In this document: positions 1 to 64,000 of the stretch, one piece after another
Numbering within the stretch: the first letter of the stretch is position 1
Layout: every line of letters begins with the position of its first letter
Source: a phage
Length of the DNA stretch: 64,000 nt
Sequence record: PZ151149.1
Direction: 5' to 3' (one strand)
The notes under the pieces: generated by a model
Databases searched by the model: none
What the model saw: the letters and a program-made list of their open reading frames with translations, nothing else
Told to the model about the DNA's origin: nothing
Made by a program: the position numbers and the translations under genes

Positions 1-90
1 AGTAACAATTTCTCCTTTCTTTGCTGCATGTTCTACCATATACTTCAAAGTTTCTTCGGAAGCAAGTGCTGCCGCTACTGGATTAATCAT
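1..90 (-). CDS. hypothetical protein, N-terminal 30 codons only (gene continues beyond window start)
   Basis: ATG at 90..88 preceded by AAGGAGA; open frame runs to window edge; sits downstream of early promoter at 115..155. Confidence 0.4.
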   Translation of the reverse strand, partial: MINPVAAALASEETLKYMVEHAAKKGEIVT

Positions 91-114
91 TTTTGATTCT
101 CCTTTGTTGTCGAT

Positions 115-155
115 GTGTGCATTATGCTATACACTATTCCGGTTGTCAACACCTA
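115..155 (-). promoter_or_regulatory. early sigma70-type promoter (TTGACA-17-CATAAT)
   Basis: Reverse complement of 144..149 is TTGACA and of 121..126 is CATAAT, 17-nt spacer; member of repeated promoter family. Confidence 0.5.
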
Positions 156-160
156 AAAAC

Positions 161-192
161 AAAAAAGCCACCCTTTCGGATGGCTTTTGATT
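161..192 (-). terminator. intrinsic terminator (hairpin plus T-tract on minus strand)
   Basis: AGCCACCC-TTTCGG-ATGGCT inverted repeat, T6 on minus strand; near-identical hairpin recurs at 6510, 11449 and 54370. Confidence 0.55.
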
Positions 193-418
193 ATATTTTA
201 TTCACGTCCATTTGTATAGTAGTGTTTGAATCGACCTTTGCTAAACTAGTTAAACATAGTAACCAATTCACCATCCCTTTCCAATGATAACCCTTCCTCG
301 TCTTAGACGGGTCTTCCGATTCGGCAGTAATTGAACACGCGAAAGTATGAGGAAGCCAAATAGTTGTGTTAATGCTAGTATTCTTTTACTTATGGTATGC
401 ATCCCACGGTGACTAACA

Positions 419-817
419 TTAAGCCAGTCGAGTGAGTTTATAAATTGTTTTAAAGCATAGAGCTTTGATATCGTCTAAAATGCTCTGTAACGAGCTATCA
501 ACATCATTATAAATCTCACTAGCCATTTGCGTTAACTCTTGCAAATAGGCAATTTCGCTAATCTCCTTGCGGACGACCAACTTTGGCTGATAACGACCAG
601 TGATCCCAATATTGGTTTCAGTGAAATTATCAACCAATTCTTGCATTTCAAGATAGAACTCTTCTAGAGCCTTATGTTTTGCATAAGATCCAGGACCAGT
701 TACCCCAAAATGCGCAGAATGCATATAAGTAACACTCATCAGACATTCACCGATAAAGCGGTCAACTTTATTAGCCTTTCCCTCTTCGGAAGTCTTTAGA
801 AAATCACTGAATTTCAT
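419..817 (-). CDS. Dps/ferritin-like small protein
   Basis: Translation contains HSAHFGVTGPGSYAKHKALEEFY, matching the Dps motif HWNVKGPNFxxLHxKFEELY; start placed at internal Met of ORF 419..916. Confidence 0.55.
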   Translation of the reverse strand: MKFSDFLKTSEEGKANKVDRFIGECLMSVTYMHSAHFGVTGPGSYAKHKALEEFYLEMQELVDNFTETNIGITGRYQPKLVVRKEISEIAYLQELTQMASEIYNDVDSSLQSILDDIKALCFKTIYKLTRLA

Positions 818-1106
818 GTTCTCGATTCTCCATATTATGCAACAGAACAAATTGTTGTGCGGCATATCCCCCCATAATAAAACACTGCCTAGAATCCATA
901 CATTTACTACGAGCATACATCTTCATAATATGGGCATGAAATTTCTGGCTGGTTTCAATGGAAGGAGATATTTTGTTTACATATACTATCATTGCGCCGT
1001 CGAAATAATCAGTAAAGTCACCAGTTGGATCATATTGATCAGCACTGACACTTCCGACCGCAGTCAAGCATATTGCCGCTGTTAGAGTTTTACGAATAAA
1101 TGACAT
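804..1106 (-). CDS. rI: rI-like lysis-inhibition regulator (antiholin) with N-terminal signal anchor
   Basis: 100 aa, N-terminal hydrophobic signal (MSFIRKTLTAAICLTAVGSVSA), adjacent to tk as in T4; recalled similarity to T4 RI (not computed). Confidence 0.5.
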   Translation of the reverse strand: MSFIRKTLTAAICLTAVGSVSADQYDPTGDFTDYFDGAMIVYVNKISPSIETSQKFHAHIMKMYARSKCMDSRQCFIMGGYAAQQFVLLHNMENREHEIQ

Positions 1107-1174
1107 AAGTCATTCCCCCAGATTGAAAATATTCAGTTATATTTATAATCCGGGGCTTTATTTATGATTAACTC

Positions 1175-1771
1175 TTATTTGGTAGTACCATCAATAAAAT
1201 GTTTACGACACACAGAAACATATTTATCCTCTGCACCAACTTCTATTTGAGCACCATCGCGAATAACATTACCATCTTTATCTACGCGAAGGACCATAGT
1301 CGCTTTCTTGCCACAATGACAAATACCCTTCATTTCGACCAGTTTATCAGCAAATGCCATTAATGCCGCAGATCCTTCAAATAGATTGCCCTGAAAGTCA
1401 GTGCGAAGGCCATAGCACAGTACAGGGATATTAGCATCATCAACAAGCGCACACAAGCCTAAAACATGCTCTTTAGTCATAAATTGGGCTTCATCTACAA
1501 ATACAGCATCAGGACGCCAGCGATCCGTTCTACGCTTACCTAACGATTCACGATAAACCAAGTCGAAAAGATCATCCGATTTAGTGAAGGTGATCGCTGG
1601 AGCACTTAGGCCAATTCGGGAAACGACTTCACTTTCTGAATCTCGATTATCAATCGCTGGCTTAAGAATTAATACTCGCATATCACGTTCTGTATAGTTA
1701 TAAGCACTTTGTAACAGAGAAGTTGATTTGCCAGCGTTCATAGATGCATAGTAGAAATATAATTGCGCCAT
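1175..1771 (-). CDS. tk: thymidine kinase
   Basis: 198 aa; P-loop NAGKST and overall TK family pattern. Confidence 0.95.
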   Translation of the reverse strand: MAQLYFYYASMNAGKSTSLLQSAYNYTERDMRVLILKPAIDNRDSESEVVSRIGLSAPAITFTKSDDLFDLVYRESLGKRRTDRWRPDAVFVDEAQFMTKEHVLGLCALVDDANIPVLCYGLRTDFQGNLFEGSAALMAFADKLVEMKGICHCGKKATMVLRVDKDGNVIRDGAQIEVGAEDKYVSVCRKHFIDGTTK

Positions 1772-2064
1772 TAATTAATCTCCAAAAATCCAACAAGACC
1801 TAAACCGATATAAGTCCAGATACCAATAAAAAAGATGTTAATGCTCATGGCAAGGATAAACCCTTTCAGCGTTTTGGGATACCCGACCCAATATTCCCGA
1901 CCATCTTCTAACCGGATCAGTTTATTGCCTTGCGAGTCCATATCAACTACAACATGTTTATTTCGAGATTGCAATAGATATTGTTTTACAATCTCTACAC
2001 CCGCCATAATAACAATAACGAAAATAAAAGTCCACACAACAAGATTAATGATAGTCTCAAGCAT
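1771..2064 (-). CDS. small membrane protein (two predicted TM helices)
   Basis: 97 aa hydrophobic ORF, start overlaps tk stop. Confidence 0.55.
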   Translation of the reverse strand: MLETIINLVVWTFIFVIVIMAGVEIVKQYLLQSRNKHVVVDMDSQGNKLIRLEDGREYWVGYPKTLKGFILAMSINIFFIGIWTYIGLGLVGFLEIN

Positions 2065-2275
2065 TTTCTATCACCTCCACCCAATCAGGTGTTTCCTGAA
2101 AGACTCCTTCACCTTCATGATGGTCGCAACCTTTATTGCTACAATACATCCACCAATCCCACATTCCCCACGGTAAACGCTGCATATCGTCGTTACAGCA
2201 AGTGAAGATAATAGGCCAACCACATCTAACACATCGGCAGTTTTCTTTCATGTGAGCGGTATTAGGCTTCTTCAT
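2057..2275 (-). CDS. Cys/His-rich small protein (putative zinc-binding)
   Basis: CRCVRCGW...CC...C...C..HH pattern; start moved to internal Met to abut upstream gene. Confidence 0.45.
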   Translation of the reverse strand: MKKPNTAHMKENCRCVRCGWPIIFTCCNDDMQRLPWGMWDWWMYCSNKGCDHHEGEGVFQETPDWVEVIENA

Positions 2276-2466
2276 AGATGACTCCAATATAATCGACATT
2301 TACATTTAGGGCAATGCGGTTCTTTAATATAATACCCGTCTGTCTTTGGAACACTAACAGGAGCGGTTTTTATATTGTATTCAGTGAAACAACGAAAACA
2401 AGTTACGTTTTCTACAGACTGACGTTTCACCCAATCACCGGAATATAGATCATTTTTATTTGTCAT
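2272..2466 (-). CDS. zinc-ribbon small protein
   Basis: CxxC (CFRC) and CPKCKC pairs; start at internal Met MTNKND. Confidence 0.45.
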   Translation of the reverse strand: MTNKNDLYSGDWVKRQSVENVTCFRCFTEYNIKTAPVSVPKTDGYYIKEPHCPKCKCRLYWSHL

Positions 2467-2926
2467 ATTCAACCACCACAATATTGATATCTGGAGTAGC
2501 AATATTAATGATCTCTTCTACACATTCCCACTCAAGGCCACCGATACCGCAACCGATTTTAGGAATATAGAAAGGCTGTATAGCACCTTCAAAAACATCA
2601 TTGATAGTCTCAAATCCTTTCAGGATAGCACCATATTCAGCATTTGGACCCGGTCGGAATTGGGTATAGAGATTAACCCCGCACCAGTTATAACCATTAA
2701 CTTGATGCGTCCAGACACTAAACCCACCCAGCTTTTCTACCTTACCGCGAGAAGTTTGCTTGTCAATCTCTAACGCTTGTGGGAACTCTTTCGCGATCTT
2801 CGCAGCAATACCAGCGCCCATAGTATGAAAACAATTACAACCATGAATTAAATGACCGTTTCCTTGTTTAAACAGGGCGATGAGATCGCCCTTTACAGTA
2901 TCAATAATCATAATATAAACCTCCAA
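2456..2926 (-). CDS. macro-domain protein (ADP-ribose binding/processing family)
   Basis: Motifs HGCNCFHTMGAGIAAKI (cf. NAANxxLxGGGVxxAI) and IPKIGCGIGG (cf. FPAISTGIYG); GGAGG 7 nt upstream of ATG. Confidence 0.6.
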   Translation of the reverse strand: MEVYIMIIDTVKGDLIALFKQGNGHLIHGCNCFHTMGAGIAAKIAKEFPQALEIDKQTSRGKVEKLGGFSVWTHQVNGYNWCGVNLYTQFRPGPNAEYGAILKGFETINDVFEGAIQPFYIPKIGCGIGGLEWECVEEIINIATPDINIVVVEYDK

Positions 2927-3286
2927 TTAGTCACGGGAAGACAACCCAGCCATAAAACGGCTTAAAAGCGTGTCACGATAAGCAAAGCATAATTGCTTAT
3001 CAGGGGCAGTATCACACAGGTTGCGTTTTGTTTTAGCGAAACTGGCAATACTAAGATCCCATGCTCGATTTTTTCGTTTTTCATCTCGGCCTTGTTTATA
3101 GGCTTCGTCGAGTTCAAGTGCGATAAAATCGCTACACATGTTATCATCATCACAGAAGGTTTTAATGATCTTTTTGTTGATCTCAAATCCTTTGTATTCG
3201 AACTTTGGATAAGGTCGCTCATTACTAGCAAGCGCACCAGCAGAGAACATCATAGCAATCATAGCAATTATTGTCAACTTTTTCAT
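2927..3286 (-). CDS. secreted/periplasmic small protein (signal peptide)
   Basis: N-terminal MKKLTIIAMIAMMFSAGALA signal peptide, 4 Cys in mature part. Confidence 0.6.
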   Translation of the reverse strand: MKKLTIIAMIAMMFSAGALASNERPYPKFEYKGFEINKKIIKTFCDDDNMCSDFIALELDEAYKQGRDEKRKNRAWDLSIASFAKTKRNLCDTAPDKQLCFAYRDTLLSRFMAGLSSRD

Positions 3287-3293
3287 ACATTCC

Positions 3294-3884
3294 TCAATAG
3301 CGTTTAGTTTTAAGAATGCCTTTACTCTTTAGATGGTTAGCTTTTTTTAGTACGTCATCAGCATAACCTAAACCGGCTTTATAGTTCCACCCTGCATTGT
3401 AAGAAGCTAGCGCGAGTCGGATATTACCGTTTCGAACATCCAGCCAGTATGCTAACTCATCCATCGCGTAGAATGCAGAAACCTCGCGATTCATGATAAA
3501 GTTGATAGTCTGGCGATCACTCATTTTAACACCGCGCTTTGCATTTTTCGCTTTCACCGTTTTAAGGTAATTTTGAAATAATCCATAAGCATGATGATTT
3601 TTCTTTGGTGATAAGTTTGCACCCGCGCTTGATTCTTGCCATGCGATACCCGCCAAGATGTGACCTAAACCCTTTCCGTTATAGCGAATATTCGGATGGT
3701 CCTTTTTCAACTTACCGCTTTTCTCGAATTGCTCGCCGTATTGATAGGCGAAATGTAAATTATCTAGTTGGTGTGCTGTAAAGTTGTCTATCGGCGCTTT
3801 TTTGATCGGTGCGCTAGTCGATGCGTGTGTAGCACCAACGGCTAGTGACAGACTCAATACTATCGCTTTTAGAACTTTTAACAT
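3294..3884 (-). CDS. exported lytic transglycosylase (SLT-domain protein)
   Basis: Signal peptide plus SLT motifs AGIAWQESS, GLFQ, YNAGWNY. Confidence 0.75.
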   Translation of the reverse strand: MLKVLKAIVLSLSLAVGATHASTSAPIKKAPIDNFTAHQLDNLHFAYQYGEQFEKSGKLKKDHPNIRYNGKGLGHILAGIAWQESSAGANLSPKKNHHAYGLFQNYLKTVKAKNAKRGVKMSDRQTINFIMNREVSAFYAMDELAYWLDVRNGNIRLALASYNAGWNYKAGLGYADDVLKKANHLKSKGILKTKRY

Positions 3885-3969
3885 TAATTTCTCCTGTTTG
3901 GCTTAACTTTCTGATTCCATAATATAGCCCTATCACCAGAAAGTCAAGCATTAATTTAACAAATTTCCA

Positions 3970-4392
3970 TTATTGGTCTACCCTCAAAACAACAGCCGAC
4001 ATTTTACCCGCAAGTCGTTTTGGATTCTCTATAATCATTCGGCAGCATAGACCGTGATACGGTTTACCCTCTTCGATTAGATCTACTGTCATTCCGATCC
4101 ACATGTTACCGTCAGTAATTTCTAATCGATTAGGTCGGTCTTCCATTTTCAGGAAGTCGAAGATCTCCGGCAAACGAGTTTCTACCTTATTGAATAGTTC
4201 CATTGTCTTATGTTCATCGATATGACGATCGGTTAATCTGTCGATCATATGTGGACTAAAGCGAATGAAAATATACTCGCCGTAACCATCATTCAAGCAC
4301 TTTTCTTTGATCTGCGCATTGGTTTTGCGCATTTCGGTTTCGAAGAATCTGCGCAGCTTACTACGGCGAACATGTACGTTAATTGTTTCCAT
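3970..4392 (-). CDS. regB: RegB-like endoribonuclease
   Basis: Recalled similarity to T4 RegB (RRSKLRR..., RLEITDGNMWIGMTV); start at internal Met with AGGAGA RBS. Confidence 0.75.
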   Translation of the reverse strand: METINVHVRRSKLRRFFETEMRKTNAQIKEKCLNDGYGEYIFIRFSPHMIDRLTDRHIDEHKTMELFNKVETRLPEIFDFLKMEDRPNRLEITDGNMWIGMTVDLIEEGKPYHGLCCRMIIENPKRLAGKMSAVVLRVDQ

Positions 4393-4393
4393 T

Positions 4394-4732
4394 TTATTCT
4401 CCTTTCTTGAACAAATTGCGAAGCCAGTATACAAACGGGATTTCTTTAAACTTGAATTTCTCTATAGTTAATTCTTTAGTAGCAAGATGAATACCATAAG
4501 AATCATGTGTCACGATATGCCATTTTCTATAGTCCAAATGTGAACAACCATTTGAATCTAGGTTAATAATAGTTTCTCGCTCACTAGGATTGTTTTTCCA
4601 CGATTTTGTAATCGGATCGCACATAATTCGACCTAGCGTACCATGAATAATCTCGCATTTGTAAACCTTTCCGGCAGTGATATAAGCGCAACCGTCATAG
4701 TCGGTATAAACAAACACTTCTTTAACACTCAT
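4394..4732 (-). CDS. hypothetical protein, member of local 3-gene paralog family
   Basis: Shares NGCSHLDYRKW motif with next two genes; RBS AAAGGAG upstream of ATG 4732. Confidence 0.55.
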   Translation of the reverse strand: MSVKEVFVYTDYDGCAYITAGKVYKCEIIHGTLGRIMCDPITKSWKNNPSERETIINLDSNGCSHLDYRKWHIVTHDSYGIHLATKELTIEKFKFKEIPFVYWLRNLFKKGE

Positions 4733-4757
4733 TTTAATACTCCTTTGTAGTTTCGAT

Positions 4758-4798
4758 GGGGGTATATTACTACCCCCGTTTTGACGTGTCAACTACTT
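4758..4798 (-). promoter_or_regulatory. early sigma70-type promoter (TTGACA-17-TAATAT)
   Basis: -35 at 4787..4792 (rc TTGACA), -10 at 4764..4769 (rc TAATAT); -10 embedded in palindrome GGGGGTA..TACCCCC. Confidence 0.45.
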
Positions 4799-5038
4799 TT
4801 TCAAGAATTTTTTGAGTACATTCCAAAGACCTTTATTCTCGGCTTGTTTTGGTTCTTCGATCAGTGTCCATGTTCGACCGTCTAAGTGTGCACAATTTTT
4901 AAGGCAAATAAAAATCTGGTGTCCCTTATCATCACGGATATAACCACTATTCGCAAATCTTTCATGTGGTGTATATTCATACAGTGTATTCGGTGTAATA
5001 TACTTGCGGTTACTATAAGGTGTCGTTACATATTTCAT
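4793..5038 (-). CDS. hypothetical protein, paralog family
   Basis: ITPNTLYEYTP...GYIRDD...CAHLDGRTW pattern shared with 5035..5229. Confidence 0.55.
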   Translation of the reverse strand: MKYVTTPYSNRKYITPNTLYEYTPHERFANSGYIRDDKGHQIFICLKNCAHLDGRTWTLIEEPKQAENKGLWNVLKKFLKK

Positions 5039-5229
5039 GGTACTAACTCCCAACGATCACCGCGAAGATGAGAACATCCACCATCAAGAAGGATCGTAAT
5101 ACGAAACCCCGCATCATCTTCAATATACCCGATAGTCGGTGGATGTTCGTCGTCTCGTGTCGGGGTAAAATCATACATCTTTCCCGGTGTGATATCATTG
5201 CCTTTATTGCTATTGGTATAAACTTGCAT
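5035..5229 (-). CDS. hypothetical protein, paralog family
   Basis: ITPGKMYDFTP...GYIEDD...CSHLRGDRW pattern. Confidence 0.55.
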   Translation of the reverse strand: MQVYTNSNKGNDITPGKMYDFTPTRDDEHPPTIGYIEDDAGFRITILLDGGCSHLRGDRWELVP

Positions 5230-5250
5230 TTTCTTAATCTCCTACATTAA

Positions 5251-5949
5251 CTAACCACGGGTATAGTGTTCCAGAACAACGGTCAGATGAATATATTCTA
5301 ATAAATCTTTCCAAAAGTCAACATCTGGTTCTTCCGGCATACCGTTTTTCTTTGCCTCTTCACGCGCGAGTTTAACACGCTCGTAGAGATCTTTCAATTC
5401 TTCCCGCACATTATCAAAGGTTCTTTCTCCTAACTTACACGCTAAAATAGAAGAACGTCGCGCGAGAGGGAATTGTAGATCACCAGTCTGATAGATTTCA
5501 AGTAGCTGATAACCAACACGCAGAGCATGAGAAAGGTCTTTCCAGTTACTGAAATACTTTTCAGATTTGGCTACCTGCTTTTTGAGATAACCGGAGCACC
5601 CCCACATACCAACATGATAGAATTTATCGCGATGTGTTCGGATGTATTCCCATTCTCTGGAGGATTCAATCAACATGTTACTAGGCGCGTGCACCATGTC
5701 AATAGCGCCGATATCACCTTTACATGCCAGATTGATAAACCGTTTTAGACTGAACATATTAACGTCAATATCGTCTTTGGTGTTCTTGATACCTTGACCG
5801 CTAGTGCTTTGGTCATAGTGTTCTTTCATCGATCCTAAGATAATTTCTTTCGCAGTCGGAACAAAGATACCACGATAATCTTTATCGGAATTTTCAGTAT
5901 CAAGGCCGTATAAGTGAGATCCGAAGACCATTTTAACCATTGTATGCAT
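5251..5949 (-). CDS. Pol-beta-superfamily nucleotidyltransferase
   Basis: N-terminal FGSHLYGLDTENSDKDYRG (GS...DxD nucleotidyltransferase signature) followed by helical C-terminal region. Confidence 0.6.
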   Translation of the reverse strand: MHTMVKMVFGSHLYGLDTENSDKDYRGIFVPTAKEIILGSMKEHYDQSTSGQGIKNTKDDIDVNMFSLKRFINLACKGDIGAIDMVHAPSNMLIESSREWEYIRTHRDKFYHVGMWGCSGYLKKQVAKSEKYFSNWKDLSHALRVGYQLLEIYQTGDLQFPLARRSSILACKLGERTFDNVREELKDLYERVKLAREEAKKNGMPEEPDVDFWKDLLEYIHLTVVLEHYTRG

Positions 5950-5962
5950 AATTAAACCCTCA

Positions 5963-6493
5963 TTAGTATTTTACGTTACGTCGAACGCCTTTTCGAATCT
6001 GACAAATAGCAGACGGTGAAACATTATATTTTCTTGCAAGTTCTACACCCTTCATATGGGGAGAAGATAAAATCTCTTCCACTTGGTCGTCGGTAAGTTT
6101 TGCGTTTCCGTGGTTCTCTCCCCAATTGTTGTTTAATCCTTCTTCCTTCGCATGAACAAGATTTCGGGTATCTGTCGTCCATTCAAGATTATAAAGGTCA
6201 TAGTTTTGTTTGTTTCCATCCTTATGATTAACTACACGGTAGTTATTTGGATTCGGAATAAACGCAACCGCCATAGCTTTATGCATGTTCACGGTTTTTC
6301 TAAATCCATCCGGCTTATAACATACTGTAAATTTAGAATAACCAGTTTTACCATAAACACTAATATAATTTCCGGTCTCTGTATTTCTAACCCTACCATG
6401 AGAGCTAATCTCAAATTGAGTGTAGGGCAACAGCGCATCAATCACTTTCCATTCTTCGACAGGATGGTCATCACAATATCTTTTAATCATCAT
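5963..6493 (-). CDS. HNH homing endonuclease (NUMOD4-like N-term, HNH, C-terminal HTH)
   Basis: EISSHGRVRN, VNHKDGNKQNYDLYNLEW, and C-terminal helix-turn-helix LARKYNVSPSAICQIRKG. Confidence 0.8.
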   Translation of the reverse strand: MMIKRYCDDHPVEEWKVIDALLPYTQFEISSHGRVRNTETGNYISVYGKTGYSKFTVCYKPDGFRKTVNMHKAMAVAFIPNPNNYRVVNHKDGNKQNYDLYNLEWTTDTRNLVHAKEEGLNNNWGENHGNAKLTDDQVEEILSSPHMKGVELARKYNVSPSAICQIRKGVRRNVKY

Positions 6494-6509
6494 ATCACCT
6501 CATAAAAAT

Positions 6510-6540
6510 AAAGCCAACCCTTTCGGATTGGCTTAAAAAA
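6510..6540 (-). terminator. intrinsic terminator
   Basis: AGCCAACCC-TTTCGG-ATTGGCT hairpin with T-rich tail on minus strand, directly after 6541 stop. Confidence 0.5.
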
Positions 6541-6957
6541 TTACATTGCTTCCGTAAAGGTGCGCGAAATAACGTCACGTTGTTGGTCTGGAGTCAGACT
6601 ATTGAATCTTACGGCATATCCGCTAACGCGAATGGTTAGTTGCGGATACTTATCAGGATTAGCAACCGCATCAAGAAGAAGATCGCGACTCATCACATTG
6701 ATATTCGCGTGCTGACCACCTTCGACAACCGGAGCGCCATTATCTACAACAACCGGACGGAAGCTAGTTGTGTGCAGTGCCAGCGAATCGACGTCTTCGG
6801 CGGTGATCACATGTTCTTCTGCGAAAGTTTTACTAACAATTACTTTAGCGCCGATCAGTGCTTTCGGTTCGGATACCAGAATCATAGGCGCGAAGTGTCC
6901 ACCGATAATAGTACCTTTATGCTCACCTTTCATGATTTGAATTGCTTTAAATTCCAT
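6541..6957 (-). CDS. grcA: autonomous glycyl radical cofactor (GrcA/YfiD-like; T4 Y06I-type)
   Basis: C-terminus [11 protein letters not shown]...[33 protein letters not shown] is near-identical to the GrcA glycyl-radical motif. Confidence 0.85.
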
Positions 6958-7092
6958 AATTCACCTCTTATAGATCAGGACGTTCGTCATTAACTTTTCC
7001 AACCAAAACCCCATAGAGCCTATCAGGTTGGACTTTACGATTCTTTTTAATTGTAGCACGAAATCGACGAGCTACGCTATCTTTATTTTTCA

Positions 7093-7578
7093 TCAGTTGA
7101 TACCTAAGCCAATGAAAATAGGTTGGTCTTCTACATTACCCATCCCAACACTAAGTCGATTTACTTCTAAAAACTGCAATACGCTGTCAGTAAATCCTCG
7201 CATGGTAGTATCTAGGATAAAGATTGTTTTGTCAAGACTACGACCTCGCCAAGTGATCGGATTCAGGAAAGTTCGGATCGAAGTGCAATCTACATTTGAA
7301 ATGTTGATATTTTCACCGCGACCGCGTTCTCGGATCGTTTTGGCATGTTCCCGCGTTGTTGAAACGATAAAAACACTATATCCTTTTCGCGTATAATGGT
7401 CATATAACTTGATTGTAGCGTCTGTATGCCCTGTTTGACGGCCTAAATTGATTGAGACGATGGAATCTAGGTCATCAGCAAAATTACGTCGCTTACGGCG
7501 TTCTATGATGCCATCTACGGCAGATACACACGCAGCATAAATCAAATCTTTACTTTCTAATTTTACATCAATATTCAT
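7093..7578 (-). CDS. hypothetical protein
   Basis: 161 aa ORF, no confident motif (GRQTGHT is not a canonical P-loop). Confidence 0.55.
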   Translation of the reverse strand: MNIDVKLESKDLIYAACVSAVDGIIERRKRRNFADDLDSIVSINLGRQTGHTDATIKLYDHYTRKGYSVFIVSTTREHAKTIRERGRGENINISNVDCTSIRTFLNPITWRGRSLDKTIFILDTTMRGFTDSVLQFLEVNRLSVGMGNVEDQPIFIGLGIN

Positions 7579-7640
7579 GGTAAAGTCTCCAGTGAACGGG
7601 GAGAGATCCTTAGATTGTCTCCCCGTTGATGGTTAATATT

Positions 7641-8030
7641 TTATTTTGGATCTGGGTATTTGCTGTGTGGCAATTGTAGATGAGGACCATCTTTGAAACT
7701 AGACCAATCCCCACCCCATTCAACAGGAACACCCAATTCTCGACCAGCTTGTTTAAATGCATCAGCGATCATGCGGTAATATTTCATGTTCCATGTATCC
7801 TTATCTTTAGGATACGCTACAACGTCAACCGCGAAACCGTGAAGATGACGAGATTTCATAGTCTTAGATTTACCTTCCGCAACATATTTCTTTTGCGTTT
7901 CTAGACTACGCACACCTTCCGTAATACCAAAATCGACCGGAGTCAGTTCTAATGCACGATGAACGACTTTTACCAGGTCTGGATGTACACCAACAAGCCG
8001 ATCTTTGCTTCTTTGAGATAATTTAAACAT
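7641..8030 (-). CDS. endolysin, L-alanyl-D-glutamate peptidase (peptidase M15 family)
   Basis: SRHLHGFAVDV and WGGDW...GPHLQL zinc-peptidase motifs; 129 aa. Confidence 0.85.
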   Translation of the reverse strand: MFKLSQRSKDRLVGVHPDLVKVVHRALELTPVDFGITEGVRSLETQKKYVAEGKSKTMKSRHLHGFAVDVVAYPKDKDTWNMKYYRMIADAFKQAGRELGVPVEWGGDWSSFKDGPHLQLPHSKYPDPK

Positions 8031-8058
8031 TATTCACCCCCTTTGTGAGTGATAATAT

Positions 8059-8250
8059 TTAGATTCCTGTGATCCTGCATAGAGTTCTTGTATTAGCACC
8101 AATCAGGATCGCATTAACGGCAACCATTCCCCAATCAACCCACGGATTATTATAAATGCTAAATCCGTTTGCTAGGCCAAATACAAGCATTCCGGTACAC
8201 ATACTCAGAGCAATAATCAACATCACGGTAAAACCAAATGCAAATCTCAT
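8059..8250 (-). CDS. small membrane protein
   Basis: 63 aa, two hydrophobic helices. Confidence 0.45.
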   Translation of the reverse strand: MRFAFGFTVMLIIALSMCTGMLVFGLANGFSIYNNPWVDWGMVAVNAILIGANTRTLCRITGI

Positions 8251-8251
8251 A

Positions 8252-8467
8252 TTATTTTCCTTTTCTCTGTTTACGTTTATAAAAGTAATACATTACCTCA
8301 TCGCGTCCGGTGATCCAACATGCTAGGGCGGTAAACAGGTTTACAATTCCCAACACACCTACGGATGCGGCGCTGTCAACAGACATAGGAACAGTAAAGG
8401 CCATAACTAACATAGCAACGCCACAAATGACATTAAGCACCATTATAATAAGACCGAAGAAAACCAT
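8252..8467 (-). CDS. small membrane protein
   Basis: Hydrophobic ORF; start moved to internal Met to abut upstream gene. Confidence 0.45.
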   Translation of the reverse strand: MVFFGLIIMVLNVICGVAMLVMAFTVPMSVDSAASVGVLGIVNLFTALACWITGRDEVMYYFYKRKQRKGK

Positions 8468-8469
8468 TG

Positions 8470-8649
8470 TCAATCCTCCGACACAAGAAAACCAACAATC
8501 ACGCCAGTGATAAGACATGATGCACCGCTAATAAGACAACCCGCGCCAAGTGATTCCCACCATATAAGGGAAGCGACGATAACACAGAGTCCCCAGACTA
8601 CAGCAATCACAACATAGGCAATGGTCGCCCAAAACATATATTTGTTCAT
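8470..8649 (-). CDS. small membrane protein
   Basis: Hydrophobic ORF; ATGA start/stop overlap with upstream gene. Confidence 0.45.
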   Translation of the reverse strand: MNKYMFWATIAYVVIAVVWGLCVIVASLIWWESLGAGCLISGASCLITGVIVGFLVSED

Positions 8650-8834
8650 AATAAATCCCATTCACCAAACAAATAAGAAAAAAGCCATATCAACAGAAAC
8701 GAGGCGATTGATCCAGCAAGCAAAATGATATTAGAGAATCCGCCGTCTATCCAGCCAATCAAACAGAATACGCCAGTATAGAAGCACAACCCCAGCACAA
8801 AGCATACTATAATCAACCATAGATAAAACGCCAT
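8646..8834 (-). CDS. small membrane protein
   Basis: 62 aa hydrophobic ORF. Confidence 0.45.
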   Translation of the reverse strand: MAFYLWLIIVCFVLGLCFYTGVFCLIGWIDGGFSNIILLAGSIASFLLIWLFSYLFGEWDLL

Positions 8835-8895
8835 AGAAAGCCCTCCAGTTAGCTAATTTAGTGCGGGTAGTACATTCCCCTACCCGCTTTGTTAA

Positions 8896-9054
8896 TCAAC
8901 GTAGAGCTTGTTCTAAAGCGATTCCAAACCATCCGCAAACAACACCCATACAGACAGCGACAAGAAGACTCATTCTCTCTTTAGGGATCATTGCAATCAT
9001 AACAACAACCATACAGAAAGCCATTACCATTGCAGTTAACATTTGTTCAATCAT
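8896..9054 (-). CDS. small membrane protein (52 aa, below ORF-track cutoff)
   Basis: Manually translated MIEQMLTAMVMAFCMVVVMIAMIPKERMSLLVAVCMGVVCGWFGIALEQALR; fills gap between flanking genes. Confidence 0.35.
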   Translation of the reverse strand: MIEQMLTAMVMAFCMVVVMIAMIPKERMSLLVAVCMGVVCGWFGIALEQALR

Positions 9055-9056
9055 TA

Positions 9057-9377
9057 TCACACCTTCAAAGTCATAGACGCATAGACATTAATACCAGGCC
9101 AGTTAGGATCGCAATTATACTCAACATCCCATAGATAAAGCGGTTTAGATGTATCAGCCAGGTTTTTAAAATCTTCTACCCACATTTCAAGGCTATATGA
9201 AGGATAAACTAGGCTATCATACCCTCCGTAACGTTGGCCTACTGGTCGGTCAGTAAAGACTACCTCAAGATCCGGTAATTCTTTTTCTAGGATAACCGCC
9301 AGCGCATAAATCAGGCGGTCTTCCTTGTTACGCTGCCGTAGGACCGTTGTCAGTTGGTTCGTCTGGTTCACTAGCAA
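9057..9377 (-). CDS. hypothetical protein
   Basis: 106 aa ORF; 5' end overlaps 9328..9648 by 50 nt in another frame. Confidence 0.45.
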   Translation of the reverse strand: MLVNQTNQLTTVLRQRNKEDRLIYALAVILEKELPDLEVVFTDRPVGQRYGGYDSLVYPSYSLEMWVEDFKNLADTSKPLYLWDVEYNCDPNWPGINVYASMTLKV

Positions 9378-9648
9378 CTACCTCCACATTTTCACAGAAT
9401 GAAATTTTCACAGACACAATTTTACCATAAGTGAAGAATGAATATACATTATCGAGATATTCAACGTCACCTACAATCACATCAAACTGCGGATCAGCAA
9501 CTGCCGCAACATATTCTACCAGTTCATCAAGAGAATGCAACTTAATTTCATCAATTCGGCTGTATTTGGTTGCATCTTTGATCTTAAAACCACGTTCTTT
9601 CAGTTTATCGATCAGAATTTCGCGCGGAGTTTCAAACAGTTTACTCAT
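9328..9648 (-). CDS. hypothetical protein
   Basis: 106 aa ORF. Confidence 0.5.
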   Translation of the reverse strand: MSKLFETPREILIDKLKERGFKIKDATKYSRIDEIKLHSLDELVEYVAAVADPQFDVIVGDVEYLDNVYSFFTYGKIVSVKISFCENVEVVASEPDEPTDNGPTAA

Positions 9649-9666
9649 AATATAATCCTCACACAG

Positions 9667-9867
9667 TTAATCAGTATAGTCAATAATCTTGCACATTACA
9701 ATTGAAAGAACAAAGACCGCAACCCACATATAGATCCCAGCAATCAATGCTACTTCAATATCACAATATCCAAGAAGTACAACAGGAATAAAAACAAACA
9801 TACAGACCAGCGCAATGAAACTAGCATATACGCTCGAAAATATGATGGCACTATTATTAATTTTCAT
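9667..9867 (-). CDS. small membrane protein
   Basis: 66 aa, two hydrophobic helices. Confidence 0.5.
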   Translation of the reverse strand: MKINNSAIIFSSVYASFIALVCMFVFIPVVLLGYCDIEVALIAGIYMWVAVFVLSIVMCKIIDYTD

Positions 9868-9868
9868 A

Positions 9869-10051
9869 TTAACAATCCTCGCGGTTTAAGTCAACTATAA
9901 TTGCATACAGCATAATGAAAACACTAGCAGATCCTAGAATCAATGCACCGTCACATTTTGAAACGCGCTCATCAAAATGTAACATTATCCATCCGAGGAT
10001 GTTAAAGGCGCAGACCGCGCCTATGTTCGCTAACCAATTAATCTTTTTCAT
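9869..10051 (-). CDS. small membrane protein
   Basis: 60 aa hydrophobic ORF. Confidence 0.5.
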   Translation of the reverse strand: MKKINWLANIGAVCAFNILGWIMLHFDERVSKCDGALILGSASVFIMLYAIIVDLNREDC

Positions 10052-10059
10052 AATATACC

Positions 10060-10386
10060 TTAGAAAGAAACAGTTTTCAAGAAATCCAGATTTTCAGTAC
10101 CGAAAACAGAAAAGTAGTGTTTTCCTTTTTCGGTTTTAGAGAAAGCGATTGTCTTCTCTACATGGTGACGGAAGCCAGACAGACGATCACCCAGGTCAAG
10201 GCGGCAAGCGTAAGTAGTGCCGTTTTCGAAAGTAACCTCGATTTGAGTTTTGTCATATTCGCTTTCATAGGCTTTTGCTGCCGCGTCCTGTGCTTTACGC
10301 TCGAAGTCTTCGAAGTGGAATACTTCGTTTGCGTTAGCGAATACAGAAGATTCAGAGAAGATAACTTTAACAGATACTGGTTTCAT
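10060..10386 (-). CDS. hypothetical protein
   Basis: 108 aa ORF with AAGGAG RBS, directly downstream of early promoter 10422..10462. Confidence 0.6.
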   Translation of the reverse strand: MKPVSVKVIFSESSVFANANEVFHFEDFERKAQDAAAKAYESEYDKTQIEVTFENGTTYACRLDLGDRLSGFRHHVEKTIAFSKTEKGKHYFSVFGTENLDFLKTVSF

Positions 10387-10421
10387 TTTGATACTCCTTA
10401 GTAGTTCGTGTTTCGTTTCGA

Positions 10422-10462
10422 TGGGTGTATTATGATATACACCCTATCGTGTGTCAACAACT
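10422..10462 (-). promoter_or_regulatory. early sigma70-type promoter (TTGACA-17-CATAAT) with conserved leader
   Basis: -35 at 10452..10457, -10 at 10429..10434 (reverse complement); palindrome GGGTGTATA..TATACACCC over -10; leader ATCGAAACGAAACAC. Confidence 0.55.
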
Positions 10463-10465
10463 TTT

Positions 10466-10654
10466 TTAGTCTTTTTTCATAATTTCTAGGGCAGTTTCTA
10501 CCGCACCTTTCCAACCTTCCCACATAATGGACATAGTGATGAAGGTAAAGCACCCGCAGGAATCAGCCTTTTTAGAAATAAACCATTCTACAAACTCTTC
10601 GCTCATACCATGCTCTTTAGCGGATTCGCGTAATTGTTCAATTTTGTCTTCCAT
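10466..10654 (-). CDS. hypothetical protein
   Basis: 62 aa ORF. Confidence 0.5.
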   Translation of the reverse strand: MEDKIEQLRESAKEHGMSEEFVEWFISKKADSCGCFTFITMSIMWEGWKGAVETALEIMKKD

Positions 10655-10663
10655 AGTATCACC

Positions 10664-10852
10664 TCAACACTTAACGTTATTCAATCGATTTTGAAAGTAC
10701 ATATAACAAGCATAGTTCTGTTTTGGTTGTACCGTATCAGATAGACACGCTTTTACAGCCTCGCGGTCCGATGGATCTACACCCTCAGCTTTAAGTAATG
10801 CTAAAATCTGGTTATAGCGTACTCTTAGTTGTACTAATGGTTTCTCCCCCAT
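10664..10852 (-). CDS. hypothetical protein
   Basis: 62 aa ORF. Confidence 0.5.
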   Translation of the reverse strand: MGEKPLVQLRVRYNQILALLKAEGVDPSDREAVKACLSDTVQPKQNYACYMYFQNRLNNVKC

Positions 10853-10863
10853 AATATACCCTC

Positions 10864-11091
10864 TTACAGTTGATCAGCAATGTATGCGGTGCATTTGCGG
10901 AGTTTAGCCATAGCACCACCTTTCATGTCGCTTGCGCCTACAATGTTCATGATCTCTAAGCGATCAGCCGGATTCAGTCTAGTAGCCCAGATCTGGTTAG
11001 CCAGTTCCATTTTACCCATCTGCGGTTCCATCTCAAACAGTTCACGCTCAAAGTCGATAATTTCTTTTGCTGCGTCTTTAAAGTTAATCAT
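10864..11091 (-). CDS. hypothetical protein
   Basis: 75 aa ORF with GGGAGA RBS downstream of promoter 11114..11154. Confidence 0.55.
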   Translation of the reverse strand: MINFKDAAKEIIDFERELFEMEPQMGKMELANQIWATRLNPADRLEIMNIVGASDMKGGAMAKLRKCTAYIADQL

Positions 11092-11113
11092 TTTGATTCT
11101 CCCGTTTCGTTGA

Positions 11114-11154
11114 TGGTTGTATTGTAGGGGAGTTATCCTCCCCTGTCAACACTT
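11114..11154 (-). promoter_or_regulatory. early sigma70-type promoter (TTGACA-17-TACAAT)
   Basis: -35 at 11144..11149, -10 at 11121..11126; palindrome AGGGGAG..CTCCCCT adjacent. Confidence 0.45.
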
Positions 11155-11157
11155 TTA

Positions 11158-11343
11158 TCAGAAATATGCAATATAGTTTGCCAGTCCTACAGAGTCATCA
11201 TTCGGCATTGCTTTTACTGCCAGTTCAAACCCTGCTTCAACTTTCTGTTTAGCGGATTCTTCGTTATAACCCCAAATTACCAGAATAGCTACTACGTTTT
11301 CTTTGCTTACTGCTTTCAGTGCTTTAGTGATGCGACGTGCCAT
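11158..11343 (-). CDS. hypothetical protein
   Basis: 61 aa ORF downstream of promoter 11383..11423. Confidence 0.55.
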   Translation of the reverse strand: MARRITKALKAVSKENVVAILVIWGYNEESAKQKVEAGFELAVKAMPNDDSVGLANYIAYF

Positions 11344-11382
11344 AATTTGATTCTCCGTTTAAGAAAGTGTGTTTCGTTTCGA

Positions 11383-11423
11383 TGGGTGTATTATGCTATA
11401 GGCGGGGTCTGGTGTCAACAACT
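11383..11423 (-). promoter_or_regulatory. early sigma70-type promoter (TTGACA-17-CATAAT) with conserved leader
   Basis: -35 at 11413..11418, -10 at 11390..11395; leader ATCGAAACGAAACAC. Confidence 0.55.
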
Positions 11424-11448
11424 TTTTTCAAAAAAATTTAGGCAATAA

Positions 11449-11476
11449 AAAAGCCACTCCGAAGAGTGGCTTATAG
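11449..11476 (-). terminator. intrinsic terminator
   Basis: GCCACTC-TTCG-GAGTGGC hairpin followed by T6 on minus strand. Confidence 0.6.
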
Positions 11477-11621
11477 GGGAAGGTAGCGAATCTTCCTTGT
11501 CTCCAACCTGCTAGCGGCCTAGCAAGTGAATGCTTTAGCGTACCGGATCACCCCATACGCTGCAATAAATGCGGCTAGGTGACGTCCAAATCATTCTAAC
11601 CGCGCTGTCTTTAGTTCACTA

Positions 11622-11840
11622 TTATTTATATCGCTTTCTCTCGCGACGTTTTTGATCTTCTTCCTTGATAGAGTTAAATGCATCAAAAAGACACATGACA
11701 CTGATCAGGAACATAACCGTATTTTCTACGATATCCCACGGCTTCGCATCAGTACAGATCCCCCAAACGGTAAGAAATGCAAATAGTGCAGAAGAGATCA
11801 CAAGCATGATACTTGCTAAGATATAAAAAGTCATCTTCAT
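11622..11840 (-). CDS. small membrane protein
   Basis: 72 aa, hydrophobic N-half, basic C-terminus. Confidence 0.5.
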   Translation of the reverse strand: MKMTFYILASIMLVISSALFAFLTVWGICTDAKPWDIVENTVMFLISVMCLFDAFNSIKEEDQKRRERKRYK

Positions 11841-12019
11841 GGTTTTACCTCAATTCTTCGATATTCATCACACATCCACGCAGTAAGCAAGAATCCCAAC
11901 ACATAAGCAACAAAATACGTTAATGCTTCTTCTGGTTCCGTGCTATGTGTCATCAGTAAACCAGCGAGAACAGTCTTAATAATTACATTTAAAATAATTA
12001 GCCACGCAAATAGTTTCAT
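11837..12019 (-). CDS. small membrane protein
   Basis: 60 aa hydrophobic; ATGA overlap with neighbour. Confidence 0.5.
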   Translation of the reverse strand: MKLFAWLIILNVIIKTVLAGLLMTHSTEPEEALTYFVAYVLGFLLTAWMCDEYRRIEVKP

Positions 12020-12255
12020 CGTTTGCCCAATTTCGGCCGAGTCTTTTCAAACTTATACATTCCGTAACAATCTCGAATCATCCACGTAACAAGAGCACCA
12101 GTCAACACCGACAACACACAGAAGAAGTAAAACGGTCCGGTTGCATTATCAACATGAGCAAGCCATGTAAAGAAAACACATGCTAAGAATGTAAAGAACA
12201 TCATAAAGCACAAGAAAGCGAAATATTTTATACTACTCATAGAGCCACCATACAA
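12016..12255 (-). CDS. small membrane protein
   Basis: 79 aa hydrophobic; alternative start at 12240. Confidence 0.5.
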   Translation of the reverse strand: MYGGSMSSIKYFAFLCFMMFFTFLACVFFTWLAHVDNATGPFYFFCVLSVLTGALVTWMIRDCYGMYKFEKTRPKLGKR

Positions 12256-12343
12256 CAGATCATAAGAAAACCCAACGCAATAAGAATTGCATCAAATTTA
12301 GTGAACTCAGGTCCACCTATCAACATCATTCGTTCCTGTTCAG

Positions 12344-12541
12344 TCATAGATCACAGATCCATCTAACAACACCACATACAGCGATCAGGAGTGTAGGACC
12401 ACTTGAGAAGAAAACCAATGTACAAAAATCATCTAGTGTAATACCGGAATAACTACCGACTGCAATCACACCGATGATCAGACACAGAAAGAAAACAAAT
12501 GCAATCAGAAACAAAGTATTACTAAACAGTTTAGTGATCAT
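12344..12541 (-). CDS. small membrane protein
   Basis: Hydrophobic ORF, start at internal Met of ORF 12344..12586. Confidence 0.4.
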   Translation of the reverse strand: MITKLFSNTLFLIAFVFFLCLIIGVIAVGSYSGITLDDFCTLVFFSSGPTLLIAVCGVVRWICDL

Positions 12542-12734
12542 TAGACACCCCACGACGGTCAATTTCAAAAACTTTCTTATCACCAACGAAGCATGTCACA
12601 ACTGCCTCGTTGACTTCCGCAAATTGTTGTGTTACCCACTTAAGGTCAGATCGAAACAATGTTTTGTTAATAACAAATGTTTTACCGATCTTATCCTTAC
12701 CCATAAATTTTGCGTTAACCATATCCAATTCCAT
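12531..12734 (-). CDS. hypothetical protein
   Basis: 67 aa soluble ORF. Confidence 0.45.
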   Translation of the reverse strand: MELDMVNAKFMGKDKIGKTFVINKTLFRSDLKWVTQQFAEVNEAVVTCFVGDKKVFEIDRRGVSNDH

Positions 12735-12743
12735 ATTATAGCC

Positions 12744-12902
12744 TTATTTGCTAATCGCTAAACCTAATCCGAAGAGAGCACCCGACGCTACAGTATACCC
12801 GAAAGTTTCAAATGCAGTAAAGATATCTAAGCCACCAGCTAACAGAGTTGCAGTAAACAGAGTACCAGCTACGAACATAAAAGTTTTACCGATAAATTTC
12901 AT
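12744..12902 (-). CDS. small membrane protein (52 aa, below ORF-track cutoff)
   Basis: Manually translated MKFIGKTFMFVAGTLFTATLLAGGLDIFTAFETFGYTVASGALFGLGLAISK; AAAGGAGA RBS; downstream of promoter 12927..12967. Confidence 0.4.
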   Translation of the reverse strand: MKFIGKTFMFVAGTLFTATLLAGGLDIFTAFETFGYTVASGALFGLGLAISK

Positions 12903-12926
12903 CTTGATTCTCCTTTCGTTTGTTTG

Positions 12927-12967
12927 TGGGGGTATCTTACTACCCCCGTTTCATGTTGTCAACTGTT
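12927..12967 (-). promoter_or_regulatory. early sigma70-type promoter (TTGACA-17-TAAGAT)
   Basis: -35 at 12957..12962; -10 weaker; same GGGGGTA..TACCCCC palindrome as at 4761..4777. Confidence 0.4.
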
Positions 12968-12968
12968 T

Positions 12969-13346
12969 TTAAGAAAATTTTACTTCGTCTACAATGTCTT
13001 TCATGACATTGATTTCCATTCCGGTCAGAACACGTTGGAACATGTGCTGCACATACGCTTTCAGGTATTCATTTGATGGCTTACTATCGAAAGTCTTTTT
13101 AGTGTAGTAGTCATCACCGAAAGCTACTGTAATTACATTTTCGTCGTCGTTCCAAGCGATATAAGCAAATTTGCCGTTATCCCAGAAGCGAGCACTAATT
13201 GCTACTTTTGTTGAATCGAATCCTACTTCGCTGTGAGATTCAAGAACTACTTGCGTACCAGTTTCTTTATGAATGTAGTAGCGGGATACTAAGTCAAAGT
13301 TACGGGTGTAGTGACATTCGAATTTATCTTTAAACATCATCATCAT
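12969..13346 (-). CDS. hypothetical protein
   Basis: Start at MMMMFKDKF with AGGAGA RBS; upstream part of track ORF overlaps the promoter. Confidence 0.6.
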   Translation of the reverse strand: MMMMFKDKFECHYTRNFDLVSRYYIHKETGTQVVLESHSEVGFDSTKVAISARFWDNGKFAYIAWNDDENVITVAFGDDYYTKKTFDSKPSNEYLKAYVQHMFQRVLTGMEINVMKDIVDEVKFS

Positions 13347-13376
13347 TTTGATTCTCCTAAGTGTGTTTCGTTTCGA

Positions 13377-13417
13377 TATGTGCATTATGCTATAGTCGTT
13401 TATGGTTGTCAACAACT
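13377..13417 (-). promoter_or_regulatory. early sigma70-type promoter (TTGACA-17-CATAAT) with conserved leader
   Basis: -35 at 13407..13412, -10 at 13384..13389; leader ATCGAAACGAAACAC then AGGAGA and ATG. Confidence 0.55.
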
Positions 13418-13423
13418 AAAAAC

Positions 13424-13452
13424 AAAAAACCCCGAAAAATTTTCGGGGTATA
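13424..13452 (-). terminator. intrinsic terminator
   Basis: CCCCGAAAA-TTTTCGGGG hairpin followed by T6 on minus strand, right after 13456 stop. Confidence 0.6.
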
Positions 13453-13455
13453 AAA

Positions 13456-13926
13456 TTACAGTTTGGTCGTCCACTCCAGGTCTAGATCTTCGACATACTC
13501 ATGAGATCGGACAATCTCTAAATCGAACTCTAGGTCAGTGCCAAATTTACGCGCACCAACATCATAAGAAAGCGTGATATGCGGTACATATTCAGGATAA
13601 TCCCACGTCGCACCTAAAGCAGTGCCGATATCGTGTCTGAATTGCATGTAGTCGCTTTCAAATGCCAACACAAGTGCATTAGTACCGGATTGAGTTTCAA
13701 ACACTTTCAAATGGCATAGAGAGCCTAAGAACTTCTCCCCTTCTTCTGGGATAAACGGAACATAAACACGAGAATATAAGATAGTGCTATGCAGTTTATC
13801 ACGAGTAACGGCATTAGGCAGATCGTAGAACTCCTGCAATTTTTCAATGCGGTCTAGTGTATCCTCAGTGAATTTAACCGCCGCATATGTACCTTTAACG
13901 GATTCTCGAAACGGGGTCATAATCAA
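13456..13926 (-). CDS. 57B: 2H-phosphoesterase-like protein (T4 57B position)
   Basis: Two H-x-T/S motifs (HSTIL, HITLS) typical of LigT/2H phosphoesterases; gene order matches T4 57B-57A-1. Confidence 0.55.
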   Translation of the reverse strand: MIMTPFRESVKGTYAAVKFTEDTLDRIEKLQEFYDLPNAVTRDKLHSTILYSRVYVPFIPEEGEKFLGSLCHLKVFETQSGTNALVLAFESDYMQFRHDIGTALGATWDYPEYVPHITLSYDVGARKFGTDLEFDLEIVRSHEYVEDLDLEWTTKL

Positions 13927-14189
13927 GCCTCCGTGATCAGTTCTACTTCCTCTTTAGCGTCTTCTGCTGCTTCGTCTTTAGGGAGAAGTTCTTTTACTTC
14001 TTCGACAATAGCATCAAGGGAAACAGTGCCATTTTCATCTGGCTGAATACCCAGAATGCGTACCAGTTCCATCAAGACACGCTCACGATCTTTCAGTTGG
14101 CCTTCTAAGAATGCGGCTTTTTCTTGAGTGTCGAACAGACGTACTTTCAGGACATTAATCATTTGTTCATGCTGATTGGACATATTCAC
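13923..14189 (-). CDS. small acidic coiled-coil protein (T4 57A position; possible tail-fiber chaperone)
   Basis: 88 aa helical/acidic ORF; assignment is positional only. Confidence 0.4.
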   Translation of the reverse strand: MNMSNQHEQMINVLKVRLFDTQEKAAFLEGQLKDRERVLMELVRILGIQPDENGTVSLDAIVEEVKELLPKDEAAEDAKEEVELITEA

Positions 14190-14215
14190 ATCTCCTACTT
14201 GTTGATAACTTTTTA

Positions 14216-14872
14216 TTAAATGTTCGCGAGAATCGCGCTTTCAAATTCTTCTAATGTACCATTATTTATGATAATGGTTTCACCGTCAATAGGCAAAATT
14301 CCTTTTTCGGTGGAGTGAGTCGATACAATACCGGTATCACGCTGAATATGCAACACCTTAGCACGCATAGCACGCATGAGAGCAATTTCAATAGGCTGAC
14401 GCACATCAACTACTACAAAATACCCTTCTTCACTTTTGCGCTTCATAAACTCATTCACGAAGAGATTACACCAATAAAGCGGATTAATCAAGTTAACCAT
14501 TATCTCAGTACCGAGAGTGGTTAACATAAGACGAATAGACCAGACGTTATTATGTTTTTCGCCGATCTCATTAACGACCTTGTAAATCTCAGCCAGACTA
14601 TCACAAGTAAAGGAACTACCGCCATACTTCGAATCTAGCATAAGCAGACACTGAATAAACCACTTATGCGCGGTATAGGTATCAATACCTAGATCGGCTT
14701 CTCTGTCACGCCCCAACCCGTCAAAGTCAAGATAAGTCAGACCTAAGTCTGGTTGGCATTCGCATAAGATTTCTTTGATCGGTGCTGCCAGTTGATAACT
14801 GTGTCCATCAATGATTAACGCGGCAGTGTCTTTTCCTACGCGCTTTTTACCACAAAGTGCAATCAATTTCAT
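14216..14872 (-). CDS. 1: deoxynucleoside monophosphate kinase (T4 gene 1-like)
   Basis: P-loop GKKRVGKDT and recalled similarity to T4 gp1. Confidence 0.8.
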   Translation of the reverse strand: MKLIALCGKKRVGKDTAALIIDGHSYQLAAPIKEILCECQPDLGLTYLDFDGLGRDREADLGIDTYTAHKWFIQCLLMLDSKYGGSSFTCDSLAEIYKVVNEIGEKHNNVWSIRLMLTTLGTEIMVNLINPLYWCNLFVNEFMKRKSEEGYFVVVDVRQPIEIALMRAMRAKVLHIQRDTGIVSTHSTEKGILPIDGETIIINNGTLEEFESAILANI

Positions 14873-14887
14873 AATATAAGCCTCTTG

Positions 14888-15478
14888 TTACTTTCTAAAT
14901 GCAGGGTGCATAGCTTTAATACCTTCCACTCGCTGACGATCCGCCGCCTGAATTGCTGGGCGAGGAACGATCAGTTGACCATCACGTTCAATGCTCATTG
15001 TTTTAAATGGAAGAATTGCAGTACACACCAGAGATTCATGCATGTCATCGGTGTATGTTAACTCAAGTTCCCCCAATTGTGAACACCAACAACCATAAAA
15101 GTTAAAGGTGCATACAATGTTACGGCGTTCATTGTCCAGCATGTGAACTTGAACGGCTTCCGGCATTGAATCCTTCCACGCGGTGGAGTTACCGTTATTG
15201 TAGTCTACTATAGAAAGCATCCATGTGTAAAGGTTTAGATAGCTTTCCAAATGCTCATCGACAATAAACCGGACTACCAACGGGTCAAACTCTACATGAC
15301 TGGAAGGATAATCAGCGACCGCCAAACCATATTGACCAGCAACTTGTTTAGTCGGTGGAATGGTTATAGCCGGAAGTGTAACACCTTGACAGTTTAAAGT
15401 AAAGCCTTTTGTTAGTTGACCATCTGGAATGGCAATCTGCCAGTTGCTAGGGTTAGCATAGTTAAAGAGATTGGACAT
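14888..15478 (-). CDS. structural protein at T4 gene 3 position (tail completion/sheath stabiliser-like)
   Basis: 196 aa ORF; positional inference from T4 order 1-3-2-4. Confidence 0.45.
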   Translation of the reverse strand: MSNLFNYANPSNWQIAIPDGQLTKGFTLNCQGVTLPAITIPPTKQVAGQYGLAVADYPSSHVEFDPLVVRFIVDEHLESYLNLYTWMLSIVDYNNGNSTAWKDSMPEAVQVHMLDNERRNIVCTFNFYGCWCSQLGELELTYTDDMHESLVCTAILPFKTMSIERDGQLIVPRPAIQAADRQRVEGIKAMHPAFRK

Positions 15479-15508
15479 TACGATTCCTTAAATGAAAATA
15501 TTTATCAA

Positions 15509-16042
15509 CTAAAAATTTAAACTAGCATAATCTCCAAAATGTTCCTTTGCTGCTTCGTCATAAGCCTTTGCAGCATCAACTTCGTCAAGAAAGACGCCCA
15601 AATGGACCTTTCTACGATTGATTGATATCTGAGCACACCATTTGTTATTCTGTGTTCTAATCACTCCTTTATACTTACTCTTACAACCATCAAGTTTTCC
15701 GCGATTGAATGCATTTTCCTGAGAAGTGGATTCTCTCAAGTTATCCGGTGCATTATTTTCTCGGTTTCTATCTATATGGTCGATCATTTTAACTTGCGTA
15801 CCATGTTCAAGATACCAAACAACCCTATGAACTTTAATGACCAAAGAATAGCCATCACTGCGCCAAAACTTAAAACATAGATAACCTCGACTATTTTTAT
15901 AAACTTTAACCGGGTCTCCTGCCTTATACCATCGACCATTCTTTCCACTATCTTTCAAATGGTACAATATACCATTAACGTGTTTATACTTATCTCTAAT
16001 TTCTTTTTGTGTAAAATCATCCCACATCTTAAACCCAGACAT
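15509..16042 (-). CDS. HNH homing endonuclease with C-terminal AP2 DNA-binding domain
   Basis: IDHIDRNRENNAPDNL (HNH) and YKGV...KWCAQISINRRKVHLGVF...AAKAYDEAA (AP2). Confidence 0.8.
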   Translation of the reverse strand: MSGFKMWDDFTQKEIRDKYKHVNGILYHLKDSGKNGRWYKAGDPVKVYKNSRGYLCFKFWRSDGYSLVIKVHRVVWYLEHGTQVKMIDHIDRNRENNAPDNLRESTSQENAFNRGKLDGCKSKYKGVIRTQNNKWCAQISINRRKVHLGVFLDEVDAAKAYDEAAKEHFGDYASLNF

Positions 16043-16157
16043 ACATTTTCTCCTGATAATATTATTAATAACAACATCAATCTAACATATCTAGTATATA
16101 ATGTCAATTGTCGCTTTGCGACGTGCCGTAGGCACTGACTACTTTTTAACCGAAACA

Positions 16158-16192
16158 AATTTTCTATATTCTAAAGATCTTTCTTCGTTTTG
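16158..16192. repeat. intergenic repeat element, copy A (contains palindrome AAAGATCTTT)
   Basis: 35-nt near-identical match to 53111..53145; shares CGAAACAAATTTT with 52963..52975. Confidence 0.6.
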
Positions 16193-16262
16193 GTTATGTT
16201 TTAACCAATAACTATATTTTTATACAGTAATAAATAAAACTGGTACTATACGAGGACTTCTT

Positions 16263-16517
16263 ATGACAGAAGACATTTTGTTAAAACTCTATGATCGTTT
16301 GGATAACGAATTAGCAACATTGCGGGGTGAAGTTCTCTATTTGTCTAAATGCAATACAGATCTGATTAAGCAGATTGCCGAAAGGGATGACCAAATAAAA
16401 TCCCTTTCAGGCGCATTACGTGATCGCGACAAGGCATTAGAGATTTTACAGCGTGTAACCAATAAAGAAGAGTTGAAAGACTTTCTACATGGTTATGCTC
16501 ACGCCATCGATCTATAA
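16263..16517 (+). CDS. small coiled-coil protein
   Basis: 84 aa helical ORF followed by terminator. Confidence 0.55.
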   Translation: MTEDILLKLYDRLDNELATLRGEVLYLSKCNTDLIKQIAERDDQIKSLSGALRDRDKALEILQRVTNKEELKDFLHGYAHAIDL

Positions 16518-16522
16518 TAAAA

Positions 16523-16541
16523 AGCCCGTCAATGACGGGCT
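16523..16541. terminator. bidirectional intrinsic terminator between convergent genes
   Basis: GCCCGTC-AATGA-CGGGC hairpin flanked by A-run and T-run. Confidence 0.6.
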
Positions 16542-16546
16542 TAATT

Positions 16547-17575
16547 TTAATATGTATCAGCTAATTTAATTATGTTATCAAGTTCCGTGATTGGTAAAGT
16601 TTCTGTGTATCCATCTTTCAACATGGATTTATCAACAACGCCACAATGATAAGTTCTCTTTATTTCCTTTTCAAGTTCCCACGGAATCCAGCCATCAACA
16701 CTTTGTTTGACGTAAACAAGTTTGTGAACAAACTTAGATTTCTGCATATGTTGTTTCATTCTGGTTTCCGGTAATTCATTGGTTACACCAAACTTTATAA
16801 ATTTATCATCTAACGTCTGGATATAAAAATATCCCATCTCAGATGGACGATAGCCAGAAGAACTACATTTCGGACACCCTTTAGCATTTCTGTTGAACGT
16901 ACAATATCTTACAGAAAATTCGGCGTCATGTTTTGTACATTTAAGTTTTATCCATGAATTTGCAGTACCTATCCATTCACCATCGACACCTATATATTCA
17001 TACCCTAACTTTTTACATTTATCTTCTATTCTAGATAGTGCATCTTCCACGGGAACGACATATTCCGTCTTAAATTGTTCAGCCGCACATTTCTTACAAC
17101 CACATGTACCATGATTTTTAAAATCAAAGAACTTTGTATTCTTCCAAATATGGTCATGTTTCTTGCATCTAAGAATCATCTTAGTAATTTGTGATTTCCA
17201 GCCACCAACAAATCCCAAAAATTCATAATCAAGATCTTTACATTTTTCTTCAATGAATTTGGTTGCTTCATCTTCTGTCATAACTCCCCTACATTGAGGG
17301 CAACCAACAATAACCTTTTTAGCATAGAAACTATTACTGGAAACATCATAGACAGTTCCATGCTTATTGCATTGGATAACAGATCTAGTCAATTTTCCTT
17401 TCCATTCTCCAGTAAATCCTAAGAATGTATGGTCGACAAGTTTACATCTTTCAATAACTTTATCTGCAAACTCTCTAGGAGATTTTGTTACCTTGTTTAC
17501 TCTGTATTCTATTTCTTCCGGTTGACGAAGATCATAAACGTGGGGATTTCTCCCCACGGAATTAATATTAAGCAT
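16547..17575 (-). CDS. homing-endonuclease-like protein: three tandem zinc-ribbon modules plus C-terminal T5orf172/GIY-YIG-like domain
   Basis: Three repeats FLGFxGxWKxxxT...C.KH...CxxC; C-terminal GYFYIQT...KFGVT; start at 17575 with AGGAAGG RBS. Confidence 0.6.
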   Translation of the reverse strand: MLNINSVGRNPHVYDLRQPEEIEYRVNKVTKSPREFADKVIERCKLVDHTFLGFTGEWKGKLTRSVIQCNKHGTVYDVSSNSFYAKKVIVGCPQCRGVMTEDEATKFIEEKCKDLDYEFLGFVGGWKSQITKMILRCKKHDHIWKNTKFFDFKNHGTCGCKKCAAEQFKTEYVVPVEDALSRIEDKCKKLGYEYIGVDGEWIGTANSWIKLKCTKHDAEFSVRYCTFNRNAKGCPKCSSSGYRPSEMGYFYIQTLDDKFIKFGVTNELPETRMKQHMQKSKFVHKLVYVKQSVDGWIPWELEKEIKRTYHCGVVDKSMLKDGYTETLPITELDNIIKLADTY

Positions 17576-18390
17576 CTTTCCACACCTTCCTTGCATCATA
17601 GTTTTTACCTTTAGAAACAAATTTATATGTGTTAAGGTAGATAATATTGCTCCAGTCTTTCGGGCTAATCTCAACAAGTTTTGTTTTAATGTGTCCCGGT
17701 AGATATGCTTTGATCATGTGGTCACTACCACGCATACCTTTTACATCACTCCATTTAATCTTCAAGCGTGTTTTATTGCTCAAGGTAGGAGTAGATGCAT
17801 ATTGCTTTAAAAGTGCTTCCAGAAACTGCTGACGGGCTTTAGGCGTTACATAGTGTAAGTTAAGACCCAGCATTACAGTATTACCCGCCTTTGTCTTAGA
17901 ATCACCCAGACAAATGATCAGCGGGAAAACATCCCAATATGGCAAAGTATCTTTATACTTCGCATCATACATAAAGGTATAGATTCGCCCTACTTGCGGT
18001 TTTACAATCTGGTGTCCCTTTATTCCAGCTTTTATTGTTTTAGTAAACCACTCCTGTGATTTTTCTTTAGGACGACTCTTTGATACAGCACGCATAGACG
18101 CACGAAAATCATTAATCATCATCATTGCGCGTTGCTGCTTATTGAGACCCTTTGCACCTTTCCCTTTTAGTTTTTCAACTTCTATTGCTGTTTTAATTTC
18201 GCTGGCATAACGAGACATACTTTTAGTGAAAGTCGCATAGGCTATTCCCTTAGAATCTGCAAATGCTTTAGCTGTCATTCCTTTGGCTTTTGCTTTCGCA
18301 AATTCTACACCCAATTCGACCCACTGTTTAGACTTTCGCTTTTGGGGAGACGGCTTTTCGTCTTCTGTGATTATTTCAAATACGCTCATA
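17568..18390 (-). CDS. protein at T4 gene 2 position (DNA end protector-like)
   Basis: 274 aa from internal Met MSVFEII; length and position match T4 gp2; not verified. Confidence 0.45.
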
Positions 18391-18515
18391 ATATTGTCCT
18401 CTATGTTTATGTTTGTTACACACTTGACAATCCTCTTTGCTATTGCTAAAATGCAGACGAAAATAAACAGCGATACTTGTTGATAAATATCATTATAACA
18501 CAGGAGGAACATTAG

Positions 18516-19538
18516 ATGCAAGATATTAAGAACAAAATTTTGATGCAGTTTCCGAATGCAGATATCAAGTATTTAGAAAAGTATCTAGAAATTTGTGCAA
18601 ACCCAGATAAGGATGGGGAATTAGAGAGGCATCATATTCTACCAAAATCAATTTGGAAGGAATATGAAGACCTTAAAATTCATGATTTTAATGCTGTTCA
18701 CTTGAACACCGTTCGTCATATGATGGCACACTACTATTTCAGTAAAGCAACAAATTCCATTTGGAAGTCTGTTGTTATGATGTTTAATACCAGAATTGAT
18801 ATTATGAAGGAATTGCCAGAAGATATTGTGTTGAAACTTGCTGGTATATCAGAAGAGGCAAAGCGAAAACATGTATACACGGAAGAATCTAGACTGAAAA
18901 TGTCGGAATCACAAAAACGTTTCATGGCTTCTCTTGATGAAGAAGAATTAAAACGTCGCCATAAGAAAAGAACTGATTCCGTTAAAGAACATTTTAGAAA
19001 CTTGAGCGATGAAGAACGAGAAAGAAAGTATAAAGAACGTGGCAAGAAAATATCAAAGGCGTTAAGTAATAGATCAGAGGAAAAACTTAAATTACGAAGA
19101 GAAAGGCTTCTACAAACTATAAACTCAAAGTCAGACGAAGAAAAACAAAGAATCGCCAAACTACTTTCAGATTCACAAAAACCGAAAGAAACATGGGGAA
19201 AATTTGATGAGTTATATGCATTATGGATTGATCTGAATATGCCGGGTCAATATGTATTCAAGCGCGAGGCCATTAAACGTGGATACCCAGATAGGTCATA
19301 TGATTACATCGTTAAAGAAATGAAAAATAAGTACATAAAGGAGAATGGAAACGACATAATAAAATTAAATCCCAGAAAAAATTCTGGTGTCTGGGTATAT
19401 TATGACGAAATATATAAGCTGTGGAAAGAAAATGGTATGCCTAGCGATAGAAAAACAAGAAAAATAGCGGTCGAGAATGGTTATCCCGACCAATGCTATC
19501 AAACTATAGTAAAAGACTTTAAGAACTCACTTATTTAA
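18516..19538 (+). CDS. HNH homing endonuclease with two C-terminal ~45-aa tandem repeats
   Basis: ELERHHILPKS...NAVHLNTVRHMMAH (HNH); repeats WGKFDELYALW...GYPDRSYDYIVKEM and WVYYDEIYKLW...GYPDQCYQTIVKDF. Confidence 0.8.
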   Translation: MQDIKNKILMQFPNADIKYLEKYLEICANPDKDGELERHHILPKSIWKEYEDLKIHDFNAVHLNTVRHMMAHYYFSKATNSIWKSVVMMFNTRIDIMKELPEDIVLKLAGISEEAKRKHVYTEESRLKMSESQKRFMASLDEEELKRRHKKRTDSVKEHFRNLSDEERERKYKERGKKISKALSNRSEEKLKLRRERLLQTINSKSDEEKQRIAKLLSDSQKPKETWGKFDELYALWIDLNMPGQYVFKREAIKRGYPDRSYDYIVKEMKNKYIKENGNDIIKLNPRKNSGVWVYYDEIYKLWKENGMPSDRKTRKIAVENGYPDQCYQTIVKDFKNSLI

Positions 19539-20000
19539 ACCTTTAAAACCGAACACCTTTTTTAATGTGTGTTCGGTTATGATTTTAAATTCCATATTAT
19601 GTTTTTTACACAATGCTACTGCCGCTGCCCACTTTTCGGTATTTTTCGTCCACGTCCAAGCCTCCATCATATAACGCTGCTTTGTTTTAGTCGTTAATCG
19701 CTTTGGCTTTTCTGGTGGTCTAGTCTCTTTGGCTGGCTTAATTTCCCATAAATGCTCTTTTCCATCATCAAACTTAACATAAACATCAACAAAATATCTG
19801 TGACGCTTACCGTCTGTTGATGAATTGTAAGGAATTACAACGGTCTCAGATCCCCATTTAACCACATGAGGATTACGGTCACACCATTTAAAAACATGCA
19901 ATTCCCAGCTTGAACGGTATGTGATTTTCCGTATATCCCCTTTATACTTTTCCTTATTCTCAGGAACATACTTGCCCTTATAAGTGTTAGATCCTCCCAT
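19527..20000 (-). CDS. 4: head completion protein (T4 gene 4-like)
   Basis: 157 aa; recalled similarity (ITYRSSWE...FKWCD...KWxSE) and position before 53-5. Confidence 0.55.
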   Translation of the reverse strand: MGGSNTYKGKYVPENKEKYKGDIRKITYRSSWELHVFKWCDRNPHVVKWGSETVVIPYNSSTDGKRHRYFVDVYVKFDDGKEHLWEIKPAKETRPPEKPKRLTTKTKQRYMMEAWTWTKNTEKWAAAVALCKKHNMEFKIITEHTLKKVFGFKGLNK

Positions 20001-20055
20001 TTTAGCACCCTTTATTATAAATACATAATACTATTTATCAATTGAGGGTGCTAAA

Positions 20056-20610
20056 ATGCTCTTTTCTTTCTTCCCTGCCATTGAATACAACGGCAAGATG
20101 ATTACTGACATTGTGCGCAATTACCGCGCATATTTCAATGCAATAATTTCTGATTATAACATACAAACATATTACATTCAAGGTAGTCCACGACCGGAAC
20201 AGGTTGCATATGAAGTATACGGAAACCAGCAACTTTATTGGATCTTGCTGATGCTTAATGACGTATACGATCCGTTTCATGACTGGATCACCGATCAAGA
20301 GACAGCATACGAATCAGCCGAACAACGATATGCAAACGTAGGAGGAAATCAAGTATTATACCACGTTGATATTGACGGAAACAAGTATTGGAATCTTACC
20401 GAATATCCGAAAGGATCAAGCAATTGGTATGATAAAGGGGATATTCATCATCGTCATTTGCAGTTTCATGGTGCACTGTCGGCGGTAGACACACTGGAAG
20501 ATGCGATCCTCCGCAACGAGGAACGACGCAAGATCAAGATCATAGATCCTACACAAATTAAACAATTTATTAACGCATTCATTCGAGAAATGGAAAAGGC
20601 TGATGTGTAA
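20056..20610 (+). CDS. 53: baseplate wedge subunit (T4 gp53-like)
   Basis: 184 aa; YYIQGSPRPE, QLYWILLMLND motifs; precedes gene 5. Confidence 0.75.
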   Translation: MLFSFFPAIEYNGKMITDIVRNYRAYFNAIISDYNIQTYYIQGSPRPEQVAYEVYGNQQLYWILLMLNDVYDPFHDWITDQETAYESAEQRYANVGGNQVLYHVDIDGNKYWNLTEYPKGSSNWYDKGDIHHRHLQFHGALSAVDTLEDAILRNEERRKIKIIDPTQIKQFINAFIREMEKADV

Positions 20611-20621
20611 GGTGATTAATT

Positions 20622-22421
20622 ATGCTAATGTTTAATAACTCCGTTAAATGGTTTACCGGAATTGTAGAAAACAGGGAAGATCCATTAATGCTGGGGCGCG
20701 TTCAGGTTAGGATTCATGGTATACATCCTTCGCTATCCGCACACGGTGACATTCAAGGTCTCCCAACCGAAGATCTATTATGGATTACGCCAGTACAAGA
20801 CATTACAAGCGCGGCGATCTCCGGTATAGGTCAAAGTCCTACTGGTATTGTTGAAGGTTCAATGGTATTTGGATTGGCTTTAGATGAACGTTATTTAAAC
20901 TGCGTTATTCTGGGTACTATTGCCGGACAATATACAGAGAAACCACTCACTACAGAAGGTTTTTGTGACCCTTCGGGTGCATATCCTCGTTATATTGGTA
21001 ATGATGTTAATATTCTTGCCCGTGGCGGTATTAACCCAGAAACCGGACAAACAACAAAACCTGATAGTGTCTATATTCGAGATGAAAACACTGGAGTTGC
21101 AGTAAATCCAGACGACGAGCCATTAGATCAAATTCCGGTTGATGATAATCCTGATTTTACAATAGAAAAAATGCTTCGTGGCGATGAGGGATATCGTGAG
21201 AAATGGTATCTTGATTCAGAAGGATATCCGACAATAGGCATCGGGCATTTGATCATTTATAAGAAAACCAGTGATCTGGGTATTATCAATAATGAACTTT
21301 CTAAGCTGGTAGGGCGTGAAGTTACAAACGGAAGACTTACCGCCGAAGAAGTTAGTAAAGTATTTGCCGACGATATAGAAAAGACCCGTCGTGATATGCG
21401 CAAACATCCACGAATTGCACCTGTCTATAATAAATGTAATGCTTCTCGTCGTATGGCATTAGAAAATATGGCGTTTCAAATGGGCGTTGGTGGATTGGGT
21501 AAATTTAAGAATAGCCTTGCTGCAATGCTAGCAGAAGAATGGAAACAAGCCTATGATGGATTACGTCAATCGGTATGGGCTAACCAAACTCCAGGACGCG
21601 CCAACCGTGTTTCTAAAATTATTCTTACTGGTAACTTAGAATCATATGGCGTAATTGCTCCTAAGAAAGAGGAATCAATTTCTGATGATCCGAGAGCACG
21701 TTTGAGAAAAACCCGTATTGCTGCATATAAGACGCAGAGAGCAGAAGAAGACCCAGAAGCACCGTTTACCCCACAAGATACACGAATCATGTTTAAAGAG
21801 CCTAAGAGTTCGTATTCTGCAAGGTATCCATATAACCATGTGTACGAGTCAGAGAGCGGTCATATTATCGAGATTGATGATACTCCTTCTCATGAGCGAT
21901 ATCATCGTAAACATCCTTCTGGTACATTTGAAGAAACCAGACCGGACGGAACGAGGGTAGAAAAGATTGAAGGTGATGATTATCTGATCGTTAAACAAGG
22001 CCGGAAAGTAAACGTTAAGGGTAATTTGCAAGTTGTTGTTGAAGGTGACGCGCAAGTTTATTATATGGGTAATGTGATGCAAACCGTTGATGGTAACGTC
22101 ACGGAATTTATTCGTGGTAATGTTAATCAGACCGTTGAGGGTACAGCTAATATGCATGTTGTAGGTGATGTTACCGCTCAGCTTGACGCTAATTTAACGG
22201 CTAATGTCAAGGGTAATGCTGAATTAATGATCGAGGGTAACACTACCGAAACAATTAAAGGTAACTATGATTTAACCGTTGAGGGTAATTTTAATATGAC
22301 CGTCAATGGCACTAAATCAGATCAGGTTAATGGTGACTGGTCCCGTAATTGTGGTGCAAGCGTTAAAGATATTGCATCGGGTACAGTTAAAATTGATGGT
22401 AGCCGTATTGATCTTGGGTGA
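20622..22421 (+). CDS. 5: baseplate hub subunit and tail lysozyme (gp5)
   Basis: N-terminal WFTGIVE...GRVQVRIHGIHP, lysozyme domain YLDSEGYPTIGIGH, C-terminal VxGxxxxx beta-helix repeats. Confidence 0.92.
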   Translation: MLMFNNSVKWFTGIVENREDPLMLGRVQVRIHGIHPSLSAHGDIQGLPTEDLLWITPVQDITSAAISGIGQSPTGIVEGSMVFGLALDERYLNCVILGTIAGQYTEKPLTTEGFCDPSGAYPRYIGNDVNILARGGINPETGQTTKPDSVYIRDENTGVAVNPDDEPLDQIPVDDNPDFTIEKMLRGDEGYREKWYLDSEGYPTIGIGHLIIYKKTSDLGIINNELSKLVGREVTNGRLTAEEVSKVFADDIEKTRRDMRKHPRIAPVYNKCNASRRMALENMAFQMGVGGLGKFKNSLAAMLAEEWKQAYDGLRQSVWANQTPGRANRVSKIILTGNLESYGVIAPKKEESISDDPRARLRKTRIAAYKTQRAEEDPEAPFTPQDTRIMFKEPKSSYSARYPYNHVYESESGHIIEIDDTPSHERYHRKHPSGTFEETRPDGTRVEKIEGDDYLIVKQGRKVNVKGNLQVVVEGDAQVYYMGNVMQTVDGNVTEFIRGNVNQTVEGTANMHVVGDVTAQLDANLTANVKGNAELMIEGNTTETIKGNYDLTVEGNFNMTVNGTKSDQVNGDWSRNCGASVKDIASGTVKIDGSRIDLG

Positions 22422-22429
22422 GGTAATTG

Positions 22430-22996
22430 ATGGTTGAAATTCTTCCTATGAGTTCAAAATTGGAGGATATCAGCGAGCGAGAAATCTTTGAGGTGGTGTT
22501 CTCTTATAAAGCAACGCCACCGGATGCAAATACCACATACACGATTAAAGAGTTTAAGATCAGCGAGTATCGCCCTAATAAGGGCGTTACCGTTGAAGAA
22601 ACTAAAATATCTGGTGAGTATCGGGATAGTTTTTCGCTTGGCGCGGATTCTCTTAAATATATAACGAAAGATAGAATTAAAAAATCTGCCGGAAGTTTTG
22701 ACGATTTACCAGATCCAACTACAGCAGATCTATATTATTTTAACGCTCCTACACGTCTACAGGAGGTTTATACTTATAAAGTAACCCTAACCTATATCCA
22801 ATCTGTTTCAGAGTCTTCTGGCGGTTCTGGTGAAGGAAATAGTGGTGGTTCCAATAGCCGAGAGGGTGCTGGTGAAACTAATACTCCTCCGGTAGTAACC
22901 GAGCACACAATAGAGAAAGTTTATACTCAAACCGTTTTTGGAAATTGGGATGTGTGGGCGCAACAACTAAGAGATTATGTACATAGGGGTGTTTAA
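22430..22996 (+). CDS. 5.1: gp5.1-like protein
   Basis: Positional; ATG at 22430 preferred over TTG at 22427. Confidence 0.55.
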
Positions 22997-23289
22997 TGGC
23001 TGGATTATCCTACGATAAAGCTAAAACTACAGGGCATGGTAATTACGGTCCTACGGTAATTAATGCAACTCAATCTAAGGTATTTGTTGAGGGTATCCCT
23101 GTATTAGTCGAAGGAGACCCAATTACACCACACACAAAAACAACAAAGCCTTATGATACACACGGGGGAACTACGGTCGCCAGTACCCCGAAAGTATTTG
23201 TTACCGGAAAGAAAGCAATTCAAATGGCAGATCGTATTAGCTGTGGCGATACCGTCGCTATGGCATCACCGAAGGTATTCATAAAATGA
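22996..23289 (+). CDS. 5.4: PAAR-repeat spike tip protein (gp5.4)
   Basis: 97 aa, PAAR-like repeats ([20 protein letters not shown]). Confidence 0.8.
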
Positions 23290-25190
23290 CAAAGCAAAAG
23301 ATTACACAAATTCCTGATATTTTTAATGCTGCTACATTCGATGAAATTAAAAGCGCATTAACAGACTGGATGAGAAACCAGGAAGAATTTAAAGATTTTG
23401 ATTTTAATGGTGCTGGTATTAACGTATTGATGGACTTGCTCGCATATAACACTCTGTATATTCAGCAATTCGCTAACGCCGCGCTATATGAATCTTTTAT
23501 CAGAACGGCAATTAAGCGTAGTTCAGTTGTTCAAGCCGCGCAAGATTTAGGATATTTGCCAGCGAGTAAAACTAGTGCATCAACTACTATTATGTTGCAC
23601 GTATCACATCCACGAAATCCGGCAAGTATTCGAATCCCACGAGGAACTAAATTTATTGCAAGTGTGGATCGCCAGACGTCTTACCCGTTTGTGACTACAG
23701 AAGACGTCGTGAGTGTTTTAGGTTCAAATGGTTTATATACGCCTATGCTTAAAGTCGCACAAGGTCGTATTGTTCGTACAGAAATGTTATTTGATCCGAA
23801 GAAACAAATTCTGATCCGCGATCCTGATATTGACCGCGCTCAGGTTAAGTTGTGGGTAGACGGTGCTGAATGGAAAGACTGGACACGAGAAAGTATTGTT
23901 AATGCAACTGGTGCAAGCAATATTTTCTATATGCGTGAAACCGTAGACGGTCATACAGAAATCTTCTTTGGTGAAGGTGAATCAACTTTATCTGCTGCTG
24001 GCGGTGCACTGGAAGCAAATTATATTGGTGGACTTAAGCCGTCAACTGGTGCTAATATTGTTATCGAATATATCAGCACTAAAGGCGCGGAAGCAAACGG
24101 TTCAGTTAATTTCACATACGCGGATACCCTTGCATCTATCTCTATTGTTACAATTATTGAGAATCCGACAAATGACCGTGATTATGTCGGTGCAGATGGT
24201 GGCGGTGATCCTGAATCAATCGAACGTATCCGTGAACTTGCTCCGGTAATGCGTGAATCTCAGCGTCGTTGTGTTACTGCTTCCGACTATGAGGCTTTTG
24301 TGTCTAGCCGTTTTGGTAGTATTGTTCAGGCGGTACAATGTTTCACCGACCGAGAAAAACCGGGTTATGCTTTTGTTGCTGTTAAGCCGAAATCTGGCTT
24401 GCGCTTGACAACTGTTCAAAAAGAAGATATGCGTGATTATCTGGCAAAATATAACCTTGCCCCTATCACACCGAGCATCATTGACCCCAGCTATCTGTAT
24501 ATTAAACAGAATATTAAAGTTTCCTATTCGATCAATGACTTATCAGAATCAGAGCAGTGGTTGCGCGGTGCGGTTATTGATCAGATTGACGCATATTATA
24601 CCGACGAAGTGGAAATTTTTAACCAGACCTTTAGTAAGTCTAAAATGCTTGCGCGTATTGACAAAGCTGATGTATCGGTGATAGGTTCTAGTGCAGAGAT
24701 CGAGATGGTGCGAGAGATCGACAACTTCTATAAAGCGCCTATGGCTGGAATCAAGTTTTTAAACCAGTATAAGAGCGGAATCAAGTCTAGTTCATTCAAC
24801 TTCGAAAAGGACGACAAGCAATATCCGATCCATTATGTAAGTACAGAAATGAACAAAGAATCCGGTTTAGCTAAATTGCTGGTTGGACCTTTCCCTGTTG
24901 GTTCTGTAATCGCTTTACCGCACTATTCCGGCACTGATTTTGATAAAGAGGTTATCGACGGTGCGGACCTATACTTTGAGGTTGGAGAGGTTCAGCATTA
25001 TGAAGACCTTATTTCATGGGATCTGGGTAAACTGAATATCAATAGCGATCGCTTTACTGGTTCATATATTGAGTTGACAGCTAAACCGATTGCTGATAAC
25101 ATCTTTACTAAAGACGGTTCTTTGATCGTGTTTGAAAACGATCTCCGTCCTCAGTACACAACTATTAGTCTGGAGGCAATTGCTCAATGA
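23286..25190 (+). CDS. 6: baseplate wedge subunit gp6
   Basis: 634 aa, position and size as T4 gp6. Confidence 0.85.
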
Positions 25191-28100
25191 TTAAAGCGCC
25201 TAGTGTAACTAGCTTGACAATAGAAAAATTGTCTGCTAATCAGGCGTATATCACATGGGATGACGTAGGTGAAAACTTCTTTTATTTTGTGGAGTTAGCC
25301 GAAACCAGAACACGAGACGGGGAGATCATCCCCGTCGATGAGTTAAGCTGGGTAAACCTGGGATATACTGCCGAACAAAACTGGTTTGAGGATAAAAACC
25401 TTTTTCCAGAATATTATTACAAGTTTCGTGTAGCAGTAGCCGCAGAAGGATTTGAACAAAGTAAATGGGTTGAGACAGAAGAGTTTCAGACATTTAAAAC
25501 AAACGCATATAATTTTTCTATGATGCGAGAGTTCAACCTTGCAAACGAGTTTATAAAGGAAAAATTTACATACGATAATCGAGAGTATGTCAAGTTTAAT
25601 ACCGACCTTATTCAAGCATCATTGATGAAGGAAGATTTTGTCTTTAGTCCTGAATATGCAAACATGACAAATATCTCAAACTACATTGTAGTTGATGAGA
25701 ACTTTCATGAAATACAGGACCACATAGAAAAAGTTTGTACCGATATAAACCGCACCATGTTAGCGGAAATGAACGGTGTTTTGTACCTTTTCGAAAGGTT
25801 TCAGCCGATCGTGAAAGTATCAAACGATAAAGGTCAATCATGGAAAGCATACAAGGCTTTTAATGACCGTGTAGGCAATCCGGTTTCCAGTACATGCGTT
25901 TATCAGTCTAAGACTACTACTTACGTTTTAGGTTATGACCGAATCTTTTACGGACGACAAGCGAGCGATACCCGATGGAGTGCGGACGATGTTCGATTTA
26001 GTGATGATACGATCACTTTTGCAAAGGTTGGTGACGAAAACGACTTAGGGTTTGATGTTGAGGTCTTTGGTGTATTTTCCAGATTAACAGGTGATACCAC
26101 AAAATACGCCGAAGCTATGGCGTGTAGTGACGATTATTTGTGGGTTGGTGCTAAAGATGTTATTCGCCGGATTCGTCTTAAGAATACTCCTGTTGATACC
26201 GTACAGGGTTCGCCTACGTTTGGAGAAAAAATATTCGATCCTGATGTTATCCGAGTAACAGGAAATGATAAAGCTGTCATTCAGAAAATGGATGTGATCG
26301 ACGGTAAATTGCTTGTATTTGTTACTGGTGAAGTTAAACAGCGTTATCAAGATCCAACTAAACCAGAAAACGTTGTTCCGTCAGATGATGCGGGTGTATA
26401 CTTAATCGAGAGTGATGGTCTGTCTTTTCAGAGAGTATTTGGCAACACTCCGCAGGAAAGGGAATATATTCAGCATGGGTTCAGTAATATGTCAACCAAT
26501 GGTGATGAGGTGTTCATAAGCCATTATAATCATCACTTCGAAAGCATTTTACCTGATCCAGAAACTGCCGCGAAATATGAATTAAGCGAAGCTGTAAAAT
26601 ATTCTCAGGAGCCAACTTATCTAACTGATAAGAAAATACATCAAACTACTTTCAGGGCAAGTTATGATGATTTGCGTATCTGGGAGTTAGGACCGCAAGC
26701 GTATTATAATGAGGCCGATTATACATGGATGCGTCGAAACGGTGTCCGTGTGTGGATCACAAATGATAATCGCCCGTTGGTTGTTTATCCAGAGGTTATC
26801 TATACTCAAGAAGTTGATACGTCTGGCATTCTTGACCAAAATAGGGTTAACCGAGAAGTTTATGATAAAGGGACCGTGACCTGTTATCTGAACAATGTTA
26901 AATTTGAAGGATTCAAACAATATGCATCCGGCGTAATGTTCCATAAAAACACGGGAGAGATCATAGGATTCTATCAATTTAATTACCGTGTTCGTGATCA
27001 AGTTGGTGTATATTGGAAGCCAACAAATGTAGCATTTGTTGCAGAACTGCAAAATCAGGTTCGGGAGGTTCCCTGGGTTCCGGTTCACTACGATCAAGAG
27101 CAAGTTCCAGATTTACGGCCTTTATTGAATAAAATGACGCCGGACAGCTTTTTGCTTGAAAATGAAAATTTCAGAAAATTCTCTGAATATTATCTGCAAT
27201 TCTTAAGTGATGGTTCAGGAACATATTATAATAAACTAAAAAATCTGATTAAAAACAAATACCCACGCGAGCAAGATGCATATGAGTATCTTTGGTCAGA
27301 GATGAACAAACGAAACATCTATGCAGATAAAAACAAGCGAGATGCGGTAGTAAGATTCTTTGAATCCCGCAAATCAGATTTTTATTCCACTAAGGGCGTG
27401 GAGGCTTCTTATAAGTTCTTGTTTAAGTTACTTTATAATGAAGATGTGGAAATTGAGGTTGAATCACAAGCCGGACTAGAGTATGATATTGTTGTTAGTT
27501 CAACGAACATTGACGAGGATATCGTAGGTCGCACTATTTATACTCCAACCGGACGGGCTAACGTGACGTATCTTGAAAGGGAATATGAAGGTGGTCGCCT
27601 ACGCTGGCGAGTAACCATTCATAACCTGATCGGGCGGTTTGAAGAAGGTCAAGTGATCAAATCAGAGAAAACAGCGTTTGAGGGGATGATCCTTGTTGGT
27701 GTACGTGGTAAAGAGTTGTTGAGTAGTTCAATCGACTATATCAACCGCTCACGAAGCCAATACACCATGAAGATTAAAAGTGCATTGCCAGTTTCTCGCT
27801 ATGCAAATGATGTAATGCGATTCGTTCATCCTGTCGGCTTTGGGTTTATCGGTGTTACCCTGCTTACGATGTTCATTAACAGCGGGTTAAGCATGAAACA
27901 CACAGAGACGATAATTCAATCTCTAAAAAATTATAAGTTTGACAGCGGATTGCCTAGCGTGTATCCTGATCGGGTGGCAGACCTTGACGTTGACGGAAAC
28001 ATTAAGAAAGACCCGCTTACCGGAAAAGCATTATATTTGACTTCACCTTTAATTGGTGAAGAATTTCCGGTTCCCCCTGAATATGATCAGGAGAACAGCG

Positions 28101-28273
28101 AATTGTTCCACGGACTTAAAGCAAGCGAACGAAGATTTGCAATGAGTCCACTGTTTGACCAGTCGGCGGTAACATTCTCTATGTTCCGTGAACTTGTAGA
28201 TAAACGGTTGAAGGATAATATAGGGAATCCACGCGATCCGAAGAATCCGACACAGAGGAAAATTAATGGCTAA
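25187..28273 (+). CDS. 7: baseplate wedge subunit gp7
   Basis: 1028 aa, position and size as T4 gp7. Confidence 0.85.
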   Translation: MIKAPSVTSLTIEKLSANQAYITWDDVGENFFYFVELAETRTRDGEIIPVDELSWVNLGYTAEQNWFEDKNLFPEYYYKFRVAVAAEGFEQSKWVETEEFQTFKTNAYNFSMMREFNLANEFIKEKFTYDNREYVKFNTDLIQASLMKEDFVFSPEYANMTNISNYIVVDENFHEIQDHIEKVCTDINRTMLAEMNGVLYLFERFQPIVKVSNDKGQSWKAYKAFNDRVGNPVSSTCVYQSKTTTYVLGYDRIFYGRQASDTRWSADDVRFSDDTITFAKVGDENDLGFDVEVFGVFSRLTGDTTKYAEAMACSDDYLWVGAKDVIRRIRLKNTPVDTVQGSPTFGEKIFDPDVIRVTGNDKAVIQKMDVIDGKLLVFVTGEVKQRYQDPTKPENVVPSDDAGVYLIESDGLSFQRVFGNTPQEREYIQHGFSNMSTNGDEVFISHYNHHFESILPDPETAAKYELSEAVKYSQEPTYLTDKKIHQTTFRASYDDLRIWELGPQAYYNEADYTWMRRNGVRVWITNDNRPLVVYPEVIYTQEVDTSGILDQNRVNREVYDKGTVTCYLNNVKFEGFKQYASGVMFHKNTGEIIGFYQFNYRVRDQVGVYWKPTNVAFVAELQNQVREVPWVPVHYDQEQVPDLRPLLNKMTPDSFLLENENFRKFSEYYLQFLSDGSGTYYNKLKNLIKNKYPREQDAYEYLWSEMNKRNIYADKNKRDAVVRFFESRKSDFYSTKGVEASYKFLFKLLYNEDVEIEVESQAGLEYDIVVSSTNIDEDIVGRTIYTPTGRANVTYLEREYEGGRLRWRVTIHNLIGRFEEGQVIKSEKTAFEGMILVGVRGKELLSSSIDYINRSRSQYTMKIKSALPVSRYANDVMRFVHPVGFGFIGVTLLTMFINSGLSMKHTETIIQSLKNYKFDSGLPSVYPDRVADLDVDGNIKKDPLTGKALYLTSPLIGEEFPVPPEYDQENSELFHGLKASERRFAMSPLFDQSAVTFSMFRELVDKRLKDNIGNPRDPKNPTQRKING

Positions 28274-29261
28274 TGAAAATAGTGTGATCTATCGCTCAAT
28301 CATTACTAGTAAATTCAGAACGGAAAAACTTCTGAATTTCTATAATTCTGTAGGCGATGGAGCAAATCAAATTACAATTTATGGAACGTTTGGACGTTCG
28401 GAGCCGTGGTCAGAAAACGAAAAAGAGGTGGGCTTTGCCCCACCTTATCCGACCGATTCAACGGCTGGCGTTGTTGATATGTGGACCCATATGATGGGTG
28501 CGGTTAAGATTAACAAATCACTTCTTGATGCGGTCATCCCCCGTAAAGATTGGGGTGATACCGGACAGGATAACCCGCGCACGTTCTTTATCAATGACAT
28601 TGTTGTTGTAAACTCAGCACCATATAACCGTACAGATGTTGGTAGCGGCTGGATGGTGTATCGCGTAACCGATGTTCCTGATCGCGGTTACTGCTCGATT
28701 TCAAGCATTGATGCTAAAGTAGAGTGTTTGAAGTTGGGCGGAAAGTGGACCCCAACTCATGAATCAATTGCGCCACCTGTAGGAAAGGGCGATTCTATTG
28801 ATATGGGTGATGGGTATCGTTGGGAATATCTGTACACAATTCCACCTGATGCGGCGATCAACCGTTGCACCAATGAACATATTGTTGTACCGTTCCCCGA
28901 TGAACTGCGACAAGATCCGGCGCGTTGGGGCTATGACAATGTGATCACCTGGTATAATGACTATAATCTGCTTTATCGGCTGAAAGTAGTAACTTTGCGT
29001 TTTCAGGCTTATATGGACTCTGCGCAATTCCCAACTACCGCGTTAGTGGGTAATACTGGTTTCCGTCAGTTAAGCATTATCCTTAACCCATTGGAAAAGA
29101 AAGCACGCCCTAGCGATCCAGACGTTAAAGCGGTTAACGATAAGTACCGACCGCAAGACTTAGAGCCACACTCAGGAGAAATGATCTACATGGAAAACCG
29201 ACAACCTATCGTTCGTTCACTGGATCAAACAGAACTTGTTTCTGTATTATTTGAGTTCTAA
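28266..29261 (+). CDS. 8: baseplate wedge subunit gp8
   Basis: 331 aa, position and size as T4 gp8. Confidence 0.8.
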   Translation: MANENSVIYRSIITSKFRTEKLLNFYNSVGDGANQITIYGTFGRSEPWSENEKEVGFAPPYPTDSTAGVVDMWTHMMGAVKINKSLLDAVIPRKDWGDTGQDNPRTFFINDIVVVNSAPYNRTDVGSGWMVYRVTDVPDRGYCSISSIDAKVECLKLGGKWTPTHESIAPPVGKGDSIDMGDGYRWEYLYTIPPDAAINRCTNEHIVVPFPDELRQDPARWGYDNVITWYNDYNLLYRLKVVTLRFQAYMDSAQFPTTALVGNTGFRQLSIILNPLEKKARPSDPDVKAVNDKYRPQDLEPHSGEMIYMENRQPIVRSLDQTELVSVLFEF

Positions 29262-29276
29262 GTATATGATTTTAAA

Positions 29277-29300
29277 GCCAATTCGTGAGAATTGGCTTTT
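29277..29300 (+). terminator. intrinsic terminator after gene 8
   Basis: GCCAATTC-GTGA-GAATTGGC hairpin followed by TTTTTCTATTTT. Confidence 0.55.
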
Positions 29301-29313
29301 TCTATTTTGGGTG

Positions 29314-29342
29314 TTGACAATCTTGTCTGGTGAGGTATAATG
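29314..29342 (+). promoter_or_regulatory. consensus sigma70 promoter (TTGACA-17-TATAAT)
   Basis: TTGACA at 29314..29319, TATAAT at 29337..29342, exact 17-nt spacer. Confidence 0.65.
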
Positions 29343-29370
29343 CTCACATCTAAACAACGGAGGATAAATT

Positions 29371-29628
29371 ATGGCACGTCGTAAATTTACAGATAATTGT
29401 GAAGCAATTCAGGTATCCCCTTGCGGTTGGGATGTGATTGCGAACGGTGAAAAGATCGGAGAGATCATCGATCATACTCATTCATCATTAGCTGATTACA
29501 CCGATGAACTGTGGGAAGGTATCAACTTCATGAATGACACTAAGCGATTCAAGACTATTGACGAAGCTATCTATTTTGTATACAATCCAACTTTCGGTAT
29601 GTGGAGTGATAGAAAATGGCACGCGTAA
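29371..29628 (+). CDS. hypothetical protein (first gene of inserted cassette)
   Basis: 85 aa ORF with ACGGAGGA RBS. Confidence 0.6.
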   Translation: MARRKFTDNCEAIQVSPCGWDVIANGEKIGEIIDHTHSSLADYTDELWEGINFMNDTKRFKTIDEAIYFVYNPTFGMWSDRKWHA

Positions 29629-29948
29629 ATATTAAATTGCATTACACAATGAATAAAGCTAAGTTCCCAATGCAAAAGCATTACTATGGTCTACGTGCAC
29701 AAGATCCTAAACTCTATGGTACTCATTGGTTTTGTAAACATGATAACCAATGGCACACATACGAAGAAATGCACGAGATGATGAAACAGGGTATTGAATT
29801 TAGTTATTCTAATTATGACCATCGTATAACTTGCATTCGAAAATTGAAACGATGGATTCGTAAGAATCCGCAATTTAAAAACTATGTGTTCTTTATGTCT
29901 CATACTTATCTGGGGCATAGCGTTACCGTAACAGCAAAGGTTAAATAA
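29616..29948 (+). CDS. hypothetical protein (Cys/His-containing)
   Basis: 110 aa ORF, overlaps neighbours at both ends. Confidence 0.6.
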   Translation: MARVNIKLHYTMNKAKFPMQKHYYGLRAQDPKLYGTHWFCKHDNQWHTYEEMHEMMKQGIEFSYSNYDHRITCIRKLKRWIRKNPQFKNYVFFMSHTYLGHSVTVTAKVK

Positions 29949-30787
29949 TGGCACGACTTTCTAAACAAGAACAAAAATTACACGACCGAGCAATGGAGTT
30001 GATTAATTCAGATCGTCCATTGACATTTGAAGAAAAAGAATTTTGCTATAATAACTATCATGGCGATGGGCTAGGTGGTTCCGGTGCATTCTTTACCCCA
30101 GAATGGCTTGCCTGGGATTTTACCATTGACGCACACTGCACAGGAAAAGTATTGGACCTTTGTGCTGGGATCGGTCGTTTATCTTTTTGTATGTTGCATC
30201 GTTGTAAGCCAGAAAAGATCGTATGCGTCGAACTCAATCCAGAATTTGCGCGGATTGGCAAGCGACTATTACCGGAGGCAGAATGGATCACCAGCGATGT
30301 ATTCGAATTTGAGTCAAACGAGAAATTCGATGTTGTAATTAGCAATCCACCTTTCGGGAAAATCAATACTACCAACACAAAGGATGTATTTGAATATACT
30401 GGCGGTGAGTTTGAATTTAAGGTTATGACGTTAGGCCAGAAGTTTGCCGATGTAGGTTACTTTATTGTTCCTTCTAGTTCCGCTGGTTTTGCCTATTCCG
30501 GCAGACCTTATTATGATGAATCAGTGAAGTCTAATAAATATCTAAAATGGAGCAAACAAACTGGTTTGGTGACTTATGCCGGATGTGGGATCGATACATC
30601 AGTCTATCGCGATGAATGGCATAATACCAACGTTTTAACAGAAGTGGTTGAGGTTCGGTATTACGAGAAAGAAGCCGTAGAAGCGCCTAAATCGCGTCCT
30701 AACGAACAAATAGAAGAAAGTAAGGAGATTACCTTACCGAAACAGGAAAGCGAGTCTGGGACGCTCTCAGATTTGTTTGACATTTAA
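29948..30787 (+). CDS. SAM-dependent N6-adenine DNA methyltransferase
   Basis: Motif I VLDLCAGIGRLS and motif IV ISNPPFGK. Confidence 0.75.
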   Translation: MARLSKQEQKLHDRAMELINSDRPLTFEEKEFCYNNYHGDGLGGSGAFFTPEWLAWDFTIDAHCTGKVLDLCAGIGRLSFCMLHRCKPEKIVCVELNPEFARIGKRLLPEAEWITSDVFEFESNEKFDVVISNPPFGKINTTNTKDVFEYTGGEFEFKVMTLGQKFADVGYFIVPSSSAGFAYSGRPYYDESVKSNKYLKWSKQTGLVTYAGCGIDTSVYRDEWHNTNVLTEVVEVRYYEKEAVEAPKSRPNEQIEESKEITLPKQESESGTLSDLFDI

Positions 30788-30791
30788 TTAT

Positions 30792-30817
30792 AAGCCGTCC
30801 TTGTGGGCGGCTTTTTT
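30792..30817 (+). terminator. intrinsic terminator
   Basis: AGCCGTCC-TTGT-GGGCGGCT hairpin plus T6. Confidence 0.55.
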
Positions 30818-30827
30818 GTATGTATTT

Positions 30828-30835
30828 TATAAATA
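30828..30835 (+). promoter_or_regulatory. T4-type late promoter (TATAAATA)
   Basis: TATAAATA about 27 nt upstream of gene 9 ATG. Confidence 0.55.
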
Positions 30836-30862
30836 ATACATCATAACATGAGGAATTAAACA

Positions 30863-31717
30863 ATGGCACAAGTTCCAAAGAAAAGAATAGACACAGGTAC
30901 GGTCGGCAATCCATCGACTGGCGATATCTTATATGATGGCGGTAATAAAATTAACGATAACTTTGATTCAATATATGACGCATTTGCTGATCAACGGTTT
31001 AAAGACGTAGACCACGGCGTAGGAAGAATGGTTATTCATGCAACCGGATACTATCAGAAGCATCCACGTCAAAGCTACTCGGGTTCCGCTGTTGAGATTG
31101 GGAGTCTACACGATATCGATACAACTCAAGGCGCACTTATTGCTATTCTACCTAAAGCAAAGGTCGGAGAGGGTGTTGTATTCATAAATAGTAACGGTAG
31201 CCTTTCAACGACGACACCGCTCAATATTCGAACTCAAGCAGGTGATTCTATTAGCGGTTATTCCGGTGATGCTACAATAACACAACCATTTTCAAAAGTC
31301 ACTGTTTGGTGTACTGCCGTTGAAGGTAGTCGCGTAACATGGCGATTGGGTATCGAAAGTATGTTTACCGATACAACAACGCCAGTAGATAAAACTGTTA
31401 ACGTAACTGGAGTAGCAACAAACGTTGCTATTGCCGCAAAAACAGAATATGTTTCCATCAAATTATTAACTACCGCTAGCAATACATCCGGTTCAAAAAT
31501 GCGTTCAAGTGAAACGCTACTGATGATTGATTCTAAAGCCGGAAAAGTTTATGCGACGGAATATGCAGTTTTGCAGAAGACAGAAGATGAACTATACACG
31601 GTTCGTTATTTCATCGGTTCCGGCGATAAAGTATATGCAGAGTATAAGGCTACTGGCGAAAATATTCGTTTAGCAGTTAAAGCCGTAGACACTATTAAAA
31701 TCGGGGTTGCTACATGA
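30863..31717 (+). CDS. 9: baseplate wedge / long tail fiber socket gp9
   Basis: N-terminus KKRIDTGTVGNPSTGDILYDGGNKINDNFD matches recalled T4 gp9. Confidence 0.9.
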   Translation: MAQVPKKRIDTGTVGNPSTGDILYDGGNKINDNFDSIYDAFADQRFKDVDHGVGRMVIHATGYYQKHPRQSYSGSAVEIGSLHDIDTTQGALIAILPKAKVGEGVVFINSNGSLSTTTPLNIRTQAGDSISGYSGDATITQPFSKVTVWCTAVEGSRVTWRLGIESMFTDTTTPVDKTVNVTGVATNVAIAAKTEYVSIKLLTTASNTSGSKMRSSETLLMIDSKAGKVYATEYAVLQKTEDELYTVRYFIGSGDKVYAEYKATGENIRLAVKAVDTIKIGVAT

Positions 31718-33516
31718 AACAATTAATTAATATCGGTAACGTTGTTGATGACGGTACAGGTGATTATCTAAGAAAAGGCGGTCAAAAGATTAATGACAAC
31801 TTTTCTGAACTTTATACTAAGCTGGGGGATGGTGATATCCCTCACGCATCCGGTGCATGGAAAACGCACACAGATCCATTATTAAAGCCTAATTTTGGTG
31901 ATGCGTGGGCGATTAATACAACGAACAACGCTGTTTCTGTTGAATTGCCTAAAGGAAGCGCGAGTGATTACAATAAAACAATTAAACTTCGTGATGTTTG
32001 GCGCTCATGGGCTGCACATAACGTAACATTGAAGCCAGCACAAGGTGATACCATTAAGGGATCTCCAATCGACCGTGAGTTGTATAAAGATTTTATGGAT
32101 GTTGAACTGGTTTATTGTGCGCCTGGACGTTGGGAATATATCGAAAACAAGCGAGTTGACACGATCACCACGTCTGACCTAAGCACAGTTGCTAAGGAAG
32201 TTTATATTGCAACCGAAGGACAAACAGACTTCCCTAATGTATTTGGTTCTAACACATATAACATTCGAAATGTTGAAGTATATTATCGAGGAAACCTTTT
32301 ATATTATGGCAAGTCTTTTAGTGATGACTCTAACTACGGTTCAATTGGCGAGGATGGATCACTTGTTGAACTTGATGGCAAAAGTATAAAACTTCGTTTT
32401 CCTTGTTCGGCTGGGGATACCGTTCAAATCATCACATATATGGATGGAATTGCGTCTTTCCGTTCTAGTTATATCACACACACAATTAGAGTGTATGATA
32501 CCGGAATGACAGCACTAGAAACTATTCCGGGTGAAGTGTGGGTAGGTGATTTATCGACGAAAAAAGAATTTACCAATGCTGATTTGGGAGTTAGTAAACG
32601 TGATATAATTAACCCAAATTCATTTGAGTTATTAATAAATGGTACTCAAATGATTAAAGCTGGTGATGCTGATCTTCCTTCGTTTGTTTGTGAAGGTGCT
32701 GACGGAGAAACCGAAGAGAGTTGCGCACTTGCTGGCGGTCAGTGGGTACAGTCTGGAGAAGATTATTCACTGGTATTTGATGAGAATAGCATTGTAACAG
32801 GGATTAAATTAGCTAAAGCGTTGGACAATAGAGATACTATAACAATTCGTTGGTTTAATAACGATATCGGAACTCTATTAGAATGGGATGGTGTCGGCGG
32901 AATTAAAGAAAAAGCAGACAAGATTTATCTCAATAACGAAGACGAAGTTAATTTAACAAAACAAATTGAATATACCGACTTCCAGAATCCTAGCCAGAAA
33001 AACACTCGTCCGGCAGAAGAGTATTCAGGTCGAATTATGGATATATATGCACTGTTTGATATTTTCCATCCAATCGGCACGATATACGAAAACGCACATA
33101 ACCCAGCTAACCCAGCGACATATATGGGTATTGGTATCTGGGTTCGGTATGCGGAAGGAGAATTTCTTGCTGGTTGGTCTTCCGATGCCAGCGACCAGAA
33201 TTTTGCATTAAACAATAACGATCTTGATATTCATGGACAACCTACACACACCGCTGGTGGTACTGGTGGTGAAGTTGCCTATCAAATCAAGAAAGATATG
33301 ATTCCTGAATTACAATCCAGCGATCGTGTTTTGGTGAAAGACGATACAGGGTCAATTATCATTGGTGGCTGTCAAGTTGATCCTGATGCGGCAGGTCCAG
33401 CGTTTACGAAATATAGAGAGGATATCGTAAAAGTTAATTCTGGAAATGCTGATCCATCAATGATGGGTATTCTTCCTCCATATCGCACCGTTCATCGCTG
33501 GTTAAGGGTAGGTTAA
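31714..33516 (+). CDS. 10: baseplate wedge subunit and tail pin gp10
   Basis: N-terminus MKQLINIGNVVDDGTGDYLRKGG matches recalled T4 gp10. Confidence 0.9.
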   Translation: MKQLINIGNVVDDGTGDYLRKGGQKINDNFSELYTKLGDGDIPHASGAWKTHTDPLLKPNFGDAWAINTTNNAVSVELPKGSASDYNKTIKLRDVWRSWAAHNVTLKPAQGDTIKGSPIDRELYKDFMDVELVYCAPGRWEYIENKRVDTITTSDLSTVAKEVYIATEGQTDFPNVFGSNTYNIRNVEVYYRGNLLYYGKSFSDDSNYGSIGEDGSLVELDGKSIKLRFPCSAGDTVQIITYMDGIASFRSSYITHTIRVYDTGMTALETIPGEVWVGDLSTKKEFTNADLGVSKRDIINPNSFELLINGTQMIKAGDADLPSFVCEGADGETEESCALAGGQWVQSGEDYSLVFDENSIVTGIKLAKALDNRDTITIRWFNNDIGTLLEWDGVGGIKEKADKIYLNNEDEVNLTKQIEYTDFQNPSQKNTRPAEEYSGRIMDIYALFDIFHPIGTIYENAHNPANPATYMGIGIWVRYAEGEFLAGWSSDASDQNFALNNNDLDIHGQPTHTAGGTGGEVAYQIKKDMIPELQSSDRVLVKDDTGSIIIGGCQVDPDAAGPAFTKYREDIVKVNSGNADPSMMGILPPYRTVHRWLRVG

Positions 33517-33517
33517 T

Positions 33518-34162
33518 ATGATTTCTAAAACACGTTCTAAAGCAAGCGTATTTTCTAGCGACGCAGCATTCATTTCATACGATCCGGGGTCTAAAGACCC
33601 CGTTATTGGCGACATTCGCCCAATTGGTGGATTAAACGTAGACCAATCTCGCAAAGGTTCTTTTATTAACAACGTACAATCAGCCATTGATGATTTGTAT
33701 AGCATTTCTATGCTTAATGTCGGTGATGTATTGGTAACTACAAATTCAACTCCACCGGAAGCGGCGGGACAAATAGAAACTCTTTCTTTCACTGGAACGG
33801 TAACAAATAAACACGATCCAGCCGCGACAAAAGTTGTAATTGAAGTTTTGGGTTATCCATTTGTTGTTAATGTTGGAACATCGAATGTTGCATTATGCGA
33901 AATGGTCACAACAAAATTTACTGAATTGAAAGACAAAAGTATTCTGTTCTCTAAAGTTGAGAGGAAAGGTACTGGCAACGATCAAATAGAGATTCAGTAT
34001 ATTGATTCAAACGCACACGAAGCAACGGTCGTAGAAAAATATGGTATTAGCGTTCGTGGGGAAATAAATTCCCCTGCTCGTTATGGTTATGGTGCATGGT
34101 CCAGATTGGGAACGGAAGAAAAATTTGATTCAACACTATTTTATTTTAAGCGTATTGCGTAA
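33518..34162 (+). CDS. 11: baseplate wedge subunit and tail pin gp11
   Basis: 214 aa; C-terminal region resembles recalled T4 gp11. Confidence 0.88.
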   Translation: MISKTRSKASVFSSDAAFISYDPGSKDPVIGDIRPIGGLNVDQSRKGSFINNVQSAIDDLYSISMLNVGDVLVTTNSTPPEAAGQIETLSFTGTVTNKHDPAATKVVIEVLGYPFVVNVGTSNVALCEMVTTKFTELKDKSILFSKVERKGTGNDQIEIQYIDSNAHEATVVEKYGISVRGEINSPARYGYGAWSRLGTEEKFDSTLFYFKRIA

Positions 34163-34173
34163 GGTGTAAAATT

Positions 34174-35577
34174 ATGAATAACACTATTAATCACGTAAAA
34201 GACGATGCACAGTATGTTAAGTTTGACCCTACCGGAAATTGGCCTAGCAATATAAAAAACGTACAAGCGGCATTAGCCGCTATTCAGGGATTTGCTATTG
34301 CAGGTCTTCCAACGGCAACCGAAGAAACAGCGGGTATTGCTGAAATTGCTACTCAACAAGAAGTAGATGATGGGTTGGATGGAACTAAAATTGTTACCCC
34401 CAAAACATTGGCTGTTAAGCTGTCAAGACCGGACGCAACAAAACTTGCCAAAGGGATCACTCGCTATGCTAATAACGATGAAGCTATGGGCGATACTCCA
34501 AATATTGCAATTGGTCCTGATACATTAACCCATGTATTCGAGAATAAGAAAGCAACGGAAACCGTACAGGGTACAATTAAAATCTGTTCTATGGATGCTG
34601 CAAAAATTGGTAGTGATGACACTATGGCAGTAACGCCTAAAAAGATGCACGCTGCTATTGCTCAGATTGTTCCTGGGTTGATTCCAGAACAAAACACGGC
34701 GACCGAGTCCCGTGAGGGTTTAGTTAGACTGGCGACAAGCCAACAAACGCTTGCTGGTACTATCAGAGAAGGATTTGCCGTTAGTCCATATGCATTTTCC
34801 AACGCAAGAGCCAATGAAAATCAGGCGGGTACGGTTAAAATTGCCTCATCCCAACAAATGATTGACGGTAATGACAACACAGTAGTAGTATCAGCACAAA
34901 AATTTGCGAACACTAAAGCAACCACTGGACAATTCGGTGTTGTTAAGCTAACAGATAACCCAGGATCAGGCGAGGCAAACGCAGCACTGTCGGCAAATGC
35001 TCGTGTATTGCCTCTAAGTGGTGGTGTCGTTACTGGCGATGTGTATCGTCATAGTGGAGGCGACGGAAACCAGTTTATCATTAAAAATGAACTGGATGGT
35101 CTTTGTATGCCTATTGGTGGCATCATTCTTACAGCATTTAACAGTTTCGACCACGCACAATTCAAAATCTGCAACGGTCAATGGTTAAATAAACACCAAT
35201 ATCCAGTATTATTTTCACGAATCGGTTTCACTTACGGCGGAGATGGCGGAGACAACTTTGCTCTACCAGATATGCGAGGGCTTGTTGCTAGAGGATGCGA
35301 CCACGGTCGAGGACTAGACCCAGGTCGCGGATTTGGTACTTATCAAGACGACACCATGCAACATATGACAGGTAACTTCCCTGTAGCTAACCGTTGGCGC
35401 GGTTGGACTGGTGGTGTATTTGCCATCACAGGCGGTCAATGGAGCACGAACTATAAAAACGGTGGTGGTGATGATTGGGGTAGTATTGTTAACTTTGACA
35501 GCGCAAGACAGGTTAGAACGTCTGGCGAAACTCGCGTTAAAAGCCTTGCATTAAACTACATGATAAGGGTACAATAA
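34174..35577 (+). CDS. 12: short tail fiber gp12
   Basis: 467 aa, position between 11 and wac. Confidence 0.85.
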   Translation: MNNTINHVKDDAQYVKFDPTGNWPSNIKNVQAALAAIQGFAIAGLPTATEETAGIAEIATQQEVDDGLDGTKIVTPKTLAVKLSRPDATKLAKGITRYANNDEAMGDTPNIAIGPDTLTHVFENKKATETVQGTIKICSMDAAKIGSDDTMAVTPKKMHAAIAQIVPGLIPEQNTATESREGLVRLATSQQTLAGTIREGFAVSPYAFSNARANENQAGTVKIASSQQMIDGNDNTVVVSAQKFANTKATTGQFGVVKLTDNPGSGEANAALSANARVLPLSGGVVTGDVYRHSGGDGNQFIIKNELDGLCMPIGGIILTAFNSFDHAQFKICNGQWLNKHQYPVLFSRIGFTYGGDGGDNFALPDMRGLVARGCDHGRGLDPGRGFGTYQDDTMQHMTGNFPVANRWRGWTGGVFAITGGQWSTNYKNGGGDDWGSIVNFDSARQVRTSGETRVKSLALNYMIRVQ

Positions 35578-37346
35578 TGATCGAACAGTTAAACATTCGA
35601 AAGATCCCTAACGTCGATGGTGTCCCTGGAGAGGGACAGCATTCTATTAGCTGGATTAAAAATGGTGAATGTCTAAGCGCAGCAACCACAGAAACAGGAC
35701 ACGAGGGGACGCTTAACCGCGCCCCTTATGCTATTCAAGAAAATATTGTTCGTCTGGATGAAAATTCTAAGACAACGGTAACAAAAGTTAACGAAGTTGT
35801 TACCGCAGTTAATGATATTAAAACTACTTTAGGCGCGGTTTCTGATGGTAGTATTATTGATATTGTCAATCAAACTATTGCAAAGGTTGAGTCTGTAGAA
35901 GAAAATTTAGGAGAAACTTCAAGGACATTACAAACCACAGTAGATGAACTGGCGGAGACAGGAAAGAAAATTGGTGTTCGTCCGGCAGCAGATCCGAGTA
36001 CACGAACAATATATGATGATATTTCTTTCATCAAACAAGAATTGGGCGCTTTCCCTAACTTCAATATCAACGGTTATCCAGATCCAGGTAGTTCCGGTTC
36101 CGGTATCAAATATCGAGTTATCCAGAATACGGAAGCATTAAACAACCACGGTCAGCGAATCCTCCAACTAGAAAACGACTGGCAAGATTCTGACGTTGGA
36201 GAGCTAACAAAACAAGTTAACAAAATGCGAAGCGAGCTAGGCGATACATCACTAGCAACACAGGACAATGTTTATCTTCGTCTTCGCACAAATACTCGCA
36301 ATATCGCTAGTATATCAAACGAAGTTCAGGAAGTAAAGAAAGCGATTCTATTTGAATCAATTCCTGATATCGGGACTAAAGTAACTAAGCTACAATCTGA
36401 TTATACACAGCTTAATGATGAAGTCAACGGCGTTGACGCTGGTATCCGTCCTCGTTTAACTCTTCTGGAAAATACGATTGGCAGTCCTCAAGCCGCTGGA
36501 AGTATTGATTATCGATTGACTAATCAAGAACGGGAATTTGTAGATCTTAAATCTATTGTCGGTGTTAGTGGTGCTGATGGTCTACGTGGTGAGGTTGCAC
36601 GAATCTCTAACACAGTTGGTACTGATAGTGAGCGTCATACTATCGCAGGTCGTCTAAAAATTGTAGAAAACACACAGGGACGACTAGAAGCTAGCGTACA
36701 GGATATCGAGCAAATGATCGGCGATCGAGATTCCGGTCTAACCGCTGGGGTTATTAAGCTGTCAAGCGACATGTACGGCAATCCAGAAGGAAGCACGCAG
36801 CTTGAACAAGATGGGATCGTGAAAACTGTTAAGGAATTGAGCACATCAAATGCAAGCAAGGTAACAGACGTTCCTGATGATGGTTTCCATTATCTACGTA
36901 AGCACGGGGAATGGGTTCAGGTCGCATGGGCGGCTGGTGCATTTAAAAACACCGCTCAGATTGATATTACTCTCGACGGACAAGATCAATACAAAGGAAT
37001 CCCGCTAAACGATATGACCGAAGAAGTTCCTGCGCGTGGAATGGTTAAGAGCGAATCTCTTGTTACGGTTAACGACAAAGGCTTATTCCGTTGTGATTTC
37101 CGTTGTTCTGTAAATGCGGCACATAACGCTACTTTCGTAGTCGGTATTGCTAAAAATGGTCTGATTGTACATGAGGTACGAAATGGTCATTATGGACCTG
37201 ATGATTTAATTAGCTATTCTACCAGTGCTTTCCTAAATATTGAAAAGGGCGACCGGATCGATATTCGCATTAAGGGCGTATCCGAAGAAGCATTAGCGCA
37301 ACAGCTACAAATTAAAGAGTTCCTCTTTGGAATTTCTCCGGTATAA
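35577..37346 (+). CDS. wac: fibritin (whisker, wac) with additional C-terminal domain
   Basis: Coiled-coil body; foldon-like DVPDDGFHYLRKHGEWVQV followed by about 130 extra residues. Confidence 0.8.
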   Translation: MIEQLNIRKIPNVDGVPGEGQHSISWIKNGECLSAATTETGHEGTLNRAPYAIQENIVRLDENSKTTVTKVNEVVTAVNDIKTTLGAVSDGSIIDIVNQTIAKVESVEENLGETSRTLQTTVDELAETGKKIGVRPAADPSTRTIYDDISFIKQELGAFPNFNINGYPDPGSSGSGIKYRVIQNTEALNNHGQRILQLENDWQDSDVGELTKQVNKMRSELGDTSLATQDNVYLRLRTNTRNIASISNEVQEVKKAILFESIPDIGTKVTKLQSDYTQLNDEVNGVDAGIRPRLTLLENTIGSPQAAGSIDYRLTNQEREFVDLKSIVGVSGADGLRGEVARISNTVGTDSERHTIAGRLKIVENTQGRLEASVQDIEQMIGDRDSGLTAGVIKLSSDMYGNPEGSTQLEQDGIVKTVKELSTSNASKVTDVPDDGFHYLRKHGEWVQVAWAAGAFKNTAQIDITLDGQDQYKGIPLNDMTEEVPARGMVKSESLVTVNDKGLFRCDFRCSVNAAHNATFVVGIAKNGLIVHEVRNGHYGPDDLISYSTSAFLNIEKGDRIDIRIKGVSEEALAQQLQIKEFLFGISPV

Positions 37347-37353
37347 GAAATTA

Positions 37354-37374
37354 AAGGGGCGTTAAGCCCCTTTT
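37354..37374 (+). terminator. intrinsic terminator after wac
   Basis: GGGGC-GTTAA-GCCCC hairpin plus TTTT. Confidence 0.5.
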
Positions 37375-37392
37375 CCGTTTATAGGTGATATT

Positions 37393-38325
37393 ATGTCAGG
37401 ATATGTAACCAATAACCCAAGAGAATTAAAAGACGCTATTCTGCGTCGTTTAGGCGCACCAGTAATTAACGTAGAAGTCACAGAAGACCAGATTTACGAT
37501 TGTATTCAGAGAGCACTAGAACTCTATGGGGAATATCATTTCGATGGTGTGAATAAAGGATATAAAGTATTTCGTGTTAGTGCAGAGCAAGCTCAACACG
37601 GGGTATTCGATTTAAGCGATTCTGGTGTATTCGCAGTAACTAAAATAATTCGAACAAACGTAGGTAGCGCGGCTACGATGGATGGCACTGCCGTTTATCC
37701 GTGGTTTACTGACTTTCTGTTGGGTTTAGCGGGTGTAAATGGCGGTTTAGGATCTGGCTGTAGTAAATTTTATGGTCCAAATGCAATGGGCGGTGATCTG
37801 GGATATTTCGAACAGCTTATGAGCTATCGCGCAACTATGCAAAATATGCTCAATCCGCTTCCAGATTATTGGTATAATAGCGCAAACGGACAACTTAAGA
37901 TTACAGGAAACTTCCGAGAAGGTGATCTCATTGTTGTTGAATTATATGTTAAAAGCTATATAGACGTTCCTGATATGATCGGTGCGGTTGCTGGTTATGC
38001 TCATGCGGGAGGATGTTCTACCGCTGGCGGGATTAGCGCCGTTTATGATAACCCAACTGCTGGTTTAAGCGGGATTGTTGCTGGCATGGGACCGATCCGT
38101 GATAACAAGCAGGGCGCATATAATAACCGTTGGGTTAAAGACTGCGCGACCGCGTTTACTCGTGAGCTATGGGGGCAGATCTTAGCTAAACATCAAGGGT
38201 TGCAATTACCAGGTGGTGTAACAGTTGATGGTGTCAGAATCATCGAAGAAGCACGCGCCGACATTGAGAAATTGCGACAAGAACTACTTGACTTAGATCC
38301 ACCATTTGGTATACTAATGATTTGA
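37393..38325 (+). CDS. 13: neck protein gp13
   Basis: 310 aa, T4 order and size. Confidence 0.85.
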
Positions 38326-38362
38326 TTTATTGGGGGGAGTATTCCCCCATTTGGAGTAACAT

Positions 38363-39103
38363 ATGTTTAACAACACTCTTTTTGCTCGCCTTGAATCGCA
38401 AAAGGATTATGAGAATACACGACAAACCGAGATTCTTAATCCTTACGTGAACTTTCACAAATATACAAATACTCAGACGTTAGCCGACGTTATGGTCGCC
38501 GAAGCTATTCAGATGCGAGGTGTAGAATTATATTACATCCCTCGTGAATTTGTCAAACCAGACATGATCTTTGGTGAGGATGTTCAGAGCAAATTTACTA
38601 AAGCATGGAAATTTGCGGCCTATATTAATTCATTTGATGGTTATGAAGGTGTTGGTAATTTCTTCTCTAGTTTCGGTTATCAAGCCAATGATGAACTAAC
38701 TTTTACGGTTAACCCCAACCTATTCAAGCATCAAGTAGATGGAAACGAGCCGAAAGCGGGTGATTTGATTTATATTCCTATGAGTAATGATTTATTTGAA
38801 ATCAATTACTTAGAGCCATATCAGCCGTTTTTTCAGGCTGGCAAAAATGCCATGCGTAAAATCATTGCAGAGAAATTCGTGTATAGCGGTGAGGAATTGC
38901 GACCAGAATTACAACGCAACGAGGGAATCAACGTTGATGAGTTCGCGGATCTGGATCTTGCACCGATCACTAATCTGGACGGGTTAACAGATATCAACTT
39001 AGATCAGTACAAAGAAGATAAGCAATTCAGAAGCGAAGGACAAGATTTTATTGACCCGTTTGATCCTATTAATGGCAAGGGTTCACCTTTCGCCGATTTT
39101 TGA
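38363..39103 (+). CDS. 14: neck protein gp14
   Basis: 246 aa, T4 order and size. Confidence 0.85.
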
Positions 39104-39129
39104 TAAATACTCATAAACAAGGGGGTCAA

Positions 39130-39963
39130 ATGTTCGGTTGGCACTATAATTCGTCAATTAGAAGGTATATTGTATTGCTGGGTAATTTATTCTCCGGCGT
39201 ACAAATTAAAAGGGTGCGTAGTGACGGTGAGCGTTATATTAAAGTTCCAATTACCTACGCAAAGAAAGAAAAATTCATGATGAGTCTGGACAAATATAAC
39301 AATATCTCCAGTGAGGAAGACGTAGCAAAGGTAGAAACTATTTTACCGCGCATGTGTCTTTCTTTGATTGATATGACATACGCCCAGAACTTTAAAACAA
39401 ATATTGCAAATAAGACAGTACCAAAATATACGGCTGATGGAATCAGGAGTGTGACACAATATAATCCTGTACCATATAAGTTTACTTTCGAGTTAGGGAT
39501 TTATACGCGTAACGAAGATGATATGTTTCAGATAATTGAACAGATTCTTCCTTACTTCCAGCCTCATTTTAACTGTAAGATTAAAGAACTACACGGTAAT
39601 GATGTATGGATTGATCGAGATATTCAGGTCACAATTAGTTCTATTACTCCAGATGAACAGGTAGGCGAAGATAAGTTTTCTCGTCGTCGTCTTGAGTGGA
39701 CCATTATGTTTGAGTTCATCGGGTTTATCTATCCTCCAGCTACCGACGTTAAGGGGGAAATTAGAACGATTTATCTTGATTTTCATGCCAATTCTCGTGA
39801 ATTGAATCCTAGCGGTAATTTTGAATCTGTGGATCACGAGGTCGTTAAACGTGACGTCGAGCAAGAAGAATGGGACGGAACTATCAAAGAATCATATTCT
39901 AGTGATATTCCAATACCAGTTGCACCGACTCCACCAGGTCCACGTATTGTAAGAGAATTTTAA
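39130..39963 (+). CDS. 15: tail sheath stabiliser/completion protein gp15
   Basis: Start at MFGWHYNSS (AAGGGGG RBS), as recalled for T4 gp15 N-terminus. Confidence 0.85.
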   Translation: MFGWHYNSSIRRYIVLLGNLFSGVQIKRVRSDGERYIKVPITYAKKEKFMMSLDKYNNISSEEDVAKVETILPRMCLSLIDMTYAQNFKTNIANKTVPKYTADGIRSVTQYNPVPYKFTFELGIYTRNEDDMFQIIEQILPYFQPHFNCKIKELHGNDVWIDRDIQVTISSITPDEQVGEDKFSRRRLEWTIMFEFIGFIYPPATDVKGEIRTIYLDFHANSRELNPSGNFESVDHEVVKRDVEQEEWDGTIKESYSSDIPIPVAPTPPGPRIVREF

Positions 39964-39976
39964 GAGGTAATTTATT

Positions 39977-42297
<2,321 letters not shown>

Positions 42298-42328
42298 CGA
42301 TAATGCATAAAAAGATGAGGAAATTCTA

Positions 42329-44332
42329 ATGACTCTATTATCACCGGGTTTCGAAACGAAAGAAACTACTCTCTCCACTACCATTGTGCAATCTGCGACT
42401 GGTCGCGCGGCGCTGGTAGGTAAATTTCAATGGGGTCCAGCTTTCCAGATTGTTCAAGTAACTAATGAAGTTGAATTAGTTAATAAATTTGGTCAGCCGG
42501 ATAATAACACCGCAGACTATTTCATGAGCGGGGCTAACTTCCTCCAGTATGGCAATGACCTGCGTGTTGTTCGTGTACTCAATAAAGAAAAAGCAAAAAA
42601 CGCAACTGCCCTAGCTGGTAACGTCGAGTTTGAAATCACAAACGAAGGTTCAAACTATGAAGTAGGCGATACCATCAAGATTAAACATAACCGTCAAGAT
42701 ATTGAAACGGCAGGTAAAGTAACTAAAGTTGATGGTGATGGTAAAGTTAAGGGAGTATTTATCCCAACTGGTAAAATTATCGCTCACGCTAAAGCAATTG
42801 GTGTTTATCCAGAACTTGATGGCGGTTGGACGGCAGAGTTCACTTCTTCGTCAGGTAACGGTAGTGCGGCGCTGTCAGTAACTAAAATTGTTACTGATTC
42901 CGGTCTTCTGTTAACGGATCTGGAAACTTCCCGAGCCAATATCACAAATCAAACTTTCTTGACTAAACTCCAGAAGTATGATATGCCAGCGGTAAGCGCG
43001 ATCTATGCTGGTGAGATTGGCAACTCGCTGGAAGTTGAAATTCTGGCACGTAGCTCGTTCAGTGGCGCGGTAGCACCTGAATTAACTATGTATCCGTTCG
43101 GCGGAACTCGTGCCGCAGCACGCAACCTAATTCCATATGCACCGCAGAATGATAATCAATATGCGTTTATTGTTCGTCGAGATGGTGTTGTGGTAGAATC
43201 CTATGTACTGTCTACTCTGAAAGGGGATAAAGACGTATACGGCAATTCTATCTACATGGACGACTTCTTTGCTCGTGGTTCTAGCCAGTACATCTATGCA
43301 ACCGCTCAGGGCTGGGTCGATGGTTTCAGTGGCGTTATCTCTCTTGCTGGTGGCGTTTCTGCTAACGAAGCAACGACTGGTGGAGTTGGTGCTGATCCGT
43401 TCATCGGTGCGATGATGCAAGGTTGGGATCTGTTTGCTGAACGTGAATCTATTCACGTAAACCTGTTGATCGCTGGTGCATGTGCTGGCGAAGGCGATGC
43501 GTTCTCTACCGTACAGAAACATGCTGTTTCCATCGGTGATGAGCGTCAGGATTGCTTAGTAATGGTTTCTCCGCCGCGTAGCACTGTTGTTAATATTCCG
43601 GTGACTACTGCAATTGATAACCTGATTGCATGGCGCGAAGGTTCAGGAAACTATAATGAAAACAACATGAACATTAATACCACTTACGCGGTTATTGATG
43701 GTAACTACAAATATCAGTATGACAAATACAACGACGTAAACCGTTGGGTTCCGTTGGCTGCTGATATTGCTGGTTTGTGCGCTCGTACTGATGCTGTATC
43801 CCAGCCGTGGATGAGTCCGGCAGGTTATAACCGTGGTCAGATCATGAACGTGGTTAAACTGGCAATTGAGCCTCGCAAGGCGCACCGCGATCGTCTGTAT
43901 CAGGCCGCAATTAACCCGGTGATCGGTGCTGGTGGTGAAGGGTTTATCCTGATGGGTGATAAAACAGCTACGACTGTTCCTAGCCCGTTTGACCGCATTA
44001 ACGTTCGTCGTCTATTTAACATGCTGAAAAAGAATATCGGCGATTCAAGCAAATACAAACTGTTTGAAAACAACGATAACTTTACTCGCGCTTCCTTCCG
44101 TATGGAGGTTTCGCAATATCTCAGCACGATTCGCTCTCTGGGTGGCATTTATGACTTCCGAGTACAATGCGACACCACGAACAACACGCCGGATGTAATT
44201 GATCGTAATGAATTTGTTGCTAGTATGTTCATCAAACCAGCAAAATCGATCAACTATATCATGCTCAATTTCACTGCTGTTGCAACTGGTGCTGATTTTG
44301 ACGAAATTATCGGTCCAGCTAACCAGGCATAA
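42329..44332 (+). CDS. 18: tail sheath protein gp18
   Basis: 667 aa, T4 order and size. Confidence 0.95.
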   Translation: MTLLSPGFETKETTLSTTIVQSATGRAALVGKFQWGPAFQIVQVTNEVELVNKFGQPDNNTADYFMSGANFLQYGNDLRVVRVLNKEKAKNATALAGNVEFEITNEGSNYEVGDTIKIKHNRQDIETAGKVTKVDGDGKVKGVFIPTGKIIAHAKAIGVYPELDGGWTAEFTSSSGNGSAALSVTKIVTDSGLLLTDLETSRANITNQTFLTKLQKYDMPAVSAIYAGEIGNSLEVEILARSSFSGAVAPELTMYPFGGTRAAARNLIPYAPQNDNQYAFIVRRDGVVVESYVLSTLKGDKDVYGNSIYMDDFFARGSSQYIYATAQGWVDGFSGVISLAGGVSANEATTGGVGADPFIGAMMQGWDLFAERESIHVNLLIAGACAGEGDAFSTVQKHAVSIGDERQDCLVMVSPPRSTVVNIPVTTAIDNLIAWREGSGNYNENNMNINTTYAVIDGNYKYQYDKYNDVNRWVPLAADIAGLCARTDAVSQPWMSPAGYNRGQIMNVVKLAIEPRKAHRDRLYQAAINPVIGAGGEGFILMGDKTATTVPSPFDRINVRRLFNMLKKNIGDSSKYKLFENNDNFTRASFRMEVSQYLSTIRSLGGIYDFRVQCDTTNNTPDVIDRNEFVASMFIKPAKSINYIMLNFTAVATGADFDEIIGPANQA

Positions 44333-44365
44333 TCAGTAAATTAGCATAGATTAAAAGTTAAATCA

Positions 44366-44386
44366 AGCGGGGATTTTCTCCCCGCT
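44366..44386 (+). terminator. hairpin after gp18 (weak T-tract)
   Basis: AGCGGGGA-TTTTC-TCCCCGCT inverted repeat. Confidence 0.45.
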
Positions 44387-44405
44387 CTATTAAGGAATAT
44401 CAATT

Positions 44406-44900
44406 ATGGCACTCGATTTGAATGATATTACACGCGGTTTCGAGTCTGGCGATTTTGCTCGTCCTAACCTGTTTGAAGTTGAGATCCCGTATCTGGGGCA
44501 AAACTTTAAGCTGATGTGTAAGGCTGCGACTGTCCCGGCTGCAACCGTAGAAAAAATTGCTGTAGGCTATCAAAACCGTAAAATTAACATCGCTGGCGAC
44601 CGTGTATACGACGACTGGACCATCACTGTATTCAACGATGACGCACACAAGATCCGTGATGCTATCGTTGCATGGAGCGATCAGACACACGGCACTGGTT
44701 CGGCGATCACTGGTGCAACTCCTGCACAATATAAGAAACAAGCTATTGTTCGTCAACTTAACCGTAACACCGAATCAACTAGCGAAAAAACATTGTACGG
44801 TATTTTCCCGACCAACGTTGGTGAAGTAACCCTCGATTGGGAACAAAACAACGAAGTTGAAACGTTTGAAGTTACTTTTGCTATCGATTGGGTAGAATAA
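44406..44900 (+). CDS. 19: tail tube protein gp19
   Basis: 164 aa, T4 order and size. Confidence 0.92.
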   Translation: MALDLNDITRGFESGDFARPNLFEVEIPYLGQNFKLMCKAATVPAATVEKIAVGYQNRKINIAGDRVYDDWTITVFNDDAHKIRDAIVAWSDQTHGTGSAITGATPAQYKKQAIVRQLNRNTESTSEKTLYGIFPTNVGEVTLDWEQNNEVETFEVTFAIDWVE

Positions 44901-44912
44901 ATATATTATCAT

Positions 44913-44931
44913 GCGGGGAGAAGTTCCCCGC
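44913..44931 (+). terminator. hairpin after gp19
   Basis: GCGGGGA-GAAGT-TCCCCGC inverted repeat followed by TTAATTTCT. Confidence 0.45.
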
Positions 44932-44958
44932 TTAATTTCTCCCAATTCGAGGTGAATA

Positions 44959-46524
44959 ATGTTTAGTAGATTAAAAATGCTTGCGCGTTGGGCTGATTTT
45001 GACAACGACAAATACGAAGAACAAATTAAAGATAAAGCAGAGTCTATCGCCGCACCTAAAAACAATGATGGTGCTACGGAAGTAGAAATTAATGATAATT
45101 TACCTGCTAGCTCGTGGAACTCTCTTACCCAGCAATTTTACAGCACCGACCAGAAAATCAGCACAACTAAGCAATTAGTTAACACATATCGCGGTTTGAT
45201 GAATAACCATGAAGTCGAAAACGCTGTACAAAATATAGTTAACGATGCGATTGTATTTGAAGAAGGTCATGAAGTTGTTTCATTAAATCTTGAGGCGACT
45301 GGCTTTAGTGAATCTGTAAAAGAGCGCATTCATGAAGAATTTAAAGATCTTTTAAACACTATCCAGTTTGATAAGCGTGGTCAGGATATGTTCCGTCGCT
45401 GGTATGTCGATTCTCGTATTTTCTTCCATAAAATCATCGGCAAAAATCCAAAAGATGGTATCATAGAATTACGCCAGCTTGACCCACGTAATCTTGAATA
45501 CGTTCGAGAGATCATTACAGAAGACACACCGGAAGGTAAAATTTATAAAGCAACGAAAGAATATTTCATTTACACTGTAGGCAATAGCTCTTATTGCGCA
45601 GGTGGTCAAGTATTCTCTCCTAATAGTCGCGTTAAAATCCCGCGTAGTGCTATTACATACGCTCACAGCGGCTTGATGGATTGTGATGATAAATATATCA
45701 TTGGTTATTTGCATCGGGCTGTTAAGCCAGCAAACCAGCTTAAATTGTTGGAAGACGCAATGGTCGTTTATCGTATCACGCGTGCACCGGAACGCCGAGT
45801 GTTCTTTATTGATACCGGAAACATGAACAACCGCAAGGCTGCACAGCACATGAACTCAGTGGCACAGTCTTTTAAAAACCGCGTTGTTTATGATGCATCG
45901 ACTGGTAAACTTAAAAACCAGCAAGCAAATCTATCAATGACAGAGGACTACTGGTTACAGCGTCGAGATGGTAAAGCAATCACCGACGTTACTACTTTAC
46001 CGGGTGCATCCGGTATGAGTGATATCGATGATATTCGCTACTTTAACCGTAAATTGTATGAAGCGTTGCGTGTGCCATTGTCACGCAGCAATCTCTCCGA
46101 TGCTAATATGGTGATCGGTGGTGACGGTTCAGAAATTACTCGCGATGAGTTGGAATTTTCGAAATTCATTAGAACTCTGCAATCACAGTTTTCGGAAGTA
46201 TTGCGCGATCCGCTTAAATACAATCTGATTCTCAAAAATGTAATTACGGAAGACGATTGGGATCGTGAAATAAATAATATCAAGGTGGTTTTCCATCGGG
46301 ACTCTTACTATACAGAAGTTAAAGACGCGGAAATTTTAGAGCGTCGAATCGGTCTAATCGAACGTATTACACCTTACATTGGTAAATATTTCTCTAACCA
46401 GACAGTGATGCGTGACATTCTGAAATATACCGATGACCAGATGGACACCGAGAAGAAACAGATCGAAGAAGAAGCGAACGATCCGCGCTTTAAACAAACT
46501 CCCGATGAAATAGAGGATTTTTAA
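44959..46524 (+). CDS. 20: portal vertex protein gp20
   Basis: 521 aa, T4 order and size. Confidence 0.95.
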   Translation: MFSRLKMLARWADFDNDKYEEQIKDKAESIAAPKNNDGATEVEINDNLPASSWNSLTQQFYSTDQKISTTKQLVNTYRGLMNNHEVENAVQNIVNDAIVFEEGHEVVSLNLEATGFSESVKERIHEEFKDLLNTIQFDKRGQDMFRRWYVDSRIFFHKIIGKNPKDGIIELRQLDPRNLEYVREIITEDTPEGKIYKATKEYFIYTVGNSSYCAGGQVFSPNSRVKIPRSAITYAHSGLMDCDDKYIIGYLHRAVKPANQLKLLEDAMVVYRITRAPERRVFFIDTGNMNNRKAAQHMNSVAQSFKNRVVYDASTGKLKNQQANLSMTEDYWLQRRDGKAITDVTTLPGASGMSDIDDIRYFNRKLYEALRVPLSRSNLSDANMVIGGDGSEITRDELEFSKFIRTLQSQFSEVLRDPLKYNLILKNVITEDDWDREINNIKVVFHRDSYYTEVKDAEILERRIGLIERITPYIGKYFSNQTVMRDILKYTDDQMDTEKKQIEEEANDPRFKQTPDEIEDF

Positions 46525-46767
46525 ATGAAACAATTTATCGAAGCAATTAAAACTCGCGATCTAACGCTGATCGAAAAAGAATTTGATAAGATCATGGAGG
46601 CTAAAAAAGCCCAGATCATCGAATCCCAGCGTGTCGAAATCGCATCCAGTATCATGATCGAAGGTGAAGAAGAAAAAGACCGCGATGATGAAGAAGATAT
46701 GGAAGATGAGGACGACGAAGACGAAGATCGCAAAGACGATAAAAAAGACAAAGAAGACGACGAATGA
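46525..46767 (+). CDS. 67: prohead core protein gp67
   Basis: 80 aa with highly acidic C-terminus (EDMEDEDDEDEDRKDD). Confidence 0.8.
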   Translation: MKQFIEAIKTRDLTLIEKEFDKIMEAKKAQIIESQRVEIASSIMIEGEEEKDRDDEEDMEDEDDEDEDRKDDKKDKEDDE

Positions 46768-46779
46768 TAGGAAGCCAAC

Positions 46780-47187
46780 ATGATTAAAGATTTTACTCCT
46801 AAAGCTGACTTAGAAACTTTTCTGCCGGAAGCACAGGAAAAATTAGACATGTTGGCTATGTTTGAGTCAGAAGAACTATTGAAAATCGTTGAAGGTATCT
46901 CCGAGGATGAGCCGGAACTGGCGGTAGCAATGCTGTCTATCATCGACGGAATTACTGTAAATGAAGCAATGGTTAAACATGTAAACGCACGCGGGGAAGT
47001 TGCACGTAAGAAAGATCGCAAAACCCGTGAGCGTAATGCTTACATGACTACTGGCCTAAGCAAAGCTAAACGCCGTCAAATTGCCCGTCGTGCTGCAAAA
47101 ACCAAACGTGCAAATCCATCTATCGAACGTCATGCGGAACGTAAGCGCAAAAAAGCAATGCGTAAACGTAAGGCGTTAGGATTATAA
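46780..47187 (+). CDS. 68: prohead core protein gp68
   Basis: 135 aa, basic C-terminus, T4 order. Confidence 0.75.
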   Translation: MIKDFTPKADLETFLPEAQEKLDMLAMFESEELLKIVEGISEDEPELAVAMLSIIDGITVNEAMVKHVNARGEVARKKDRKTRERNAYMTTGLSKAKRRQIARRAAKTKRANPSIERHAERKRKKAMRKRKALGL

Positions 47188-47198
47188 CAGGAAACAAC

Positions 47199-47894
47199 AT
47201 GGAAAAGAACGAATTACTGATCGAACAATGGGGCGTTCCTTGTGCTCGCGGTAGTTCGTCATTGCTTGAATCATTTGATGATAAGGCTACAGGAAATCTC
47301 TATATTCAAGGGATTTTCCTGCAAGCCGAAACGGTAAACCGCAATAAACGCTGGTATCCTCGCAGTGTTCTAGAAAATGCGGTTACTAAATACATACATG
47401 AACAAGTTGAGACACATCAAGCTCTAGGCGAACTTAATCACCCAGCAAGAGCAATGCCAGATCCATCTAATGCTTGCATCATAATTGAAAAATTATGGTG
47501 GGAAGGTAATAACGTGATGGGTAAAGCCCGTGTTATTGAAGGGGATAAAGGCGCAGGTGATAAACTTGCTGCACTGATTCGCGCTGGCTGGATTCCTGGC
47601 GTTTCCTCCCGTGGGTTGGGTCGGTTGAAAGACTCTGGTCGCGGATACAATATTGTACAGGAAGGTTTTGTGTTGACGGTTGGTGTTGATGTTGTTTGGG
47701 GTCCGAGCGCACCAGATGCGTGGGTAACTCCGGTGGTTGAGTCAACGGATAGCGATTCTAGCGCGTCAGACGCACCAGAAAGCGATAAAACCGAAAAAGT
47801 GACTAACCCTACAGCCTCACAACAAAACATCGTAGAATCGAATAATAGCGCGTTTATGGCGCTCGCAGAAGCGTTATCTAAACGCTATAAATAA
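47199..47894 (+). CDS. 21: prohead core scaffold protein and protease gp21
   Basis: QALGELNHP, IRAGWIPGVSSRGLG, VWGPSAPDAWVTP match recalled T4 gp21. Confidence 0.92.
   Translation: MEKNELLIEQWGVPCARGSSSLLESFDDKATGNLYIQGIFLQAETVNRNKRWYPRSVLENAVTKYIHEQVETHQALGELNHPARAMPDPSNACIIIEKLWWEGNNVMGKARVIEGDKGAGDKLAALIRAGWIPGVSSRGLGRLKDSGRGYNIVQEGFVLTVGVDVVWGPSAPDAWVTPVVESTDSDSSASDAPESDKTEKVTNPTASQQNIVESNNSAFMALAEALSKRYK
47886..47893 (+). promoter_or_regulatory. T4-type late promoter (TATAAATA)
   Basis: TATAAATA 32 nt upstream of gp22 ATG. Confidence 0.55.
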
Positions 47895-47925
47895 TAACGT
47901 CGTTATCAACAAGAAGGTTATAACC

Positions 47926-48720
47926 ATGCTTAAAGAAATGCTGCTCGAAGAAGCAAAACAGATCACCGTAGACGTTGCTCTCGATGACCTGTTTGAATCC
48001 GTCGAACTGTCGCCGGAAGTAAAAGAAAATTTTGGTGCTATCTACGCTCAGGCGGTAAAAGCTAATGCTGTTGCACTGGCAGAAAGCCACATTGAAAAAA
48101 TCGCCGCTAAAGCCGATGAACTGGTAGAATCAAAGGTCGAAGAAGCACGCACCGAGATTGAAACCAAACTGTACGAAGATGCAGATAAATTCCTGAATCA
48201 CTTAGGCGCTAAATGGCTGGCAGAAAATAAAGAAGCCGTCACCCGTAATATTAAAGCGGATCTGTGCGAATCCCTGATTGGTTCTCTGAAAGATGTTTTC
48301 GTTACTCACAATGTTGTAGTACCGGAAGAATCTGTAGACGTTGTTGCTGAACTTGACGAAGCACTCAAAGAAGAAAAAGAAAAAACCTCTGAACTCTTTG
48401 ATGCCAAACTGCAACTTGAAAGCGAAATTCGTGGCATGAAGCGCGAACAAGCGATCAATGAAAGCACTCGTGATCTTTCCGATACTCAGAAAGAAAAAGT
48501 AACCGCGCTGATTGAAGGTCTGGAATATAGCGAAACTTTCGATAAGAAATTAACTGCAATTGTCGAAATGGTTGCTAAGAAAGAAGACAAACCAGCGAAG
48601 ATTGAAGAATCACTAAATACTGATGCTGACAAGCTGAATGTTATTGCAGAAGCTGTCGAAAAATCAGATAAAAAGGCAACTGTAGATTCCGGCGTATCCC
48701 GCTACCTGAATTTCATCTAA
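47926..48720 (+). CDS. 22: prohead core scaffold protein gp22
   Basis: 264 aa acidic helical protein, T4 order. Confidence 0.85.
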   Translation: MLKEMLLEEAKQITVDVALDDLFESVELSPEVKENFGAIYAQAVKANAVALAESHIEKIAAKADELVESKVEEARTEIETKLYEDADKFLNHLGAKWLAENKEAVTRNIKADLCESLIGSLKDVFVTHNVVVPEESVDVVAELDEALKEEKEKTSELFDAKLQLESEIRGMKREQAINESTRDLSDTQKEKVTALIEGLEYSETFDKKLTAIVEMVAKKEDKPAKIEESLNTDADKLNVIAEAVEKSDKKATVDSGVSRYLNFI

Positions 48721-48738
48721 TGTAATTCAAATCTACTT

Positions 48739-48746
48739 TATAAATA
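48739..48746 (+). promoter_or_regulatory. T4-type late promoter (TATAAATA)
   Basis: TATAAATA 33 nt upstream of gp23 ATG. Confidence 0.6.
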
Positions 48747-48779
48747 CTTTAGGTTAACAACAAACAAGGTTTAAAGAAC

Positions 48780-50366
48780 ATGAAAACTACCAAAGAACTG
48801 ATGGAAAAATGGTCCCCGCTGCTGGAGAACGAAAAACTGCCGGAAATCGCAACTGCGTCTAAGCAGAAACTGGTTGCTAAAATTCTGGAATCTCAGGAAG
48901 CGGACTTTGCTGTAGACCCGATCTATAAGGATGAAAAAGTTGTTGAAGCATTCGGTGGCTTTATCGCAGAAGCCGAAGTTGCTGGCGACCACGGTTATGA
49001 TGCATCTCAGATCGCGGCTGGTCAGACTACTGGTGCAATCACCAACGTAGGTCCGGCTGTTATCGGTATGGTTCGCCGTGCTATCCCTAACCTGATCGCA
49101 TTTGATATTTGTGGCGTTCAGCCGATGAGCACCCCGACTAGCCAGATCTTTGCAATCCGTTCTGTATACGGTCCTAACCCGCTGGCATCTCAGGCTAAAG
49201 AAGCATTCCATCCGATGTATGCTCCTGATGTGTTCCATAGCTCTCTGGCTGCTAAAGGTGCAACCACTGGTTCCCCGACTGGTACTCCGTTTGCTAAACT
49301 GGCAATCGGTACTCAGATTGCAGCGGGTGATATTGTTCACCACACCTTCGCAGAAACTGGTATTGCATATCTGCAAAACGTTACCGCAGACGCAGTAACC
49401 CCTACCAAAGCAGGTCAAGAAACCGCAGACGAAACTGTTATGAAGCTGATGGAAGAAGGTAAGCTGGCTGAAATCGCTTATGGTATGGCTACTTCCATCG
49501 CGGAAATTCAGGAAGGCTTTAACGGTTCTCAGAATAACCCGTGGGCTGAAATGTCAATGCGTATTGACAAACAGGTTGTTGAAGCGAAATCTCGCCAACT
49601 GAAAGCCCGTTACTCTATCGAAGTTGCACAGGATCTGCGTGCTGTACATGGTATGGACGCTGACGCTGAACTGAATGCGATCCTGGCTAACGAAGTTCTG
49701 CTGGAAATCAACCGTGAAATCGTTGATGTAATCAACTTTACCGCTCAGGTTGGTAAAACTGGTATGACTCAGACCGTTGGTTCTAAAGCTGGTGTATTTG
49801 ACCTGCAAGACCCGATCGATACTCGCGGTGCTCGTTGGGCTGGTGAATCCTTCAAATCTCTGATCTACCAGATCGACAAAGAAGCTGCTGAAATCGCTCG
49901 TCAGACTGGTCGCGGTGCTGGTAACTTTGTTATCGCTTCCCGTAACGTTGTAAACATTCTGGCTTCTGCTGATCAGGGTATCAGTCTTGCTATGCAGGGT
50001 GCTGCAAAAGGTCTGAATACCGACACCACTAAAGCTGTTTTCGCTGGTGTTCTGGCTGGTAAGTACAAAGTATTCATCGACCAGTATGCTCGTCAGGACT
50101 ACTTCACCGTAGGTTACAAAGGCGACAACGAAATGGATGCTGGTATCTACTATGCTCCGTATGTTGCTCTGACTCCGCTGCGTGCAACTGATCCGCAGTC
50201 TTTCCACCCGGTTCTGGGCTTCAAGACTCGCTACGGCATCGGTATTAACCCGTTTGCAGACAGCAAATCCCAGGCACCGTCCGCTCGCATCACCTCCGGT
50301 ATGTTGAGCAAAGACAGCGTAGGTAAAAACGCATACTTCCGTCGTGTATGGGTTAAAGGTTGCTAA
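48780..50366 (+). CDS. 23: major capsid protein gp23
   Basis: 528 aa, T4 order; strongly codon-optimised. Confidence 0.97.
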   Translation: MKTTKELMEKWSPLLENEKLPEIATASKQKLVAKILESQEADFAVDPIYKDEKVVEAFGGFIAEAEVAGDHGYDASQIAAGQTTGAITNVGPAVIGMVRRAIPNLIAFDICGVQPMSTPTSQIFAIRSVYGPNPLASQAKEAFHPMYAPDVFHSSLAAKGATTGSPTGTPFAKLAIGTQIAAGDIVHHTFAETGIAYLQNVTADAVTPTKAGQETADETVMKLMEEGKLAEIAYGMATSIAEIQEGFNGSQNNPWAEMSMRIDKQVVEAKSRQLKARYSIEVAQDLRAVHGMDADAELNAILANEVLLEINREIVDVINFTAQVGKTGMTQTVGSKAGVFDLQDPIDTRGARWAGESFKSLIYQIDKEAAEIARQTGRGAGNFVIASRNVVNILASADQGISLAMQGAAKGLNTDTTKAVFAGVLAGKYKVFIDQYARQDYFTVGYKGDNEMDAGIYYAPYVALTPLRATDPQSFHPVLGFKTRYGIGINPFADSKSQAPSARITSGMLSKDSVGKNAYFRRVWVKGC

Positions 50367-50450
50367 TATAAGCCATTCCTGAAAACTCCTGTCGGGTGCA
50401 ATGCCCGACTTATCATAAACCTTATGACAGTGTAAAGTGTTAATTCCAAA

Positions 50451-50479
50451 GGGAAGACTCGAAAGGGTCTTCCCTTTTT
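50451..50479 (+). terminator. intrinsic terminator after gp23
   Basis: GGGAAGAC-TCGAAAGG-GTCTTCCC hairpin plus TTTTTG; weaker hairpin at 50392..50410 precedes it. Confidence 0.6.
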
Positions 50480-50495
50480 GCGTATCATACCCCGT

Positions 50496-50503
50496 TATAA
50501 ATA
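50496..50503 (+). promoter_or_regulatory. possible late promoter (TATAAATA)
   Basis: TATAAATA motif in 23-24 intergenic region, about 265 nt upstream of small ORF. Confidence 0.4.
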
Positions 50504-50768
50504 AGGTTGCAAGCCTATATTCTATTGGGAGCGAAAATAGATACACACAACAAACAATTCCACCAATTTTCGTAGTAACTGCATGGCAAAGGGACCAATG
50601 AATGAAATGAGCGTTCATGTTGATATTGGGTCGGATAGATTTGGTAGATATACAAATCTGGTGTATGCCGACCTTGTTATGACACTCCAGCGTGACGCTA
50701 GCGGTAATTTTTGGTTTTGGTACGCTGTTCCCTGAATTAACCACAAATTCTCCATAAGGAGGAAATGC

Positions 50769-50921
50769 ATGAGTAAGAAAGAAAACAGCTATGTTATGAC
50801 TCGTAAGGAATACAACGAATTGATGTTAGCATTAGCTTATGCAATTATTCGTTCTGATCATGCAATTAATCTGGTAAACAAAGTTAACCGTAGCGTTGAT
50901 AATGTTTCTAGGAAGAAGTAA
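50769..50921 (+). CDS. small hypothetical protein (50 aa) in the T4 segC slot
   Basis: Strong RBS TAAGGAGG then ATG; MSKKENSYVMTRKEYNELMLALAYAIIRSDHAINLVNKVNRSVDNVSRKK. Confidence 0.45.
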   Translation: MSKKENSYVMTRKEYNELMLALAYAIIRSDHAINLVNKVNRSVDNVSRKK

Positions 50922-50930
50922 GTTTATTTT

Positions 50931-50955
50931 GGAATCCTTCGGATTCCTTTTTCTT
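50931..50955 (+). terminator. intrinsic terminator
   Basis: GGAATCC-TTC-GGATTCC hairpin plus TTTTTCTTTTT. Confidence 0.5.
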
Positions 50956-50959
50956 TTTG

Positions 50960-50967
50960 TATAAATA
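50960..50967 (+). promoter_or_regulatory. T4-type late promoter (TATAAATA)
   Basis: TATAAATA 37 nt upstream of gp24 ATG at 51005. Confidence 0.55.
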
Positions 50968-51004
50968 TGATATATCCATTAAGGCAAATACAGGATTCAT
51001 AAAC

Positions 51005-52246
51005 ATGACTCATATTTTTACTGAACTGTTGCGGGAATCTACTTCCTCAGTAGCTAACCAGACAGCGCGACCGCAACTATTATCATTAACTCGCGCGGTA
51101 AACAACCTGATTTTCTCTGATCTGGTAGCAATCCAGCCAACGGATCAACCAGTATCTGCATTGTACGGCCTACGTTATCTTAACCGTGATGGTCAGATGA
51201 CTTTCCGAACTGCTACAACCTATGGTGGCGCGGCTGGTGATCGCACAGAGATTGAAGAGTTTTCAAAAGAAAAATCTTATAACGAAGGCGCACTATTCAA
51301 ATCAGACGATGTTGTATACGAAGTTGTGACCGCTGGTACAGTCGGTGAAGATGCCGAAACTCCAGAAGCTGCAATCTTTAAAGGCATAATGACAAACAAA
51401 ATTCGTTTCTATAGCGATTGTGCATCGGTAGAATACTTTGAAGATAAAAACACCGAAATTTCGTCTACCTCTATGCAGTTTGATAAATGGCAGGTTAATG
51501 TAGGTTCTCGTAAACTGAAAACCTCATTCACGACCGAATTGATGCAGGATCTTGAGGCAAGCCAAATCAACTCTGAAAACTCTGTAATTGATCTTCTGGC
51601 TACTGTTGCTTCCGAAGAGATCAACAAAGATATTATTCAGAAGTTGATCACTGTATCATCTCGCTATAAAATTAAAGGGATCACCCCTGATGGCGTACTT
51701 TCTCTCGTTAGCGTTCAGGATGCACCAACACAAGCGCGTGAACTTTACCGCTATGCTTGCGAAATGAGCAATCAAATGTTGCGGACTTCCTCCTTTGCTG
51801 GTACATACGTTTTGGCGTCTTCTCGCGTGGTTGGCCTCCTGCAATCTACCGGATGGATGGAAGAAACCGACAATGCTCTAAGCGAAGGTCGTCTACGTTG
51901 CGGTCTGGAAGTGTACGCAGACACGACAACACCTTTCGATTATATGCTCGTTGGTTGTAAGCACATGATCGGTGATATGGAGAGTGTAGGTTCTCTGTTC
52001 TACTCCCCATATACAGAAGCCGACGGCGCTGGCGCGTATAAGAGTGTAATTGACCCTAATAGCTTCCAGCATCATGTAGCTATTATGAATCGTTATTCAC
52101 TCTCTGTCAACCCATATACATCAAAAGTTGATCAGGAAGAACACCAGGTCATCAAGGGTGACGATTGGGGTAAAATGGCTGGACGTTCAGAAATGTCCTA
52201 CATTTTAGGAATCGAACTGCCACCGCTTGAGATTGACAACGCTTAA
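51005..52246 (+). CDS. 24: capsid vertex protein gp24
   Basis: ELLRESTSS...RPQLLSLTRAVNNLIFSDLVAIQPTDQPV matches recalled T4 gp24; ATG 51005 preferred over TTG 50957. Confidence 0.9.
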   Translation: MTHIFTELLRESTSSVANQTARPQLLSLTRAVNNLIFSDLVAIQPTDQPVSALYGLRYLNRDGQMTFRTATTYGGAAGDRTEIEEFSKEKSYNEGALFKSDDVVYEVVTAGTVGEDAETPEAAIFKGIMTNKIRFYSDCASVEYFEDKNTEISSTSMQFDKWQVNVGSRKLKTSFTTELMQDLEASQINSENSVIDLLATVASEEINKDIIQKLITVSSRYKIKGITPDGVLSLVSVQDAPTQARELYRYACEMSNQMLRTSSFAGTYVLASSRVVGLLQSTGWMEETDNALSEGRLRCGLEVYADTTTPFDYMLVGCKHMIGDMESVGSLFYSPYTEADGAGAYKSVIDPNSFQHHVAIMNRYSLSVNPYTSKVDQEEHQVIKGDDWGKMAGRSEMSYILGIELPPLEIDNA

Positions 52247-52567
52247 CTAAATATCTAACCAAGACAAGTCAGATCCGCCCAAGATTTTTTCGACGGCGGA
52301 TCTATTTTCTTGATGATATAAGTTAAAACATGGTATCCCATGTCTACGGGCAACATAAACAGCAATTCTAGTTCCTCCCGAAACGATTCCATTAACTTCT
52401 TTCGCCCAAAATAACACACAATCTACAGGATCATCAAGTGTCTCACCTAAGACTTGAGCAACATTTCTAGAAAACAGATTTTGCATGTATAACGGTATAG
52501 AACGAGGATTATCATAAACGTGTTCTAATTCATCCATCGCCAGATTTTTTGTTCTAAGGTTTGCCAT
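52247..52567 (-). CDS. DprA/SLOG-like Rossmann-fold protein, C-terminal segment
   Basis: SRN...SGGTRIAVYVARRHGIPCF resembles the C-terminal DprA/Smf motifs. Confidence 0.55.
   Translation of the reverse strand: MANLRTKNLAMDELEHVYDNPRSIPLYMQNLFSRNVAQVLGETLDDPVDCVLFWAKEVNGIVSGGTRIAVYVARRHGIPCFNLYHQENRSAVEKILGGSDLSWLDI
52270..52304. terminator. hairpin between convergent genes (possible bidirectional terminator)
   Basis: AGATCCGCC...GGCGGATCT 9-bp stem with 15-nt loop, T-rich after. Confidence 0.4.
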
Positions 52568-52833
52568 GCAATAACATCATGACCGTTATGCTTGTGGTCA
52601 TAAAACTTCCAATTTGGAATGAAAATTTTTCTATAATCTGGATCGTAATACTTCATGAAAGCATTGTCCATACCGTAAGCCCCTCCAGAATGCGCTACAA
52701 CGCGATTTTCTGACAATACCCTCCCAATGGTACTAGCCATTATCAAAATGTCGCTAGGCGCTTTTCTAGAGCCTATTAAAGCACATCTACGAAGTGGTTT
52801 TACTCCAAATAGATCTTGTAACTGGTCAAACAT
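52525..52833 (-). CDS. DprA/SLOG-like Rossmann-fold protein, N-terminal segment
   Basis: ALIGSRKAP and VVAHSGGAYGMD resemble DprA GSR and SGxAxGxD motifs; GGAGG RBS. Confidence 0.55.
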   Translation of the reverse strand: MFDQLQDLFGVKPLRRCALIGSRKAPSDILIMASTIGRVLSENRVVAHSGGAYGMDNAFMKYYDPDYRKIFIPNWKFYDHKHNGHDVIAWQTLEQKIWRWMN

Positions 52834-52959
52834 AATATTTCCTCCATAGAAAGCAATATCATACTACAAGTTAATAACAAATACAAGTATCCGCGTAGCG
52901 GAAGCGAGCACAGCGAGCAATAAAACACTTCCAGTAATTGATTAATAAATGTTCGAAAC

Positions 52960-53011
52960 AAATTTTTATTATTCTATAAGATAAGTCTTCGTTTTGATCA
53001 TAATTTAATCA
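52960..53011. repeat. intergenic repeat element, copy C
   Basis: CGAAACAAATTTT plus TCTTCGTTTTGATCATAATTTAATCA shared with copies at 16151 and 53135. Confidence 0.5.
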
Positions 53012-53110
53012 TACATGTAAAAACTACACAAAAGGATATCGCTTCGCGAACTCCTACGGAGTATAACATTTGTGTTACAATATGTAGTGAGTAATAATTA
53101 ACCAAAGATA

Positions 53111-53160
53111 CATTTTCTATGTTCTAAAGATCTTTCTTCGTTTTGATCATAATTTAATCA
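53111..53160. repeat. intergenic repeat element, copy B (contains palindrome AAAGATCTTT)
   Basis: 35 nt near-identical to 16158..16192, then 26 nt identical to 52986..53011. Confidence 0.6.
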
Positions 53161-53246
53161 AACAGTATTAATATTGTGCACATGTAAACTAAAATTATGT
53201 TAATAACATATACAAAAAAGCCGCCCAGAAGGACGGCTAATGTTAA

Positions 53247-53684
53247 TTATTTGTTGATAACGATCTGATTTCGGCGAATGGTAACATTACTCTTAGAGAT
53301 GATCAGATCATCCGGCACGACGTTAGTTTTGTATGGTTGGAAGCGAACAAGCATCTGATTGCGTTTAGACCCTTCCTTAATCTTGATCTCCATCTGGATA
53401 TTGTTGCCTACGTGAGCAACCGCAATTTCACCTTTATTCTCATAGACCCACTTGATGGTAACGTCTCCAGCAAAAGCCTTAATAACTTGCAATGCTTCGT
53501 CGTATGCGGTAGAGCTGTGAACTTTCAGAAGTCCAGCCGTAGCAAGACGGGAGCAGGTGATCGCCGGAGATTGCCAAACATCAACATTAATTTGCTCAAT
53601 CAGAGTAACACCGCCCTGATCAACTGCTTTGAATGCTTCGAACATTGCCTTTTTCATTGCTACGTGGTTTTTACGGAATTTCAT
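53247..53684 (-). CDS. hypothetical protein
   Basis: 145 aa ORF, no recognised motif. Confidence 0.55.
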   Translation of the reverse strand: MKFRKNHVAMKKAMFEAFKAVDQGGVTLIEQINVDVWQSPAITCSRLATAGLLKVHSSTAYDEALQVIKAFAGDVTIKWVYENKGEIAVAHVGNNIQMEIKIKEGSKRNQMLVRFQPYKTNVVPDDLIISKSNVTIRRNQIVINK

Positions 53685-53730
53685 AATTAGTCACCTCTAT
53701 TGATTAGTTATTCAGAATATTAATTACAAA

Positions 53731-54006
53731 TCAGGACATTGCCCGTTTGAATGCGTCCATTATAACAGTGTTATTTGGCTTGTCAACACGTTTTTGAACT
53801 TTATTTTTAAATTTTTTGTTGATGTGGTGTTTACGATAAACAACCTTTTCACGGCTGGCGTAAGCCTCGCGTGCATCTTTTACCATCAACCATGCCTTAG
53901 CCGCATCTTGTCCGCTGATCCCGCCAATCTTTTTAGCAATATCAACAAAATTAAGACCGTGGTCTTCGCGTAGCATGTAAACCATTAACGCTGTTTTCTT
54001 GTCCAT
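53731..54006 (-). CDS. putative helix-turn-helix DNA-binding protein
   Basis: Start at internal Met MDKK; HTH-like segment NFVDIAKKIGGISGQDAAKAW; ATGA overlap with upstream membrane gene. Confidence 0.45.
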   Translation of the reverse strand: MDKKTALMVYMLREDHGLNFVDIAKKIGGISGQDAAKAWLMVKDAREAYASREKVVYRKHHINKKFKNKVQKRVDKPNNTVIMDAFKRAMS

Positions 54007-54203
54007 CACTTCGCCCCATTGACGATTAACAGGATAGTGATCAGTACCGGAAACTGGATCATGACAGTACCAAAAAACCGGATAAACGCATTTTCTGATT
54101 TCCATACATGACATGCGACTAGCTGATAGACCATTGTTGCAACCAAAGCCAGAAAATACATCTCGATTGGTGTTTCTTTGATCAATCGTACAATCTCATT
54201 CAT
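54006..54203 (-). CDS. small membrane protein
   Basis: 65 aa, two hydrophobic helices, GAGGTG RBS. Confidence 0.5.
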   Translation of the reverse strand: MNEIVRLIKETPIEMYFLALVATMVYQLVACHVWKSENAFIRFFGTVMIQFPVLITILLIVNGAK

Positions 54204-54322
54204 ACTTCACCTCATACATTCATAAACACAACAACGAATAATACAGTAACAGTTATCAACGCCATTTTCAACCCCACATTCATAATATTTTCTTCGCCTC
54301 ACTATGACAGTAGCATGTCGAT

Positions 54323-54363
54323 GCGTGCCATTATAGGCATCTAAATAGCTCTGTCAAGCACTA
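54323..54363 (-). promoter_or_regulatory. sigma70-type promoter (TTGACA-17-TATAAT)
   Basis: -35 at 54353..54358 and -10 at 54330..54335 on minus strand. Confidence 0.5.
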
Positions 54364-54369
54364 AAAACA

Positions 54370-54392
54370 AAAAAGCCACCCCGAAGGATGGC
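54370..54392 (-). terminator. intrinsic terminator after hoc
   Basis: AGCCACCCCGAAGGATGGCT hairpin with T6 on minus strand. Confidence 0.5.
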
Positions 54393-54404
54393 TGATAGAT
54401 TTCA

Positions 54405-55619
54405 TTAAGCAGGATGCGTTTCACGAATGCATAGAACTCGCTCTAACGTATCTCGGTCCAGTTTATGTAAATCTTTGGAATGATACATGAAACCATTGCG
54501 AGATTCCATGCAAGTGCAATCACTATATTTTTCTTCCGCTGCCGCGATTGTCTCCAGATCTTTGGCGTACTTGCTGGTAGAATAAACTTCTCGGTCACGC
54601 CACTCTAACCCAGCCTCATTGAATTTAACAATCTCGTCAAATACCCACCATCCAATGTAGATAAATGAAGTTTTGCGCCACGGGATCGGGTGTACGTAAC
54701 GAAACATTTTAACAACTTCAATGGAACATTTTCTGCTTGTACTTGCTGCAACTTCTACTGTTTCATTTTCGATCTGTTGATATAGTTTAGCAACACACCA
54801 GAATTTGGCTGTGTCATCGTAAGTAGCACTCTCTTTGAACAGATGACCGTCTGGAGTGATAGAAAATCCTTCCAGTTCTTCGCCGTCCTCACTACCGATT
54901 AGAGTCGGTGACAGTTGCCCTTCGCGCTGCAAATACCAGTTATGTTTGATCGTCAATTCAGGCATACCGCTAGAATCGCCTACAATGTCCTCTGACACAA
55001 CATAATTAAGTAAGATCTCATTACCTAGTGCCACGGTCTTTGATTCCACCACATCCTGATCTACGTTCATTGTTGCCAGCATGATTTTAGTCGATGCGCT
55101 ATTGGCTGAATTTTCCGACTCACCCCACACTTTTACAGTATACACGCCGTTTTTATCTGCTGTAAATTTTTGGATTGTAGTATTCTGTTTTGTGTCTATA
55201 ACTTCTTCGCCCTTACTCCAACTATAATGTAGTTCATAGTTGTCTGCTGGAGTCTTCCCACCCGAAAATTTTACTGTTGCATGTAATTCTACGTCTTTTT
55301 GTGATGATACGTAGAAATGCGGCGGTTCGGTGATATTTACGATTAATTCCGCTTCTTCCATGAGGAAAACTTCAGATTCTACTGATTCCGTCGTATCGGT
55401 ATCTTGTACCGTTACTTTATAGCTACCCGCATTTTCACTTGTTGCGCCTTCTACAGTTAGCGTAGCTGTGCTATTTTCATGCGGTTTGTCGTCTTTTGTC
55501 CATGTATATGTCAAATTGCTGGGTAATGGTTCGTCACCCTCTACAGTCGCCGTTAAGGTGAAACCATCGCCAGCAAGAAAACATCTTTTGTCAGATTTAA
55601 TTGATACTGTGAAAGCCAT
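54405..55619 (-). CDS. hoc: Hoc-like outer capsid decoration protein with Ig-like domains
   Basis: 404 aa; repeated Ig-like segments (YTWTK...SYKVTVQD, YSWSK...VYTVKVWG) and position after gene 24. Confidence 0.75.
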   Translation of the reverse strand: MAFTVSIKSDKRCFLAGDGFTLTATVEGDEPLPSNLTYTWTKDDKPHENSTATLTVEGATSENAGSYKVTVQDTDTTESVESEVFLMEEAELIVNITEPPHFYVSSQKDVELHATVKFSGGKTPADNYELHYSWSKGEEVIDTKQNTTIQKFTADKNGVYTVKVWGESENSANSASTKIMLATMNVDQDVVESKTVALGNEILLNYVVSEDIVGDSSGMPELTIKHNWYLQREGQLSPTLIGSEDGEELEGFSITPDGHLFKESATYDDTAKFWCVAKLYQQIENETVEVAASTSRKCSIEVVKMFRYVHPIPWRKTSFIYIGWWVFDEIVKFNEAGLEWRDREVYSTSKYAKDLETIAAAEEKYSDCTCMESRNGFMYHSKDLHKLDRDTLERVLCIRETHPA

Positions 55620-55714
55620 ATAAAGCCACTCCCATAGAAAATCCGAATTTAATTAATTGAAATAGTTGATTGCCATCAACCAGATAACCATTGCGAGATT
55701 CTAATACATGAGTA

Positions 55715-55879
55715 TTAGAATAGTGATGCAACGAGGCCGAAATAGTATCGATCTCGTCTGGGTATTTGTTCTGCTATAAAGTCTGCTGTACTCACAACAA
55801 TCTTTAACAGAAGTGGATGACCAACGGAGCCATAAACCGGACCTTCTGTTTGATGCAATACATTGATTTTGTTAGACAT
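55715..55879 (-). CDS. small hypothetical protein
   Basis: AGAGGA RBS then ATG (MSNKINV); 54 aa. Confidence 0.35.
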   Translation of the reverse strand: MSNKINVLHQTEGPVYGSVGHPLLLKIVVSTADFIAEQIPRRDRYYFGLVASLF

Positions 55880-55958
55880 GTAGTATCCTCTTTTTAATTG
55901 CATAACGGAACTACAATTAAAATTATAACAAATATTTCACAACTTTTATCACCCAAAA

Positions 55959-56684
55959 TTACTTGAGTGTGTGGAATTGGCTATGTTTAGTCTCTCGCAC
56001 CTTGACAGACCCATCGCGTTTGATATAATAGATCAGTGACTTGAGGGTGTCGTGTACATACGCGTGCGGGAAACGCTCTGGATACTTCTTCCAATCTGGA
56101 GTATTAACGATCCAGTCGAAGATCCACCACGGGCAGGAGTAGTAACCACGACCGCCACCGATCAAGCAAATGGTCGGACGGAAGCCAGTAAGATCGCAAA
56201 ATGAATCAGTGTCATGTGCGGGGGGACGATGTTCTGCTTCGTCAGAGAAAATGTTTGCTACCGGAGATTCCACTTTAACTTCCGGTGCTTCTTCAACATC
56301 TGACTTAACTTCTTCAACCACTGGTTCAACTGTTGGAGATTCTTCTTTTGTTTCTTCAATGACGATCTCAGGTTCTTTCATTGCTTCAACCAGAGACGGG
56401 TCAACTTCGTCGAATACCACTTTATCATCTGCGGTGTCTGTTGCCAGAATAAGATCGTTAATACTGGTTCCTTCTGCCGGAGTTTCTTCTTCCATTTCGG
56501 AAGCCAGTTTAGTTAATTCGGTTTCTACGAACTCGATCATGTTCTCTAGTGATAAAGTCTTTTTGACCTTAATATCAAATTGTTTTGCGTAGTCCGCTAA
56601 TTCTGTTTTAGCTGTTTTCTGTGCTTCTTTGTCGTCGGACGCCGCAATAGCGCGGAGTTCTTCGAAATATTCTTTATCAAACAT
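55959..56684 (-). CDS. protein at T4 inh position (acidic middle, conserved-looking C-terminal domain)
   Basis: 241 aa between hoc and uvsW; positional assignment only. Confidence 0.4.
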   Translation of the reverse strand: MFDKEYFEELRAIAASDDKEAQKTAKTELADYAKQFDIKVKKTLSLENMIEFVETELTKLASEMEEETPAEGTSINDLILATDTADDKVVFDEVDPSLVEAMKEPEIVIEETKEESPTVEPVVEEVKSDVEEAPEVKVESPVANIFSDEAEHRPPAHDTDSFCDLTGFRPTICLIGGGRGYYSCPWWIFDWIVNTPDWKKYPERFPHAYVHDTLKSLIYYIKRDGSVKVRETKHSQFHTLK

Positions 56685-56710
56685 GTTATTCTCCTGATTG
56701 GGGGTGTTTG

Positions 56711-56718
56711 TATAAATA
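56711..56718 (+). promoter_or_regulatory. T4-type late promoter (TATAAATA)
   Basis: TATAAATA 36 nt upstream of uvsW ATG at 56755. Confidence 0.5.
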
Positions 56719-56754
56719 TTTGTATACTGTATTTATTGAGTGAGGCTATTCGCT

Positions 56755-58257
56755 ATGCAAGATATTAAAATTCACTTTCTGAACTATTCCCATGTTCAAA
56801 TTGAATGTAGCGATTCAATTTTATTAGAAATGCGAGATTATTTTAGTTTTGAAGTCGAGGGAGCAAGATTTCAAAAACGAGTAAAATACGGCGGCTGGGA
56901 TGGGCGTATTCGTCTTTTAGACTACAACGGAAAGTTGCCAATCGGCCTAACTAAAACCGTTGGCATCTTCGCTAAAAATATGGGTTATTCTGTATGGGTA
57001 GATCCTCGCTTATTCGAAAAAGAACAGGTTACAGAAGAAGAGATCACAAAATGGTGTAACGACTTGGAATTATATTCCGGTGCTAACAGGATCACCCCGC
57101 ACTGGTATCAATCAAAGGCTGTCTTTGAAGGTATTCATCATAAACGCCGTATGTTAGTTTTGCCTACGTCCGCTGGTAAATCTGCAATTGCTTGTATGTT
57201 GTCTCGCTGGTACTTAGAGAACTACGAAGGGAAAGTGCTGATCATCGTTCCTACCACGTCGCTAGTGCTGCAAATGCGTGATGATTTTGTTGATTATCGC
57301 CAGTTTCCGTATGAAGCAATTCATACTATCATGAGCGGTACTAGTAAACACGTAGGTGATCGCCTGATCGTTGTTAGTACGTGGCAATCAGCATGTAAAC
57401 AGCCGAGTGAATGGTTCCAGCAATTTGGGATGGTTATTGTTGATGAATGTCACAAGGCCACTGCTAAAAACCTGCTAAACATCGTTACTGATATGGATCA
57501 TTGCCAGTTTAAGATCGGTATGACTGGTTCCCCTCGTGACGGGAAAGCTAACATGATGCAGTATGTCGGTCTTTTCGGTGATATTTCTAAGATCGTGAGT
57601 ATTGACCGCCTGATGGAAGAAGGTCAAGTGACGAAACTGAAAATCAACTGTCTTTTCCTTCGTTATACCGATGAGGAATGTAGCTCGGTTAAGGGTAAAG
57701 AATATGCGGAAGAGATCAAGTATATTACGTCTAACCCACGACGTAATAAGTTTGCTTGTAATTTGGCGCTAAAACTCGCTAAGAAGGGCGAAAACGTATT
57801 CCTGATGTTCCGCAATACTAAGCACGGAAAACTTATGTATGACGCGTTACAGAAGGTACACGACAAGGTTTATTATATTGACGGTGGAGTTAAGACAGAA
57901 GAACGTGATGAATTTAAGAAATTAGCGGAAGGGGAAACAGGGATCATTTGCGTTGCATCCTATGGTGTGTTCTCTACTGGTGTTTCAATTAAGAATTTGC
58001 ACCATGTTATTTTCGGTCATCCAGTGAAGGAATCAACTATCGTTCGTCAGAGTATCGGTCGTGCATTGCGTAAACATGGTTCTAAGGATATTGCAACGGT
58101 CTGGGATCTTATCGATCATTTGGCGGTTAAGACAAAGAGCAAGAATGCTAAGAAACAGTTTAGCCACCTTAATTATGCTCTTAAACATGCCCTTGAAAGA
58201 ATAAAAATTTACAACACAGATCGATTCGAATATGTCACGAAAACAATCGAGATTTAA
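56755..58257 (+). CDS. uvsW: UvsW RNA-DNA and DNA-DNA helicase
   Basis: SF2 helicase motifs (LPTSAGKS, VDECH, TGSP), about 500 aa; ATG 56755 preferred over GTG 56740. Confidence 0.92.
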   Translation: MQDIKIHFLNYSHVQIECSDSILLEMRDYFSFEVEGARFQKRVKYGGWDGRIRLLDYNGKLPIGLTKTVGIFAKNMGYSVWVDPRLFEKEQVTEEEITKWCNDLELYSGANRITPHWYQSKAVFEGIHHKRRMLVLPTSAGKSAIACMLSRWYLENYEGKVLIIVPTTSLVLQMRDDFVDYRQFPYEAIHTIMSGTSKHVGDRLIVVSTWQSACKQPSEWFQQFGMVIVDECHKATAKNLLNIVTDMDHCQFKIGMTGSPRDGKANMMQYVGLFGDISKIVSIDRLMEEGQVTKLKINCLFLRYTDEECSSVKGKEYAEEIKYITSNPRRNKFACNLALKLAKKGENVFLMFRNTKHGKLMYDALQKVHDKVYYIDGGVKTEERDEFKKLAEGETGIICVASYGVFSTGVSIKNLHHVIFGHPVKESTIVRQSIGRALRKHGSKDIATVWDLIDHLAVKTKSKNAKKQFSHLNYALKHALERIKIYNTDRFEYVTKTIEI

Positions 58258-58262
58258 TAAAT

Positions 58263-58280
58263 AGGGGCTTTAATGCCCCT
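58263..58280 (+). terminator. hairpin after uvsW
   Basis: GGGGC-TTTAAT-GCCCC plus TTTATT. Confidence 0.45.
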
Positions 58281-58300
58281 TTATTCTACGGAGATTAAAA

Positions 58301-58537
58301 ATGATTAGCTTTAAACGTTTTTTGGTTGAGGCCGCTATTGACGGTTTTATGAGTAAGATTTATTCTTGTAATACTATCGAGGGATTAAATGAACTTGAGG
58401 CATATTATGAGAAGCGCAAGAAAGAAACAGAATTGAAACCTGCTGATGATATTTCGATCCGTGATGCCATCGCTGGACGCCGTAAGCAACTGGAAGCGGA
58501 CAACGAGCCAGAAGAGGAGCCGGAAGAGGATTTTTAA
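58301..58537 (+). CDS. uvsW.1: UvsW.1-like small protein
   Basis: 78 aa with acidic tail, directly after uvsW. Confidence 0.7.
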   Translation: MISFKRFLVEAAIDGFMSKIYSCNTIEGLNELEAYYEKRKKETELKPADDISIRDAIAGRRKQLEADNEPEEEPEEDF

Positions 58538-58548
58538 GATATAAAAAA

Positions 58549-58567
58549 GCCCCATCAATGATGGGGC
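58549..58567 (-). terminator. intrinsic terminator (T-tract on minus strand)
   Basis: GCCCCATCA-TTGATGGGGC hairpin with T6 on minus strand. Confidence 0.5.
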
Positions 58568-58600
58568 AAAATAAACCAATTAAAATCGGTTATCAACAAA

Positions 58601-58777
58601 TTACATTAACAGCATTGTTTGCTCTACGAGTTGTTCTTGTTCTTCGCCGTTCGCATCTTCACTAATCGAACGTTCTGTTACTAGCTGTAAGCAGTAGCCA
58701 GTGTGAACAACGCCGTTTTCTGTCTGGACGGCTAACGCATCCTCGACAGGTTGTTTACAACAAATACAGATTTTCAT
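58601..58777 (-). CDS. UvsY.-2-like Cys-rich small protein (58 aa, below ORF-track cutoff)
   Basis: Manually translated MKICICCKQPVEDALAVQTENGVVHTGYCLQ...; AGGAGG RBS. Confidence 0.5.
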   Translation of the reverse strand: MKICICCKQPVEDALAVQTENGVVHTGYCLQLVTERSISEDANGEEQEQLVEQTMLLM

Positions 58778-58798
58778 AAAAATTCCTCCTGCATGTAT

Positions 58799-59206
58799 TT
58801 AGCGACCAGATTCCAGCATACGCAATTCTATAGCATTCTTGATCGCAAAGCCACGAGATTTAACGATATCAAGTGCGCGACCAGCAAAGTCCATTACCAT
58901 CTGGTAATATGCAATTTTCGTATCAAGCGGTAAGATCTCGTCGTCTGCTGCCATGACAACTTTCAATTCTGATTTCTCATATTCAGCGCGACACCAGTCA
59001 TCACTACGGTTAGTGTAAAAGTCAAGACGATTTTTCATAGCCTTTTTCTTTTTAGCCTCAAGAGCAATCGTCTCTCTTTTCGCCTCGCTGTAAATCCTTA
59101 ACCACTTTGAGTATACTACCGGATTATTCAGCGCCTCCCATTGCAACTTAGTTGCATCGATCTTCATGTCAGCTTCTAATTGTTCTTTCAAATCGTTTAG
59201 GTCCAT
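58799..59206 (-). CDS. uvsY: UvsY recombination mediator
   Basis: 135 aa; KLQWEALNN, KSELKVV, IVKSRGFAIKNAIELR match recalled T4 UvsY. Confidence 0.92.
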   Translation of the reverse strand: MDLNDLKEQLEADMKIDATKLQWEALNNPVVYSKWLRIYSEAKRETIALEAKKKKAMKNRLDFYTNRSDDWCRAEYEKSELKVVMAADDEILPLDTKIAYYQMVMDFAGRALDIVKSRGFAIKNAIELRMLESGR

Positions 59207-59253
59207 AATATCCCCTTATTCACACTAAGACCTATATCATATCACACACAAAA

Positions 59254-59652
59254 TCACTTTGCAAGTCTTATGCGTAGTTGTTCAAGATCATCTGGGTTAT
59301 CTATTACTGAAAAGTAGATTGATACTATGATTGAGTTATCGTCGTACTGCGGAGTTACTTCTACTGTCAGGTTTCGGACCCGTGGTTCATAGTTTCGGAT
59401 CGCCTCATTAATGTTTTTTGATAAGGTATCCACTGTCAGTGGGTTCATGTTCTCAAACAGTGATTTATTGAGATCGCATCCAAACAGTGGATCAAATGGA
59501 CGAGATCCCTTGCGAGTAGTCACGATCAGTAGAATAGAATCCTTAACCGCTTTAATACCTATGTTCTTTTTAACGTCGTTATTCCACGATCTGGATATAT
59601 TGAGATCCAAATCAGTATACATCTGATTAATAGTTGCCATGTTATACCTCAA
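59254..59652 (-). CDS. 25: baseplate wedge subunit gp25
   Basis: 132 aa, same size as T4 gp25, T4 order. Confidence 0.9.
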   Translation of the reverse strand: MRYNMATINQMYTDLDLNISRSWNNDVKKNIGIKAVKDSILLIVTTRKGSRPFDPLFGCDLNKSLFENMNPLTVDTLSKNINEAIRNYEPRVRNLTVEVTPQYDDNSIIVSIYFSVIDNPDDLEQLRIRLAK

Positions 59653-60278
59653 AGAATTTTAAGGAAACTGGATAGACCTGATAATGAATATACACCAGAT
59701 TCCCCGCATTCGCACTTGATCGGTACTGCCAGCGTGATTTGATTTCTTGTTAGCTCGTCGATCACTTCTTCCACTTTATCCGTGGTAAGCATATCCAGCA
59801 CGCGGTCAAAGTCCTGTGCGTTCAGGTCGTCTATATTGAATTGCTGATCGCCGATCACGATATATTCGATACATGCAATTACCATCTGCATAATATCAAC
59901 ATCTTCTGTAAACTTAGGTTGACGAAATTTGATTTTTACTTGTCCTAAGTCCAGAATATACGGTTCAACTTCTGGTATCTGTGTGCGTGAAACATCAAGA
60001 GAGTATACTTTCTCTTTATTGCATACACCACACACCCAAGTAGCATCAATTTTCATCTTATTGAGGCTGTGACACCATAAGAGAAGAAAAATATATTCTG
60101 CTTCGCATTTCTCTAGCTCTAATGCATTGATCCCCGTACATTCATGTATGATCTTTATAACAACCTCTGACAGCTTGCCAGTCTCTTTTGCTGCTACCAG
60201 TTTTTGAAATTCGCCGAAGGTGAAAGCACGGGCGTGTATCAACTTTTCGCCTAATTGGATCTTGAAAAAGTATTGCAT
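59649..60278 (-). CDS. 26: baseplate hub subunit gp26
   Basis: 209 aa, T4 order and size. Confidence 0.85.
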   Translation of the reverse strand: MQYFFKIQLGEKLIHARAFTFGEFQKLVAAKETGKLSEVVIKIIHECTGINALELEKCEAEYIFLLLWCHSLNKMKIDATWVCGVCNKEKVYSLDVSRTQIPEVEPYILDLGQVKIKFRQPKFTEDVDIMQMVIACIEYIVIGDQQFNIDDLNAQDFDRVLDMLTTDKVEEVIDELTRNQITLAVPIKCECGESGVYSLSGLSSFLKIL

Positions 60279-60320
60279 AATAAAACACCCTTTATAAACA
60301 CATAGAATTATTTAGTATTT

Positions 60321-60328
60321 TATAAATA
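60321..60328 (+). promoter_or_regulatory. T4-type late promoter (TATAAATA)
   Basis: TATAAATA 21 nt upstream of gp51 ATG, in divergent 26/51 intergenic region. Confidence 0.55.
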
Positions 60329-60348
60329 CCCGAAAGGGGGATTATACC

Positions 60349-61119
60349 ATGAATATTATCCGAATAAAACTACCGGAAGGTGTGCAGAGATTTAAACCAT
60401 TCACGGTAAAAGATTATAGAGATTTCCTTCTGGTGTCAACTGAAATTAAGATGAATCCAGAAGAAGAACAAACGATTCTGGATGAGCTATTAGAAGAAAT
60501 ATATCCAGACGTAGATCCGGCATTTCGTGAATATATTTTCCTGAATGTCTTTACTAGTTCAATTGGTAAAACTAAGATACCGCTTTGTTTTACTTGCCCG
60601 ACTTGCAACAAAGAAAGAAAAATGTTGCTTAACTTACAGGTTGAAGCACTAAAACCAATCGTTCTAGAGGCCGCAGGGCTTAAAATAACTTTCCGGTATG
60701 TTAAACCATCAACCGACTATGCAAAAACGTTTCTGGATGCGATAGAGCGTGTATCTGATGGTGTTAATGATTATCTATGGACTGAATTACCGGAAGAAGT
60801 TAGAGAACAGGTTATAGATTCAATCTCATTTGCTGAATTTGAAGAAGTTGTTAAGCAGATGCACACAATCAAGATCGAACAAAAGATATCTTGTTGTGAA
60901 AGTCATGACCTGAAATACATAGGTCTTCTTCCATTATTCAAATTGTTGTTGAATCCAGATGAGTTATTCATCTTTTATCGAATAAACCATCTATTGGCAA
61001 AATCAAATTATTCTATCAGTGATCTTATGGACATGTTACCCGTCGAGAGAAACATTGCACTGACACTGGTCGAGAAAGACGTAAAAGAGGCAAACAATGC
61101 AAAGAACGGGGTTTCCTAA
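60349..61119 (+). CDS. 51: baseplate hub assembly catalyst gp51
   Basis: 256 aa, T4 order and size. Confidence 0.8.
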   Translation: MNIIRIKLPEGVQRFKPFTVKDYRDFLLVSTEIKMNPEEEQTILDELLEEIYPDVDPAFREYIFLNVFTSSIGKTKIPLCFTCPTCNKERKMLLNLQVEALKPIVLEAAGLKITFRYVKPSTDYAKTFLDAIERVSDGVNDYLWTELPEEVREQVIDSISFAEFEEVVKQMHTIKIEQKISCCESHDLKYIGLLPLFKLLLNPDELFIFYRINHLLAKSNYSISDLMDMLPVERNIALTLVEKDVKEANNAKNGVS

Positions 61120-62206
61120 TGTCTCAATAAAACTTTATCAGGATTATGAGGCATTTCTAAATCATCGCTTTATAGAATTGGGTGCTACCTTTGTTACAAT
61201 GACTCTGCGTGATTCGATTCGTGGGGTGAACGAAGGATTGTTGCAATTCTATGATAATAAGGCGATGCATACAAAATTAAATGGACGAGAGATCATTCAG
61301 ATTTCGCTATCCACTGCTAATACAGATGAAGTGTTTAACCGAATCTATGGGATCTCTCATAGTAATGTAACGATTGACCAAAAATCTGACAACATTTTAA
61401 CATTCCAGTTAAAGAGCTATCACGAAACACTAAACCTTAAATTTTCTCGCTCATTAACAAATAACGCTGTTAATAACGTAACTAGCATGATCGATGCCAT
61501 CTATAAGGAAGTTCCTTTATGGAAACCTACTATAAAGGGTGATAACGTTGTTATTCCTCGTTGTCCGTGGGTTAGTACCATAAATGACTATATGGATTTT
61601 GTTAGGGCATACGGGCAAAGCGTAGAAACCGAGTCTTTCGTGTATTGCTGGGAAGATTTTGATGGTATAACGATCGCTGGACACGATACAATATTAAAAA
61701 ATGAGCCAATACCAGCTATAATCTGTGAGCCTAGACTCATGGGGCAATTTATTGATATGTCGCCTAATCTGATGGTTTTTAATTTCGAGTGGCAGACTAA
61801 GAGCAATGCTAAAGTTAAAAATTCATTTAGCAATGTGACATACACAACTATTGATTTTGTTACTAAGCAGTATAATAAAATTGTTGTTGGTAATGGGGAT
61901 AATATTGCACACTTTGCTCATGGTGGCGCTTATGGTAATTTAACTTATAAGAATGCGTTTTTGGAAGGTTCTAAACTTGCCACAATAGAACAATATGATT
62001 CATATGCTACCGCAGTGTGTCACGGTAATTTTTCGTTGCGACCCGGTATTGTTATTCGATTCTTTGATGAGAAGCAACAAGCACGCAATGATTTTATTGT
62101 TGACGAAGTGGTGCATGAAATTAGCCGAGAGCAATCATTAACTCACCTGTATATGATCGGTAACAGCGAAGAATTACAGGAAGTCAAATTTGAAGGTAAG
62201 ATATAA
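61097..62206 (+). CDS. 27: baseplate hub subunit gp27
   Basis: N-terminus MQRTGFPNVSIKLYQDY...LQFYDNK matches recalled T4 gp27. Confidence 0.9.
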   Translation: MQRTGFPNVSIKLYQDYEAFLNHRFIELGATFVTMTLRDSIRGVNEGLLQFYDNKAMHTKLNGREIIQISLSTANTDEVFNRIYGISHSNVTIDQKSDNILTFQLKSYHETLNLKFSRSLTNNAVNNVTSMIDAIYKEVPLWKPTIKGDNVVIPRCPWVSTINDYMDFVRAYGQSVETESFVYCWEDFDGITIAGHDTILKNEPIPAIICEPRLMGQFIDMSPNLMVFNFEWQTKSNAKVKNSFSNVTYTTIDFVTKQYNKIVVGNGDNIAHFAHGGAYGNLTYKNAFLEGSKLATIEQYDSYATAVCHGNFSLRPGIVIRFFDEKQQARNDFIVDEVVHEISREQSLTHLYMIGNSEELQEVKFEGKI

Positions 62207-62724
62207 TGACAGAAACTAAACCTATGTTAAAATTTGTTGTTCCTGTAAAAAAATTAGAGATAAACGGGAAACATATCAAGATCCCAAAAATGGGGATTAA
62301 GCAACATCGATTATTAAAAGATGTTCGTAGCTGTGATGAAACATTAAAGATTCTTCTTGATTCAATCTGTCCTGGGTTAAACGCTGCCGAGTCTGAATTG
62401 GTTATGCTTAACCTTTGTGCGTTTAATGGTAAGTGTCTGGAAGAAAAAGATGGTCTTAAGCTGTCTGATGTGTATATTTGTACAGAGACTGAATTTACTT
62501 TAAATGGTAAAGTCTTTAAATTTAAAAATCCAATGTATACTTCTGACCCCATTATCGATGACGCTGATTTCTTGAGTCATCATTATCACGGTCCTAGCGT
62601 AGACTTCCATGATTTCCCAGCTTTTATTATGGATTGGGCTACAGGATTAAGAAAAACTATTGCACTGGATACACCGGAAGGTACTATCTATGGTGGAATT
62701 AACATATTGGATCGCCTATCATGA
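62206..62724 (+). CDS. 28: baseplate hub distal subunit gp28
   Basis: 172 aa, T4 order and size. Confidence 0.8.
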   Translation: MTETKPMLKFVVPVKKLEINGKHIKIPKMGIKQHRLLKDVRSCDETLKILLDSICPGLNAAESELVMLNLCAFNGKCLEEKDGLKLSDVYICTETEFTLNGKVFKFKNPMYTSDPIIDDADFLSHHYHGPSVDFHDFPAFIMDWATGLRKTIALDTPEGTIYGGINILDRLS

Positions 62725-64000
62725 ATGACGCATTAACATCATTTCGCGGGATGCGCAAGGAAGCGGAAGAAAACCCGATTGATAAACTTAACAAATTAGA
62801 TAAACTTGATTCTATTGATAATTTGCAAGCCGCTACCGAATTGGTAGCGGAGACAGTAGAACAAAAATCTAATGAAGTTGTTGGAGCGGTAGAGGATAAC
62901 ACCGCAGCCAATGAATTGACGGCAGAAAATACACAATCTACCGCTGGCAATACCCAAAAAACTTATGAAGAATTGCAAAAACTCAATAATTTCTCTTCTC
63001 AGATGAATGAGAAATTACGTGGTTTTGGTGTTATGATGGAACGTAGATTTGGTGTTGTCAGTAAAATGGCTAGCGGTATTGGTGCGATTGAAGAAGCACT
63101 GAAAAAACCGGAACAACCGCAAACAATGCCATCACCTCAGCCAGTTTTGCCTACTGTACCGGAACAGCCTAATAATGACAACTATCAAGGTCTTCCAAAG
63201 AAAAAACCAGATGTTGATGACCGAAAGAAAAAGAACGCCACAGATAAGCGTAATGCGGATTCTATGGAAAATCTTCTTAAAGTTGTTCGTGGAGGATTTA
63301 AAGAAACCATAAGTATCTCTAATAAGGTCTTAGGGATGTTATTTAAGATCACTTTGACCGCTATGGCAGAAGCCGCAAAATGGGGTGCTATTTTGATGGG
63401 TATTGTTTTTGTCATTGATACCCTGATGGTTCATTTCAGATATTGGAGTGATTTATTCGAAACAAAATTCAATGAATTTATGGATAAGGCTGGAGGATGG
63501 GCTGGTCCTATTAGCGATATTTTAACTACTGTTCGTCAGGTTCGAGATTATTGGTCTAAAGGCGAATATGGAGAGTTAATTAAATCTCTTGTTATGGGTA
63601 TTGGTGATGCATTCTATAAAACCTTTATCCAACTTGATCGAATTATCACTACGGGTATTGCTAAAATTCTTCGTATGATCCCTGGTATGGGTGATTATGC
63701 CGATAAGTTAGAATATGGTGCTTTAAAATCTGCTGTCGCTCAAGGCTATACGCCAAATGAAAGAGAACTCGAATTAATGGATAAGGTCGAGTCTGAACAC
63801 GAAGAAGACAAATATGGAGAGCGTACTGGTTGGACCGGAAAAGCCCGTGATATTGGCGAAGCTATTGGGGATTCTATTAAGGATAAAGTTAACGAAGGTC
63901 TTGTTAGTCTGGGTTGGCGAGATCAAAAGGATGTTGACGCAGAGAAACGACAAGAAGAATTAAAACGCGGGGAATACAAGTCTGTTTCTGCTGAACAACG
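62721..64000 (+). CDS. 29: baseplate hub subunit / tail length determinator gp29 (partial, continues past window end)
   Basis: ATG at 62721 overlapping gp28 stop; open frame to window end; T4 order. Confidence 0.8.
   Translation, partial: MNDALTSFRGMRKEAEENPIDKLNKLDKLDSIDNLQAATELVAETVEQKSNEVVGAVEDNTAANELTAENTQSTAGNTQKTYEELQKLNNFSSQMNEKLRGFGVMMERRFGVVSKMASGIGAIEEALKKPEQPQTMPSPQPVLPTVPEQPNNDNYQGLPKKKPDVDDRKKKNATDKRNADSMENLLKVVRGGFKETISISNKVLGMLFKITLTAMAEAAKWGAILMGIVFVIDTLMVHFRYWSDLFETKFNEFMDKAGGWAGPISDILTTVRQVRDYWSKGEYGELIKSLVMGIGDAFYKTFIQLDRIITTGIAKILRMIPGMGDYADKLEYGALKSAVAQGYTPNERELELMDKVESEHEEDKYGERTGWTGKARDIGEAIGDSIKDKVNEGLVSLGWRDQKDVDAEKRQEELKRGEYKSVSAEQ

What the first reader, a model, noticed from the sequence alone, without database searches (positions are those of the whole stretch)
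419..817. Miniature Dps/ferritin-like protein next to the rI-like gene
HSAHFGVTGPGSYAKHKALEEFY aligns residue-for-residue with the Dps ferroxidase-site motif HWNVKGPNFxxLHxKFEELY, but the protein is only about 132 aa. A phage mini-Dps could protect DNA or sequester iron during infection; I do not recall one in T4.
Basis: partly seen in the sequence, partly recalled or inferred. Interest (0 to 1): 0.55.

Follow-up and report, generated by a model that had tools for sequence, protein, structure and literature searches.

The report
Phage Dps-like mini-ferritin (T4 rI.-1 orthologue)
The gene just downstream of the lysis-inhibition gene rI encodes a shortened relative of the bacterial iron-detoxifying protein Dps that keeps its iron-binding residues; it is the counterpart of T4 gene rI.-1, so it is a known gene with an untested function.

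Summary
Window 419..817 (minus strand) encodes a 132-aa protein. Its residues 33-55 align without gaps to the Dps ferroxidase motif, and the gene overlaps the 3' end of an rI antiholin gene by 14 nt.

- Sequence searches of the PDB return almost only Dps proteins (best E 9e-5; family profile 1.4e-5).
- In 130 diverse homologues the only invariant residues are H36, H48, D63 and E67. These are the counterparts of Listeria Dps ligands H31, H43, D58 and E62.

This is the orthologue of T4 rI.-1 (129 aa), in Pfam DUF5856 and PHROG 858, and more than 1,400 phage genomes carry it. It is often mislabelled "starvation-inducible transcriptional regulator".

It is 24 residues shorter than Listeria Dps. 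It lacks the BC helix and the C-terminal part of helix C.

Cage formation and iron chemistry are untested. Homologues in Ackermannviridae and in phage phiR1-37 are recorded as virion proteins. The T4 gene is frameshifted in viable laboratory stocks.

The parts
419..817 (-). Coding sequence of the 132-aa Dps-like protein. It is the orthologue of T4 rI.-1 and belongs to Pfam DUF5856 and PHROG 858. The stop codon is at 419-421.
   Evidence: ORF. (DUF5856, E 6.9e-21). (phrog_858, E 3e-43). (1,434 phage records; 99.2% identity to Escherichia phage MIZ4, a Krischvirus).
617..721 (-). Codons for residues 33-67, the ferroxidase-centre segment. Codon positions: H33 (719-721), H36 (710-712), H48 (674-676), E52 (662-664), Y55 (653-655), D63 (629-631), E67 (617-619).
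   Evidence: H36, H48, D63 and E67 are invariant in 130 homologues; H33 and Y55 are conserved in at least 90%. They align to Listeria innocua Dps H28, H31, H43, D47, Y50, D58 and E62. I checked the H36, H48, D63 and E67 codons by eye.
707..811 (-). Predicted helix A (residues 3-37). The first ~20 residues are modelled with lower confidence.
   Evidence: DSSP on the model; pLDDT 67-78 for residues 1-20 and above 95 afterwards.
599..688 (-). Predicted helix B (residues 44-73). It carries H48, E52, Y55, D63 and E67 on one face.
   Evidence: The i, i+4, i+7, i+15, i+19 spacing places these residues in one stripe. The sums 48+67 and 52+63 both equal 115, as 43+62 and 47+58 both equal 105 in Listeria Dps. 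This is the arrangement expected around a two-fold axis (inference).
557..598 (-). B-C crossover loop (residues 74-87). No BC helix is predicted, and about 9 residues are missing relative to Listeria Dps.
428..556 (-). Predicted helices C (residues 88-103, only 16 residues) and D (108-130). Helix D carries the conserved D115, T124 and Y126.
804..1106 (-). rI antiholin gene. It lies immediately upstream on the same strand, and its last 14 nt overlap the start of the Dps-like gene. The two are probably co-transcribed and translationally coupled.
   Evidence: PF24205, E 3e-23. (phrog_1246, lysis inhibition). (coordinates).
1140..1147 (-). T4-type late promoter box TATAAATA, between tk (1175..1771) and rI.
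   Evidence: one of only 3 such boxes on the minus strand of the window. T4 has a late promoter at the equivalent place (PMC2962797).
163..188 (-). Intrinsic terminator hairpin plus T run, 230 nt downstream of the stop codon. It is the probable end of the rI / rI.-1 transcript.
   Evidence: 11-pair stem followed by TTGTTTTT.

Best explanation
The gene encodes a phage-lineage, shortened member of the Dps (mini-ferritin) branch of the ferritin superfamily. It is the Krischvirus orthologue of T4 RI.-1.

Shown here:
- It folds as a ferritin-like four-helix bundle.
- It keeps the Dps-type ligand set: H36 and H48 (with E52), and D63 and E67.

Inferred:
- H48 and D63/E67 lie 15-19 residues apart on one helix, about 22-28 A. 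They therefore cannot form one site within a monomer.
- Their invariance then implies a Dps-type two-fold dimer, in which antiparallel B helices build two inter-subunit di-iron ferroxidase sites.
- At those sites Fe(II) would be oxidised by H2O2 or O2, removing the reagents of Fenton chemistry. Y55, the counterpart of the radical-trapping Tyr50 of Listeria Dps, sits beside the site.

Open: whether dimers assemble further into a 12-mer cage that stores iron. The BC helix and part of helix C are deleted.

The gene is co-transcribed with rI from upstream early promoters and from a late promoter. My best guess for its role is to protect phage DNA and the infected cell from iron-driven oxidative damage after host stress responses are shut off, especially during prolonged, lysis-inhibited infections. 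It is not a transcription regulator.
For: Homology:
- phmmer against the PDB returns Dps proteins as the eight best hits (E 9e-5 to 0.05).
- The family profile gives E 1.4e-5.
- hhalign against Listeria Dps aligns residues 24-76 to 19-71 without shifting the ligands. The Listeria sequence was verified as 1QGH.

Fold:
- The AF2 model has pLDDT 92.5 and pTM 0.85, with four helices.
- Foldseek puts Dps entries at the top, with TM up to 0.75.

Selection on the metal site:
- H36, H48, D63 and E67 are the only invariant columns among 130 representatives that share 27-91% identity with the query.
- Y55 is present in 126 of 130.
- The same residues are kept in T4/T6 RI.-1, Dickeya phage PP35 and Yersinia phage phiR1-37 g280.
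- There is no ExxH pair on helices B and D, so this is not a ferritin/bacterioferritin-type intrasubunit site (sequence).

Context:
- The gene overlaps rI, with a late promoter upstream and a terminator downstream.
- T4 rI.-1 over-expression slightly prolongs lysis inhibition (PMC2962797).
- One homologue sits next to the oxygen-sensitive reductase gene nrdD.
Against: - No iron binding, ferroxidase activity, oligomer state or DNA binding has been measured for any family member.
- The Pfam Ferritin model PF00210 is matched weakly by only 7 of 130 members (best E 0.003), and the query itself does not reach it. The NCBIfam Dps model scores 15 bits against a cut-off of 114.
- The fifth Dps ligand position (E52) varies across the family: E 42, N 34, G 19, D 16, Q 12.
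- The Trp next to the first His is usually Leu or Phe.
- In 80 of 130 members, including T4, the His-His spacing is 9 rather than 12.
- The BC helix, part of the Dps dimer interface, is missing.
- The T4 gene is frameshifted at Glu61 in viable laboratory sublines (PMC8573959), so any benefit is conditional.
- Homologues in other phages are virion components, which points to a different place of action.
Confidence: 0.75

Rival explanations
1. Virion-associated Dps-like protein. The protein is made late and built into, or packaged with, the particle. There it would protect encapsidated or incoming DNA from iron-mediated damage, or carry iron. It would not act as a free cytoplasmic enzyme.
For: Virion evidence:
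- Dickeya phage LIMEstone1 ORF78 (13.15 kDa) is a virion protein by ESI-MS/MS, with 3 peptides and 28% coverage. The authors report structural counterparts in ViI for all twelve LIMEstone1 structural proteins of unknown function (PMC3296691).
- Yersinia phage phiR1-37 g280 is annotated 'phage structural protein'.
- Salmonella phage Sajous1 gp217, called 'Ferritin' by Phyre2, was found by MS. By gene order it matches the Kuttervirus homologue (PMC10892097).

Gene context outside T4-likes places the gene in structural modules:
- portal, Bbp19, DUF5856, then capsid;
- P22-type portal, then DUF5856 with a 4-nt overlap;
- crAss-like capsid and ring-protein blocks.

Other points:
- BFVD fold matches include multi-domain 'Prohead protease' proteins with a Dps-like domain.
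- A late promoter precedes rI / rI.-1 here.
Against: - To my knowledge the well-studied T4 virion has never been reported to contain RI.-1.
- In T4-likes the gene sits in an early/late accessory operon beside tk and rI, not among structural genes.
- MS of phage preparations also picks up non-structural proteins. LIMEstone1 gave rIIB, ligase, PhoH and gp44.
- A 12-mer cage has no obvious place in a tail or baseplate.
Confidence: 0.2
2. Dedicated lysis-inhibition accessory factor. RI.-1 would modulate RIII (and through it the RI-T holin complex) by protein-protein contact, and the ferritin-like fold would be only a scaffold.
For: - The gene lies in the rI operon in T4-likes, overlapping rI.
- Over-expressed T4 rI.-1 slightly delays LIN collapse, enhances the effect of RIII, and relieves RIII toxicity. 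It has no effect in an rIII mutant (PMC2962797; reviewed in PMC6832632).
Against: - The only invariant residues are the metal ligands, not a surface patch.
- The family occurs in phages that lack rI, rIII and t: RaK2 (PMC3622015), Ackermannviridae, crAss-like phages and podoviruses.
- The published effects are small and come from plasmid over-expression.
- An antioxidant that keeps the membrane energised would also delay LIN collapse.
Confidence: 0.12
3. DNA-binding 'starvation-inducible transcriptional regulator', as many genome records name it.
For: The PHROG 858 label and many GenBank annotations carry this name. phrog_3636 'DNA binding protein' matches at E 6e-7.
Against: - No DNA-binding domain is detected by Pfam or NCBIfam.
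- The name probably comes from garbling 'DNA protection during starvation protein' (my inference).
- The overall pI is 5.4, and the N-terminal 22 residues are only weakly basic and poorly conserved.
- Dps itself is not a sequence-specific regulator (established knowledge).
Confidence: 0.03

Closest known systems
Dps / mini-ferritin family (Listeria innocua Dps 1QGH, B. anthracis Dlp-1 and Dlp-2, B. brevis Dps, H. pylori NAP, E. coli Dps)
   Same: - Ferritin-like four-helix bundle.
- A ligand set placed on helices A and B, not an intrasubunit ExxH site: H36/H48/D63/E67 align with H31/H43/D58/E62.
- The neighbouring Tyr is kept (Y55 with Y50), as is the H at -3 (H33 with H28).
- The ligand positions are symmetric about the middle of helix B.
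- The query's His-His spacing of 12 is the same as in Dps.

   Different: - It is 24 residues shorter than Listeria Dps. There is no BC helix, helix C has 16 residues and lacks about 10 residues at its C-terminal end, and there is no C-terminal tail.
- Trp32 is replaced by Phe or Leu.
- The Asp47 position is variable.
- Most family members have a His-His spacing of 9.
- It falls below the Pfam Ferritin and NCBIfam Dps thresholds.
- It is known here only from phage genomes and metagenome contigs.
- Its oligomer state is unknown.
T4 RI.-1 (gene rI.-1, 129 aa, 14.6 kDa)
   Same: It is the orthologue:
- same Pfam and PHROG family;
- same position directly after rI and overlapping it;
- same ligands.
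Identity is 33% over 98% of the length to the T6, Shigella and E. coli T-even copies.
   Different: - T4-type proteins have the 3-residue-shorter A-B loop (spacing 9).
- T4 also has rI.1 between tk and rI, which is absent here: only 68 nt lie between tk and rI.
Ackermannviridae and phiR1-37 DUF5856 virion proteins (LIMEstone1 ORF78, Sajous1 gp217, phiR1-37 g280)
   Same: Same family and same invariant ligands, with 23-44% identity.
   Different: - They are shorter at the N-terminus (117-118 aa).
- They are encoded beside structural genes behind their own late promoter.
- They are recorded as virion components (MS-confirmed for ORF78 and gp217).
- There is no rI neighbour.

Canonical Dps genes already reported in phages (Lactobacillus plantarum myoviruses; gut 'Gratiaviridae' and other gut phages)
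   Same: They are phage-borne ferritin-superfamily oxidative-stress proteins, proposed to limit iron and ROS damage during infection (PMC8008677).
   Different: Those are full-length Dps recognisable by standard models. In 2021 that paper counted, before its own survey, only seven Lactobacillus phages with DPS-like enzymes. The DUF5856 branch in T4-like phages was therefore not being counted as Dps.

Membership tests
Dps (mini-ferritin) family | Ferritin-like four-helix bundle with a long B-C crossover | tested here: met
Dps (mini-ferritin) family | Inter-subunit ferroxidase ligands: His (helix A) and His with Asp/Glu (helix B) from one chain, and Asp plus Glu (helix B) from the two-fold partner | tested here: met
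   H36, H48, D63 and E67 are invariant in 130 homologues and align to Listeria H31, H43, D58 and E62. E52 aligns with D47 but is variable in the family. That the site lies between subunits is inferred from helix geometry. It was not observed.
Dps (mini-ferritin) family | Significant sequence similarity to characterised Dps proteins or curated family models | tested here: inconclusive
   The PDB searches are significant (E 9e-5 and 1.4e-5). hhalign to a single Dps gives only 42% probability. Pfam PF00210 is not reached by the query and is reached weakly by 7 of 130 members. NCBIfam Dps scores 15 bits against a cut-off of 114.
Dps (mini-ferritin) family | Short BC helix in the crossover loop, packing at the two-fold interface | tested here: not met
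   Residues 74-87 are modelled as a loop with pLDDT 88-93. About 9 residues are deleted relative to Listeria Dps.
Dps (mini-ferritin) family | Assembly into a hollow 12-mer with 23 symmetry and acidic three-fold pores | not testable with these tools
   Only single-chain prediction was available. The conserved D115 and D/E116 at the start of helix D are compatible with a pore, but they could not be placed without model coordinates.
Dps (mini-ferritin) family | Fe(II) oxidation and iron core formation; DNA protection | not testable with these tools
   No biochemical report on any DUF5856 member was found.
Pfam DUF5856 / PHROG 858 (T4 rI.-1 family) | Match above the curated threshold over the full domain | tested here: met
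   DUF5856 scores 75.6 bits against a cut-off of 34.6. phrog_858 gives E 3e-43 over residues 1-131.
Pfam DUF5856 / PHROG 858 (T4 rI.-1 family) | Orthologous position in T4-like genomes: tk, (rI.1), rI, rI.-1 on one strand | tested here: met
   Window: tk 1175..1771, rI 804..1106 and this gene 419..817, all on the minus strand. The same order is seen in T4, T6 and MIZ4.
Ferritin / bacterioferritin / rubrerythrin (intrasubunit di-iron carboxylate proteins) | E ... ExxH ... E ... ExxH ligands inside one bundle | tested here: not met
   There is no ExxH on helix B or helix D, and no His at all after residue 48 (sequence).

The most novel reading that the evidence does not exclude
DUF5856 proteins may be a widespread, phage-specific class of Dps-like proteins that are loaded into or onto virions, T4-like phages included.

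The supporting observations are their presence in virion preparations of Ackermannviridae and phiR1-37, their genes lying between portal and capsid genes or among crAss ring-protein genes, and Dps-like domains in multi-domain proteins annotated as prohead proteases.

On this reading they would guard packaged or injected DNA against iron-catalysed damage, or carry iron. That would be a capsid-plus-ferritin-like-cargo arrangement reminiscent of encapsulin nanocompartments. In T4-likes the gene's link to rI would then tie iron and oxidant status to the length of lysis inhibition.
Probability: 0.15. Interest if true: 0.75.

Novelty: new variant of a known kind. Interest (0 to 1): 0.42.

Why it matters
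T4 rI.-1 has been an 'accessory gene of unknown function' in the lysis-inhibition literature (Golec 2010; Abedon 2019). Neither paper mentions Dps or ferritin.

Recognising RI.-1 as a Dps-type protein, with the four metal ligands as the only invariant residues across more than 400 sequence clusters, turns a vague genetic effect into a testable hypothesis. Iron and peroxide chemistry may influence how long a T-even-infected cell can be held in lysis inhibition.

It also shows that Dps-like proteins are far more common in phages than the handful counted in 2021, because they hide under a DUF and a misleading 'transcriptional regulator' label.

The recorded virion association in other phage families raises the question of what an iron-oxidising protein does in a virus particle.

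Practically, the annotation in more than 1,400 phage genomes should read 'Dps-like ferritin-fold protein', not 'transcriptional regulator'.

Tried and rejected
- Longer ORF from ATG 916 (165 aa). Rejected because homologues start at the position of 817 and the extension overlaps rI.
- Intrasubunit ferritin or bacterioferritin site. Rejected because there are no ExxH motifs.
- 'Transcriptional regulator' and 'zinc finger protein' labels in GenBank records. No supporting domain was found.
- Genome-collection scan with the family alignment. It failed because no stretch was conserved enough, so I could not test whether cellular genomes carry the family.
- Domain content of the 200-832 aa fusion proteins. 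Pfam and PHROGs recognise only the DUF5856 part, and the contigs are too short for context.
- Capsid-targeting-sequence idea. The N-terminus MKFSDF resembles T4 MKTYQEFIAE as I remember it. A regex scan found no other such N-terminus in the window, and there is no L/I-x-E cleavage motif, so I left it as an untested lead.
- Structured RNA in the 230-nt 3' spacer. There is no Rfam match above threshold, and the fold z-score is -2.2 with the terminator included.
- crAss001 tail-hub protein THB (gp39) as a possible DUF5856 member, suggested by gene position next to ring protein 2. I could not test it, and sizes differ (107 vs 140 aa).
- Literature searches for DUF5856, for crAss001 with ferritin, and for 'starvation-induced DNA protecting' with phage gave nothing.

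Full report
**What is there**

On the minus strand of the window an ORF runs from ATG 817 to the stop at 419-421 and encodes 132 aa.

Directly upstream on the same strand is a 100-aa protein with a signal-anchor-like N-terminus. It matches the T4 antiholin family (PF24205, E 3e-23; phrog_1246 'lysis inhibition'). Upstream of that is thymidine kinase.

The rI stop lies at 804-806, so the two genes overlap by 14 nt. A GGAG lies 10 nt before the ATG at 817.

A T4-type late promoter box TATAAATA sits between tk and rI at 1147..1140 on the minus strand. An intrinsic terminator at 188..163 follows the gene after a 230-nt spacer, and an early-type sigma-70-like promoter for the next gene comes after that.

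The closest genomes are Krischvirus (RB49-like) phages: Escherichia phage MIZ4 at 99.2% and KFS-EC at 96% amino-acid identity.

**Is the Dps resemblance real?**

Yes, on three lines of evidence.

Sequence:
- A plain phmmer search of all PDB sequences returns Dps-family proteins as the eight best hits. These are B. anthracis Dlp-2 (E 9e-5), Dlp-1, B. brevis Dps, S. aureus Dps, B. subtilis MrgA and three H. pylori NAP chains. The ferroxidase segment aligns without gaps.
- A profile built from 130 homologues again finds almost only Dps proteins (best E 1.4e-5).

Fold:
- An AlphaFold2 model built on that alignment is confident (pLDDT 92.5, pTM 0.85). It shows four helices at 3-37, 44-73, 88-103 and 108-130.
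- Foldseek ranks Dps dodecamer subunits first, with TM up to 0.75.

**What selection preserves**

An exhaustive HMMER search of 1.84 billion cluster representatives found 421 relatives at E <= 0.001. Most are 113-150 aa.

In an alignment of the query with 129 of them (27-91% identity to the query), the only invariant columns are H36, H48, D63 and E67. Conserved in at least 90% are H33, Y55, G71, D115, T124 and Y126.

I verified my remembered Listeria innocua Dps sequence as identical to PDB 1QGH. I then aligned it by hhalign and by MAFFT. The correspondences are:

| This protein | Listeria Dps |
|---|---|
| H36 | H31 |
| H48 | H43 |
| E52 | D47 |
| D63 | D58 |
| E67 | E62 |
| H33 | H28 |
| Y55 | Y50 |

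From established knowledge (Ilari et al. 2000 for Listeria Dps), H31, H43 and D47 of one subunit and D58 and E62 of the two-fold-related subunit form the Dps ferroxidase centre. Tyr50 has been implicated in trapping radicals (Bellapadrona et al. 2010).

H48 and D63/E67 are 15-19 residues apart on one helix, about 22-28 A. They cannot make one site in a monomer.

The ligand positions are symmetric about the middle of helix B: 48+67 = 52+63 = 115, as 43+62 = 47+58 = 105 in Listeria. This is what an antiparallel B-B' pairing around a two-fold axis requires.

I therefore infer, but have not shown, that the Dps-type dimer with two inter-subunit metal sites is retained.

**How it differs from canonical Dps**

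- The protein is 24 residues shorter than Listeria Dps. The MAFFT alignment places the deletions in three places: the BC helix (about 9 residues), the C-terminal part of helix C with the C-D turn (about 10), and the C-terminal tail (6). The model agrees, with a helix-free 74-87 loop and a 16-residue helix C.
- The Trp that follows the first ligand His in Dps is Phe here and mostly Leu in the family.
- The D47-equivalent position varies: E 42, N 34, G 19, D 16, Q 12.
- 80 of 130 members, including T4 RI.-1, have a three-residue-shorter A-B loop (His-His spacing 9). The query keeps the canonical 12.
- Curated models do not capture it. The query misses Pfam Ferritin PF00210, which only 7 of 130 members touch weakly. 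NCBIfam Dps scores 15 bits against a 114-bit cut-off.

The BC helix is part of the Dps two-fold interface. Formation of a 12-mer cage therefore cannot be assumed, and I could not test it.

**It is not new to T4**

tblastn finds the family in 1,434 phage records. In T-even phages the hit is gene rI.-1, lying directly after rI. The T6 protein is 128 aa, and its rI and rI.-1 overlap by 4 nt.

Records name it 'rI.-1', 'putative 14.6 kDa protein', 'DUF5856 family protein', 'starvation-inducible transcriptional regulator' (the PHROG 858 label), 'putative starvation-induced DNA protecting protein', or even 'zinc finger protein'. JGI calls one cluster 'DNA-binding ferritin-like protein'.

The Dps likeness is thus already in annotation pipelines, in garbled form.

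The literature I could search has not taken it up:
- Golec et al. 2010 describe T4 RI.-1 as a 129-aa, 14.6-kDa hydrophilic protein of unknown function. Its over-expression slightly delays LIN collapse, enhances the effect of RIII, and relieves RIII toxicity (PMC2962797).
- Abedon's 2019 review repeats this (PMC6832632).
- Neither paper contains the words Dps or ferritin.
- A 2021 survey stated that, before that survey, DPS-like enzymes in phages had been seen only in seven Lactobacillus phages; it then found them in gut phages (PMC8008677).
- A 2024 paper on Vi01-like phages called Sajous1 gp217 'Ferritin' from Phyre2 (PMC10892097). By gene order this is the Kuttervirus DUF5856 homologue.

**Evidence on the biological role**

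- The family is not tied to lysis inhibition. The jumbo phage RaK2 has a homologue but no rI, rIII, rI.1 or t (PMC3622015). Ackermannviridae, crAss-like phages and podoviruses have it without an rI neighbour.
- It is dispensable in the laboratory. A T4 subline carries rI.-1 179dupG (Glu61fs) (PMC8573959). A deposited T4 mutant genome has the CDS truncated at 60 aa.
- In several lineages it is a virion component.
  - LIMEstone1 ORF78 (13.15 kDa) was recovered from particles by ESI-MS/MS, with 3 unique peptides and 28% coverage. It sits behind its own putative late promoter in a small cluster of structural genes (PMC3296691).
  - phiR1-37 g280 is annotated as a structural protein.
  - Sajous1 gp217 was seen by MS.
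- In metagenomic contigs the gene lies in structural modules.
  - Between portal and capsid genes in a podovirus.
  - Overlapping the end of a P22-type portal gene.
  - Beside crAss ring-protein and muzzle genes.
- Elsewhere it is next to nrdD or tk.
- Foldseek against predicted viral structures also matched multi-domain proteins named 'Prohead protease' or 'Dps' that carry a Dps-like domain.

These observations leave two places of action open, the infected cytoplasm and the particle.

**Best explanation and its limits**

I commit to the following account.
- The protein is a shortened, phage-lineage Dps homologue.
- Its conserved function is metal chemistry at a Dps-type inter-subunit site. 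The most likely chemistry is Fe(II) oxidation by H2O2 or O2, which removes Fenton reagents.
- In this phage it is transcribed with rI from early and late promoters.
- A protective role during long, lysis-inhibited infections would explain both the gene's position and the small LIN-prolonging effect of over-expression. T4 shuts off host gene expression, so an infected cell could not induce its own stress genes. This last step is inference.

Confidence is about 0.75 for 'Dps homologue with a functional metal site'. It is much lower for the physiological role: about 0.3 for cytoplasmic protection, 0.2 for virion-associated action, and 0.12 for a purely protein-protein role with RIII. The 'transcriptional regulator' label has no support.

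**Novelty and score**

The gene is a known gene in a known family.

What is not in the literature I could search is threefold:
- the ligand-level argument that RI.-1 is a Dps-type metalloprotein;
- the definition of what was deleted relative to Dps;
- the link between the T4 LIN accessory gene and virion proteins of other phage families.

I rate it a variant of a known kind and of moderate interest (0.42). It is useful for re-annotation and gives the LIN field a concrete hypothesis, but it is not a surprise in kind.

Noticed in passing
L021:1468-1821 (LIMEstone1 ORF78); L019:2959-3315 (phiR1-37 g280); L005:4016-4369 (Kuttervirus Guerrero): Homologues of this Dps-like protein are recorded as virion structural proteins in Ackermannviridae and in a Yersinia jumbo phage. 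LIMEstone1 ORF78 was found by MS with 3 peptides and 28% coverage. These genes sit beside structural genes, some behind their own late promoter.
   Followed up: partly
L006:2753-3187; L011:6001-6450; L013:6001-6423; L017:6001-6387: In metagenomic podovirus, P22-portal-type and crAss-like contigs, the DUF5856 gene lies inside the head or tail structural module. It is next to portal, Bbp19, ring-protein or muzzle genes, and it often overlaps the neighbouring gene by 1-4 nt.
   Followed up: partly
Proteins P0128, P0155, P0103, P0126 (476-832 aa): Long multi-domain proteins carry one DUF5856 domain plus unrecognised regions and Q/P-rich linkers. They are strongly enriched in a K-x-F-S motif: 38 observed against 12.8 expected over 29 long proteins, and 11 in P0128 alone. 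The motif often falls at apparent domain boundaries, which may indicate a processed polyprotein or a docking motif.
   Followed up: partly
L001:2501-2683 (T4 record OZ209057): A deposited T4 laboratory mutant genome has rI.-1 truncated to 60 aa. A published T4 subline carries the same kind of lesion (179dupG, Glu61fs). The gene is therefore lost without obvious cost in laboratory stocks.
   Followed up: yes
window 189-418 (minus strand): A 230-nt spacer lies between the stop codon and the terminator. It contains a 44-aa ORF (268..402). There is no Rfam family above threshold, and the RNA fold z-score is only -2.2 with the terminator hairpin included. Its purpose is unknown.
   Followed up: partly
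window 1107-1174: Only 68 nt separate tk and rI, holding the late promoter box. The T4 gene rI.1, which lies between tk and rI in T4/T6 and was implicated together with rI.-1 in LIN, is absent at this position in this phage.
   Followed up: no
BFVD matches A0A6J7WIS1, A0A6J7XDU5, A0A6J7WPK9: Uncultured-phage proteins annotated 'Prohead protease' (333-763 aa) contain a domain that superposes on this model (TM 0.60-0.73). This suggests Dps-like domains fused to a protein that is built into procapsids. The sequences could not be fetched for checking.
   Followed up: no
window 2456-2926 and 3294-3884 (minus strand): Two upstream genes on the same strand. The first has a Macro-domain-like sequence (GxNCxHxMGAGIA) and is annotated 'phosphatase' in MIZ4. 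The second is a 196-aa protein with a signal peptide. I did not examine either.
   Followed up: no

Follow-up and report, generated by a model that had tools for sequence, protein, structure and literature searches.

The macrodomain protein encoded in the early region of this T4-type phage is the Krischvirus ortholog of T4 Tk.4/AdfM and, at a probability of roughly 80%, strips ADP-ribose off phage DNA to defeat the host defense system DarTG2; this proposed role combines its sequence with analogy to the T4 protein. Its fold, family, orthology, synteny and active-site residues are established in the present analysis. The window, i.e., the whole stretch of 64,000 nucleotides that was analyzed (PZ151149.1), derives from a Krischvirus, an RB49/JSE-like T4-type coliphage with 97-98% identity to phages JSE, RB49, and Phi1. 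The region comprising tk.4 and the genes of two small zinc proteins, here called Zn2 and Zn1, is conserved at 97-98% identity across 59 phage records; the macro, Zn2, and Zn1 ORFs are therefore conserved genes, not chance ORFs.

Gene Neighborhood and Transcription

Table 1. Genes and promoter-like sites around the Krischvirus tk.4 gene, in order of decreasing coordinates.
Feature	Position	Strand	Evidence and remarks
Sigma-70-like promoter match TTGACT-17-TATTAT	3919..3947	(-)	Consensus match only; in 85-nt regB/vs.1 gap
vs.1	3294..3884	(-)	SLT-like transglycosylase domain; profile match and JSE annotation; probable first gene of transcription unit
Second, stronger sigma-70-like match TTGACA-17-TATGAT, extended TG, 11/12	3249..3277	(-)	Consensus match only; inside vs 5' end
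vs, valyl-tRNA synthetase modifier	2927..3286	(-)	JSE annotation; directly upstream of tk.4
tk.4/adfM ortholog, 151-aa stand-alone macrodomain protein, TARG1/DarG/SCO6735 class	2456..2911	(-)	Pfam, PADLOC, AF2, Foldseek, JSE annotation
Zn2, 64-aa zinc-ribbon protein	2272..2466	(-)	Pfam PF23903 Phage_zn_bind_2; PHROG 4864
Zn1, 72-aa Cys/Trp-rich protein	2057..2275	(-)	Pfam PF23895 Phage_zn_bind; PHROG 2306
97-aa ORF, hydrophobic N- and C-terminal segments (putative membrane protein)	1771..2064	(-)	PHROG 16027
tk, thymidine kinase	1175..1771	(-)	Pfam TK E 6e-52 and JSE annotation; downstream end of tight chain

The macro, Zn2, and Zn1 ORFs are all located on the minus strand. In the ORF list the macro ORF extends from 2456 to 2926, with a TTG start and 156 amino acids; the gene likely starts at the ATG at 2911, which is favored because it is preceded by GGAGG 8 nt upstream, agrees with the JSE annotation, and is the position where homologs start. 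The 156-aa macrodomain ORF proposed in an earlier note on this DNA is thus upheld as a macrodomain by profile, fold, and family, but its length is revised to 151 residues. For Zn1, the listed ORF extends to 2299; the second Met at 2275 is the most likely start, since it creates an ATGA stop/start overlap with Zn2 and is preceded by GGAG 6 nt upstream.

The genes are closely packed: a gap of 15 nt separates vs from tk.4, and overlaps link tk.4 and Zn2 (11 nt), Zn2 and Zn1 (4 nt), Zn1 and the membrane ORF (8 nt; so called for its hydrophobic terminal segments, which suggest a membrane location), and the membrane ORF and tk (1 nt). These short gaps and overlaps define a tight chain of at least seven genes, vs.1-vs-tk.4-Zn2-Zn1-membrane ORF-tk, that is probably co-transcribed, judging from its packing and the absence of a convincing terminator; the sole terminator-like site on the minus strand (2962..2948) has a poor T tail and was not counted. 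The earlier note had proposed co-transcription of the macrodomain gene with two tightly coupled Cys-rich ORFs directly downstream. The two ORFs are confirmed by their overlaps and by their matches to PF23903 and PF23895, and the tight overlaps are consistent with a shared transcript, but the predicted unit comprises at least seven genes, not three. The promoter match upstream of vs.1 is a candidate early promoter for the vs.1-to-tk chain, and the match within vs is a possible internal promoter feeding tk.4 and the genes downstream. The gene order regB-vs.1-vs-tk.4-...-tk is common to the window, JSE, T4, IME537, S16, and KPV15-like contigs. In the 64-kb window, an Acb1 homolog was the sole match of a scan that also covered phage ADP-ribosyltransferases, NADAR (AdfN), and AdfA.

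Fold and Active Site of the Macrodomain Protein

The Pfam Macro profile (PF01661) aligned to the protein from end to end (profile positions 1-118 of 118) with 28.7 bits (E 1.3e-6; curated cut-off 22). A match to the DarG profile of PADLOC (E 3.9e-14) was confined to the macro part of that profile (positions 3-141 of 329). The best PDB profile match was Bacteroides BT1257 (2FG1; E 5.5e-16), and the best single-sequence PDB match was the DarG macrodomain of Mycobacterium tuberculosis (5m3i). The AlphaFold2 model (pLDDT 96.8) has a mixed alpha/beta macro fold; of the 181 PDB entries that Foldseek matched to it at E <= 0.001, the 50 listed are all either macrodomains or enzymes designed on macro-like scaffolds. 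The top fold matches are TARG1, Poa1p, and the DarG macrodomains, with TM scores of 0.71-0.84 (E 4e-11 for TARG1, 3.7e-9 for DarG of Thermus aquaticus, and 5.8e-9 for DarG of M. tuberculosis). The motifs GAGIAAKI and IPKIGCGIGG occupy residues 32-39 and 116-125 of the 151-aa protein; the glycine-rich ADP-ribose-binding loops are M31-G-A-G-I-A and I119-G-C-G-I-G-G125.

The key residues are H23, N26, Q84, and the loop G120-C-G-I-G-G125; among 53 sampled Tk.4/AdfM family members, N26 is invariant, and H23 and Q84 are each found in 52. In the alignment, H23/N26/Q84 correspond to H24/N27/Q85 of SCO6735 from Streptomyces coelicolor, and Q84 also aligns with a Gln in BT1257, with K84 of TARG1, and with K80 of T. 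aquaticus DarG. A His/Asn/Gln set is present, with Gln replacing the catalytic Lys of DarG and TARG1; since this Gln is found in 52 of the 53 members, the appropriate comparison for the clade is SCO6735 and not DarG, and its catalysis is probably of the SCO6735 type, not dependent on Lys as in DarG and TARG1. On ssDNA, SCO6735 hydrolyzes thymidine-linked ADP-ribose by means of Gln85 and Asn27; its Q85A mutant is inactive but still inhibits DarT, and its N27S mutant is almost inactive (PMC9411070). By the same logic, the substitutions expected to inactivate the phage protein, for use as controls, are Q84A and N26A, and it offers no K-to-A equivalent; the Gln-type active site also matters when asking if inhibitors of DarG would work on the phage enzyme.

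SCO6735 (5E3B) and BT1257 resemble the phage protein as stand-alone macrodomains of ca. 150-180 amino acids with the His/Asn/Gln set, and SCO6735 would also share its activity on thymidine-linked ADP-ribose on ssDNA and its protective effect against DarT if the proposed role holds. In contrast to the phage protein, both are cellular proteins with NMIGQH in place of NLYTQF and an identity of only ca. 23-24%, and SCO6735 is inducible by DNA damage. Their mobile loop, which contains Lys89 and Lys94, is also longer; according to the alignment, neither this loop nor Lys34, both implicated in DNA binding by SCO6735, has a counterpart in the phage protein, in which a shorter loop (FRPGPN) follows Q84, the K34 equivalent is Ala33, and R86 is not kept in T4. 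Human TARG1/OARD1 (4J5S), which cleaves thymidine-linked ADP-ribose, is the best structural match (TM 0.78-0.84, 28-29% identity), but its catalytic dyad K84/D125 is replaced by Q84/G124. The DarG macrodomains of DarTG2 (M. tuberculosis 5M3I, T. aquaticus 5M31/5M3E) share the macro fold (TM 0.78), the conserved Asn (N22/N26), and the same predicted substrate. Membership in DarG was nevertheless rejected: DarG has the catalytic Lys80 (Gln84 in the phage protein), a C-terminal DarT-binding domain, and an adjacent darT gene, none of which accompany the phage-encoded macro gene.

Orthology to T4 Tk.4 and Proposed Role

The macrodomain protein is a full-length homolog of T4 Tk.4 (151 vs. 155 amino acids), with 44% identity over 150 of its 151 residues (E 9e-45). 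Both proteins share the motif H-G-C-N-C-F-H-T-M-G, an NLYTQ motif that places Gln where other macrodomains have the catalytic Lys, and an I-G-x-G-I-G loop. The gene is annotated as tk.4 in JSE and is the syntenic ortholog of T4 tk.4, in the same early-region position between vs and tk; it has diverged to a similar degree as its flanking genes in other T4-type genera. T4 differs in belonging to another genus, and in its downstream genes, where Tk.3, Tk.2, and Tk.1 (DUF7202, DUF7438) replace Zn2, Zn1, and the membrane ORF.

According to genetic evidence in a preprint, T4 depends on tk.4, renamed adfM, to grow on DarTG2 hosts: no other T4 gene scored significantly on such a host, and clean deletion of tk.4 sensitized the phage (bioRxiv 10.1101/2025.11.20.689424). 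The AdfM protein gp104 of phage PhiKZ removes DarT2-made ADP-ribose from a DNA oligonucleotide in vitro (PMC13309987). Like Tk.4, gp104 is a stand-alone phage macrodomain that counters DarTG2 via DNA ADP-ribose removal, and it has the conserved Asn (N23); unlike the Gln-type Tk.4 family, it is of the DarG-like Lys type (FPTK, K78), and it forms a separate lineage, aligns poorly with the Tk.4 family in its central part, and is imported into the phage nucleus. These precedents fit the suggestion in the earlier note that a phage macrodomain could reverse the action of DarT-type defense toxins; the idea is right and not new, as the anti-DarT role is already published for the T4 ortholog. By analogy with T4 Tk.4, we infer the same substrate and phenotype for the Krischvirus protein, with the caveat that an identity of only 44% leaves room for a different substrate specificity.

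The protein would then act as an orphan, antitoxin-like macrodomain that is produced early in infection. In a DarTG2-carrying E. coli, released DarT2 would ADP-ribosylate thymidines in single-stranded phage DNA and block replication; the macrodomain would bind the ADP-ribose and hydrolyze the ribose-thymine bond, restoring the DNA. Gln84, held by Asn26, would orient the distal ribose so that an activated water can attack it, and the protein may in addition bind DarT2 and inhibit it directly, as catalytically dead SCO6735 does. The Zn2, Zn1, and membrane protein genes would be co-expressed neighbors in a variable early-gene cassette, dispensable for macrodomain activity. If so, the anti-DarTG2 macrodomain known from T4 is also present in RB49-type coliphages, which helps to predict which therapeutic or model phages escape DarTG2.

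The substrates of macrodomains of the TARG1/DarG/SCO6735 class also include protein Glu/Asp-ADP-ribose, O-acetyl-ADP-ribose, and ADP-ribose-1''-phosphate, so that substrates other than DNA have to be weighed for the phage protein. Erasure of protein or RNA ADP-ribosylation instead of DNA marks, be it the Alt/ModA/ModB marks of the phage or those of host toxins, appears quite improbable. T4-type phages do encode ADP-ribosyltransferases (T4 alt, modA, and modB), an RNA-ADP-ribosylating defense system is on record, and TARG1 and SCO6735 also take Glu-linked ADP-ribose off proteins (PMC9411070); yet the T4 screen linked tk.4 specifically to DarTG2, the H/N/Q triad is that of an enzyme shown to be active on thymidine-linked DNA (SCO6735), and no genetic link connects alt, modA, or modB to tk.4. 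The scan of the 64-kb window yielded no homologs of these or other phage ADP-ribosyltransferases, of NADAR (AdfN), or of AdfA, leaving the suggestion in the earlier note that the macrodomain might tune the phage's own ADP-ribosyltransferases without support. Dual activity on DNA and on protein or RNA is possible.

It is very unlikely that the protein is a Poa1p-like ADP-ribose-1''-phosphate phosphatase or an O-acetyl-ADP-ribose deacetylase that acts on small metabolites, by-products of NAD-consuming reactions during infection. Yeast Poa1p does match the protein (Foldseek E ca. 3e-9, TM 0.65-0.71; profile E 1e-12), but TARG1, DarG, BT1257, and SCO6735 match equally well or better; the RefSeq label "phosphatase; contains A1pp phosphatase motif" and the label "phosphatase" of PHROG 335 are inherited from an old domain name with no assay behind it. 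Macro genes of other phages adjoin NAMPT or ribose-phosphate pyrophosphokinase genes, as small-metabolite substrates would suggest, but we know of no pathway in T4-type phages that produces ADP-ribose-1''-phosphate, and the specific DarTG2 phenotype of the T4 ortholog speaks against this reading.

The Zinc Proteins and Their Link to the Macrodomain

Zn2 (CFRC...CPKC; C23-x2-C26 ... C52-x2-C55) matches PF23903 with 83.3 bits against a cut-off of 27 (E 1e-23); among 22 homologs, C23, C26, and C52 are invariant, and C55 is conserved in at least 90%. Zn1 matches PF23895 with 116.5 bits, also against a cut-off of 27 (E 6e-34), and its CxxC ... CSNKxCxxH pattern is conserved in a three-sequence alignment. 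The AlphaFold2 model of Zn2 (pLDDT 80) found no significant fold match in the PDB; the best E-values of the PDB sequence searches with Zn1 and Zn2 and of the Zn2 fold search range from 0.24 to 0.55, and matches to sirtuin zinc modules were rejected as generic zinc ribbons. In Tequatrovirus IME537 and Gelderlandvirus S16, Zn1 homologs are likewise located between tk.4 and tk. A whole-genome profile scan of T4 found no homolog of either protein (best E 0.023 and 0.15, in non-coding frames), and T4 Tk.1-3 were rejected as counterparts; they belong to DUF7438 and DUF7202 and lack the Cys ligand pattern.

The possibility that the Cys-rich proteins are partners of the macrodomain, also raised in the earlier note, finds some encouragement in a macro-Zn2 block of rV5-like phages and is countered by T4, which has neither Zn1 nor Zn2, so that the zinc proteins are not obligatory partners. 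As partners, the macrodomain and Zn2 and/or Zn1 would act in a complex in which the zinc protein binds DarT2 or targets ssDNA, standing in for the C-terminal toxin-binding domain of DarG that is absent here. The overlapping start and stop codons of tk.4, Zn2, and Zn1 suggest coupled translation, and the macro protein spans only the macro part of the DarG profile, as expected for such a complex. The macro and Zn2 genes are also the only genes common to Krischvirus and the unrelated rV5-like phages, with identities of 68% (amino acids) and 67% (DNA) for the macro gene and of 78% and 74% for Zn2; Zn1 adjoins or is near tk.4 in several T4-type genera. A macro gene lies within 5 kb and on the same strand in six of the 11 hand-sorted groups of Zn2-bearing loci, one of which (L018) rests on a weak macro match (E 1e-9); since the lineages are related and the early regions gene-dense, such adjacency counts are only suggestive. 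Nevertheless, T4 Tk.4 is the sole DarTG2 hit in a phage that lacks both zinc proteins, and the macro protein is far more common (ca. 2,785 phage records with a tk.4-type protein) than Zn2 (234) or Zn1 (787). Some Zn2 genes have no macro gene in their vicinity and instead adjoin Acb1, Sir2, and Nudix genes, an HD hydrolase, or a Dam methylase; the members of all 24 Zn2 clusters are stand-alone proteins of 36-84 amino acids with no fusions, and the Zn2 fold has no informative match. A functional complex is therefore unlikely, and a macrodomain that acts on its own is the preferred reading.

The joint distribution of the two genes was also surveyed by tblastn with a concatenated macro+Zn2 query, where 236, 219, and 60 records reached at least 80% coverage at E cut-offs of 1e-3, 1e-6, and 1e-30; these counts depend on the per-piece E cut-off and include larger macro proteins that gave one long alignment, so that identity bands and locus-by-locus analysis were used instead. 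The identity bands comprise ca. 58 Krischvirus and ca. 129 rV5-like records. Zn2 and the AdfM macrodomain move together as a two-gene block between unrelated phage families, a cheap testable lead on the Zn2 family. It is conceivable, if doubtful, that Zn2 is a portable accessory protein of phage counter-defense enzymes that act on nucleotide-derived marks or signals; as such it could be a toxin-binding or nucleic-acid-targeting subunit (e.g., a stand-in for the DarT-binding domain of DarG) or an independent small inhibitor of defense proteins. Outside the two-gene block, Zn2 is found directly beside Acb1-like, Sir2/Nudix/NAMPT, or SpoT-like HD genes.

Macrodomain Identity, Orthology and Predicted Function

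Both macro-domain motifs quoted in the earlier note, GAGIAAKI and IPKIGCGIGG, were found in the tk.4 gene product (residues 32-39 and 116-125); the protein scores over the curated cut-off in the Pfam Macro search, and its AlphaFold2 model (53 input homologs; mean pLDDT 96.8) matches macrodomains in the PDB. Its best matches there are TARG1 (TM 0.78-0.84), two DarG macrodomains, from T. aquaticus and M. tuberculosis (each with TM near 0.78), and Poa1p from yeast. It is a member of the macro superfamily, in the TARG1/DarG/SCO6735 class. The reading frame as listed at 2456-2926 opens with TTG; since the candidate start ATG at 2911 is preceded by GGAGG at a spacing of 8 nt, is identical to the start annotated in phage JSE, and is the position where the homologs begin, the protein has 151 residues, and the 156 proposed earlier had to be corrected.

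Judging from sequence and position, the gene is the ortholog of T4 tk.4; the proteins share 44% identity over their full length, and both genes occupy the identical slot between vs and tk. Its divergence from other T4-type genera (44-47%) is comparable to that of the flanking genes (tk 53-60%, vs.1 45-56%, regB 37-40%), and relatives are encoded in about 2,785 phage records. The suggestion that such a macrodomain could reverse DarT-type ADP-ribosylation is already in print for the T4 ortholog: tk.4 was the single significant match in a T4 transposon screen on a DarTG2-expressing host, a clean T4 tk.4 knockout was DarTG2-sensitive, and tk.4 received the new name adfM (anti-DarT factor macrodomain); the preprint likens Tk.4 to DarG and infers hydrolysis without biochemistry (bioRxiv 10.1101/2025.11.20.689424). 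The PhiKZ macrodomain gp104, independently named AdfM, strips DarT2-made ADP-ribose from an oligonucleotide and neutralizes DarT2 toxicity (PMC13309987). Since the role of Tk.4/AdfM is published, the finding is known in kind and in function; that the window protein is an anti-DarTG2 hydrolase is probable (about 0.8).

The PADLOC DarG profile matches the protein with its macro part only (positions 3-141 of 329; E 3.9e-14). A DarG identity was ruled out by the missing Lys, toxin-binding domain, and adjacent darT gene; the protein would instead act in the manner of an orphan antitoxin. Databases list tk.4 as a "phosphatase", a term taken over from the former name of the domain, A1pp, and backed by no assay. 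Homologs of alt, modA, modB, AdfN (30.3), AdfA (61.2), and nudE were not found in the 64-kb window. At 13459-13920 (-) the window also encodes an Acb1 homolog, 46% identical (E 6e-40) to T4 57B/Acb1, the cyclic-nucleotide phosphodiesterase that counters CBASS.

Active Site

The predicted catalytic residues, which the earlier note had proposed to inspect, are conserved: in an alignment of 53 family members N26 is invariant, and H23 and Q84 each occur in 52. In the alignments, Q84 stands where TARG1 has its catalytic Lys84 and DarG the corresponding lysine, and Gly124 takes the position of TARG1 Asp125. PhiKZ gp104 retains the lysine (FPTK, K78), whereas the glutamine is common to the window protein, Bacteroides BT1257 (its top PDB profile match, E 5.5e-16), and Streptomyces SCO6735. 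The latter efficiently cleaves thymidine-linked ADP-ribose on ssDNA, by a proposed mechanism with a backbone-positioned water; the Q85A exchange abolishes this activity and N27S nearly does, and the dead mutant still inhibits DarT through binding (PMC9411070). Since the glutamine is shared with an active enzyme, the missing lysine is no sign of an inactive protein. By alignment, the Tk.4/AdfM clade thus carries an SCO6735-type active site, with a predicted activity to match, and this Gln-type assignment for the whole clade is an addition of the present analysis. The lysines implicated in DNA binding and the longer mobile loop of SCO6735 are not conserved in the window protein, and DNA recognition may differ.

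Gene Organization

Over bases 1000-4500 the window shares 97-98% identity with 59 records, among them Escherichia phages JSE, RB49, and Phi1; every one is a Krischvirus, the genus of RB49-like T4-type coliphages. The minus-strand annotation of JSE reads, in transcription order, regB, vs.1, vs, tk.4, three hypothetical proteins, tk, and rI. The two tightly coupled Cys-rich reading frames noticed downstream of the macro gene, here Zn2 and Zn1, overlap by 4 nt and both fall in curated phage protein families.

Features and gene junctions of the tk.4 region
Feature	Coordinates	Strand	Remark
Zn2	2272-2466	-	64 aa, PF23903 member
Zn1	2057-2275	-	from second Met; 72 aa, PF23895 member
Sigma-70-like promoter match	3947..3919	-	sequence match, candidate
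Sigma-70-like promoter match inside vs	3277..3249	-	TTGACA-17-TATGAT, extended TG, 11 of 12; candidate
Junction vs.1/vs			gap 7 nt
Junction vs/tk.4			gap 15 nt
Junction tk.4/Zn2			overlap 11 nt
Junction Zn2/Zn1			overlap 4 nt
Junction Zn1/membrane ORF			overlap 8 nt
Junction membrane ORF/tk			overlap 1 nt

No convincing terminator was found from the regB-vs.1 gap through the end of tk; together with the spacing, this places the macro gene, Zn2, and Zn1 in a packed chain of early genes with no fewer than seven members. The three are probably co-transcribed, as the earlier note had it, in a unit larger than the three genes then considered. The promoter match inside vs is the strongest sigma-70-like match of the region and lies in the opening 40 nt of the vs reading frame; the predicted transcript would omit the vs start codon, yet span tk.4 and the downstream genes. 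Between regB and nrdC.11, three successive small reading frames (4394-5229, -) are mutual paralogs (28-34% identity) with a common pattern around GYI.DD.G ... CSHL.G..W; one gene of unassigned function has been triplicated in tandem here.

Cysteine-Rich Neighbors as Possible Partners

The earlier note had considered both Cys-rich proteins as partners of the macrodomain. A six-frame profile scan of the complete T4 genome found no homolog of Zn1 or Zn2 (best E 0.023 and 0.15, in non-coding frames), and T4 Tk.4, the only screen match, is necessary for DarTG2 resistance (bioRxiv 10.1101/2025.11.20.689424); this speaks decisively against an obligate partnership, and Zn1 and Zn2 are best regarded as dispensable neighbors. 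Zn1 homologs (787 phage records) occupy the tk.4-tk interval in other T4-type genera too: in Salmonella phage S16 the gene directly follows tk.4, and in Tequatrovirus IME537 one reading frame separates the two, a distribution that fits vertical inheritance in a variable cassette. Zn2 is scarcer (234 phage records). In rV5-like Vequintavirus phages, the macro protein and Zn2 share 68 and 78% amino-acid identity with the window (DNA, 67 and 74%), with one additional small reading frame separating them; since no other genes of the region are shared, these two indicate a block exchanged between unrelated phage families. The partner idea persists as a weak lead, solely for Zn2. The dispensability of the zinc genes and the macro-Zn2 block of rV5-like phages are additions of this analysis.

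Elsewhere Zn2 keeps other company. KPV15-like T4-type Klebsiella phages have it right behind tk, with the macro gene about 1.1 kb distant. In Mydovirus and its relatives its neighbor is a SpoT-like HD protein, and a macro gene is found at a distance of 3-4 kb; in Alexandravirus-like phages it is next to a Dam methylase. Three jumbo phages (GAP32, CBB, and pEa_SNUABM_49) lack a macro gene in the vicinity of Zn2; there it is flanked by an Acb1-like 2H phosphoesterase on one side and by Sir2 and Nudix on the other, and NAMPT is encoded upstream; in GAP32 it additionally follows an NMNAT/ADP-ribose pyrophosphatase gene. No macro gene was found inside the fetched flanks of Zn2 in loci L009, L016, L017, and L020; in L020, a gene for a SpoT-like HD protein is about 1.2 kb distant. 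In a large protein collection, Zn2 forms 24 clusters of 36-84 aa, stand-alone throughout; its predicted model is a small zinc ribbon (pLDDT 80), and a structure search gave no significant match.

Associated Observations

NAMPT, the Acb1-like 2H phosphoesterase, Zn2, Sir2, and Nudix form a compact NAD/ADP-ribose cluster in jumbo-phage loci L004 (GAP32, 1-5909; the NMNAT/ADP-ribose pyrophosphatase gene is annotated just ahead of it), L006 (CBB), L007 (pEa_SNUABM_49), and L013, which in gene content looks like an NAD-reconstitution and anti-signaling island. In Acinetobacter and Vibrio phages (listing rows H288, H306, H312; H71), Tk.4-like macro genes are annotated beside nicotinamide phosphoribosyltransferase or ribose-phosphate pyrophosphokinase genes, another link of phage macrodomains with NAD salvage. 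In Mydovirus-like phages (loci L005, 3432-4123; L022, 4432-5123; L021, 4935-5819; L020, 3126-5168), Zn2 adjoins a small HD protein resembling SpoT/Mesh1 or is at most about 1.2 kb away from it. The HD protein was called in L005 from a weak Pfam HD_4 match below the curated cut-off (E 6e-5) and in the others by sequence resemblance; it may be an alarmone hydrolase. The divergent Krischvirus LF73P4 (OZ035795.1, row H199), has a macro protein just 83% identical, and under the strict E cut-off applied no Zn2 piece was linked with it; the genes that follow tk.4 may thus differ even inside Krischvirus. Five "Campylobacter phage" records of 75-141 kb (MG065646, MG065659, MG065666, MG065672, MG065674) contain macro and Zn2 genes of the rV5 type, with identities equal to those of E. 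coli rV5-like phages, and their host label looks doubtful. In the T4 RefSeq record NC_000866 (loci L002, L031), two misannotations are name-driven: mobD.4 is entered as [quoted passage not shown], and "Tk.2" is the name attached to the product of tk.3.

Follow-up and report, generated by a model that had tools for sequence, protein, structure and literature searches.

Tandem paralogues with a predicted SH3-like barrel in a variable gene array between nrdC.11 and regB of an RB49-like coliphage

The hyperplastic regions of the phages RB49 and phi1 contain cassettes that combine a promoter/stem-loop (PeSL) with an ORFan (Arbiol et al. 2010, PMC2839356; Comeau et al. 2014, PMC4122927), and ORF095-097 and their paralogy are not mentioned in these two papers as searched. 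Gp54 of the phage Bas11 (PDB 9AXB), a small beta-barrel described as rare and six-stranded, triggers the CapRel(SJ46) defence protein (PMC11578894). A cell-wall-binding or lysis accessory role in T1-like phages was proposed for DUF7244 (PF23896), which Drexlerviridae such as T1 ST14 encode as a stand-alone SH3 protein (PMC13164509). For RegB, an endoribonuclease of T4, the RegB/S1 cleavage consensus was given as GGAGAAUAAAA, or GGAGRAYARAA (PMC1702504), and the autocontrol of regB has also been described (PMC3014915).

The window (the whole stretch of DNA that was analysed, 64,000 nt) comes from an RB49-like coliphage of the genus Krischvirus. It contains three consecutive small genes, designated here as A, B and C, between the genes nrdC.11 and regB. 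The features of the locus are the following:

5251-5949, minus strand: nrdC.11, RlaP-family nucleotidyltransferase (Pfam RlaP, 4.7e-14), the upstream anchor of the array, with synteny kept
5035-5229, minus strand: gene A, 64 aa, equal to RB49p097; a predicted SH3-like domain that stands alone, lacks a C-terminal tail and is acidic (pI 4.6)
4793-5038, minus strand: gene B, 81 aa, equal to RB49p096; a predicted SH3-like domain, then a basic, putatively amphipathic C-terminal tail GLWNVLKKFLKK
4758-4792, minus strand: PeSL-type cassette between B and C, a sigma-70 promoter overlapping a stem-loop
4394-4732, minus strand: gene C, 112 aa, equal to RB49p095; a predicted SH3-like core in residues 1-75, followed by two predicted helices at the C-terminus
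4460-4678, minus strand: swappable core cassette of gene C, delimited by a blastn break, sliding identity and allele sequences
4394-4459, minus strand: hyper-conserved 3' end of gene C, encoding the tail EKFKFKEIPFVYWLRNLFKKGE and containing the regB translation-initiation region
4392-4402, minus strand: Shine-Dalgarno sequence of regB, GGAGAATAAAA, an exact fit to the T4 RegB/S1 cleavage-site consensus, overlapping the last codons and the stop of gene C
3970-4392, minus strand: regB, endoribonuclease (Pfam REGB_T4, 2.3e-48), the downstream anchor of the array, with synteny kept

Genes A and B come straight after nrdC.11, and the gap between nrdC.11 and gene A is 21 nt. The Shine-Dalgarno sequence of gene A is GGAG (5239-5242), and the ATG of gene B and the stop codon of gene A overlap as ATGA, which implies translational coupling of gene B to gene A. 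The start of gene C was taken to be the ATG at position 4732. The list of open reading frames contained a 132-aa version starting from the TTG at 4792, and this model was rejected because its start would fall inside the promoter. The stop codon of gene C is separated from the ATG of regB by 1 nt. Neither a signal peptide nor a transmembrane segment was found in A, B or C, the maximum 19-residue Kyte-Doolittle values being 0.45-0.69 versus 1.73 for the signal peptide of Vs.1.

The sequence-only reading of this locus pointed to motifs shared by three tandem ORFs. This likeness turned out to be real homology, exceeding the shuffled background for every pair (z from 3.7 to 18.8), and A, B and C were confirmed by the sequence comparisons as true tandem paralogues. 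The Smith-Waterman score was 96 for A and B (22 +/- 3.9 after shuffling; z = 18.8), 51 for A and C (23 +/- 4.0; z = 7.0) and 43 for B and C (25.5 +/- 4.7; z = 3.7); 0/2000 shuffles reached the score of the A-B pair, 0/2000 that of the A-C pair and 9/2000 that of the B-C pair. Within the complete set of 587 six-frame ORFs from the window, the best non-self matches of A, B and C were one another, and a fourth copy was not found. The PHROG profiles were in agreement with this: phrog_6261 was matched in full length by gene A (6.3e-29) and gene C (1.9e-35), and phrog_15978 was matched in full length by gene B (2e-56), with cross-matches between the two of 1e-5 and 2.9e-7. PHROG divides one homologous family into two groups, neither of which has a description of function, fold or array.

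The conservation of the motifs was computed over 93 family members, and the patterns noticed in the window (ITPxxxYxFTP, GYIxDDxG and CxHLxGxxW) proved to be the signature of the whole family. In the ITPGKxY motif, K17 is kept in 92% and Y19 in 100% of the members; the corresponding values are 86% for D39 and 84% for G41 in GYIxDDxG, and 89% for C52, 83% for H54 and 100% for W60 in CxHL...W. D38 is likewise among the conserved positions, and many members combine Cys10 with Cys52 and His54, which may point to metal binding. A search of other phages, which had been proposed along with the motifs, revealed 102 clusters at 50% identity, mainly of stand-alone proteins of 58-70 aa, together with some proteins that hold two or three repeats of the domain. 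The stand-alone members are acidic (median pI 4.6, median net charge -5, 76% below pI 5.5). The family is rare, and all members detected in this analysis come from phage records, phage-like contigs or metagenome contigs. Vibrio myophages and Drexlerviridae are among the carriers, and in the Drexlerviridae phage W011D its members are located in a small-gene region upstream of the terminase genes.

A pattern scan of bacterial genomes did not reveal relatives, and its sensitivity was low because a single N-terminal pattern was used. Scans of A, B, C and the family members against Pfam, NCBIfam and PADLOC gave no match, the family profile, when run against PDB sequences, returned noise only, and no match to Rfam was found at the locus. 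Recognisable fused Pfam domains were not found in the longer members. The T4 genes vs.3, vs.4 and vs.5 and the small T4 genes adjacent to them are not members of the family, and a literature search using the locus tags and PHROG ids found no publications on A, B or C. The protein P0005, which combines the N-terminus of gene C with an MraZ-like domain on one 2.9-kb contig, was set aside as a probable assembly chimera.

Structure prediction, also suggested in the sequence-only reading, was performed using AlphaFold. The model of the gene A product (pLDDT 95.3) is an SH3-like small beta-barrel of five strands, in which loops of the RT and n-Src type and a distal hairpin are present and a 3-10 helix precedes the last strand. 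The model of the gene C product has a high-confidence core, and its helices 76-88 and 99-110 were predicted at pLDDT 58-76, the second of them at low confidence. An SH3-like small beta-barrel can thus be confidently predicted as the fold of the A, B and C family. In such proteins, the conserved barrel would present hypervariable loops, and the n-Src-equivalent loop (residues 22-35), variable in length and sequence, may set target specificity.

DUF7244 is likewise a phage protein that stands alone, is about 60 aa long and is predicted to form an SH3-like barrel, but it has no detectable sequence relationship with the family of A, B and C. The DUF7244 HMM, which scored T1 ST14 at 8.8e-29 as a positive control, gave no match to A, B or C at E <= 1 and none to the 93 family members at E <= 0.01. 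Conversely, the family HMM did not match T1 ST14 at E <= 10, and hhalign of the family against DUF7244 gave a probability of 1% (E 0.057). DUF7244 was rejected as a relative on these results. The location of the genes is also different, since DUF7244 genes flank the lysis cassette, whereas members of the present family lie in early accessory regions. The resemblance to Gp54 is at the level of fold class only, with an identity of 2-6%; Gp54 was not retrieved from the PDB sequences by the family profile at E <= 10, and identity of A, B and C with the Gp54 family was set aside because of this lack of sequence homology.

MinD and FtsA possess C-terminal amphipathic membrane-targeting sequences. 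The tails of B and C are similar to them in being basic, aromatic-rich predicted helices at the extreme C-terminus with a comparable hydrophobic moment. For the gene B tail, the moment is 0.66-0.74, and the best 11-residue window (0.74, charge +4) is at the C-terminus; for gene C, the best 11-residue window, also C-terminal, has a moment of 0.65 and a charge of +3. This likeness concerns composition and position only, and the amphipathicity is not significant in comparison with shuffles (p = 0.08 for B and 0.35 for C). The predicted basic amphipathic helices may localise or dock B and C in a MinD/FtsA-like manner.

The three genes had been taken for a rapidly evolving product of local tandem duplication and divergence, as is typical of host-interaction or anti-defence genes. 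The tandem paralogy stands, but judging by its sequence traces the duplication is old, neither local nor recent. The synonymous sites between the paralogues are saturated (pS 0.68-0.73), which indicates an ancient duplication and also makes the proposed dN/dS comparison among the three paralogues uninformative. A repeat shared by A, B and C at the level of DNA was not found, and the triplet is fixed, being present in 59/59 cultured krischviruses and in more distant relatives. As for the rate of evolution, dN/dS was 0.29 for gene A, about 0.2 for gene B and 0.19 for gene C versus 0.025-0.14 for the flanking genes nrdC.11, regB and vs.1; the genes do evolve faster than their flanks, but dN/dS exceeds 1 in none of them. 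These sequence comparisons show that selection on A, B and C is purifying, though relaxed. In progressively more distant relatives, the amino-acid identity was 91/75/61% for A, 80/54/47% for B and 46/43/35% for C, versus 97/89/88% for RegB. The fixation of the triplet is compatible with an arms race and equally with a conserved accessory role of a housekeeping-like kind.

A comparison with related genomes revealed that the nrdC.11-regB interval is a variable-copy gene array in a clade of T4-like phages. The adjacency of the two anchors is lineage-specific, since in T4 other genes separate them by several kb. Three-gene arrays were found in several relative lineages, and fused two-domain genes occur elsewhere. 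The metagenomic relative L015 has a two-gene array in which one gene is an A::B hybrid with the junction at the shared GYIxDD motif, and the uncultured T4-like phage L033 has five genes with six domains. As the hybrid and expanded arrays come from metagenome assemblies, an assembly artefact is still conceivable for them.

Gene C sits behind what the sequence shows to be an early-type sigma-70 PeSL. Its consensus promoter (TTGACA at 4787-4792, a 17-nt spacer and TAATAT at 4764-4769) has an AT-rich upstream region and overlaps the G/C stem-loop GGGGGTA/TACCCCC (4758-4777), and the element is located ahead of an ORFan. It is repeated in the genome as a near-identical second copy at 12928-12947, with none expected by chance. 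This PeSL is kept between B and C in all relatives, including the distant ones, and a promoter and a terminator are annotated at its position in the GEC-3S and G37-3 records.

The core of gene C is not alignable in relatives (about 35% identity) despite flanks that are 80-92% identical, and its alleles are of two types, of 112 aa and 98-103 aa. The DNA of the 3' end, however, is 97-100% identical to that of the relatives L003 and L016 versus 80-90% in the flanks. The encoded tail of 22 residues is identical between proteins that are otherwise 41% identical, and a distant phage has it with conservative substitutions. These alignments show that the array changes by recombination, with the gene C core swapped between the PeSL and the conserved tail. 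As in the RB49 and phi1 cassettes, an early promoter and a polyG/polyC stem-loop precede gene C, and the core is exchanged beside the PeSL. Unlike in those cassettes, the swapped segment has one PeSL, and its other homology arm is the coding tail of gene C; a second PeSL was found neither between C and regB (1-nt gap) nor upstream of A (21-nt gap).

Gene C and regB have an antitoxin-like layout, gene C being located directly upstream of regB and coupled to it, with the regB Shine-Dalgarno sequence inside gene C. This layout is repeated in L003, L015, L016-18 and L027. Such a partner does not accompany regB everywhere, as vs.3-vs.5 of T4 are unrelated and the neighbour of regB in L033 is tail-less. 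The GGAG Shine-Dalgarno sequences, with the A-rich tracts that come after them, resemble RegB sites, which is in line with early expression. Inspection of the gene C tail by eye did not reveal a convincing sigma-70 promoter or MotA-box for regB.

The best explanation, to which we give slightly less than an even chance, is that A, B and C are ancient paralogues of an SH3-like phage family, the Krischvirus form of the nrdC.11-regB array, and probably early cytoplasmic protein-binding factors of host takeover or counter-defence. Such arrays are often home to phage counter-defence and host-takeover factors. None of the searches described above pointed to a host-interaction or anti-defence function of A, B or C themselves. 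The proteins would be made early, in the cytoplasm, and would act as protein-binding modules; their most likely role would be non-essential, in host takeover or counter-defence, with the copies and alleles covering different targets. The proteins could also be small barrels of the Sm, KOW, Tudor or chromo-like kind that bind nucleic acids and regulate RNA or DNA transactions of the early phase, given the basic tails of B and C and neighbours that act on RNA (an RNA-repair-type nucleotidyltransferase and an RNase). This is unlikely, because the stand-alone members are mostly acidic, the adjacency of nrdC.11 and regB is lineage-specific and no RNA-binding Pfam family was matched. A function of SH3b-type cell-wall-binding or lysis accessory proteins is highly improbable: signal peptides and transmembrane segments are absent from A, B and C, which stand alone with no lysin fusion and are encoded outside any lysis cassette with early-type signals, and DUF7244, for which such a role was already proposed (PMC13164509), is unrelated by HMM in both directions and by hhalign. 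The points in its favour, besides that proposal, are the DUF7244 protein at rank 22 of the BFVD search and the proximity, within about 3 kb, of one gene for a peptidoglycan hydrolase and another for an SLT-domain protein.

The relaxed constraint relative to the flanks, the varying copy number, the replaced cassettes and the location in a hyperplastic region (PMC2839356) would also be expected if the genes were near-neutral ORFans, carried along as passengers by PeSL-mediated shuffling and lacking a selected function. We regard this as very unlikely, since dN/dS is far under 1, the triplet is kept in all the cultured genomes and across deep divergence, and core residues do not vary even between members from unrelated phage groups. 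That A, B and C resemble each other by chance or are not genes is suggested by nothing except the small size of the ORFs; it is refuted by the shuffles, the PHROG matches, the extent of the family, the fold model and dN/dS, and can hardly be credited. A doubtful alternative is that gene C acts with RegB: its strictly conserved C-terminal helices would dock on the RelE/YoeB-like RegB, either as an anti-RegB or as a regulatory partner, and its swappable N-terminal barrel would do something else. In every tail-bearing lineage, C is directly upstream of regB (gap of 1-12 nt) with the Shine-Dalgarno sequence in its last codons, and the tail is identical or conservatively substituted while the C core is 35-46% identical, which parallels the 88-97% conservation of RegB. 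In addition, RegB is structurally like RelE and YoeB, and a possible anti-RegB partner was raised in a review (PMC3014915). However, the gene upstream of T4 regB, 59 nt away, is the unrelated helical vs.3, and T4 RegB works with no such partner; the L033 gene beside regB has no tail and is set apart by a promoter/stem-loop. The conservation of the tail DNA is partly explained by the regB initiation region and the RegB site, and similar basic tails are also present in gene B and in further members of the family that are not beside regB. A role as the long-suspected RegB partner, in which the helices would inhibit, time or retarget RegB and the SH3-like head together with A and B would give variable target recognition, appears improbable.

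Thus, A, B and C belong to a coherent protein family that is not covered by a Pfam model and now has a confident predicted fold, and their locus is a recombining variable-copy array at the fixed landmark nrdC.11-regB in a T4-like phage group that includes therapeutic candidates. Because arrays of this kind often hold counter-defence factors, the locus provides a short, well-delimited gene list for function tests; if these come up empty, the array would represent the ordinary turnover of an ORFan gene family in a hyperplastic region of the T4 type. The modularity of gene C, with its swappable head and an invariant tail fused to the regB initiation site, is of particular interest. If gene C were a partner of RegB, the array between nrdC.11 and regB would serve a phage mRNA-inactivation system as a set of modular, recombining adaptors, and the head and tail layout of gene C makes the published question of a RegB protein partner directly testable in krischviruses.

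Three neighbouring paralogous genes, A, B and C, are flanked by nrdC.11 (RlaP-family nucleotidyltransferase) and regB (endoribonuclease), and all five genes lie on the strand of the T4-type early genes:

5035–5229, minus strand, gene A (64 aa)
4793–5038, minus strand, gene B (81 aa)
4394–4732, minus strand, gene C (112 aa)

A GGAG Shine-Dalgarno sequence precedes each of them; the start of B overlaps the stop codon of A (ATGA) and the regB ATG is located one base past the C stop codon. Positions 3900–5300 of the window showed 95–96% identity to Krischvirus genomes (Ec_Makalu_001, GEC-3S, RB49, Phi1 and others), and the whole query was spanned uninterrupted in 59/59 matching phage records. The RB49 and GEC-3S annotations list the genes as hypothetical proteins RB49p097, RB49p096 and RB49p095, and a literature search found no publication on them or their paralogy.

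The sequence-only reading of three homologous tandem ORFs was confirmed by alignment scores, within-window ORF comparison and profile links. Local alignment scores exceeded the background of 2000 shuffles for A–B (z = 18.8; 0/2000 as high), A–C (z = 7.0; 0/2000) and B–C (z = 3.7; 9/2000). Among 587 six-frame ORFs of the window, the best non-self matches of each protein were the other two, and neither a three-sequence profile nor a broad family profile revealed a fourth copy. PHROG profiles provided independent support: A and C matched phrog_6261 and B matched phrog_15978, with cross-hits. Chance similarity is thus refuted.

The duplication was previously taken to be local; instead, it is ancient, because synonymous sites among the paralogues are saturated (pS 0.68–0.73) and no DNA-level repeat remains. 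The suggestion of rapid evolution held, as constraint on A, B and C was 1.4 to 10 times weaker than on their neighbours. The dN/dS values nevertheless show that these are real, constrained genes.

Table. dN/dS (10–11 orthologous loci) and amino-acid identity to three relatives of growing distance (gut-metagenome krischviruses L003 and L016, and a distant phage)
A: dN/dS 0.29; identity 91%, 75%, 61%
B: dN/dS 0.19–0.21; identity 80%, 54%, 47%
C: dN/dS 0.19; identity 46%, 43%, 35%
regB/RegB: dN/dS 0.05–0.065; identity 97%, 89%, 88%
vs.1: dN/dS 0.13–0.14
nrdC.11: dN/dS 0.025–0.028

Exhaustive screening of 1.84 billion representative proteins with a family profile yielded 102 clusters at E ≤ 1e-3, and the sampled clusters were single-member metagenomic proteins. 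Most members are stand-alone proteins of 58–70 aa, while a few polypeptides contain the domain in two or three tandem copies. The consensus is MKVKTDYxGCxYITAGKxYE...GyIxDDxGdxixIlLxxCAHLdGxxWEVVE. In gene A numbering, Y19 and W60 are 100% conserved, followed by K17 (92%), T5, T14, I36 and C52 (89% each), D39 (86%), G16 and G41 (84% each) and H54 (83%); the hypervariable segment 22–35 differs in both length and sequence. No Pfam model matched this domain in any member, and NCBIfam, PADLOC and PDB sequences gave no matches. Other phages do carry the family: among cultured ones, it is present in krischviruses, in Vibrio myophages of ~136 kb and in some Drexlerviridae, and a limited pattern scan of representative bacterial genomes found no member. 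Some longer members (P0035, P0049, P0088, P0106, P0114) have a common C-terminal extension with the motif TPKTWGEMTDAEKGALLLA...YRIKPEP, and P0046, P0073 and P0047 have Cys-rich, zinc-ribbon-like extensions; neither type matched Pfam. In P0005 (111 aa; ENA contig of 2956 bp), the first 28 residues are nearly identical to C and are followed by an MraZ/AbrB-like domain (PF02381); this protein is probably a metagenome assembly chimera.

AlphaFold2 modeling with the family alignment led to a confident model for A (pLDDT 95.3), and the predicted topology is a five-stranded SH3-like barrel in which a long loop follows strand 1 and a variable one follows strand 2, DDxG makes a tight hairpin, and CxHL lies in a 3-10 helix ahead of the last strand. 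In C, residues 1–75 form a high-confidence core, after which helices 76–88 and 99–110 are predicted with lower confidence. DUF7244, a stand-alone SH3 protein of T1-like phages (PMC13164509), was compared directly with this family and showed no detectable relationship. In phage T1, the family HMM weakly matched ST68 (E 6e-4), ST7 (E 0.0055) and ST58 (E 0.03), at 3619–3993, 46621–47037 and 7387–7590; these ORFs are possible remote relatives with an SH3-like fold and differ from ST14, the DUF7244 protein.

Gene C is modular. Compared with relatives whose flanks are 80–92% identical, DNA identity falls to ~35% between 4690 and 4451 (blastn break at 4460–4678) and abruptly returns to 97–100% at 4450–4391. 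Since core identity collapses between conserved ends, two allele types (112 aa and 98–103 aa) can be distinguished, with a common gene start and an identical 22-residue tail, KFKFKEIPFVYWLRNLFKKGE. The most distant phage has conservative substitutions in this tail (KFSFKELPFIHWL), which argues for protein-level selection. The last 11 nt of the conserved block (4392–4402, minus strand), GGAGAATAAAA, are the Shine-Dalgarno of regB and exactly match the T4 RegB/S1 cleavage consensus (PMC1702504), consistent with conserved regB autocontrol (PMC3014915). The RB49 site is reportedly GGAU, whereas the window has GGAG; this version adds one codon (Glu) to C (112 aa versus 111 aa), and UPWr_E1 also has a 112-aa C.

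The swapped core is bounded by the conserved coding tail and a PeSL-type (early promoter/stem-loop) element upstream of C at 4758–4792, which comprises TTGACA, a 17-nt spacer, TAATAT and an overlapping GGGGGTA/TACCCCC hairpin. It is kept in every relative examined; the GEC-3S annotation marks it as a promoter and that of G37-3 as a terminator. PeSLs are known to act as cassettes for recombination and regulation in RB49-type hyperplastic regions (PMC2839356). A near-exact second copy, with a chance expectation of none, is located at 12928–12947 (minus strand; GGGGGTAGTAAGATACCCCC); it has TTGACA as well as an AT-rich upstream element and precedes a very hydrophobic 52-aa ORF (12744–12902, minus strand). 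Being nearly identical and ~8.2 kb apart, the two are potential recombination partners.

Across a clade of T4-like phages, the family fills the nrdC.11–regB interval. Every cultured krischvirus has a three-gene array, and so do gut-metagenome krischviruses (L003, L016–18) and a more distant phage (L027–29). Locus L015 has two genes, one of which is A until the common IGYIKDD motif and then B, as expected under unequal recombination; B alleles are also mosaic, switching at the same GYIxDD motif. In an uncultured T4-like phage (L033; ena:ERZ27260015:k141_230232, 2665–4360), all five genes in the interval are family members with six domains, including a fused two-domain protein and one with a Lys/Glu-rich extension, and the intergenic gaps contain promoter/stem-loops; this phage lacks close relatives in culture, and its regB region is ~70% identical to krischviruses. 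By contrast, T4 has the unrelated helical genes vs.3–vs.5 at the syntenic position. Escherichia phage vB_EcoS_W011D (Drexlerviridae; 3977–4923 of L030) carries two adjacent family genes in a small-gene region upstream of the terminase genes; one product has 70 aa, and the other, of 245 aa, has an N-terminal domain. This pair is a further tandem arrangement, independent of the first and in an unrelated phage family.

Several neighbouring features were also observed:

5963–6493, minus strand, 176-aa HNH_3/NUMOD4 homing-endonuclease-like ORF between vs.6 and nrdC.11
6541–6957, minus strand, vs.6, GrcA/YfiD-like autonomous glycyl-radical cofactor (Pfam Gly_radical 4.9e-15, motif RVSGYAVRF)
6511–6534, terminator-like hairpin, and 6489–6517, promoter-like site, both after vs.6
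3294–3884, minus strand, Vs.1, signal-peptide-like N-terminal segment and SLT lytic-transglycosylase domain (6.5e-6)
2927–3286, minus strand, Vs (annotated valyl-tRNA synthetase modifier), also with a hydrophobic signal-like N-terminus

RB49, GEC-3S, Phi1, ECD7 and others have only a ~87-nt terminator-containing gap in place of the HNH ORF, and a comparable gene is present in G37-3, L003, L017 and L029.

An early-type promoter precedes C, A is start/stop-coupled with B and C with regB, and no signal peptide or transmembrane segment was found in the three proteins. The stand-alone domains have an acidic median pI of 4.6, and B and C end in predicted basic, aromatic-rich helices with the strongest amphipathic window at the extreme C-terminus. 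Together with the constraint, these characteristics suggest that A, B and C could be early cytoplasmic protein-binding modules, diversified by recombination, whose specificity would be set by the hypervariable loops. Membrane docking tails are known from MinD and FtsA, and the tails of B and C may dock them to the membrane or to a partner protein. All three would serve as accessory factors in host takeover or counter-defence. This reading is nearly certain on structure and evolution and a guess on function; taken whole, it is tentative, falling a little short of probable.

Because C adjoins regB and has a conserved tail, and an antitoxin-like partner has been suggested for RegB, a RelE/YoeB-like RNase, C could be that partner; T4 and L033 weaken this proposal, which is unlikely. 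The acidity of the stand-alone domains makes nucleic-acid binding improbable too. Neutral passengers are hard to reconcile with the dN/dS values and the retained triplet and are very unlikely, and a role as SH3b-type lysis accessory proteins is barely credible given the absence of an export signal, the location outside a lysis module and the distinction from DUF7244.

Turnover of ORFan families beside PeSLs in T4-type hyperplastic regions is already known. To this phenomenon, the putative protein-binding modules A, B and C add a family and fold assignment, a variable array anchored at regB and a modular gene C.

Follow-up and report, generated by a model that had tools for sequence, protein, structure and literature searches.

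A phage vs.6 gene encoding a probable pyruvate formate-lyase spare part, with a mosaic glycyl radical module beside a homing endonuclease slot

Organization of the vs.6 Locus

The window, as the whole 64,000-nucleotide stretch of phage DNA analysed here (PZ151149.1) is called, carries an open reading frame that is the orthologue of T4 vs.6, the gene for Y06I, in an RB49/JSE-like Krischvirus (Table 1). The DNA around this reading frame is 97.8% identical to that of Escherichia phage vB_EcoM_011D4, JSE, and Whisky (Krischvirus, RB49 group), the encoded protein is 98.6% identical to its 011D4 counterpart, and the reading frame is annotated as Vs.6 in phages 011D4, JSE, and RB49. Neither the gene nor its class of function is new: near-identical proteins are in GenBank, vs.6 is annotated in hundreds of phage genomes, and it was listed in 2006 as conserved in six of six T4-like genomes, with a match to the Gly_radical family (PMC1524935).

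Table 1. Features of the vs.6 locus in the window.
Feature	Coordinates	Strand	Details and basis
nrdC.11 (RlaP-type nucleotidyltransferase), downstream neighbour	5251..5949	(-)	Pfam PF10127
Free-standing HNH/NUMOD4 homing endonuclease gene	5963..6493	(-)	176 aa; PHROG 59, 1.5e-36
Intrinsic terminator of vs.6	6501..6534	(-)	10-bp stem, GAAA loop, U-run; terminator scan
vs.6 CDS, phage GrcA/Y06I-type autonomous glycyl radical protein	6541..6957	(-)	138 aa; ATG at 6955-6957, stop at 6541-6543 (ORF list)
PFL-type glycyl radical module, codons 78-138 (VEGGQH...RTFTEAM)	6544..6726	(-)	hypervariable mosaic segment in the genus
GGA codon of Gly113, predicted radical-bearing glycine	6619..6621	(-)	read directly from the sequence
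Phage-type N-terminal half, codons 1-77, with Krischvirus-specific insertion	6727..6957	(-)	alignment
Shine-Dalgarno AAGAGGTGA of vs.6	6961..6969	(-)	3 nt upstream of the ATG
41-aa ORF, upstream of vs.6 in one unit	6968-7093	(-)	PHROG 13848
vs.8, upstream of the 41-aa ORF and vs.6 in one unit	7093-7578	(-)	PHROG 1488

The product of vs.6 is a small stand-alone protein with no large-enzyme body, and the reading frame lies between a strong ribosome binding site and a terminator of its own. The stop codon of the upstream 41-aa reading frame lies 10 nt before the vs.6 ATG, and the terminator, which begins 6 nt past the vs.6 stop (RNA fold of -16.1 kcal/mol, z = -4.05), is kept in all alleles across the eight phages compared. 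A promoter scan returned sigma-70-like sites at or below the shuffled expectation, and none was assigned to vs.6. The order vs.8, 41-aa ORF, vs.6 parallels the vs.8-vs.7-vs.6 order of T4, and annotations place vs.6 after vs.8 within the early gene cluster in the window, 011D4, RB49, JSE, and T4 alike. Downstream of vs.6 the two arrangements differ, as T4 has vs.5 where the window has the homing endonuclease gene and nrdC.11.

Vs.6 as a Phage-Type Glycyl Radical Protein

An initial annotation, made from the DNA alone, had taken this reading frame for a phage-encoded autonomous glycyl radical cofactor resembling GrcA (YfiD), and the database matches bear this out. The protein matches Pfam Gly_radical PF01228 (E 4.9e-15; 56.4 bits against a cut-off of 22.2 bits), the PDB entries of YfiD/GrcA (6owr, E 1.7e-28) and PflB (1h16, E 9e-26), and PHROG 1209 over its full length (E 1.2e-47), with residues 3-138 falling on positions 1-121 of the 121-position profile. 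The C-terminal sequence pattern quoted in that annotation fits the end of the reading frame exactly, far beyond chance, and its proposed relatives were recovered by BLASTP of the whole protein, at 57% over 104 aa for GrcA and 51% over 137 aa for T4 Vs.6. The best NCBIfam matches are GrcA and formate C-acetyltransferase; glycyl radical enzymes other than pyruvate formate-lyase (PFL) match only weakly, at about 1e-7 to 1e-11, and none of the 33 PDB matches is a class III ribonucleotide reductase (NrdD) chain.

The C-terminal domain carries the R-V-S-G-Y-A-V motif with the radical glycine, Gly113, which is the counterpart of PflB G734 and YfiD G102. Conservation of this motif on alignment, which the annotation had put forward as a check, is found throughout, Gly113 and the flanking motif residues being invariant in 70 of 70 aligned homologues. 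Its description of the last 60 residues as almost identical to GrcA is, conversely, overstated: 47 of the last 61 residues (77%) are identical to E. coli GrcA and 46 (75%) to PflB, and near-identity to GrcA holds only for the last ~36 (32/36). E. coli GrcA shares the same module and motif, with 59 of 104 residues identical in the alignable part, but the first ~36 residues of the window protein cannot be aligned to it by HMM and the synonymous sites are saturated. Over 61 residues the module is 75% identical to the C-terminal domain of PflB (residues ~698-759; 1h16, 2pfl), and it has the residues of PflB, not those of GrcA, at M89, L95, N100, and the C-terminal methionine. In contrast to PflB, Vs.6 is without the ~700-residue catalytic barrel and could act only by complementing a PflB body.

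Against the NCBIfam GrcA equivalog model, the window protein scores 125.4 bits, below the 170-bit cut-off that E. coli GrcA (234 bits) passes. The validated T4 Y06I fails it as well, at 151 bits, so that the cut-off separates bacterial from phage members of the family and is uninformative on function.

An alignment of 15 sequences divides Vs.6 into two halves, a PFL-type C-terminal half and an N-terminal half with a phage signature. This signature, Q-I-x-x-G-x-H-K-G-T-I ... I-V-S-K-T-F-x-E, is common to T4, Klebsiella, Kosakonia, Yersinia, and jumbo Salmonella phages and absent from bacterial GrcA in the same alignment. A BLAST search with the N-terminal 77 residues alone returned Krischvirus-like proteins first, followed by Vs.6 from other phages (T4, 41%, E 3e-6). 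Named bacterial GrcA proteins were absent from the matches, and the one named match outside phages was a metagenome bin that resembles a phage contig. T4 Y06I is likewise a small stand-alone orthologue with the signature, a PFL-type module with a radical glycine, and a location after vs.8 in the early region; the window protein, 51% identical to it overall, is 18 residues longer because of insertions in the N-terminal half. The AlphaFold model of the window protein has a mean pLDDT of 78 and renders the N-terminal half as beta strands with moderate confidence, and a fold search of this half gave no significant PDB match. The C-terminal 54-60 residues of the model overlay the YfiD structure 6owr and the C-terminal domain of PFL in 2pfl (rmsd 3.2 A over 54 residues), and the fold predicted for the last ~60 residues matches that of E. 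coli GrcA. Homologues of vs.6 were found by tblastn in ~1,580 phage records, among T4-like phages of enterobacteria and Aeromonas, T5-like phages, and jumbo phages.

Mosaicism of the vs.6 3' End in Krischvirus

Between nrdC.11 and vs.8, the window is 93-100% identical to seven relatives outside positions ~6541-6750, and within these positions identity drops to 53-78% against RB49, phiS, and FL20. The divergence is one-sided, since nrdC.11 remains 95-100% identical in all relatives up to the boundary of the endonuclease gene. Among Krischvirus alleles of vs.6, the N-terminal half is 98-99% identical in nucleotide sequence, and dS, at 0.02-0.10 over the first 66 codons, reaches 1.8-2.6 over the last 56. 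A jump of this kind between the two halves of one gene argues for old functional lineages joined by recombination and not for fast evolution in place, and phages kvi and G2248 are simple recombinants of the window-type and RB49-type vs.6. Judged from these alignments, the 3' ~200 nt of vs.6 are a hypervariable mosaic island in Krischvirus. We conclude from the sequence comparisons that the vs.6 3' end and the adjoining endonuclease slot form an apparent recombination hot spot, of which the window module would be one circulating allele. No description of the mosaic structure of the vs.6 module in Krischvirus was found in the literature searched.

The vs.6 3' end beside its homing endonuclease slot offers a clean natural case of module-level mosaicism under strong purifying selection, and a possible test bed both for intronless homing and for the sequence tolerance of the PFL radical domain. 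In metagenomic Krischvirus-like Vs.6 alleles (P0003-P0020; L098-L101, L106), variation reaches even into the otherwise invariant radical motif, and several of these alleles are visibly mosaic, for example with an RB49-type first half and an FL20-type second half. For the PFL radical domain, they are a potential mutational scan made by nature.

The Homing Endonuclease Slot Downstream of vs.6

The endonuclease encoded next to vs.6 matches PHROG 59, 'HNH endonuclease', and in Pfam it stays slightly short of threshold for both HNH_3 (23.7 bits, cut-off 24.8) and NUMOD4 (20.6 bits, cut-off 23.4). Alignment places its gene as a precise insertion between the vs.6 terminator and nrdC.11, with its own ribosome binding site, GAGGTGA, just past the terminator. 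Five of 59 related GenBank records (011D4, Whisky, phiS, and two records of JSE) carry this window-type gene; nine others carry, in the same slot, an unrelated HNH gene encoding 197 aa with ~25% protein identity to it, and in the rest the slot is empty. SegF, SegG, and MobE are free-standing homing endonucleases of T4-like phages that act by intronless homing. The window locus resembles such systems in having an HNH/NUMOD4 reading frame in an intergenic slot, a presence/absence polymorphism among near-identical genomes, and a divergent flanking tract that appears to be co-inherited. T4 MobD, which belongs to another Pfam HNH family, is not homologous to the window endonuclease.

The arrangement raises the possibility that intronless homing of the adjacent HNH endonuclease brought in the 3' module of the window as an allele immune to cleavage. 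Under this model, vs.6 would be cut by the endonuclease within its 3' part in any genome that does not have the endonuclease gene, and repair from the donor would bring in that gene along with the adjoining stretch of vs.6. Free-standing homing endonucleases are known to contribute to the mosaicism of T4-related genomes (PMC2993671), and several features of the Krischvirus loci are in keeping with the model. Three types of endonuclease gene occupy the one slot, 30-50 nt past the vs.6 terminator, and all 14 of the endonuclease-carrying GenBank records have vs.6 3' ends that are not of the RB49 type. The nine records with the second-type endonuclease are exactly the nine with an FL20-type vs.6 3' end. 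The one-sidedness of the divergence noted above, with nrdC.11 at 95-100%, fits as well. Among metagenomic Krischvirus-like loci, RB49-type 3' ends are absent from the five with an endonuclease gene in the slot (those encoding P0001, P0003, P0005, P0011, and P0016), and the locus with the RB49-type allele, which encodes P0002, has no endonuclease gene.

The tract shared by the second-type carriers is anchored on the endonuclease side, where the last ~100 nt of vs.6 are always 95-100% shared, even on a backbone of 75-80% identity. Its 5' start varies, from nt ~205 in FL20 to ~241, ~281, and ~321 in the metagenomic loci L100, L099, and L101, respectively. A fixed endonuclease-side tract with a variable 5' end is, as read from these alignments, a co-conversion signature for the second type. 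For the window-type endonuclease, the flanking vs.6 pattern is compatible with co-conversion and fits plain recombination too.

Several observations weigh against the homing model. Phages FL15 and KFS-EC have the window-type allele without an endonuclease gene, a non-RB49 allele likewise occurs without one in metagenomic locus L106, and the 1b endonuclease subtype is found beside three different vs.6 alleles. The recombinants kvi and G2248 are simple ones, and a conserved terminator sits between the divergent tract and the endonuclease gene. Much of the pattern is explained by recombination between co-infecting phages with linkage, and physical linkage alone could produce the association of endonuclease and vs.6 allele. 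Import of the window module by homing is a possibility of rather low probability, and so is cleavage inside vs.6 by the window endonuclease.

Predicted Role of Vs.6 in Pyruvate Formate-Lyase Repair

Knappe and co-workers showed that YfiD and T4 Y06I acquire a glycyl radical from the PFL-activating enzyme and rescue PFL cleaved by O2 (Wagner et al. 2001, as summarised in PMC8683613), and their activation and rescue of PFL are also covered by a further review (PMC13450708). The statement in the initial annotation that a T4 homologue, Y06I, serves as a PFL spare part is in agreement with this literature, in which Y06I has been known in that role since 2001. An E. coli strain with the PflB variant G734A no longer produces formate once GrcA is lost (PMC12338860).

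By analogy with the biochemistry of YfiD and T4 Y06I, the window Vs.6 is likely to be such a spare part as well. In a facultative anaerobe infected under low or fluctuating oxygen, host PflB would be cleaved by O2 at its radical glycine, and PflA, the host PFL-activating enzyme, would place the radical on Gly113 of phage Vs.6. The activated module would then dock in the damaged PflB and replace the lost C-terminal domain, restoring the conversion of pyruvate to acetyl-CoA and formate and keeping up the ATP supply while the phage shuts off host expression. In an infected cell unable to make PflB or GrcA of its own, Vs.6 may in this way keep acetyl-CoA and ATP production going. A PFL-repair role is proposed because Gly113 and the motif are kept, the module is of the PFL type, and its dN/dS is ~0.1, even between saturated alleles, which indicates purifying selection. 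The same selection, acting on a module that must fit host PflB and the PFL-activating enzyme, may explain its high amino acid identity to the host proteins.

Taken together, the most probable reading, to which we assign a probability of about 0.75, is that the window gene is a vs.6 orthologue that would function in PFL repair and has resided long in phages, with an old, shuffled module allele and not a recent capture from the host. Certain points count against it. Its function is transferred by analogy from T4 Y06I, and the identity between the two proteins is 51% over the full length and 74% within the module; the score of 125 bits lies below the 170-bit equivalog cut-off, which validated T4 Y06I (151 bits) also misses; unusual substitutions are present in the module (QHANIN, LLLDA, ...EAM); and the window protein has a different N-terminal half, the part that in YfiD assists in installing the radical.

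A role other than PFL repair, such as a spare part for TdcE or for a phage NrdD, or a decoy of the PFL-activating enzyme that would re-route fermentation, appears improbable. A function in nucleotide metabolism was proposed early from the Gly_radical match (PMC1524935), and spare parts for further glycyl radical enzymes are deemed conceivable in reviews (PMC8683613; PMC13450708); the N-terminus of the window Vs.6 is moreover phage-type, unlike that of YfiD, and the motif itself is altered in some Krischvirus-like alleles. The module is nevertheless PFL-type, with 75% identity to PflB 699-759 and GrcA and formate C-acetyltransferase as its top NCBIfam models, and T4 Y06I has been shown to reconstitute PFL (PMC8683613). 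TdcE is a close paralogue of PflB, so that TdcE rescue would amount to the identical mechanism. An NrdD spare part was rejected on sequence type, no NrdD chain having been matched in the PDB.

Origin of the Glycyl Radical Module

The high identity of the C-terminal module to its enterobacterial counterpart had been taken in the initial annotation as a sign of recent acquisition from a host. The motif is indeed identical to that of the host at the amino acid level, and capture of this kind has demonstrably happened in T4 and its relatives. When T4 vs.6 (7558-7920 of the T4 locus) is aligned with E. coli K-12 grcA (8067-8450 of its locus), the last ~175 nt, from the EGGQH codons to TFTE, are 97% identical in nucleotide sequence with a dS of 0.07, and the grcA-like part has sharp junctions, one lying at the EGGQH codons and the other at the final two codons. 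The codon adaptation index (CAI) of the T4 module is 0.55, which is E. coli-like, against 0.26 in the N-terminal part of the same gene, which is AT-rich with a GC3 of 0.19. In 629 phage records, the module is 95-99% identical to E. coli grcA at the nucleotide level. By these alignments, T4 vs.6 is a chimera, and T4 and its close relatives (Tequatrovirus) have a host-derived 3' module, of which no description was found in the literature searched. T4 thus serves as a positive control of recent transfer, and the host-capture idea is correct for Tequatrovirus and wrong for the window phage.

For the window gene, recent capture of vs.6 or of its C-terminal module from an enterobacterial grcA is very improbable. 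Over the last 61 codons, the window gene and E. coli grcA are 69% identical in nucleotide sequence (dS ~1.9), and for pflB the figures are 70% and ~2.9. Against 5,426 complete E. coli genomes, blastn aligned only the last 185 nt, at ~71%, with pflB as the best match, and E. coli was rejected as the donor on this ground. A scan for the module across 185,579 bacterial species, with one genome per species, found at most 83% amino acid identity, and the best nucleotide identity among the 79 closest loci was 73%, so that the other bacteria sampled were rejected as donors too. Among phages outside Krischvirus, none has a module above ~75% nucleotide identity to that of the window. The module's CAI (E. 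coli pflB reference) is 0.24, within the range of 0.21-0.32 of its phage neighbours and far from the 0.55 of T4; the codon-usage comparison therefore aligns the window module with the phage and not with E. coli.

The N-terminal 77 residues match phage Vs.6 proteins only, and the vs.8-vs.6 synteny held in common with T4, along with the conservation of the gene in six of six T4-like genomes, is a further argument against recent acquisition. For the 56-residue module, whose shortness and saturation preclude a resolved tree, nearest-neighbour tables were used, and in these the closest nucleotide neighbours of the window module are other Krischvirus alleles. The bacterial grcA set used for comparison with Klebsiella phage modules did not include that of K. 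pneumoniae. With synonymous divergence saturated from every bacterial gene tested, the claim of recent acquisition did not hold up: for the sampled bacteria, recent capture is effectively refuted, and the window copy is, on the evidence of sequence divergence, an old phage allele, 68% identical in nucleotide sequence to the T4 module, which is itself a recent copy of E. coli grcA (97%). Amino acid near-identity to a host protein is accordingly no evidence of recent transfer, and the synonymous sites point to the window copy being ancient.

Both the Krischvirus mosaicism and the host-derived 3' module of T4 are variations on well-known themes of phage mosaicism. A broader scheme, in which the vs.6 module is recurrently replaced, by conversion from host grcA in T4 and ~630 relatives and by endonuclease-driven import in Krischvirus, with the window allele being cleavage-immune, is speculative and somewhat unlikely as a whole. 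That the window gene is a decaying, non-functional remnant is scarcely credible, for although vs.6 was never scored essential in T4 genetics (PMC1524935), the reading frame is intact with a ribosome binding site and a terminator, has homologues in 1,580 phage records, and combines fully invariant catalytic-motif residues with a dN/dS of ~0.1.

Related Loci and Database Records

A second insertion site lies on the other side of the unit. In JSE, Whisky, and phiS, the gap between vs.8 and the endolysin gene (7579-7640 in the window) holds an extra 576-nt reading frame, and JK32 and G2248 have a reading frame of the same length just upstream of vs.8, which the annotation of G2248 calls an HNH endonuclease and that of JK32 an AP2/ERF-type protein; it is missing from the window, 011D4, and RB49. 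Together with the downstream slot, this site suggests that the vs.8-vs.6 unit is flanked by two homing endonuclease slots.

In T5-like phages, the GrcA-like gene lies in the tRNA region, a region rich in homing endonuclease genes. In Salmonella phage phC11 (GrcA-like gene at 2006-2374 of the locus), an HNH endonuclease gene (3247-3753), with 41.6% protein identity to that of the window, is found two genes downstream, and the association of the two genes in T5-like phages is a loose one. Jumbo enterobacterial phages with contigs of ~350 kb, namely Yersinia phage fHe-Yen9-03 and Salmonella phage SE_PL (P0031, P0113), encode a phage-type Vs.6, so that the family reaches beyond T4-like and T5-like phages.

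A few records carry labels at odds with their content. A 43-kb contig filed as 'MAG: Bacilli bacterium' (P0026) encodes a protein with the N-terminal signature of phage Vs.6, unlike bacterial GrcA, and is probably phage sequence binned into a bacterial metagenome-assembled genome. The 6.3-kb record OR848450.1 ('Listeria phage LM 4-14-1') has a T5-like GrcA gene and an HNH gene typical of enterobacterial phages and is probably mislabelled or a contaminant, and AGRM01000002.1, filed among phage records, is a 691-kb bacterial contig of Salmonella enterica.
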